A stretch of DNA of 62,258 bases, counting the filler, from Hausera hauseri (lineage: Eukaryota): the NCBI GenBank assembly GCA_046269625.1. It is 9 parts of 9 records of this genome, joined end to end, with 100 filler letters (N's around TTAATTAATTAA, not from the genome) between each part and the next. Parts side by side here need not be neighbours in the genome. Positions count along the whole stretch, not along the records: positions 9,295 to 15,950 come from JBJURY010077883.1; positions 16,051 to 23,127 come from JBJURY010039444.1; 7 more parts are not named here. One strand, 5' to 3'. Below, piece after piece: positions 1-62,258 of this stretch. A program made the position numbers and the translations under genes. Position 1 is the stretch's first letter; each line of letters begins with the position of its first letter. The notes beneath the pieces are model-generated. The model worked only from the letters and a program-made list of their open reading frames with translations. It was not told the origin of the DNA and searched no databases.

Positions 1-3000
1 GGAAGGTGATTGATCCTTCAGCCACACAAATTTGGCGAAGTATAAATCCTTTGGAATATAGGATTTGTTGTTGTTAAAGAGAAGACAAAATGAATCTGAG
101 CTGACCTCGACGAAGTAAGATTGTGCTGCACAAATATTTTATTTTGTGGGGTGGTCGTCGGGATCAGAAAGTTCAAATAAGGCAAGAATTTAAGTTCCGA
201 AGCGTGCCTCGTCTGGAGCACAACCGGTAGTGGTAGAGGGTATGTTGCGCCACTCTAGAAGAACAAATGGTAGAATGGACATCCAATTACGATGAGTGTC
301 AGCCAAAATTTTTAAAGAAACTTTCATTGTTCGATGAAACCTTTCAAGCGTCCATTTGCTTGAGGATGATATGGAGTTGTATGGAAATGGAATATCCCCA
401 AGTGTTTTACAAGCGATCTGAAGAGTTCCGATTCAAATTGTGGACATTGATCCGTTATTATGTAACGTGGGAAACCAAAACGACTGATCCAGATTTTTAT
501 AAAGGCGTCGGCTACTGAATCAGTGTTCGTTGAACGAAGAGGAACGGCTTCAGGCCAGCGAGAAGCACGGTTCATCATAGTAAGGATATATTGTTATCCG
601 TTGTCAGCAGGTAAAGGGCCAACGAAATCAAGATGAACTGTATGAAAGCGTGATGTACAGGGGAAATGGTAAAGCGGTGGTTTCAGATGTTTGCTTATTT
701 TGTATTTTTGACAGTCTACGCATTCTTTAACCCAGCCCTGTACATCTTTGCACATTGATAGCCAAACTACATGACGTTGAAGCAGGCGAAAGGTTGCTTT
801 TGAACCTGGATAATTGAGTGAATGCGTATGAAGGAAAGCTGTCTTTTGTAAAGGTGGTTGTAGAATTTTCTTTTTATTACCGGTATTCGACGTATTAAAA
901 TCAGTGCCATCAATGATCTCAAAGGATTTGAAAAAACTAAGGAATTCAGCAGACGGTAGATTTGACCTTAAGACTTCGGATGAGAAAGTCGGCTCACATG
1001 TAATGAGACCAACCGACCTTGATAGAAAATCAGCTACCAAATTATCTGTGCCCGAGATGTATTCCAAAACAAAACTGAATATAGACAGGTATGATATATG
1101 TTGCTCTTGCCTCGGTTATGGTTGTTTTAACGACATGATGTGCAAGAGCGGCTTGTGGTCAATTTGATTAACAAATGGACGAGAAAGAAGTAGGTGTTTG
1201 AAATGTTTTACTGCCAGAACTATGGCGACTAACTCGCGGTCAAATGTTGAGTAACGGCCTACGGATTATGTGAGTTTTCGGGAGTTAAATTCTAATGGTT
1301 CGTCGACGCCGTTAGAAATCTGGTGTAGTTCTGCACCGGTATTTGTGGTAGAGGCATCGGTGGTATGCATAAAATCTGCGTTGGGCTTTGGATAGGACAG
1401 TATTTCGACTGTTTTAGGCCTTCGAGTAAGTGATCGAATCTGGTGACTAAATCAGGAGTCCAGTGGATTAACCGCCACAAAGGTGCTATAAGCTCAGAGT
1501 AATGCGGTACGTATTTATGGATGAAATGGAGTGTACTTAGAAGCTTCTCATATCCGTAGTAGTCGTTTTTAGCGTTATGTTTTTCAACTGTTGTAGCCGA
1601 TCCGGTTGTGAAGAGTGGCCGTGAGGAGTGATAATTCGGCCTAGGAAATTAACACGTTTTTGAAAGAAATGACACTTAGCGAAATTGACTTGTAAATTTC
1701 TGTGATGCAGTCTGTGAAAGATAATACGGAGGTGTTATTAATGTTGTTTAGCAGATGTGGAGGCAACTAATATGTCATTAATATATTGATGAGCAAAGTC
1801 AAGTCCTGAGAGAACGGTGTCAATGTGTCGTTGAAAGTTTGGGAAGTGCTACATAAGCCAAATGGCATAAAGATATATTCATAGAGGTCAAATGGAGTAA
1901 TAACAGCAGTTTTTGAAATGTCATCAGGTGCAACCGGAATTTGATGACAAGCTTTATGCAAATCAATTGTGGAATACGTATGTCCTTTATGAGGTAAAGG
2001 GTAAGCATCCAGGGCTGTTAGGTTGTTTAACTTCAGGTAGTCACCACATGGTCTGTAAGTGCAATCTTTCTTTGTTACTGCATGCAATGGTGAAGCCCAT
2101 GGTGATTTTGATCTTCTAATAATACCAAACTTTTCGAGTTCACTGAACTCTAATTCAACGGCTTATCGTCTACAAGGTGACAGTGATCTGACATTTTGTC
2201 TGATAGGCCTTTGGTTTTTGGTGACTATGTGGTGATAAGTTGTAGAATTCGGCTTGAAATTAACGTCTTTTTTGAGAGCGCGGAAGCAAGTAGTTGTGAT
2301 GTAGGATTTAAGACTGGAGTCCAGCAATAAGAATGCGGGGGAATATTACTGGAAGACGTAGTGGCTGTAATTGACGTAGAATTACTGAACACGCTATTAA
2401 TGGCATTCGGTTTAACCGGTTGTTTCAAAATTGATTTGGTCCCACTTGCCTTAATTGAAAATATGGATAAATTGTTAAACGTATTGTTATCAGCAGACGA
2501 ACAGCATATCAAATTCACATTTGAATGAACAGAGGATGGAAAGAAGGTGTCCGATTGGTAGTCTGGTAGGCATTTGTTGGTATCTACAACCGAGTTTCTG
2601 CGCAGGAGACATCCATGCTTGCAGTCAACCAACAAATGATGTGCAACCAGGAAATCGGAGCCTATTATGGGCGATTTAATATTGGCTACGTGAAAGTTCC
2701 AAGAAAATTTGCCTGGTAGGTTGGAGAATGTGAAGAACAGTTTTGTGGTACCTACAATGTGCAAGTCTTAATCACAGGCAGTTAAGAGAGGAGGAGAAAA
2801 AATTGTAGTAGATGTAGGAGCGAAAGATAATGAAAGAAGTGAATAAACAGCTCCCGAATCGATAAGAAAGTCGATGTGTGACGTGTCTCTAAATAACAGT
2901 GCAGCTTTCAACAGAAAGACTGCAGAGGCTGTGTTGAAACAGCCATAGGATTGAAAGGTGTTTACAACGCCTGAATGTGCCGTATCATCTGTCGGCGTTA

Positions 3001-4450
3001 TTGGTTTTTGAGTGTTGCGGAGAGAAAAAAGAACGAAAAGGAGGAGGAGGAAGGAAAGCTGGAGTTGTTCTTATAATGTTTGCACCCCGGTACACATGAC
3101 CTAGCCTTAGACTGATACTTTGTGTGATACATACAATTAGGGGTGTCCACTGCAAAACGCTCGTTATAAAAGCGACAGCCCAAAAGACACTTTTTCTCGT
3201 CTCTATGGAACTTTTCATGATAGAAACAAACTATTTATCTGCCCGGCGATTTGTCACGAAACGAATGCTTAGAGAAACTACGCTCACTCGAGGGGCAGGT
3301 CTCACCTCGTCTAGATACAGCTAAACTATTTATCTGAGCTGTAGTGGCCGAAACTGACTGTTGCAGGGTGTCATATTGCTTTTGCATTATTTGTAGTTGC
3401 TGTGTGAACATAGTCGTATCTGTTTGTGATTGCGTAAGCAGGGTTGCAGCAGTTACTGGTTGAGTTGTTTGATTGTAGGATGTCAAAGCTTTTATCAGCC
3501 AGTAAGGCGAGTTTTTTAAGTGCCTTGAGTCGTCTACGACAGTAAGTAACGCTCTGATAGAAATGAGTAAAGAGGAAAGAAAATACCGACGAAGAAAATA
3601 GGCCTTGTTTGTCGGAGTGACGCCTAATGCTCTCAGCTGAGAAACTGCGGTTTTAAGAAAATCAGACGACTTTTGAGTTCCAATGACATGCTCATTAAAG
3701 TATTTTTGTATGATATTGTCAAATGCCGGATCGGTATTATATAGGACCGATTAATAGAGCATGTCGTATGGAGTCGAAGAAGTTAGTATCTCAGAAAGAT
3801 TGGTGACGTTTTGTTTTATTTGTGATGGAAGGAGTAGTTGCAAATTGTTAGCGCGCAGAAAAGAATCGGTGATGTGGTTGGCTTTGAGCCACTGTAAATG
3901 AAATTGTAGCTAGGTAAGGTTAGAATTTGTCTTATCCAAAAAGAAATCTACACAAAGAAGATTGTGAGAAGCAAATGGTGTAGATTCAGCAGGGCGACGA
4001 CCAGATCTAGTTTTGGTGGAATTTTTAGCAGAAGGATCGGGGTCTGATCTGCCACGGATACGAAAATGCAGAGTGAGATAAAAGATCGAATGTTTGCCGA
4101 ATTCAAAAGATGACAGAGAGTTGGAAGGGAGCAGGATCAAGCCGTTATGCATGAGGTAAAAGTCTGAGGTGCCGAAGAAAGAAGATAGTGAAGAGTAAAG
4201 AGTGTGCGCAGTATGTTTGCATGTAGCACGTAATGTATACACGAGCTTATTATGAGAAAAAACAAAAATGGAAAGGGAATTTAGTGCAGTGGACATGCTC
4301 GGTCCCTCAACCAGGCAACTCCTTGGTTGCGCAACGAACAATGAATAATATTGAAATATAAAATTACTTTGACTGTTGCCTTTTGCACTTTTTTGGTCCC
4401 CTTTCTCTGCCAACTATTGGTCCCCTTGAAGCCATTATCTTAGAATGACA
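1..4450 (-). mobile_element. Decayed Ty3/Gypsy LTR retrotransposon (gag-PR-RT-RH-IN); 3' end runs off the window start
   Basis: Minus-strand motifs in Gypsy order, split by many stops and frameshifts: gag remnant ~2990-3910; protease DFLIDSGAVYS ~2840-2872; [27 protein letters not shown] (1767-2087); RH/tether ISGTDNLVADFLSR; integrase zinc finger C..CQK and core HLDFVGPLP/RWPEAVPL/YHPQANG (324-1067). The 5' boundary is approximate. Confidence 0.93.
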
Positions 4451-4473
4451 CTGTCGTCGACATGACACGTTTC

Positions 4474-7111
4474 TCAACAGGGATGTACTTGTATTAGCTG
4501 CAAAAATTCACGTAGAAGTACGTTGTAGGTTTTATTATGTGCCTCTGAGGGTATCTGAGGAGATAAATTATAGAGTCGGTACAGCAACATTGTTGCTGAT
4601 GCTTTTAAATGTGTAAATATTTGTTGTCGTCGAGTTAAACCAGAATTTGTCGATATATTATTAAATGAATCATTTGACATGCCATTAGTTGTTTGAAAAT
4701 GAAATAAGTGGTGTATAGCCTCCATAGCACTATTGGAGGCTCTCAGTAAATAATCATGAGTACGATTAACTGATTGATAAGGTGGAGAAATAACATTTGT
4801 TACGAGAGATCGGTTAGAAATTACAGATGTCTGAGGTGAAGCTACAGAACTAGCAGCAATAGTATTTGGATGAATATTTAACGAGAATACAGTAGAACTA
4901 GGATGGAGTGATTAAATTTGAGATTGAGCAACAGTAGGTGAATGGAAAAGATAAACTTGCCGCAGTTGAACATGTGCCCAATACACTGGCTGAACGGAAC
5001 CTGTCAAGCCTCGAATCGACAAAGCTGAATTTGATATACATAAGCGGGCTGAGGTATGAAGTTCGTTTGGAGAATTGATGGAGTAGCAAGGGCATTTTAA
5101 TTTGCTAGAACGTTTCCGTAAATCCAAGGGATATTTGAAACACCACAGTGGTTCGCTAATGGAATTGATATAACGAATGAGGCGTTAGGAATTGGAACAG
5201 AAGAGATGTGAGGAGGAATTACGTGAGTATTCATTATCTGTTCTGGCAAACCAGACATAATATTTGTGCATATTGGTTTAAACTTGACACGGCATTGGTT
5301 GTATGAAATAAAGATGTTCGTGTGTTATTGGAATTATGATTAATGCTATTCTGATTAATAACTAAACCCTTAGAAAAGGGACCTAGAAGAGCAAATGTAG
5401 AGGCTGTAGAAGAAATGTTAGACATTTGACCATCTTCAGCTTTATATAATTGAAACCAACCCTGAGCCAAATGGAAATAAATGATTGGTTGAACTTCTGA
5501 AAGAGATGCGTTTGCTCCGCTTTCAACAGATAATAAAGCCTTTTCAAGCATTACATTCAATTGATCATTACATTGTCGTAAACCCCTCAATATCTGATTT
5601 GTATTTAATGTCGAACTTTCTGCTAAAACAGCCAGACACAATTCCGCTCCTACTTTGCTCATTTGGTTTTCTCTACGTTTAGATACACAAGCAATTTCGG
5701 CCACTTCTGATAGATTTAAATGATGACGCCAACTATGATGAAGAACACACGCAGCCGAAACACCAAACTCAACGATTTGTGTCGATATCCACGCAACATG
5801 ACTGCTGTATGTTCTACTTTGCCACAGGGGATTAAGTTGATTATAAAGTCCAAAGGAAATAAACCAAGTTGGAAGGCACATAATTGTAAACTTCTCTGTG
5901 ATAAGTGATTCGAATTTGTTCGTGGACTAGAAACTGGTGAAACATTCTAATTATTAATATTTATACGAAAAATAGGTGTAGATGCATCATCTGGAATTCC
6001 AGCCTTTTGAAGTACGGTTTGAACCAACTCAAACATATGATGGGCCAGAGACTTTGTGACAGTTTCCGTTAATTTTAACTGACGATCAGAGAAACAGTCC
6101 TTCTCATCTGTTTTTAAGAGTCCTTGACTTTCTTGCAACTCTGTTGGTATCTGTATAAGTAATATAAACACTTGACTGTTGAGCCACACTAGTTGTTCCT
6201 GACAATGTTTCAGTTGAAATATGAGGTGGAGATACTGAAGACAAATGGGAAGATAAATCTGATAACGACGTACTGCGACTACATTTTCTATTTTCCTCAA
6301 ACATTTCTGATATGCGATAATTACGGACTTCACATTTATTATTATTAGCTTCATTTGATTTATAACGCTCTTCAAAAGTGTCAGACTTTAGAGCTTCAGA
6401 AGTTTTGCTAACAGAAACACTATATAACGTTGCATTTTTTGGCAAAATTCTCTTTTTGATGGTCGTAGGCGAATTATCACTAATTTCTGTTGTTTCTGTA
6501 GCACTACTATCAATAGCGGACATTCCAGAAGAATGCTGATTTGCAGTAAACCGTTTAGGTATCGTAAAGCAACGGAATTTCTTTTCGCATTGCTTTTTCT
6601 CACTGTTAGATGTTTTACTGTTACCATCCTCCAAAGCTGAACTATCTGTATCTATTGACTGATTGGTCTTATTATTCTTCTACTTGAACTTTGTTTGTGG
6701 CGACTGAGCCTTTGCTATCTTTCTGACTTGGAAATACTATGACCTGTAGAGGAGTACAATGGAACAAAGTTTCTCTTGTCCGGTAATGTTACATATGAAG
6801 TATTTTCTCGAACATCCGTTGAATAATTACTTGAAGTACATCCATGACAATCCGATGTAATACAATTTTCTTTGTCGTCAACATCCGCAGCAGACTCAAT
6901 AATTCTAAAGGGAATTATGTCATTTGAATTATTGTGCTCGATTTGTTCTAGCATTTTGCTTAGTGAGCTGCATAAGTAAAGCTTCAATGGAGTAGCTTTA
7001 AAGTGTGGAATGAGGGAAGCATCCAATAGTTGATTTAAAATTAAATTTAACTTATCAACATTATGCTTGTAAACATTTGGAAGAAAGGCAGCGAATTCGT
7101 CCCTTAAGCGC
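4474..7111 (-). pseudogene. ZSWIM8: ZSWIM8 (EBAX-1/Dora-like) C-terminal half, frameshifted, with its 5' part cut by an LTR
   Basis: Segments AHHMFELVQTVLQKAG, GLYNQLNPLWQSRTYSSHVAWISTQIVEFG, AELCLAVL..LNTNQILRGLRQCNDQLNVMLEKALLSVE..AQGWFQLY, YLLRASNSAMEA and RLYNLSP match the conserved ZSWIM8 C-terminal blocks. They are spread over ORFs 6715-7125, 6104-6634, 5947-6375, 5234-5881 and 4474-4725, separated by stops and frameshifts. Confidence 0.88.
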
Positions 7112-7250
7112 TGTGGTGCCCACATGATGTGTTGCCCCGTGGCTCATTTTGGCCTGGTACAACCGAGTGCGGCCTTTTTGCCCCTATGTCGTCGACGGCT
7201 GCTACACTTCGTCTTCCGTCGCGGACTCTTGCCGTTAGACGATCTTTACA
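7112..7250 (+). mobile_element. GC-rich LTR remnant of the local Gypsy family
   Basis: Begins TGTGGTGCCCACA..CCCCGTGGCTCATTTTGG, matching the LTR starts on the minus strand at 20012 (TATGGTGCCCACA..CCCTCTGGCCTATTTGG) and 58331 (TGTGGTGTCCACA). The right end is uncertain. Confidence 0.65.
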
Positions 7251-7809
7251 AAACTACTGTTTTATAATTGCGTGAATTTGTAACATGCAGATTTCCATTA
7301 TTCTTAAAATCGCATTGAACATCAATGTTTCCAGTGTCATTTGGAATATTGGAGACTGTAACAAAACGCACAATTATTGGGAAACTTTGCATTATTTATT
7401 GTACAAAAATGGATTCCAAACACGGGAATATTCACCACAGTATTACGTAAAATCGTATTTGTACTTTTACGGATTGATCGAATTTTTGTTAAAATTGCTT
7501 AACAATTCCATATCGAAAATTGTCATTTTCTATGCAATTCCTTCATACAGTTTTGCGTTTTACTTTCCGATTGCAGCATTAGTCTGTTGGTTGAAAAAAA
7601 TTAGTGTGTAATCATTTTGTGTGTTGAGTTTAGTACATTACTTGATTAGTAGGTTTGCATGAAACATGCCTTCAATATGTCGAATCAATTGTTACCGACA
7701 TCATTAATTATCAAAACCATATGCAGAAAAGTCACTAGAATCTTAATTCACTTATACTTCAAGCCAATTTATTACCACGTGATTGTGAATATACAAATGT
7801 GAAGGTTAC

Positions 7810-8300
7810 GGACGTGAAATGGATAAAATGTGGGCATTATGTATGTGATATAGGTGATTTGTGGTTAACACATAGAAAATATGTATGAAATATGATGTAT
7901 TCGTCATGGAAGAGAACATAATAGGCATGGAATATGATAAGGGAATATATAGGCAAAGTAAGTAAAATATGGGATATATATAAGTAAAATATTTGTAATA
8001 TGAGGGAAATGAATGCAATATGTATGTGATATTAGTAATATAGAGGCAATTATATATGTAAATATTGGTAATATGGGTAATGTATTGGTAATATATGGGA
8101 AATAGGCGAATGTATGGGTAATATAGGAACATATATTGGGAATATGTGAGGAATATATAGGCATTGTGGGGAATATATAAGTAATATAGGAAAATATAAT
8201 GGTAATATATGGGTAATATGGAGGTAATTTAGGAGAAGTATAGGTAATATATGTAATTTGTACGTAAAGTGTAGGTAAGATGGGAAATCTATACGTAAGC
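7810..8300. repeat. Degenerate AT-rich minisatellite-like tract (GGTAATATAT / GGGAATATAT variants)
   Basis: Recurrent ~10-nt motifs. The overlapping I/Y/P-rich ORFs are compositional artefacts. Confidence 0.6.
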
Positions 8301-9194
8301 TATAATATGCAAGCTATAAGCTTCAATGAAATCAGGAGAAAGACACTGGAATTTGCAGCATTAATTTTTTATCTGTCATCGTGTAGAGTTTGATTCGTTC
8401 AACCTGTTTTAGATGCCTTGGATATATTGGATATATAGATTTTTGAGCGGACAATTATTGCATACTCTAAACTTTGAATGATTTAAACTAACTAAAGGTT
8501 TTAAGATGGAAATATTTTGATTTAGAATATTGTGTATCTGACTGATACAGCAATTGTTACGTTTGAAATACAGTAGTGTTTAAAAATAATGATACAATTT
8601 TAACAATAGCCTAACATTCTATATATCATATTGTACAAATTATAAAATATTTTATATACTGTACAACTGAGTTGAACAGCGTCATATACAATTGTGTTTG
8701 TAGTTTCTGCTTGTTACAGATGCCAGTTACCTTAAAAACATATAACATGTAATAAAGAACATCTTATTGAAAAGAGCAAGTCAATGTGGTACATTGACAA
8801 AATTGGTGAAATATTCATCTCAATTTCTAGAAGTAGATATAGTCAGTCATTTTTCTTTCGCTACACTTGAACACCAAATTACAATTTACAATTAATTCCT
8901 GCAACATTGTTTCGAACCTAATATACAACATACTATTTCATAATACATCTACATGGTAATGATAAATATTTTGATCCATATTGTGAGGATATAATTGAGA
9001 ACAGAAGTTCTAAATTTAAATCAGATAAATTTTTAAATTTAAATTAAGATTACAATTTGGAATAATTTAAAAAAATTTAATTAAAATTAATTAATTAAAT
9101 TTTTAAGGTAATATTGAAAATCTGATTTAAATTTGGAAAATTTGTTTCAAAATAAATAATTTGGATTGCAATAAAAATTTTCTACTGGTGCTTA

Positions 9195-9294
9195 NNNNNN
9201 NNNNNNNNNNNNNNNNNNNNNNNNNNNNNNNNNNNNNNTTAATTAATTAANNNNNNNNNNNNNNNNNNNNNNNNNNNNNNNNNNNNNNNNNNNN
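9195..9294. other. Artificial contig linker N44-TTAATTAATTAA-N44 (six-frame stop)
   Basis: Identical 100-nt linkers also occur at 15951-16050, 23128-23227, 31100-31199, 36536-36635, 41953-42052, 46302-46401 and 57452-57551. Confidence 0.99.
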
Positions 9295-9689
9295 ATTTTG
9301 TTTAATTCTATATGAATTTGTTTTATAATAAATGTTTTATAAACTTAAATAAATTGAAATTTGGGTAAAAATGAAACCACGGTAGGAAGAATTGAAGCCA
9401 AAAATGTTGGTTGTAATATCCAAACTGTAAGTTCTGTGGCTTCCACAAGCATTTCATCTGGCCTACATACAGTACATCCAAACTTCTGCTTACCGCTCCT
9501 CTAAAATCCATTGAGTTTCCAATTCATGACCGTAATAGTTCAGATTTCTGCTCTGTGGACATTGTTTTAATGCCACATTGCTCTGAAAATGTTTCTATCC
9601 TGTAATATGTCACCAGATAAAGTCAAATAATTTTGAAAACAGATGTAAACCAAATCCTCTGTGCAATTTTTCAGACAAGCCCTTGTCTT

Positions 9690-11640
9690 CTTTTATGGCT
9701 CGAGTTTCTAATTCGGTGAGGGAATAATTTTTCTCGGCCTTCTTTAAGGAACGTCCTCCATAACCAGTTGACTGTTCTAGTTCTTCATCTTCTCTTTTCT
9801 GCGTAAATTCATATCCAATGCCTTCTTTACTGGCGTCTATTTTGATTCTAAAGGGTAAGTTAAAGTCTGGGTACCGTAAAACGGGTTCGCTTGTTAATAT
9901 CTTCTTCATCGCGTCGAAAGCTGTCTGTTCGACATCCATCCATTTCCATTCTATTCCCTTCTTAAGTAGACGATATAGGGGTACATTAATTTTTAAATTA
10001 TCTGGCACATAAGTGGCAAAATATCCGCAGAGTCCTAGCCAGTGCCTTAACTCTTTTTGGTTCTGTGGTTCCATGCAATCTGATATCTTGTTTAATAACG
10101 ATTTATCTGGTCTAGATCCTCCTTCTCCAACTATATGGCCAAGGTAGGATACTGCGTTTTGAGACCATTTACATTAGGATTTAATTTCAATCCGGCCTGT
10201 TCTAAACGCATCAGCGTGTGTTCAATATCCTTCAAGTGTTCCTCTTCTGTTCTTGATGCTATCATTACGTCGTCTAAGTATGCGAAGGCATGGTCTAGTC
10301 CCGTTAGCATCTTATTCATCATTCGTGTAAAAATAGCTGGCCCGGTAGTGATACCGAACGGCATAACATTAAATTCGTACACGCTATCGCGTGTTTTAAA
10401 TGTCGTTTTATAACTATCCTCATCCTCTATCTCTACTTGCCAATATCCAGATTGTAAATCCAGAGTAGTGAACCATTTTGCTCACGAAAGTCTGTCCAAA
10501 GCCTCCTTTACTGATGGTAAAGGAAAGGAATCCTTCATCATAAGATTATTCAATGCTCTGTAGTCAATGCAAAATCGACATTTTGTAGTACCTTTCTTTT
10601 TAACCATGAGGATTGGTGAATACCAAGATCTATAACTGGGTCTAATTATATCGGCCTTAAGCATCCGTTCGACTTCCTTTGTTATCTCGGATCTCAGTGA
10701 ATGCGGCAGGGATACCATTTCGGCATCTTCTGATCTTCAAGATCTATTTCTTCATTTGAACAGGGCTTTTTCTTAAGTGGAATAGTCAATATTAGTGCTT
10801 TAGCCCTACCGATATCATCGTCATCTTTAGCGATCACTGATTTATATCGGCACAACAGTTCACAAAATTGACAATAAGAATCAGGAGAAAATTTAGTTTC
10901 TACATAAGGTGGAAATTCGGCATACTTGTAAGGCTTCTCTTCAATAGTTATCGACGACACTCTATATGTATCTCCTAGAGTAATATAAGCATGAAGCTTT
11001 ACGGGTTTCGGTGCGTTATTTGCTATTCTGATTGGTATACGACCGGAGTGTACTCTTGTCCGTACGTTACTGAGTGTCATATTTGGATTTAATGTCTCCT
11101 TTGGTTCAAAATATACTGGTTGATCGTTATCTTGTTGACCTTGAGCATAGGTTATTATCTTTGTTCATGGTGGAATGTCTTCGTCAACTGGTATCCACAC
11201 TTCCCCGAACTTCCTATCTATAGCGTTTCTTATACCTTTATTTGGTCTGATTTCTATTAATTTTCCTGTTTGCAAGTTGATCGCTATATTTGATAACCTT
11301 TTCAGTAGATTACAGCATAAAACTATGTCGTCTGTTAATTGTTCCATAACTGCTAATTCGTGACGGAAAAACTGTCCAACTATTTAAACTTCTGGGTTCC
11401 ATTTAAACATCGGTTTCGACATTTGGCCAAAGGCTCCTGTACTTCCTAGATCTTTTGTAAACGGTGGGTATAATTGTCTTCTGAGCGTTTAAATCATTTT
11501 TAACGTAAAACATGTCCGACCCTGCATCAATTAATGCGTAAACTTCCCAGTCTTCGATAATAATTTTAGCAAAGGGTCTTCCTTCTATTACTGTTCCAAA
11601 ACAGTTTGATGCAACTTTTGGGCGTTTAGTCGTCGATATT
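9690..11640 (-). pseudogene. pol: Ty3/Gypsy pol remnant (aspartic protease, reverse transcriptase, RNase H)
   Basis: PR: GRPFAKIIIEDWEVYALIDAGSD (~11585-11517). RT: RFCIDYRALN..DSFPLP, WFTTLDLQSGYWQ, YEFNVMPFG..FAYLDDV. RH: LRYPDFNLPF..DASKEGIG..AEKNYSLTELE. Confidence 0.95.
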
Positions 11641-12022
11641 TTATGTCAGTTGATTCGAATCTCCGGAGAGGATACTATGTTCTCTGCCAATTGCCTTAGT
11701 TCTCAGTTTGGGTGTAATTCATTGTTTTCGATGTTTAATTCTTCCGCTCCATGAGTACTGATTAATTGTTCTCGGTTGTTGGTGTGCGGTTCTATGTTCC
11801 AGAAGGTTCTTAACCTTGAGTTTTCCAGACAGGCGATTTAGTCTTTATATTACCAGTTTCTGTCGGGGAGTAAAACATCCTAGGATCATTCCCGGACTGT
11901 CGGTAACACATTTTCCGTAAGACTCCGTAACGTTTCGTTCCTTCATAAGGGTCTTCAACATTAATTGTCCTTTTATAGATTTCCGTTTGATATGAACTCA
12001 TTGATTGTTTGTCACAGACTTC

Positions 12023-13922
12023 TTAGACTGGAGCGGTAGGAGGTAACATATGCAATGATGCTTTAATGACAGGGTACGTCTTGTGTCTGTTTATTCTTGA
12101 AAGTGCTTCTCCTCCCTTAGGCTCCTCATCATCTGAATTATTTCTTCGCATACTAGGTTTTGTAAATTTCCACTTGTACAAGAACATAGGCCTTCCTTTT
12201 CGTTTACAATTATGATAACCGACATGGCGTTCTGAGTCCGACTTCCATCTGTTTTCTTCGTATGCTTTTAAAAACTTTCCAAAAGGCGTTATGATTGCAG
12301 TCAGTATTTTACATGAAAATCCGGTCAATGTAAATATTTCGTAGTCATTAATTACTGCTTGGATGATTGCCTTAACCATTTGTATCAAAAAATATATCGC
12401 TGAAAATCCGGATGCCGCTTGTCCAAAAATCAAAAAGTCTTCCCCAAATTCTGTAGAGTATTTCTGTGGTTACACGCTGGTAATCGTGTATCATATACTA
12501 CCGAGGCCATGGCTCGATTTAATTCGTGTGTTCGCTGTCACGGAAAAGCGAGGAAGTGCCTGAAGGCTTCGATTTCCTTAGGCCTATATATGTCTTTCGA
12601 CGAGGTATCTTGAAATTTATCGTCCATAATTCCTTTCGCAAGATTTGTTCCTGTTAATTTATTTGGAGCGGCAGTAATACCTTTATTTGGTAAACTAACC
12701 CAGTCTGTTTCACTACGTCTAAACATGGATTCTCCCAAGCTTGCTTTACAATCTTTAAAAATGGTTGGTCGGTTTGCATTATCCAATAACACTCTTGTCA
12801 ACGGTGTAGCTAATCTTGGTATATTCTGATAAATAACAGGAAGTTCCTGAATGAAATGTTTTTCTACCACATTGATGGGTACATTTCTCTTTTCACATTC
12901 GTAAGTTAACAATACTTCGCCCGTGACTTGACCGAAAATTCCTTCCCTCATAGGGATTATTGGAGAAGCCAGATCTGGGTTGGCGTATATAAGGGCCAAT
13001 TTCGTCCTCATGATTTCGGTATCTAATTTACAGTCATTCGTTATCATTTTGTGATATAATTCCGCTATTCCGACTTGTCCTTTTTAATAAAGGTAATCGT
13101 CACTGTTCTTCAAGTAGTCCTCAATCCGGATATCCTGTGTTTCCAACTTATAGGTTCTCGGATTTATCTCGGTTTCGGCTATGAAGAATGCCTCATAGTT
13201 AGTAGCGAACATTACTACGTAACAACGGGAAATCATCTCCTTTTTAATAAATTTCAGTCCATGCTGGTCCCAGACTAGTATAGTGGGTGTGGAGTGTTCT
13301 GATACATCTTTGCGTGTCCTTGAGTTGGTATCAGATTTATCCACATATCGCTTCCCGGTTGTTTCATTAAACTTCAGTTTCTTGATTTTAATAAAATTAC
13401 AACTTCTTCCAGAGGGAGGTTCCCATATTATAACAGAACTTCTAAAAGCACGATTACCACATTCACTTGTAGACCTTTTCCAGTGTCGTATTCTGCTCCG
13501 TAAAAATGTCCGCTATGCATATCTAACCTTCCGACCACAATTTGATATGCCCTAATTATCTTTCCTGGTTGCATTTCTAGTTGCATACTGTCCCATTGTA
13601 CGCTTCCGGTCTCCTTGGCCTGTTTGCAGTTTTGGCGTTCTAGATTCATCGGAATTAGAGGAGTTGTTGGTTTGATTATTGAGGAATGTCCGTGTACTAA
13701 CCCACAGTGAAAAATGTCACGAGATCGTCTCAGCATACATTCCATTCAATCTAACGATATCAATTCTTGTTGTTGGTACAGAAAGTAATACTTCTCTCTT
13801 GTTTCCAACTTGTGCGGTCTGGCATCTTCGCACACTTCTAAATCCATTAGGGAATATCTCTACCCTAGTTTAAATTTATCGCAATCGTAGACAGTAACAG
13901 CGCCTATTTGCTTTATTAGCAT
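12023..13922 (-). pseudogene. env: Chuvirus/herpes-gB-like class III viral fusion glycoprotein (env), decayed, copy 1
   Basis: N-terminus AVTVYDCDK..RYSLMDLEVC..YFLYQ..ECMLRRSRDIFHCG..HSS; central helix NDCKLDTEIMRTKLAL..NPD..GIFGQVTGEVLLTYECE..ELPV; C-terminal hydrophobic FGQAASGFSAIYFLIQMVKAII..GFSCKILTAI. The same motifs appear in the same order in copy 2 (37594-39394). Confidence 0.82.
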
Positions 13923-14451
13923 TATTTGGGTGTGAAGGTTAACTAGCCAGCTTGATTCACTCTTTCGGTAGTTAATATATGTTGTTGTCAAATTACATAA
14001 CATATCGTCGAGTCTATTACTATTACTGATCCATTTGTCTTCTTCCTTGTCTTATAGTCTTGATCAAGTTACTTCGCGGGGCAGCTTTCTCGCCTCTCTT
14101 CGTGCTAAGCCTATAGCTTTGTTGTTTCGTGCTGTCTATTAGGATTTATTTTGATACTTTTCTCAATTCCTCATTGGTGTTTTCTACTATGATCTTTTCG
14201 ATTATCGCTTCATCGGTTAAGTTACTTTTAGATAGTTTAAAACGTGAACTTTTCATCGTTCTAGGTGCATTAAATATGGCTTTTTCTTTATCATCTAGTG
14301 CGTCACGTCAAAGGCTTGAATAATTTACAATCCGTATCAATTTTTTCATTAGTTCGTTTAATTCTTCATTGTCTGTACTGAAAGTAAGGATCGACAATTG
14401 TCTTAACTCTCTAATCAATTCTTCATTATAGTCAGTTTCTTCTCGTATCTT

Positions 14452-15934
14452 CTAAGTCCTACCGACTGGGCGTTTCTGTCTTGGGACATTGTCTGCCGAT
14501 TCGCTCAGTGGTACTAAATTCTTATTGTATTGTTCCTTGTCCTCATCCGTCTGTAAATACTCTAAATACATTGCAGCATCTCGTACTCCCATAATTTGTC
14601 CTACGAATTGTTCTGTCTTGGCCTTACGTGTGGCCTCTTCTTTAGTTTGTTCATTGGTTACTATTGCCACTATTCGATTTGTTTCGTCGGGAATAATTCC
14701 CACGTCTATTAACTGTTCTATTTCATTTAGTATTCTACCTCTAAAATAAAATCTATAACTAAGCTCACTTGTTCCGCCATTATTTAATAACCATTCTCTT
14801 ACGTCCCTCACATAGGAATATGTAGTTAACTCATTCTTTTTCGTCCATCCACTCGGAAGATATTATTACTTTCATTGCTACTTCCGGTTTAGCCCTCAAG
14901 ATTTTAGCGTATTTCCTTATCAAAAGTTTCGGTATCGTGCTATAAATTGTATTCTCATTAGATAATTTAGTTAAGGTCGGAATAAGTTGTCTTAACTTAC
15001 TTTTAGTAATGTTTACATTAATTAGCTCGATTAACTCTTTTTCAGTTAGAGCTGAATCCAGAAGCATCGCCACATTGAATCTCCTGTTCTGCGGACATGT
15101 TTTTACCTCATTTAGTCGTACTGGAGTCACGGGCTTTTCAATTATCTCATCTAAGTATGCATCCTATTCCGGTTCATTTCCAATATCTGGAAGCCCACAA
15201 TCTATTAAGGCTGTATTCGTTCTTTGAACATTTTCTCGGATTTCTTTCAATCTTGGTCGTATTTATTTCCTCTGCGTAGTTCGGAAACCTATTCCGTTTC
15301 CGCAGGCATACTGAATCATTTTCAATAATGCACCTAATTAATTAGAATTGATGAATCCATTTTGATAGTAATCAGTTAGTTCGATAATTACATTTCTTTG
15401 CCATCTTTGTACGAATTCTCGCTTGTTTTTAATTTCCGATTCGGTAAAAGCATATATGTTTCGGTAGATTTCGAGCTCTTTTACTAATTCATCTAACCTT
15501 ATTGCTCTTTGTTTGGTTTTAATGCAGGTTTCTTCAACTTGTCGCATTTTAGGCATTCGTTGCCTCATCGTCTCATCATTAATTTCTGCCATTTCTACTA
15601 ATAGGAAGGCTAGTTCGTACATCTCATTTATGACTTTTGAATCGGGATCTATTGCATCTAGCAATTTCTTTACAAACTTAGATTCCTGAAAACTAAGAAG
15701 TTGGTCATCTCTTATCTTCGCCAACTCAGTATGGAATTTCTGATCTGATCCGGCCATCCATTCCTTTGGTTTATGCAAGAATTTTACTGCTTCTGTTAGA
15801 GCTACCTTATGCCCTAGACACATATCTAGGGTTTCGATATCCTGGATTGAAATCTCGTCGATAGGTTTATCTGTTAAATGTTGGATTCCTTCTCGTCGGA
15901 TGCTTCTTAACCTTGAGTAAAAATTGCAAGTCAT
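14452..15934 (-). pseudogene. Retroelement accessory region: helical domain, HEAT-like segment and ubiquitin-like domain
   Basis: ORFs 15338-15934, 14831-15130 and 14452-14811. YRFYFRGRILNEIEQLIDVGIIPDETNRI resembles the ubiquitin-fold C-half (L.F.G+.L.D...L.DY.I). It occupies the same position as 40004-40600 in copy 2. Confidence 0.55.
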
Positions 15935-16310
15935 ATTTCGCTTTTCTGTANNNNNNNNNNNNNNNNNNNNNNNNNNNNNNNNNNNNNNNNNNNNTTAATT
16001 AATTAANNNNNNNNNNNNNNNNNNNNNNNNNNNNNNNNNNNNNNNNNNNNAGAAATATTTAGTTTGATTCTTCAAGCGAAATAAACGCATTACCTACTAT
16101 TTGACTGAATAAAAACAATAAACAAAACCCATTACTATTTACACAAATAATTTTGATAGCCTTTGTGAACATGGGTATGTCATGTTCCAGTCAAATATTT
16201 TACCTTTTGAAGATGTATCGCATATCTGAATTGAATTTGGCTCTCAAAAGAGTGGATGAAAACGATGGAGAGTTTTGTGGATCACATGAATTATCATTTG
16301 GTTGCCATGT

Positions 16311-16549
16311 AATTTCGTAAAATTAAAACGCATGTTCTTACAAATTTGACAGTAGTATAAATAAGAAAAATTTTAATTTCGTAAAATTAAAACGCATCTA
16401 CTTACAAATTTGACAGTAGTATAAATAAGAAAAATTTTAATTTCGTAAAATTAAAACGCATCTACTTACAAATTTGTCAGTAGTATAAATAAGAAACATT
16501 TTAATTTCGTAAAATTAAAACGCACCTACTTACAAATTTGTCAGTAGTA
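16311..16549. repeat. 64-bp tandem repeat, ~3.7 copies, just 3' of DDX21
   Basis: Unit AATTTCGTAAAATTAAAACGCATCTACTTACAAATTTGACAGTAGTATAAATAAGAAAAATTTT starts at 16311, 16375, 16439 and 16503. No spacers. Confidence 0.95.
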
Positions 16550-16584
16550 AAAACAAAAGCAATAATCTGCAACATTATATTTTA

Positions 16585-18290
16585 CTAAAACTTCCTGCGC
16601 TTACTATCACCAAACGGCTTATTATGACCAAACGGCCGTTTAAATCCATTTCTGTTATAGTTGTTATTATGATTAGCAGATCTGAAATTATTATTTTCCA
16701 CTTCCTCCAAATCGGGTAATTCTACTAATTTCGTCAATTTAACCCGACAATTACTTTCCCATCCACTGATTAATTGTTGTTCATATTCGGACGGAAGATC
16801 AAACACAATCGACTTTCGGTCTTTGACAAATTGCACTGACTTGATCTGATCGGCTTCATCTGCCTTCAAAACTCGTCTCAAACAAGAAAATACAAATCCC
16901 TTGGCCTTCAATTCTGTATCATTTGTTACCATGAATGCGGTGAATCCTTCCTTTGATGTGAGCACCGATCTTGGTTTCATTTCATCAACATTGCCGGACA
17001 ATTTGGCCAAAGCCAAAGCCAATGCACGTTGTTGTCCAAATGTATCGATTAGTGTTTGTGCACTAATCATAAACAAATCAGAAACAGATTCCGGAATCTT
17101 CAGGAACGTCGAAATTGTGTCCTGAAGTGATGCCTCAACAATCGAATCTGCTGATGGAGCGGAGATTTTCTTAAACGTTATTCCAGTTCGTTTTTCGACA
17201 TTCTTCAAAGCATTTGTATCCTTGAAGTCGTAGAAGCAAATACACGTTCCCGTCCTACCAGCACGACCCGTACGACCAGCTCGATGAATGTAATCCTCCA
17301 CATCATGTGGTGGTTGACACTGAATAACAAGATCAATCTCCGGAATATCCAATCCTCTTGCAGCGACATTTGTCGTAATCAGAACGTTGTATTTACCTTC
17401 CCTAAATTTTTTCAAAACCAACTCCCGTTTTTCTTGAGGAATATCACCGTGCAGCACATGGGCATCATTGCTCATAGTCGAATGAGCTGCTAATTCATCA
17501 GCATCTTTCTTTCGCTCGCAGAACACAATGCATTTCGATTGACTGCTGCTGTATACGCGAATGCAATCAGCAATTGCACCGTTGCGTTCTCTCCATGGAC
17601 ACTGCAATGCCAAATGTTGAACGGCTGTGACCACTTTCACGTCCGTTTTCTCAATTAAATCTATGCGTTCTGCATCATCGGTCAGATATTTACGAACCAT
17701 GTCATTAATCCACTCGGGCAATGTTGCACTAAACAACGACGTCTGTGGATGTCTATCATCAGAATAAAGAGACGAGATAATCTCATCGACAATATCCTTA
17801 AAACCCATATCCAACATTCGATCAACTTCATCTAACACGACAAATTTGATTTTCTGTAAATCTAACTGTCCATGTTCAATTAGATCCTTCATTCTGCCAG
17901 GTGCTCCAACGACGATATCAACACCGGCCTTTAGCGCATCTATTTGTTTAGGATAAGGCACACCGCCATAAATTGAGATCACTTTCAATTGGCTACTAAT
18001 AATGCTTTCGAAATCACCAGCAATTTGGGTTACCAATTCTCTAGTCGGTGCCATAACGAGCACTCGCGGTTTTCTACCCGGTTTCAGTGCTTTCTTAGAT
18101 TTTTCCAATTTGCATGTTATAGGCAATGCAAATGCAAATGTTCTCCGGTACCAGTCCTTGCTCGTGCAATAACATCTCCACCTTCATTAATGTGATTAAA
18201 CGTCACATGTTGGATGGGAAAGTGATCAAATTCCACGTACCAAATTTATCGAGCATCGATTCGCATAAGGGTAAATTTTCCAATTCTCCA
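16585..18290 (-). CDS. DDX21: Nucleolar DEAD-box RNA helicase DDX21/DDX50 family; 513 open codons with a frameshifted 5' end (possible pseudogene)
   Basis: Motifs APTREL, DEVD (typical of DDX21), FSAT, LHGDIPQ, TNVAARGLDIP and HRAGRTGRAG, plus a GUCT-like C-terminus. Upstream FPIQ..GDVIARARTGTG is one base out of frame with TFAFALP (~18135-18160). No introns seen. Confidence 0.93.
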
Positions 18291-18899
18291 ACATCATTGA
18301 TGGCAACTGATATGACCTTCTTTTATTTATTTGACGCCTAGTTTCGTTATTGAATTACCAATTTACGTAGAAACTTACATATCATAGGCGTTTGCTTAGG
18401 TTATTTGGATGCTTTCTATTAAATCATTAGTCTCTAGCAATTTTTCTATAAGAAAGATTTTTTATTCGTTTCATTATTCATTTCATTGGTACATAAGGTG
18501 GTCATATCGTTTTTATAATTATTAAAGTTCACATCGCCATCTCGTTTAATCGTTCTCAACTGTCGATAAGAATCGATTTATACTTACATTAGCAATCACA
18601 TCTTCATAATACACATATTATAAATATCCATACACATATGTTTACAATCATTCATATTTTAATATCTTCCCATATGAAATTCATATGTTAACATGATAAA
18701 CACTAAAATTATATATAATATATACACGTACATAAAATTATTTCTCATACACACCCAGTATACACAACATAAAATTCCGACATTCTTTTGATTTATATAC
18801 ACTATTTATGCATGTTTATACGTGTAGTATTTATACAATATTTTACATATTAACTTCCATTTCTATGATTGAGTGTCCACAGCATTAACCAACTAAACT

Positions 18900-19870
18900 G
18901 TTGGAATCTAATATACAAATACTGACTAAACAATGACGATGTCGATAAGGAACATGTTTCTGTATACTATACACCGAATTTGAATGACTGCGCACGTTTA
19001 GCATTATTTCCACGACAATTGCAAATATCCAGCAGGTGTCGTATTGTGAGTACCGATGAAATGTCCATTAAGATTGTATGCAACTAATTAGATATACAAT
19101 ACGTTATTTCTGTTGAATTTATACGTTGACGATTTACCCATAAATATGTATTGATTGGCGAATTTATCAACTGAAGTCTCCTATAATATCCACACGCACC
19201 GCCACCAGATTTACTCGAATGATCATCGTATTTGTACAACTGCATGACACATATTGACCAATGCTTCACATCCGATTGTTGATGAATTTTCACGCAAGGC
19301 TATCGTTATTAATAAATTTGCTGATAAATAAGCCGAATTAACACTTTGTCCATCTGTTGCCGCATAAAACGAATAAGACGGATTGTACGATCTCCTACTG
19401 CTCTTCAGACAAGCACTGCAGGTGTTGGTGGTATCCGGACAACTGCGATTAACAAATCCACCAGAATTCAGAAATCCTGAACATAATTGACAACGTAACT
19501 GATCTGCAGATGGAGCGTACATCAACGGACTATAGTGACACGATGTATTCTGTATGTTCCCCAGTATGTTCTTTTGTAGGTAAATTGTAAATCCGAAATT
19601 TAATTGAATAACATTGAGAAAATCTAACAAGGGACACTATTTTACTTCTATACACAGTATTATTTCTGGTGTCTCTTTAGCCAATACTGTGATTTTTTCT
19701 GTATTTGGATAAATAGTGAATGTTTGACCGGTAAAAATAGGTGTCGTTGGCTGTGTATTCAGTGGCGTTGAATGAATATTTGAACTGAAACTGGATACAT
19801 TTTGCATTTGATGTGCTCATTTGGTAACCCGGTGGAAGAGATATTATTTTCGACGTTCGACGATTTAACT
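18900..19870 (-). pseudogene. TMEM67: Meckelin (TMEM67/MKS3) N-terminal extracellular region, frameshifted fragment
   Basis: Cys-rich segment followed by SAYLSANL..GCEALVNMC|VMQLY..GACGYY (frameshift at NMC), then ICNC..AQSFKFGV.YTETCSL, which resemble meckelin blocks. Several stops and frameshifts. Confidence 0.75.
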
Positions 19871-19907
19871 TCAAATGTTTCAGATTAGCTCGACGTAACT
19901 TCTTTCG

Positions 19908-20020
19908 AGGCGGAAGGTCGGGGCCCGATTATGGGCCCGACGCGGCGTCAACGGACGCCTAGCCGTGTCCAACCAAATAGGCCAGAGGGTGCCGGTCGCT
20001 GTGGGCACCATATTACCCCC
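19908..20020 (-). mobile_element. PPT plus start of a Gypsy 3' LTR (no gag-pol attached)
   Basis: Minus strand reads GGGGGTAA (20020-20013) then TATGGTGCCCACAGCG... It is about 80% identical by eye to 58228-58340, which is the PPT/3' LTR of the contig-9 Gypsy element. Confidence 0.85.
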
Positions 20021-21969
20021 TCCCCGAATTTTGCAGATGCCTACTCGAACATGGGTAACACATTTAAAGAACTACAGGATCTCCCCAATGCAGTCCAATG
20101 CTACCAACGGGCAATTCAAATTAAGCCAACATTCGCCGACGCTCATTCCAATTTGGCAAGTGTGTACAAGGACACTGGCAACATCAATGAGGCCATTACG
20201 TCGTACACGACTGCACTCAAAATAAAGCCCAATTACCCAGAGGCGTTTTGCAATTTGACCCATTGTCTGCAGATCGTGTGTGATTGGGCAGATTATGATT
20301 TGCGTATGGAGAAATTGGTACGGATAATCCACGAGCAACTGGAGCAAAAGAGATTTCCATCGGTGCATCCTCATCATACTATGTTGTATCCTCTGACACC
20401 TCATCAGAGGAAGGGCATTGCTGAAAGTCATGCCAAACTGTGCTTGGACAAAGTTGCTCCACTCCACAAGCCAAACTACATGTTTGACAGGCATTTTGGT
20501 GGAGAACGTCTGCGAATTGGCTATGTCAGTTCCGATTTTTGTAATCACCCAACAAGCCATCTGATGCAAAGTATTCCCGGAATGCACGATAAATCACGAT
20601 TTGAGATTTTCTGCTACTCACTCACATCAGATGACGGTACATCATTCCGACAGAAAATTCAGATAGAAGCAGAACATTTTGTGGATCTGACAGCAATACC
20701 AAACAACGGCGACGCCGCCGATCGTATCGCCAGTGATAAAGTGCACATTCTCGTCAACATGAACGGGTACACGAAAGGTGCACGTAACGAGATATTTGCA
20801 CTGAAGCCGGCACCAATTCAGGCCATGTGGCTGGGATATCCAGGAACGAGTGGTGCTAGTTACATGGATTACATTATAACGGATAGTGTCACATCTCCAA
20901 TTGAGTATGCCGATCATTATTCAGAAAAATTGGCATACATGTACTACACGTATTTCGTCGGTGATCACAAACAAATGTTCCCTCATCATACTAACAAGGT
21001 TATTCTCAAAGTATTGGGTTACAGTAGCAGATTCAATTTCATCACTGCATGTGGGCCAAATATCGATCAGATATTTCGTCTGGGTTGTGTGCAGGATTAC
21101 ACATCAGACAGTGTTCCTGTTGTGATGTTGGATTCGTTTCATGAGATAAATGACATGGTAACTGTATATCAATGTGTGTGTATGTTTAATTATCACTTGT
21201 AATGCAGATAACAAACAAACGTGAGGTGACAATGATAAACGGCATCACCGTCATCAACGGCATGGCCACCACAGAGACCGTTAAGAAATTCTCTGGAGAG
21301 AAACATCCATCGAACATCATCATTACATCGAGGAAACATTACAATTTACCAGACAATGCAGTCGTGTTCTGCAATTTCAATCAGCTGTATAAAATCGGCC
21401 CAGAAACACTTCGCATGTGGGTGAAAATACTCAAGAATTGTCCGCGATCCGTTCTATGGTTGTTGCGATTTCCCGCTGCCGGCGAGAAAAACGTGTTTAA
21501 AGCATTTTCAGATTTCGGTCTGAAAGATGCGCATTTGCGTGTAATTTTCAGTGACGTTGCACCAAAAGAGGAACACGTGCGACGAGGACAAGTAGCTGAC
21601 ATTTGTCTGGACACTCCTCTGTGTAATGGACACACGACAGGAATGGACGTTTTGTGGTCTGGTTGTCCAATGGTCACGTTGCCCGGCGAGACGTTGGCTA
21701 GTCGAGTGGCTGCCAGTCAGATGAACACTCTCGGTTGTCCAGAAATGATAGCAGAGACAGAGGACGAGTATGTCAGTATCGCAGTAAGATTGGGTACTGA
21801 CCCGAAATTTCTCGAATCCGTCAGGAATAAAGTATGGCGACAAAGGTCGTCGTCACCTCTATTTAATTGTCAGACATATACACGCAGTTTGGAGAGTTTG
21901 TATGTGGAGATGTGGCGGAATTACACGAGTGACAAACACGATCACATCACAAAATTAAATAGGAATTAA
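20021..21969 (+). CDS. OGT: O-GlcNAc transferase, last ~3 TPRs plus the complete catalytic region; one 50-nt intron (21158-21207); 5' part missing
   Basis: Motifs [100 protein letters not shown] and [15 protein letters not shown] intron joins the two ORFs in frame (EINDM|ITNKR). No disabling lesions seen. Confidence 0.96.
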
Positions 21970-22113
21970 TGAATGAGATGTGCGCGCGTGTACATAGGAA
22001 ATATTTGTTTCGATACAGTGGTGCTGATAATTCGTAATTTCCCATTTTTTGAGTATATTTAACATATGAACATATATAAAGAATTATTAATAAATTGTTG
22101 ACAACATTTGTTG

Positions 22114-22358
22114 TTATTGGGTGCGTTTTGTTCGTCTTATTGTCGATTTTCTGTCCACGCGTGCGTTGTTACATTTGCATACAAATAACATTTGGACTGG
22201 TCGTTTGAATTCGCCATTCAGCAAGGTGTAGATGATTGGGTTGATGAAACTGTTGAGATAACCTGAACGGTCTTATTATCGTTTTGTTGATGTCAAATAC
22301 TCACGTACCCAGCCACAGGAACAATTGGAATACACGATTGCTTGTGCTCGTTCTTGTG
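22114..22358 (-). CDS. Class A biogenic-amine GPCR, TM7 and C-tail only (3' fragment), 46-nt intron 22263-22308
   Basis: Spliced reading is LFLWLG|GYLNSFINPIIYTLLNGEFKRPVQMLFVCKC..stop. This contains the WLGY.NS..NP.IY amine-receptor motif and a helix-8 F. Confidence 0.85.
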
Positions 22359-22699
22359 TTGATTCCGATTAGATTTAGAATTGGGTTCAGAATCTGTAAT
22401 ATCAACGGATATTCCATAAGTTTATTTTAACAAATTTTTGATCGTTTTAAAGTTAACTTTTAAAATTGACAGACATGTAGGCTATTTTAACCATATATTT
22501 TTGTGAATATTTTATTAATTTCAACGGAATAGCTGTCATCATCAGAAAGTGGAAAATAACCAGTGGAAAACTTTATTGTCTTTCAAAATCTCATGAAGAG
22601 GGCATCCAAATGAAACCAGTGCTATTATTGATAAATCGCAAAATTTTTATATGCATTGATAAAGCCAATACTAAAGATTCCTAACGAATGTACAAATTC

Positions 22700-23127
22700 A
22701 TTTGAATTTATAAAATTCGTAATGAATACTAAATGCTTTTCTGATGATGTATTAGTGACTTGACGTCACATGTCTTTACTAATGTTTCTATATTTGAAAC
22801 AGTTGATATATGCTGCAATTTATGGGCGAGATCAGCTGATCCTAACACTCTCGGTACTGCTGCTTTTCGAGAATCAATTGTATTCGCTACATCGAACATT
22901 CCTTTTCTTTTTAACGAAACGTGTTGTAGTCAAACTGATGGCATAACTATGGGTTCTCCGATAGTCCTAATACTAGTGTCATTATTGCTCTCACATCTGG
23001 AACAAAAACTTGCTGAAACAGCCAAGGATGTACAGACTGTAAGTTGATGAAACAAAACTTGCTGAAACAGCCAAGGATGTACAGACTGTATGTTGATGAC
23101 ATCTTAATTTTTGATAAACGTGAAAAT
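22700..23127 (+). mobile_element. Penelope-like element reverse transcriptase fragment
   Basis: Motifs FTNV..ETVDI, FLFN....QTDGITMGSP and LYVDDILI. Includes a ~50-bp tandem duplication at 23001-23099. Confidence 0.75.
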
Positions 23128-24240
23128 NNNNNNNNNNNNNNNNNNNNNNNNNNNNNNNNNNNNNNNNNNNNTTAATTAATTAANNNNNNNNNNNNNNNNN
23201 NNNNNNNNNNNNNNNNNNNNNNNNNNNGATAGATCTTACTTTCACTTTTTTTCATTGTAAAAATATTAAACGTTTCACTCTGCGTCCCTGAAATTGTTCC
23301 CACGAGACCTAGTAAAGTTCTTACCTCTATTCCAGAAGATTCGACGTCTGGCCTCCCTACTCTAAAGACGAGAGGAGAAGACACCAGCACGCAATTAGCC
23401 CATGTCATATGCATGTAAATTAAATCCGACGTTTGTACGCCAGGAGCAGGAATCAGTCCTGCTTAAAAATAACAGTACTGTAATCTAATTTTGTCCGGGA
23501 AAAAAGCAGCAGAAATTGAAAACAGTTTAGACGAATGAACAAATGAAGTATGAATTATTTCCTAACAGAACTTGTCTGTCTGTTAGAGAATTATGAAAAA
23601 TAAGATGCAAGCAGAAATACCTGGTCATGGTTTAGTTTATTCTCTTTCTGTCTGTCCTGGTAATAACTCACAGGCGAGTCCCGTGCAGGTTTCTTTGTTT
23701 TATTCAACGTATAGGGACAGATAATGTATGTAATTTATATGATTTGATTTGACTTTTATCCACTGTCTGATGACCTCGATGCAGTTGTACGGTAATGTGC
23801 TTTCTGGTGATTTGTTACCGACCACTATCATTTGTTTTGTTCATGTTTAGGTTGCATTACATTACAGCAGTAATTTCGCAGTAAAATATCGCGGCATGGT
23901 TCTGTAAGGATTGTCATGGCCGGGAGCGGGTACTGAGGATAAGCTCTCAGTTCTCATTAAATACTCACATATGGCCGGCGCAAAATATAGCCAAAACAGC
24001 CAAGTCCAACTCCTGGCCTTCACGCGGCGGAACTGTTTACACTGACATGAACAGGAACGAGGGTCGAGTCTCTGGCGCCTTAAAACCAGATGCTTCGGGT
24101 TGATGAGGCTCGTTGGCCACCATAGGCTGCTCATCTTGGAGATGGAAAACTCTGATTCTAAACCCCTGCTGCCCTAGCAGAAGTACGTAGAGGACCGGAC
24201 GGAAGGCAACGGGAAACCACCGTCTAGTAATTTCCAAGAT

Positions 24241-24782
24241 TTGTCATGGAAATCTGTCAGTATAGCACAAAAAACAGCATTCCAGAAAATGAAAAGCATA
24301 TTGTGTACGACAAATCTGGCATTAACATTGAGAAAGAGAGTCCTGCAGTGTTATATCGAACCCATACTAATGTATGGCTGCGAATCTTGGACACTGAGTA
24401 AAAAATTGGAAAACTCTTTAAAGGCAACAGAGATGTGGTTTCTCAGAAGAATGTTAAAAGTCCCTTGTAGAGCAAAGAAAACAAATGAAGAGGTTTTACA
24501 AGAAGCAGATGCTGAAAGAACACTTATCAGCAGGATCAGAAAGAAACAAGCATCTATGATTGGTGAAGTTTTAAGAAGAGAGGGTCTGGAGAACTTGGTT
24601 ACCACAGACAAAATATCAGGAGGTAGAAGCGGTGGGCAGCAAAGAGTGAAGTGTCTGGATGGTTTGAAGAAATGGCTCGGAAGTAGGTCAACAGCAGAGA
24701 TGATTGGAATCACCAGGAATCGCGAGAGGTGGAGATTCATGACAGCCTGTGCTTTGCAGCACGGAACCTGGTGATGATGATA
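24241..24782 (+). mobile_element. RTE-clade LINE, 3' end (5'-truncated)
   Basis: RVLQCYIEPILMYGCESWTL..LKATEMWFLRRML..TNEEVL..R.RWR is the typical RTE post-RT region. It ends in a (GAT)n tail. Confidence 0.9.
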
Positions 24783-25249
24783 TGTTTTCAGTACTGTTCA
24801 GTGGATGCGTTACATTGTTCTCCAAATGGCTCAGCAGTCAGATCACTTAACTATTTAGGAGCAGGGATATACATGGAATGAGTGATACTTATATCTCATG
24901 CCAGAAATTGTCAACAAGTCTGAGAACTTGTGTCATGACGTGGCATTTCTCTCTGGTGAAATATCAATCAGTCAAGCACTTTTAAGTGATACACTGCCAT
25001 AGCTCAGAAAGGATTTACTTAAAGTTAGTTGCCCCAGAAGGGTTGTACTACAAAAAAATGCCATAGGCATTCCTGCTGTCCTAGTGGAGTCTAGTAGTGC
25101 GGACCGTGGTACTCGGGGCTTTAGTAAAATGCTTGGCCAGATTTGTTTCTCTTTCTAGGACGCACTACAGGGAAATGTTGAAAGATTTGGCCAGGATGTT
25201 GGTTCCTGGTCCTGACTAAAGATTGCGAGGCAAGGGATCGTGGCTGCAC

Positions 25250-27050
25250 TTTTTTCGCCAGTCCTGGAACTGTGTATTAGGGACAGTTATGAGTCGCCGC
25301 TCACACTGCACCTCCGTCCCTTCATTATCAATAACTCATGCCAATATTCAAATACTCGCATTCCTAAATCACTTGTTAGTGTCTTGTCCTCTAAGATTTT
25401 CCCGTCTTACTGTGACTATCATAATCCGATTAACGCGGTGCGTATTTTTCTCTGGATCCATTGGATTTATTTTCGCCTGGATCTTCTAGTGAAAATTGTC
25501 TCCTGATCTCTGGGTAGTGAGATCGGATGTCCGCGTATTTTTCTCTGCGTAAATATTAGTAATCCACTGACAACCGGACAAATTGTATAAGTCTTTAACT
25601 GTCCCATGATCCTATTAGTGCTGGATGTGAATTTTATGAATGAAAATTGTGCTTGTTTATAGAGCCTTTTCGCAATAGTACATTGTTTAATATACTTTAT
25701 ATACTTTAGGTATATTTTAGATCGCAATTTCGTAGGTTCGGCTCTCAACACTGGCGGGTGGAATTCTTCCAAAACGCCTTCTGTTTCTACCCAGTCTCAA
25801 AAATGTGGGTACCGGACACCTTTCTCTGAGAAAGGATAGACGACCTTGCGCTATGATGCTGACCACATAACCTAGTTATGTGCCATTGTTCCAAAACAAA
25901 CTGGACACAAACTCCACATTCCACTATTTGCATGACTGTGAACCTTTTCTTAAAGGATTGTTAATTTTATCTTTTATCGATGTCCACCTGCTTGGGGATC
26001 TCGATATGCGAAACTTTTAAACCAGAACTCCGAGTTTATATTTTGTCTTTCATGATGCTAGATATTATACATTCGCTAGGATTACTAAGAACCTATGCTT
26101 TTTTTCTCTTTAATTCCAACAGTGGAAGATAAACATTTTTTTCATGTTTATCAAAACTGTATCATTCTCGTAAAAGTTGATAGTTTAACATCAGACCTCT
26201 CTACGAGTGTATTCACGGTACCATAACTCAATTGTCGTTGATACTGGAGATGGAGCATACACTCTGTCTAGTTGAAACGCATGGTCAGCTCATAACAAAT
26301 TGTTTGTTCTCCTATTTTTCCTTCGCCACTGTTAAATTCTTTCTTTCTTTCTTTTTTGCTTCTGCCAGTCACTGGTTCTACCTTGTTTACGCTGTTTGTC
26401 GTTGCTAGTATTTTGTTTTCTAACCCAGAGACTGCTACAGTGCATCTACGATTTCCTTGCCCTGTGATTGCAAGTAAAGAGGAAATCTAAGATAAATGCT
26501 AACACCCTAAGTGTCTCTGGTTGACGAGCTGGGCGCTGGTCACTTCACAATAGCTTTCATTTGACAACGCCTTAGGAAATCTGGAAAATCAAATGCACCT
26601 GGAAAATATCTAGTATACTCCATCCCCAAATGACAATATCTCTAATCTAAAAAAAGCCTGACCATTAGTTTTCTAACAAATTAACGAATCAGAATTATGG
26701 TACGACTGTCCCTTTGTAGATAGATTATTGGCACATTGCGGAAACAATCTGGGTAAGAACAACTCCGCCTACAACAATTTGGTACCACTTAAGAGAATGA
26801 CAGATGTTGACAATATTGGGCATTTGGTCTGCGGGTATATAAAAGTTGCTGAGACATTTTTAAACATAATTGGATAAAATTTCATCAAACCGCTACGAGG
26901 GAAAACAAGGTGTAATTCCGTAGTACGAGCCGCAGCTTCATCGATAATCAAAACTTAACCAACATGAGTAGTGAATATTCGTTCTTTATATTATCAAACA
27001 CTTTTTGCTGAATAATATTTTTGTATGAATTACATTTTCTTATAGAGCAT
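25250..27050 (-). mobile_element. Highly decayed non-LTR (RTE-like) retrotransposon remnant
   Basis: Scattered minus-strand RT-like fragments (..VIDNEGTE..ERRL..; GVR..; EEFHPP). Many stops; boundaries approximate. Confidence 0.4.
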
Positions 27051-27989
27051 TCTTATTTTCTGTTTAACACTACAACATAGCGTCTTCTAATCTAGTCCAA
27101 CATTGTTATCTTTTGTTCAATAACTTAGACTAATTAACAATTGTTTAATCATCGAAAATTGTTACCTTCTGTTTTATATTTTGGCATAACTCAATTTTTA
27201 TCATTCAATATTCTCATCTTTTGTTGAATGTTTTCAAGTAAAATTTTTTTTTTAATCATCCAGATTTCTTGTTTTTTTTTTTTTTTTTTTGTGTTATACA
27301 AAACTTCTGCTATTATTTGAAATGAAAATCGTATCACCTTGTTCACATTTTAGCACAACTTCTGCTATCATCCGGAATTCGTGTCTTGCATTTAATGGTG
27401 TAGCATAACTGTTCATATCATCCAATATTCCCGTCTCGCATTTAATATTTTATCACAACTTCTGCTCATGTCAACCACCATTTGTGTCATCTATTAAAGC
27501 GCATACAGAATTTTAGTATCAAACATATTTATCGTGGTCACGATTACAAATGTTTGAGAACTGCGTCCTAAAATTTCTGGACATGTCATCGAAGGAAATT
27601 TGGACACATGGAGAATTAGAAGTTTTAAAGAAGTCCACGATCTGGGTAAATCACCTTCGATTTAAACCGATGGATTGAGATGGCTGACACATAATAAAAG
27701 AACAGAAGGCAAGAGACGGACCAGACAAGACAATCCACAGAAAGTGCTGGTTAGAAGACCAAGAGAAAGAAAATATGTACTGTCAAAGTGGAGTTAGACC
27801 TGCAGGGATTACAAATCAGGACATTGAAACAAATAGGCCAAAGATAGAGCGAGCGATCAAAACTTACTTGTATCACGATTAAAAAAAAATACACGTTATC
27901 GAGTTTTTATAGTTTTGCTGTGAAACAATAATAATAATAAAGATAATAATAATAAAACATGTTTTGGGCTACAATAGGCCAGGTCCCTT

Positions 27990-28131
27990 GGCAGATCTGA
28001 AGGTTGGGGCGGGGCTAAATTAACATTTTATAATAAGTATTAAAATCAGCAATATTAATAATAGAAATGATGGTAACGTTTTTGAGCTAGGCCTATATTT
28101 CCGCCGCCCATATGTCCCTCCCAGATCCGCC
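27990..28131. mobile_element. Putative MITE (GGCAGATCTG ... CAGATCCGCC inverted termini)
   Basis: Imperfect ~10-bp terminal inverted repeats plus inner GGGGCGG/CCGCCGCCC complementarity. Confidence 0.4.
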
Positions 28132-28569
28132 TACGAATAAGCCTACAATGTGAGGTGATCTCATGATCTCCACATCACCAAGTTCAGCTCTTCTGGATTA
28201 ACTCCAAGAAGGGCTGTTACAGCCTTAAGAAGCACTATGGAGGAGGGAGATTGAGTTTCCTGCTGTCCTGGAAGTGTCTGGGAGATGACCAAGAACCCCC
28301 AGGCTATAGTCCAATACTTGATCTCCTGCCGTTGCATGAGTACAACAACACCGACGTGGGATCTTGGCTTACTAGATACATCAGCCCTGGCAGTGTGCAT
28401 CAGGATCAGCTATAGGTCGCCGACCACACAGCAATGTTGAGTGAATTTGACGTATTTATCTAGCATCCTTCATTCATTGCACCAGCCATGTGGCCGTCTT
28501 ATGTATTCGCCATAGAATTGGGTTTTTATAATAATAATAACAATAATAATAATAATAATAAATTGGATT

Positions 28570-28730
28570 AATAAGGGGTGAGAATTGGGCATGTAGATCC
28601 GTCTGTTCTTTATGTTGCCCAGGTTGTTCTTCTTAACTGCTTTTTTCCTGCTCAACTGATTCTAGGAAAAATCTACGCCAGTGCAGAAATGTAAACAGGC
28701 AATACAGCCTAATTCTCAACCCTGGTTAAA
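28570..28730. mobile_element. Putative MITE with ~30-bp imperfect inverted repeats
   Basis: GGGTGAGAATTGGGCATGTA..CTGTT (~28577) versus AAACAGGCAATACAGCCTAATTCTCAACCC (~28693-28722). Confidence 0.5.
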
Positions 28731-29336
28731 TAAAGATCTTATCTTATCTTATCCTATCATTCCGTATATCCAACAGACATTCCATGCAGCCTGTAGCTTA
28801 GTTTATTTAAAATCACTGTTTTGCCATGTTTAGTATCAACCCACATCCACCAGCAAACCCCCCCCCCCCCTCACCCGGCACAAATCAATATTTTGTCCCA
28901 CACAATAAAAAGGCTAAAAAGTCTGGGTAATACAAAAGCATGATTCCATGAGTAATCATTCATGCGTACAACTCAGGATTACTTCGACAATATGCTTAGT
29001 GAAATCAACACCCATATATTTTGTAGTATTTCTTTGTTAGTTGAGGCATGTAAAACTTTGAGGAGGGTTATGGATACATTTTATATGTATCAAAAGGCAT
29101 TCAGCGTACTGGTATCTCCACAACTACTTCCTGCAGTCATTTTTATGACTACAACAGCCCTTTTCAGGGCTCATCCAAAAGAACTGACTGCTCATTATCA
29201 GATTCCTACCTTAGACATAATCTTGACAGTATTATGGAGTTTACGAGGTGAGTAGCAGGAAATAAAAAACACGAACTTTGATGTGATGAAATAAACCATA
29301 AATAAATGTCTCCATTCACCCTGCCGTTTGAATATG

Positions 29337-29415
29337 CATTCATTCATTCATTCATTCATTCATTCATTCATTCATTCATTCATTCATTCATTCATTCATT
29401 CATTCATTCATTCAT
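29337..29415 (+). repeat. (CATT)n microsatellite, ~20 units
   Basis: Direct reading. Confidence 0.99.
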
Positions 29416-29457
29416 GCATTAAATCCGTACATCAGTCATTCAAATTCTTTTTAACAG

Positions 29458-30188
29458 ATGCAGTTATTCATTTGTTCACACATTAATTCATTTGCTCATT
29501 CAAACACAATGTATTGATAGTAATGTCATATTTGATTTCACAGAGAGAGCCATTTTTGGACCAACCACTGAACAAAAAGTCAACAGCTTTTGTAATATGC
29601 CAACCATCGGGCAAAGAAGCGGCTACAGCCGTGATCGGCCAGCCACCCAAAAAATAGCTAATTATATCTCTGATCTCCCCACCTGTGAGGAAATAAATGA
29701 CAGGACTTACATTCCAATCAATCAAGACATCATTAACTGCAACTGTGGCTTTGATGTGCCTACCAGTCAACAAACAGTCTGGTGCGGTTATGAGGAGCTA
29801 ACCAGTCAAAAAACTGTTAAATGGCGTTTTAATTTGCCAGGGAGTTCAGAAGTATTCAACAACAGATTTCATCTGCCAGCCAGTCAAGACATTTTCAGTT
29901 ACTACTTTAAGGTGCTAACCAGTCAAGAAACTGTCAACTTCTGTTCTGAATTGAAGAGCAGCCAAGACATAGTTAACTTCTGCCTCAATCCAACTGGACT
30001 TGATATAACGAACTTATTCTATAATCTTCCAAGCAGTGAAGAAATTAGCAACTACTGTCCTAAACTTCCAGAAAGTGAAGAAGGAGTTACCAACAACTTT
30101 AGTGGTCTTCCAAAAATGAACCATAAAACAACTCTAAGCTCTAATCTGCCACAGGAAACAGAAGAACCTTTTGAAATTTGGCTCAAAG
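29458..30188 (+). CDS. Putative internal exon encoding ~11 copies of a 13-aa repeat (consensus ~LPxSQEIVNxxx)
   Basis: Bounded by TTTTTAACAG and AAG|GTGAGG, and open throughout (ORF 29492-30289). A possible upstream 80-nt exon lies at 29169-29248 (TTTTCAG..GAG|GTGAGT). Confidence 0.55.
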
Positions 30189-30299
30189 GTGAGGGACATT
30201 GCATATTTCTTTTGCATTCTTTCAAATATTTATCACCATCGTTTGATTTGATCTGCATTATTTTTATAAACTTTTCCAATTTGTATTGAACCCCACATT

Positions 30300-31099
30300 G
30301 TTCAACGTAAATAACTCTTGGCTACAGCCGAGAGAGCAAGTAGCAAAGGAAATGAATAGCTACAATACTACAATATAAACATACTAGGAATTTGTTAACA
30401 ATGTGAATATGATCAGGACCTAAGAGACTGAGCTCAAAGAAAAAGAAAATCAAAATGAATGTGATCCAGTGTTATTCACCAACAAATAATAGTGAAGAAA
30501 CAACAAAAGAATAATTCTACAGAAAGCTGGACTCAGTGTGCAAAACTTGTCCATTGAGAGATGTTAACATCATAATCGGGGATCTGAATGCAATAACTGG
30601 TGACGATAATAAGGGATATGAAGTCATAATGGGTTGCAGTGGACTTGGGAGAATAAACGAAAATGGAGGAAGTTTTGTAGTCTTCTGTGTATCATATAGC
30701 TTGGTTATAGGAGGTAGGGTTTTTTCCTCACAAAAGGATACACAAAGCAACCTGGGTGTCACCGGATCATAGGACAGAAAACCAGATTGATGACAAGTGT
30801 ATTAACAAACGATTCATGAGGACCTTCGAAGATGTGAGGGTAAAAAGGGGAGCAGATGTAGCCGCAGACCACCATTTAGTAGTGGCAAAACTGAAAATTA
30901 AACAGATAAAAGATAAAAGAGCAATCACAAAACCAGAAATACAATATCCAGTATATAAATGACACGCAAAAATTATAATAAAAAATTACTGACAAAAAAT
31001 AATTCCATGTACTACAAGACGTACTGGAGGAAGAAGACTGTGGAAAATAGATGGACCAAAATAAAAGAAACATCCACATCAACTTGCAAAGAAATATTA
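30300..31099 (+). mobile_element. RTE-clade LINE endonuclease (APE) remnant
   Basis: Motifs IIIGDLNA, LGRINENG, SPDHRTENQID and VRVKRGADVAADHHLVVAKLK. Confidence 0.92.
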
Positions 31100-31199
31100 N
31101 NNNNNNNNNNNNNNNNNNNNNNNNNNNNNNNNNNNNNNNNNNNTTAATTAATTAANNNNNNNNNNNNNNNNNNNNNNNNNNNNNNNNNNNNNNNNNNNN

Positions 31200-34100
31200 G
31201 GGTTTTTAATGATTTTTGTTGAATTAATTGTTTTTTGTCGTTTCACTGGAACTCACTTTTTACTGATGTAATGATTGGTTGACGGGTTTATGAGATAGAT
31301 TATCTCAGATTAATTTTATTTAACATCAGAACCTCTGACGTGCTCCTTCAGGTGCGTTTGGTTTCTTCTGCTCATGATGGAATATTACTATGTAATAAAG
31401 CTGTTTATGACAGAAATAAACTCAAATTTCAGGTCATTTGTGTCTTTTATTGATTTATTTGGCTCAATTAAATACTTTAGATGTCAACCAAACAAACAAA
31501 TACAATCAGTTCTAACCGTAGCTGAAGATACCATTACATTAGAAAAGCTAGCATAGCTAGCCGACAAAAGTCATGAGATTCTGCATTCACACACATCACC
31601 GATTGGCGCCGCTACATTACAAACATCTCCAACACAATCTAATGCAGAAATTGCGGCATTAAATAATCAGATAAATTCTATACGTACTGAAAACGCCGCA
31701 ATATAGCAGGCAATTTGAGTCCTGATATCAAAACTGGATGTTCTATTTATGCCGAGACGAGATGCTTTCGCGGCGGACCGTAGCCGCACTTCGTCACAAA
31801 ATTCTAGATCTATGAGGTCTTCTGTGCGATTGATGGTATGTTATTATCACAACAAAATCAAAAGCAACGCTAATAAATGTTGCTTAGGTTGCAAATTTTA
31901 TGCATCTACACTACGAACACCCGACATTGTCTGCATATATTACAATTAATCCAACAACAAAGCTCCTAAGTGCATTACTGTCTGCATATTTTCTACTCCA
32001 CCCAATTCACCTTACCGTCACCCTTCAAACAACGCAAAACTTCCACCTTCAAAAAACTTATAAAGCCGTCAGATGTTTCGGCACATAATGGCAAAAGCAA
32101 TTCTTTTCATTCTAACAGCCGCATATACACCGTCTTCATGCTAATTGCCGTTTTATTTACTAAACCAAAGCAATCAATTAGTTTCTTGATTGATTCAGTG
32201 GCGGACGTCTCCCTTTTGCCCCTATCCATTAAAATACCAATCACATCTCCGTCAACTACTAAATTATATACAGCAAACAGTCAAGCCTTGCGTGTGCTAG
32301 GCACTTCCAAAATTTCTTTTAAATTACAATCTTTTCACGACATTTTCACGTGGACTTTTATCGTGGCTGATACCCAATCACCCATACCGTAACGAGTTTT
32401 TCTGTCTTTTTATAACTTCTTTGTAGAATGCAGACAACGTCGGATTGTTAAAAATACTCAACAAATGCAACGGGTACAAATAACTCTACCGGTTGCACAG
32501 CCTACCTCATCTGTCAAATTTATATTAAAAAGCTCATCAATTAGTGTAAATACGAACTTTAATAATATCATTTTGAATAATTTTATGTTTTCGTCAAATT
32601 TTGATATTAACCATACAAAAAACGTTGACAAAGACGATTTAGGCAGTTCCGTATCCGCCGTTTCTTGCACAACAACCAATCAGTCACCTGTTTTGTCAAC
32701 AACAGCATTTACTTCACTGAGTCGTGAAATACAGAAATACGTAACTAAGCCTTGCTTCCAAACCATCAAAAAAGAGCCAACATTTCGACCAGCTGGCACG
32801 GCGTTCTATCATATCATCACCGGAAATTCTAAGCCCATCAGTCAAAACCTCCAACCACTTTAACCACACCGTCGAAAGGCAGTACAAGCATAATCCTATG
32901 CTCTCGAACAAGCAGGCATTATGCGCCGTGTGAAATCGTCATGGGCATCTCCACTTCATGTTGTACCAAAAAAGATGGCACATTCTATCGATGTGGAGAT
33001 TATGGTCAAGTTAATAACGTTACGACCATGGACGCATATCCATTACCACTCATATAGTAAATCCTGCATTCACGTCACAAAACCACCATCTATTCCACCA
33101 TAGATCTTGTAAAGGCCCATCACCAGATACAAGTAGCTCCAGATAACATTAAGACATTGTCATAATCACACCTATCGGTCTCTGAATGTGCATTCATGCC
33201 GTTCAGCTTAAAAAATGCAGCACAAACATTTCAAATGCACATAGACTTTTTCTAGACATTTTCTATCTTTTCAGGTTTACCATTCACATATCCATACATC
33301 GACGATATACGGGTCGCATCAACTTCGTCTAGCAGCACAAAGAACACCTTAAACTAGTTTTCCAACGATTGCACAATAACAAATTGCATGTCAATTTCAC
33401 TAAATACTCATTCTTTCAGAAAAAGTAAACTTTCTCGGCCACATTATCACACTTGACGGACATAGTCCACAGCCTAATAGAGTCCAACAATTAAGAAATG
33501 TAGAATTACCCAAAACCACAACAGATATGCGCAGTTTTCTCTGAACCTTGCATTTTATCGACAAATGCGTACAACACTGAAGTTAGTTAACTGCCCCTTT
33601 CGCTTAACTAGGAGTAGAAAAGAAAACAGCCTTTGTACCGGACGCCAGACCTTGTAAACTAATTTTACGAGCTGCGTAACAGACTCAAAACAGTTGAGAT
33701 CTTAACTTACTCTAGCACTGGCGCTGATCTTATCCTAACAACTGAGGCATCAACAACAAAGCCGGAGCAGTTTTTCATCAAACTTTTCAAGGCACAAACG
33801 AACCACTCAAATTTTTCTCATGAAAAGTACAACCACAAAAACATCACTATTCTACGTTTTATAGAGCATTGTTGGCCATCATTTTAGCTCTTAAACACTT
33901 TTCACACCACCTCATCGCTCGCTCCTTTACCATTTAAACTGCCTACAAGCCTCTTGTTCATGTAATGAGCATGAAAAATCCATCACCTCGGCAGGAACGT
34001 TATATTTCAACATTCAACTTTAAAATTTGCCATATTTCTGGCAAGGAAAATTTAATTGCTGACTTTTTGTCTCGGTCGGCTGGTGCGACAAGTGTTACAT

Positions 34101-35844
34101 CTATTTTCGCCAAAGATCAACTAATTCAAAACTCTCAAACCACTGAGATACTGAACCAATACAAAGCAGTCCAAATCATCGATGGCGTAGCCATGGACAC
34201 CTCGCAAACTTGGAATCACTTACCGATTTTAGCATAGCTCTTCAACAGACAGCTTTTAACCACGCTCATTCATTGCATCACCCAGGAGCGAAGGCTACAT
34301 TCCGCCTCCTTAAACGCCATGTAACACGACCATCGACGAGATCGGACGTACAGGGCTTGATTAGGCAATATGTGGCATGCCGAAAAAAAGCTAGACAGTT
34401 TAAGCTACCATTATTTATTTTTCCTATACATCTCTCTTCGAATCAGTCCATTTAGATATTGTTGGTCCTTTGCCATCCGATAATGGACATCGATTCGTTT
34501 TAACAATGATGGACCGAGCGTTTCGTTAGCCTGAGGCCATTCGCCTTCGCTCCATAAACACGGACTCCAGCGCCGATACTTTTATAATGATTTGCATTAG
34601 CAGGTACGATTCGCCACGTTATATTGTCACAGACCAAGGCACAAATTCATATGGAACTTATTCAAATCCTTATTTAATCGACTGGGCATAAACTACATCC
34701 ATACAACCCCATGACATCCCCAGTCGAACGGTTTACTGGAGCGTTTCAACAGAACACTTCAAATTTTAATAAAAATCTTAGCAGAAACTCATGTGAATTG
34801 GACTACCATCCTTCCATTCGTATTAGTTGGGTGGTGCAACACTCCATCTACAATCACAGGCTGCGCACACGCAGAAGCACTCTTCAGCACTACAATACGT
34901 GCACTTTTCGAACTAAGTGACTTAGACAGTACACCAACTGAGGAGACAATACGGTCTGCACAAAACCATTTCGTCCGGCTAAGTCAGGACTCCTTTTGCA
35001 AATTCATACATGGCGACAAGTCATAATTACCCGAATCGTTATTTAACGCAAAATTCTTTTGGTTGAAAAATCCTACACCATCTGGATTTCAACAACATTA
35101 CTTAGGATCATTTCAATTACTAAATGTAACCTCACACTTAGTTACGATAAATAATAACGGAAAAGAAAAAAACGTTCACATAATCAACGTCAAAACAGTA
35201 CTTTTGTTAATGACACTCCTGACTCATCGCCTAACCGCACACCAACTTTTCTACAGTACTTCAATCACTCATCGAAATTTAATCCTTCCTGTACCTTGCT
35301 AACACCTCAACCTATCACTTCAAAATCACCGACAACTCAAACAAATGCACTAATCAACGTACTGGCCCGTCCTCAATCTGCTAATATTTCACATTACGAC
35401 ACAATGTCACCTCAACCATTTCAGCAGACAGCTAAACAACAAATCAGAGAACGCATGTCAGTTACATTCAGAAAGTACAGTAGGGAACAAAATATCGACA
35501 CAGTACAACGTCTGGTACATACAAAATCTGAATAAGACATAAACACTTCTCCTTTTTAGTGGTTTTATCCTTTCAGTTTTAATCCTTATTGTAACGTCGT
35601 GTTTGTTACGGGGGATAATATGGTTCCGCGGTTATGGGTGTCGCCACAACTTTTGGAAACCGGCTATCTTTCGGTGACATTAGACCGGCGTGCTGTTCGA
35701 TTGGACCGTCGCCCGACAGTTTTCGTACGGTTAGACGAATTGGGTCCTCTGCCAACATTTATTAACGTTGGTACAGTTAATGATGTTAAATGTCACGTGT
35801 CAAAATGCATACTGAATCCGATTTACAAATGGATGCATCACATA
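31200..35844 (+). mobile_element. Decayed Ty3/Gypsy element with PPT and 3' LTR
   Basis: gag remnant; PR FLIDSVADVS; RT SSWASPLHVVPKK..YIDD; ISGKENLIADFLSR; IN HSLHHPG, HLDIVGPLP and WTTILPFVL. PPT GGGGGATAA at 35610-35618; LTR ~35619-35844 ending ..CATCACATA. Confidence 0.93.
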
Positions 35845-36535
35845 TCCCTGAATCTGATGAAAGGTAACTCCTTTCAATAGCGCATGTGAAAGTATAACGA
35901 ATAAGCTCAGTACTTTTTCAAAATTCGGTAAGTGGAAAACTGAAATTTTATTCTTAACAAAAATGGTTGATTTCAAAAGAAAAAATTAGAGACATTATGT
36001 AGACACTAGCGAAAGTTCAATCGTAAATGACACCACTGCGATTACTACTGCCGGAGATCAAAACAACGTTCATACCGTTATGAACAATTGGGCTAGCGTG
36101 TTATCTAAATCTGAGAAAGCTGATCTGATTTAAAATTTTGTCAAAGATACCCCAAAAATTGTAGATATTACTTTAGAATTTTCGCGATTACGTAAGAGAT
36201 TATAAACACATCAAATTAGTGATCACATTGATGCAAATGTAAAAATCGATGAATTTAGACGAAGTCATCGGACTTTTGAGGTGTGTGTTAATAAAACATA
36301 ATCGACCAATAGAAGATTGTTAAATATTCAACAGGCTACCGGATATCACTATGATGGAAATTATCTTAATTCATGTAAACTGTATAGTGATATTTTGACT
36401 GATTCGTCCTCGACGTCTTCCGTTGATGAAGAAGTTCTCAGACAGTTTCAATACAGCATGATAATCTGTCTTAAGAAATAATGTAAATGGACTGACTTAG
36501 GAGAGATTCTTGGGCATGAGTATTCTCCCAGAACT
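35845..36535 (+). pseudogene. Decayed host gene with short introns, possibly a PIKK (DNA-PKcs-like) FAT-domain fragment
   Basis: A GT..AG mini-intron (~36280-36333) joins ..RTFE|ATGYHYDGNYLNSCKLYSDIL..IICLKK*CKWTDL, which resembles FAT-repeat E..GDY..A...Y / L..L..W..L. In-frame stops present. Confidence 0.35.
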
Positions 36536-36635
36536 NNNNNNNNNNNNNNNNNNNNNNNNNNNNNNNNNNNNNNNNNNNNTTAATTAATTAANNNNNNNNN
36601 NNNNNNNNNNNNNNNNNNNNNNNNNNNNNNNNNNN

Positions 36636-37322
36636 CTTCATCAACATTAGCAACGTATGCGTGCCTGTTGTTTATCCTCTCTCCATGTCTTTTCTGACTG
36701 TACCCTATCCTTTTGTAATTATCGGTATACGTATTTTGTCCTCTTCTGCTCTTGTCCAATTTTGTATAACATTCTTCTTCCCTGTGCCCTCTATTGTGAC
36801 ACCTATTGTATTTTATGTTTATGCAATTTCGCCTTATGTGTCCTTGCTGACCGCACCCGTAGCATATTATGGGTTTCCTTCCCGGGCAATTCCTGTTAAT
36901 GTATCCTTCTTTCCCGCAACCAAAACATCTTGGTGCTTGTTGGAGGTTGCATGTCCTGCTTGTATGCCAGTCCTTCTGGCACGATCAGAATTTCATCCTA
37001 TTCTTTGCCTGCGCATTTTACAGTTTGAAATCCTTCCTTTCCTGTCTTGGTTTGTCAAGTTTCATCACTGCCACATCCCGGTAACTCCGTCGACTCTCTA
37101 TAGTGTATTCTTTGACTGTGTCTATCTCTTGCGTCTTCTTTGCCACTTCCTGAACTTTCTGTATTTTCGCTTTGATTTGTTCTAAATTTTTTTCGTCGCT
37201 GCAAACAGGCACAGGACCTCGGTTTCCCAGTCTGTCTCTTATATATTTATGAAGTCGAAGTATCTCTCGCATTTTCCAGTAAAGGTTTCCACGTTGTCGC
37301 CTTTCTGGAATTCTCTCGGCAT
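36636..37322 (-). pseudogene. gag: gag of a second, nested LTR retrotransposon (internally deleted; up to 4 CCHC knuckles)
   Basis: MPREFQKGDNVETFTGKCERYFDF, followed by SCQKDWHTSRTC, CFGCGKEGYINRNC, CYGCGQQGHIRRNC and RCHNRGHREEEC. Confidence 0.85.
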
Positions 37323-37361
37323 CAACTTCTTCTCAAAGAAGTCTCTTGAAGCGTTGATCGC

Positions 37362-37593
37362 TGTGAGTAGATTGCGTCTATACCATCCCGACCTCAACAT
37401 CACTTGATGATTACAAGATTGATTTACCCATAAGATATTTATTATAAAAGTTGGTATAACAATTATCTTCTTCACTCATTAAATGAGTCTTATTTTCCTC
37501 CTTTCCTGAATTTCCCGACTTTCTATTGGCTATTTATTAAATTAACTTTAAATTGAATTTAAACATTAATATCCGTTTAAATTCCTCCTCACA
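37362..37593 (-). mobile_element. 232-bp 5' LTR of the nested element
   Basis: Termini TGTGAGGAG...CTACTCACA (8/9 inverted match), with internal TATA-like and AATAAA sequences. It truncates the glycoprotein just after the TM region. Confidence 0.8.

Positions 37594-62258: not shown

Follow-up and report, generated by a model that had tools for sequence, protein, structure and literature searches.

A decayed Ty3/gypsy retroelement with a predicted class III, gB-type envelope upstream of pol

On one contig of the Hausera hauseri assembly (GCA_046269625.1), a decayed fusion-glycoprotein gene stands upstream of a Ty3/gypsy pol on the same strand. Do the two belong to one element, how were they joined, and is the layout new? 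The initial annotation, which claimed novelty, started from the premise that errantivirus env always lies 3' of pol and is baculovirus-F-derived; by the account of Burro elements in PMC6431247, that premise is out of date. The window, meaning the whole 62,258-nucleotide stretch of DNA analysed, consists of short contigs strung together with N-spacers between them, one of which is a simple-repeat contig. The copy in question, element 1, lies within contig 9295-15950.

The envelope and pol of element 1

Three-frame translation recovered all nine motifs quoted in the initial annotation, on the minus strand and in the stated order. The decayed glycoprotein, put there at ~630 codons, spans ~640, from a signal-like stretch at 13946 to a stop at 12023. 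The domain order is ubiquitin-like, gB-type env, protease, reverse transcriptase (RT) and RNase H, all on the minus strand, and the features in 5' to 3' order are as follows.

14993 to 15950, minus strand: accessory coding region, cut by the contig end, with no recognisable gag; a relic open frame without Pfam match at cut-off
14662 to 14992, minus strand: short helical module and ubiquitin-like domain, split by a frame change
14101 to 14470, minus strand: basic motif and helical stretch
13890 to 13946, minus strand: signal-peptide-like hydrophobic stretch directly 5' of the YDC motif (mean hydropathy 1.15 over 19 residues)
12430 to 13889, minus strand: predicted chuvirus-G/gB-type class III fusion glycoprotein ectodomain, decayed, with stops and two frame changes with shortening (PF24664; structure model)
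12023 to 12429, minus strand: membrane anchor (FGQAASG region) and cytoplasmic tail (PF24664 positions 540-610; hydropathy 1.82)
11640 to 12022, minus strand: env-pol linker, with the base make-up of the rest of the element and no LTR-like repeat seen
11260 to 11600 (borders approximate), minus strand: aspartic protease, decayed, its catalytic motif (at 11534) atypical
10952 to 11209, minus strand: conserved beta-type domain between protease and RT
10173 to 10709, minus strand: Ty3/gypsy RT (PF00078, E 7.4e-26)
9694 to 10173, minus strand: connection and RNase H, truncated near 9690 (PF17919, E 2.3e-22; PF17917)

Element 1 is a dead copy, marked by stops, frame changes, two shortened env sites, RNase H truncation and an integrase absent from the contig. 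Contig 9295-15950 cuts it at the 5' end, and its 3' end lies inside RNase H, near 9690; homology of its pol to most relatives ends at 9694. LTRs of the element are absent from this contig, and an integrase profile had no match anywhere in it. In the 9295-9516 flank bin, the depth of contigs from X1, one public run that contains 29% of the sampled words, is far lower than over element 1, summed contig depth here not being copy number. No RNA dataset was listed as containing the sequence, a result that says nothing about expression.

The initial annotation assigned the glycoprotein to the chuvirus/gB type. Indeed, PF24664 (Monjiviricetes_fusion) matches three of the four scanned single-frame env pieces, in profile order: 13745-13431 (E 4.1e-6, under the curated cut-off), 13083-12538 (E 9.6e-15) and 12469-12026 (E 1.5e-10), with no match for 13512-13087. 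The frame changes fall near 13450 and 12480, and env is shorter than its homologues at both sites. The longest single-frame stretch, 13467-12490, was modelled with stops as X and 82 aligned sequences (pLDDT 84). Among predicted viral structures, chu-like glycoproteins matched this model best (E 1.8e-12). Herpesvirus gB came top in the PDB (E 3.5e-3, nothing reaching E 0.001), and the rows shown down to rank 47 were all herpesvirus gB. Baculovirus GP64, at rank 50 with E 0.14, far below gB, was rejected as the env fold, and no F-type glycoprotein match appeared in the structure search. An independent structure aligner placed five gB chains first, with middling scores (Z 7.5 to 5.8; rmsd 7.9 over 253 residues for the best superposition), followed by thogotovirus glycoproteins. 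Identity to the listed viral structures is at most 27%. The model thus identifies the element 1 env as a class III, gB-type fusogen, nearest to chuvirus G and then to herpesvirus gB, in keeping with the original assignment. No env relatives were found in viral_contigs or in the phage collection; a word-index search for longer env relatives gave none, whereas a profile search, described below, did find relatives.

Protease, RT and RNase H follow in Ty3/gypsy order, which an integrase completes in intact relatives. A protease-to-RT profile built from six homologues matches 11395-10769 (iE 4.8e-25), and tblastn also matched the protease of a metagenome locus, L002. The domain at 10952-11209 aligns with six homologues with seven invariant columns; one of the seven members matches the dUTPase profile PF00692 weakly (E 0.068), and a PDB profile search of this domain gave no match. 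The best PDB matches of the RT are the Ty3 RT structures 4ol8 (E 8.6e-38) and 7q5b, then 8r0s (E 2.6e-25), followed by foamy-type and HIV RTs, none stronger than E 2.5e-14, in a comparison that included no BEL/Pao or copia reference. By sequence the RT is of Ty3/gypsy type, as first proposed.

The upstream region and a second element

The order had been read as gag-accessory-env-pol. The accessory region, env and pol stand; gag does not, since scans with a gag profile and for CCHC motifs found nothing in contig 9295-15950, their sole matches lying in contig 36636-41952. The stretch at 14870-15950 nonetheless carries a relic open frame by shuffling (0 of 500 shuffles as good). Within it, 14993-15950 gave no gag-profile or CCHC match and 15341-15949 no Atlas match. 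The segment 15950-15341 gives no more than a SAM-like impression; a gag reading of it was rejected, with no profile, Pfam, CCHC or Atlas support.

A profile of eight homologous segments matches both halves of 14992-14662 in order (iE 1.4e-4 and 3.7e-4), and the same region matches metagenome locus L003 (iE 1.6e-4). Atlas leads for it, taken as leads only, are CLU_N, ubiquitin and Rad60-SLD clusters at 0.81-0.86; Pfam ubiquitin matches in relatives are weak (E 0.005-0.03). The stretch at 14101-14470 aligns in part to a relative, P0130, and to a second element of the window. Relatives carry a Bcl-2-like domain at this place, and a Bcl-2-like profile had no match at 14101-14470 of element 1; going by the sequence, this stretch is possibly the degenerate first half of such a domain.

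The second element, element 2, is a distant element of the same kind in contig 36636-41952.

37593 to 41952, minus strand: element 2, with gag, ubiquitin-like, Bcl-2-like and env regions
41880 to 41410, minus strand: gag, with a CCHC motif at 41151
40450 to 40118, minus strand: ubiquitin-like domain
39862 to 39503, minus strand: Bcl-2-like domain
39391 to 37593, minus strand: env

The ubiquitin-like homologue profile matches both elements. Element 2 is 38% identical to P0130 over the accessory region and env. Its env shares 26-31% identity with that of element 1 over ectodomain pieces, rising to 49% over 49 residues in the anchor/tail region. The signal-like stretch of element 1, at 13890-13946, lies where homologues also have a hydrophobic stretch, and its hydropathy is weaker than that of element 2 (1.15 versus 2.01). 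The Bcl-2-like assignment in element 2 draws on weak but consistent matches: Bcl-xL by PDB profile (E 0.005, behind a designed helical protein) and Bcl-2 family members as nine of the first ten Foldseek matches (E 0.19 or weaker), from a model with a pLDDT of only 60. A search of this domain against VIA, not a discriminating one, gave no clear match. No pol follows the element 2 env in contig 36636-41952; a foreign gag-like frame does.

One element, and how env may be joined to pol

The env profile search returned 463 proteins at E <= 0.001, of which the best 150 were listed. The 14 env homologues scanned are the first 16 profile matches minus two short fragments. In eleven, one of them by a weak match, the chain continues from env to a protease; five also have RT and RNase H in the chain, and four carry a gag marker 5' of env. 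The same homologous chains match the element 1 env and pol collinearly. One relative, P0276, reaches 4844 residues with ankyrin repeats, and relatives have up to seven protease matches. A metagenome scan yielded four loci. In L001 a single frame of 3703 codons runs from CCHC gag through a weak ubiquitin-like match, env, proteases, RT and RNase H to integrase; L002 resembles it but is open at its 5' end, and no repeat pair was present within the DNA of either locus examined. In L003 an in-frame stop separates gag and accessory domains from env, so a single frame is not universal. L004 is a distant, free-standing env.

In quick tree searches that included no Burro sequence, the element 1 RT grouped with six RTs of env-fused polyproteins (11 rows; SH-aLRT 96), and its env, a long branch, fell in a 13-row group with several elements from that RT group (41 rows; SH-aLRT 99). 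P0136 and P0141 lie outside the group in both trees; P0140 groups with element 1 in the RT tree and lies outside the env group. Because env and RT find their kin among the same intact env-protease-RT polyproteins, the sequences indicate that the env and pol of element 1 are one element, not two nested ones. Moreover, the interval 11640-12023, where an LTR would have pointed to nesting, shows no LTR-like repeat, and a search of the rest of the window for the env-pol junction found no repeated stretch above 15 nt.

Very probably, element 1 is the dead remnant of a flatworm LTR retrotransposon, Ty3/gypsy in type and Burro-like, with both its 5' and its 3' end truncated. From its anatomy and general knowledge of membrane-protein synthesis, the following mechanism can be proposed. 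In intact family members, gag, accessory domains, env and pol would all be read from one long frame. The env ectodomain would be directed to the ER lumen by an internal signal sequence; the membrane anchor would halt transfer, and pol would be synthesised on the cytosolic side, extending the env tail. The chain would then be cleaved by host signal peptidase and by one or more proteases of the element itself. Gag and pol would package RNA at a membrane bearing env trimers, and the enveloped particle would fuse with another cell, most plausibly within the same animal, which would carry the element into stem or germ cells. The ubiquitin-like domain, and the Bcl-2-like domain of relatives, may have host ubiquitin pathways and apoptosis as their targets.

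Past infectivity of the lineage is suggested by domain content only. A lineage that never moved between cells, its env a passenger or serving only in budding into internal membranes, would suit a copy that is dead; we think it unlikely, as the fold cysteines of env are invariant or nearly so across the 82 aligned sequences and env has been retained with pol over deep divergence (RT and env trees; PMC13524379).

The linker itself bears on a further question, whether env and pol were translated as one chain. The initial annotation had the env tail running into the protease with no LTR or spacer. The absence of an LTR-like repeat holds, but 12022-11640 is no more open than chance, with 37% of 500 shuffles equally good. 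The distance from anchor to protease, ~298 codons, exceeds that of most homologues: by motif it is 123-197 codons in eight of 12, the exceptions being P0139 (363, to a later protease) and three without the motif pair. Both observations would suit a pol that has its own frame and is expressed through read-through, frameshift or splicing, within one GAG-ENV-POL element whose env is unfused. Breaks of the kind seen in L003 occur, and PMC13524379 describes separate ORFs, with gaps of up to 2000 nt allowed. Such an arrangement is nevertheless quite unlikely. Tail and junction tested together have fewer breaks than 97.6% of shuffles (2.4% as good), most of the top homologues carry env and protease in one chain, and Burro env is described as in frame (PMC6431247). 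By the example of its relatives, an in-frame env-pol fusion is the reading we favour for element 1.

That a chuvirus-derived or BEL/Pao env merely lies beside an unrelated gypsy pol, by chance, nesting or assembly chimera, is most improbable: the assembly is fragmented, the foreign frame after the element 2 env implies that nests or chimeras do occur here, and no single listed X1 contig bridges the env-pol junction, but env and RT are collinear with the same homologous chains, their two trees give like groupings, no repeat of the junction turned up in the window, and of the X1 contigs, which number 23,850 over all 30 bins, the junction included, just 2% run on unlike element 1.

Known systems, host and meaning

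The layout is not new, and the claim of novelty falls. Planarians harbour giant gypsy-like LTR retrotransposons called Burro or GYPSM1 (Jurka 2007 and Grohme 2018, via PMC6431247). PMC6431247 places their env behind ubiquitin-like and BCL2 domains, in one frame with the gag before it and the pol that follows. That account gives a 30-kb size, a frame of ~4,900 residues with MATH, BIR and ankyrin domains, and decayed copies with stops and frameshifts in Dugesia japonica. Likened by description, element 1 shares with Burro the order of ubiquitin/SUMO-like domain, env, protease, dUTPase-like position, RT and RNase H, as well as an env similar to mononegaviral glycoproteins and a probable flatworm host; gag and a putative BCL2-like domain are found in element 2 or relatives. 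The dUTPase-like domain of Burro occupies the same protease/RT interval as the domain at 10952-11209. The MATH, BIR and ankyrin domains, gag, integrase, LTRs and 30-kb size of Burro lie beyond the truncated 6.7-kb contig of element 1. PMC6431247 links Burro env also to gypsy Env and F proteins, whereas the element 1 env is of class III (gB) by its modelled fold.

GAG-ENV-POL "ancient errantiviruses" with HSV/gB-type env have been catalogued in flatworms, nematodes and bryozoans (Chary and Hayashi, PMC13524379). They share with element 1 a Ty3/gypsy pol, a gB-type env 5' of pol and a host phylum, Platyhelminthes. Schmidtea env rows in the PMC13524379 supplement and both envs of the window show, by eye and without program alignment, the pattern YQE...C...HCG..S, TP...RF..K...C...TNY. 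In PMC13524379 the elements come from Schmidtea, Macrostomum and Prostheceraeus and are intact and multi-copy, whereas element 1 is decayed. Non-canonical nematode metaviruses (Sacco et al. 2022, via PMC13524379) are likewise Ty3/gypsy elements with an RNA-virus-type glycoprotein between gag and pol, but they belong to another phylum and, according to PMC13524379, do not form one clade with the flatworm elements. We class element 1 with the GAG-ENV-POL errantiviruses and call it Burro-like, short of assigning it to Burro proper.

Chuvirus G and the chuvirus glycoproteins that BEL/Pao elements have reportedly captured, in work attributed to Dezordi in 2020, share family and fold with the element 1 env. 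They differ in that the element 1 env is tied to a Ty3/gypsy pol, besides the low identity to listed viral structures given above.

Element 1 is accordingly a divergent further case of a layout in print since 2019 for planarians and later surveyed across animals. The additions made here are modest: a further two divergent families from a single flatworm assembly, evidence from the modelled fold for a class III env, metagenome relatives that are intact and in a single frame, and a connection of the Burro literature with that on GAG-ENV-POL errantiviruses. The main text of PMC13524379 does not make that connection and mentions neither Burro nor polyprotein, ubiquitin or Bcl. Cleavage and packaging of a membrane-spanning gag-env-pol polyprotein become no easier to test with a dead, truncated copy.

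As to the host, the next contig encodes a DDX21-like helicase. In a quick tree with 33 rows, of which 32 were picked from 120 listed matches and none is a named triclad or monogenean, it pairs with one protein of 60% identity, and the pair is sister to trematodes plus cestodes (SH-aLRT 91). Because the helicase is sister to both groups, the host is probably a flatworm outside trematodes and cestodes. An OGT search gave no match above 74% identity among those listed. Two Gyrodactylus assemblies and one Protopolystoma assembly have no ENV-POL envelope in the PMC13524379 tabulation, among 30 of its 55 flatworm rows. A wider reading, tentative and somewhat unlikely, is that the host lies outside the free-living flatworms with catalogued elements, for example as a monogenean, and carries a very abundant, deeply diverged Burro-like lineage with accessory domains of its own (15950-14993).

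A literature search found no bench test of a polyprotein in which pol is the tail of a fusogen. Such a strategy would be nearer to that of flaviviruses or togaviruses than to that of retroviruses. If the wider reading is true, single-polyprotein enveloped retroelements with ubiquitin-like and Bcl-2-like modules would date to early flatworms, and their pol would be produced as a class III fusogen's cytoplasmic tail.

Contig structure and host genes of the window

The window is made up of nine separate contigs, and therefore features on opposite sides of a spacer are not linked. All spacers are identical (N44-TTAATTAATTAA-N44) and occupy 9195-9294, 15951-16050, 23128-23227, 31100-31199, 36536-36635, 41953-42052, 46302-46401 and 57452-57551. 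The 11-kb contig at 46402-57451 is nearly all degenerate simple repeat with a period of 4 bases. Two host genes, both with very long exons, were recognized:

16585-18183, minus strand: DDX21/DDX50-like helicase, a single 532-codon frame
19889-21969, plus strand: O-GlcNAc transferase, two long frames

Right after the end of the helicase gene, at 16330-16550, a unit of ~67 bases is repeated in tandem three to four times. There is also a candidate host exon at 57758-58183 (minus strand), which we take to resemble an Integrator subunit.

Other retroelements in the window

Besides element 1, the decayed Burro-like copy with env upstream of pol, the window carries these elements:

36636-41952, minus strand: second Burro-like family (element 2), with gag, ubiquitin-like, Bcl-2-like and env
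336-3750, minus strand: decayed gypsy-like copy of a lineage other than element 1
31970-34858, plus strand: the same
59601-62038, minus strand: the same

In element 2, the env anchor is followed not by pol but by a second gag-like frame, which carries zinc knuckles and spans about 37330-36636; this arrangement is a nest, a rearrangement or an assembly chimera. The three decayed gypsy-like copies retain remnants of RT and integrase, and the two placed in the RT tree are distant from the env-carrying clade. A frame at 24178-24774 (plus strand) is a candidate retroelement piece, presumably resembling the terminal part of a non-LTR retroelement RT.

Related polyproteins and metagenome loci

Several tandem aspartic-protease domains follow env on its C-terminal side in the env homologues P0276, P0132 and P0126 and in metagenome locus L002. 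P0276 (4844 residues) has up to seven Pfam aspartic-protease stretches, together with ankyrin and C2H2 matches. The L001 and L002 polyproteins both extend C-terminally past integrase, with a membrane-like stretch, and each locus has a downstream accessory frame:

L001 12085-13473: exonuclease-like domain (PF00929, E 0.001)
L002 10617-12107: exonuclease-like domain, resembling that of L001 as judged by eye

In L003, an in-frame TGA at 3058-3060, separating the gag-accessory frame from env, is a read-through site or a mutation. The env-protease-RT-integrase polyprotein P0131 (HBK71150.1), entered in the database as a hypothetical protein from a Flavobacteriaceae metagenome bin, is probably animal DNA inside a bacterial bin.
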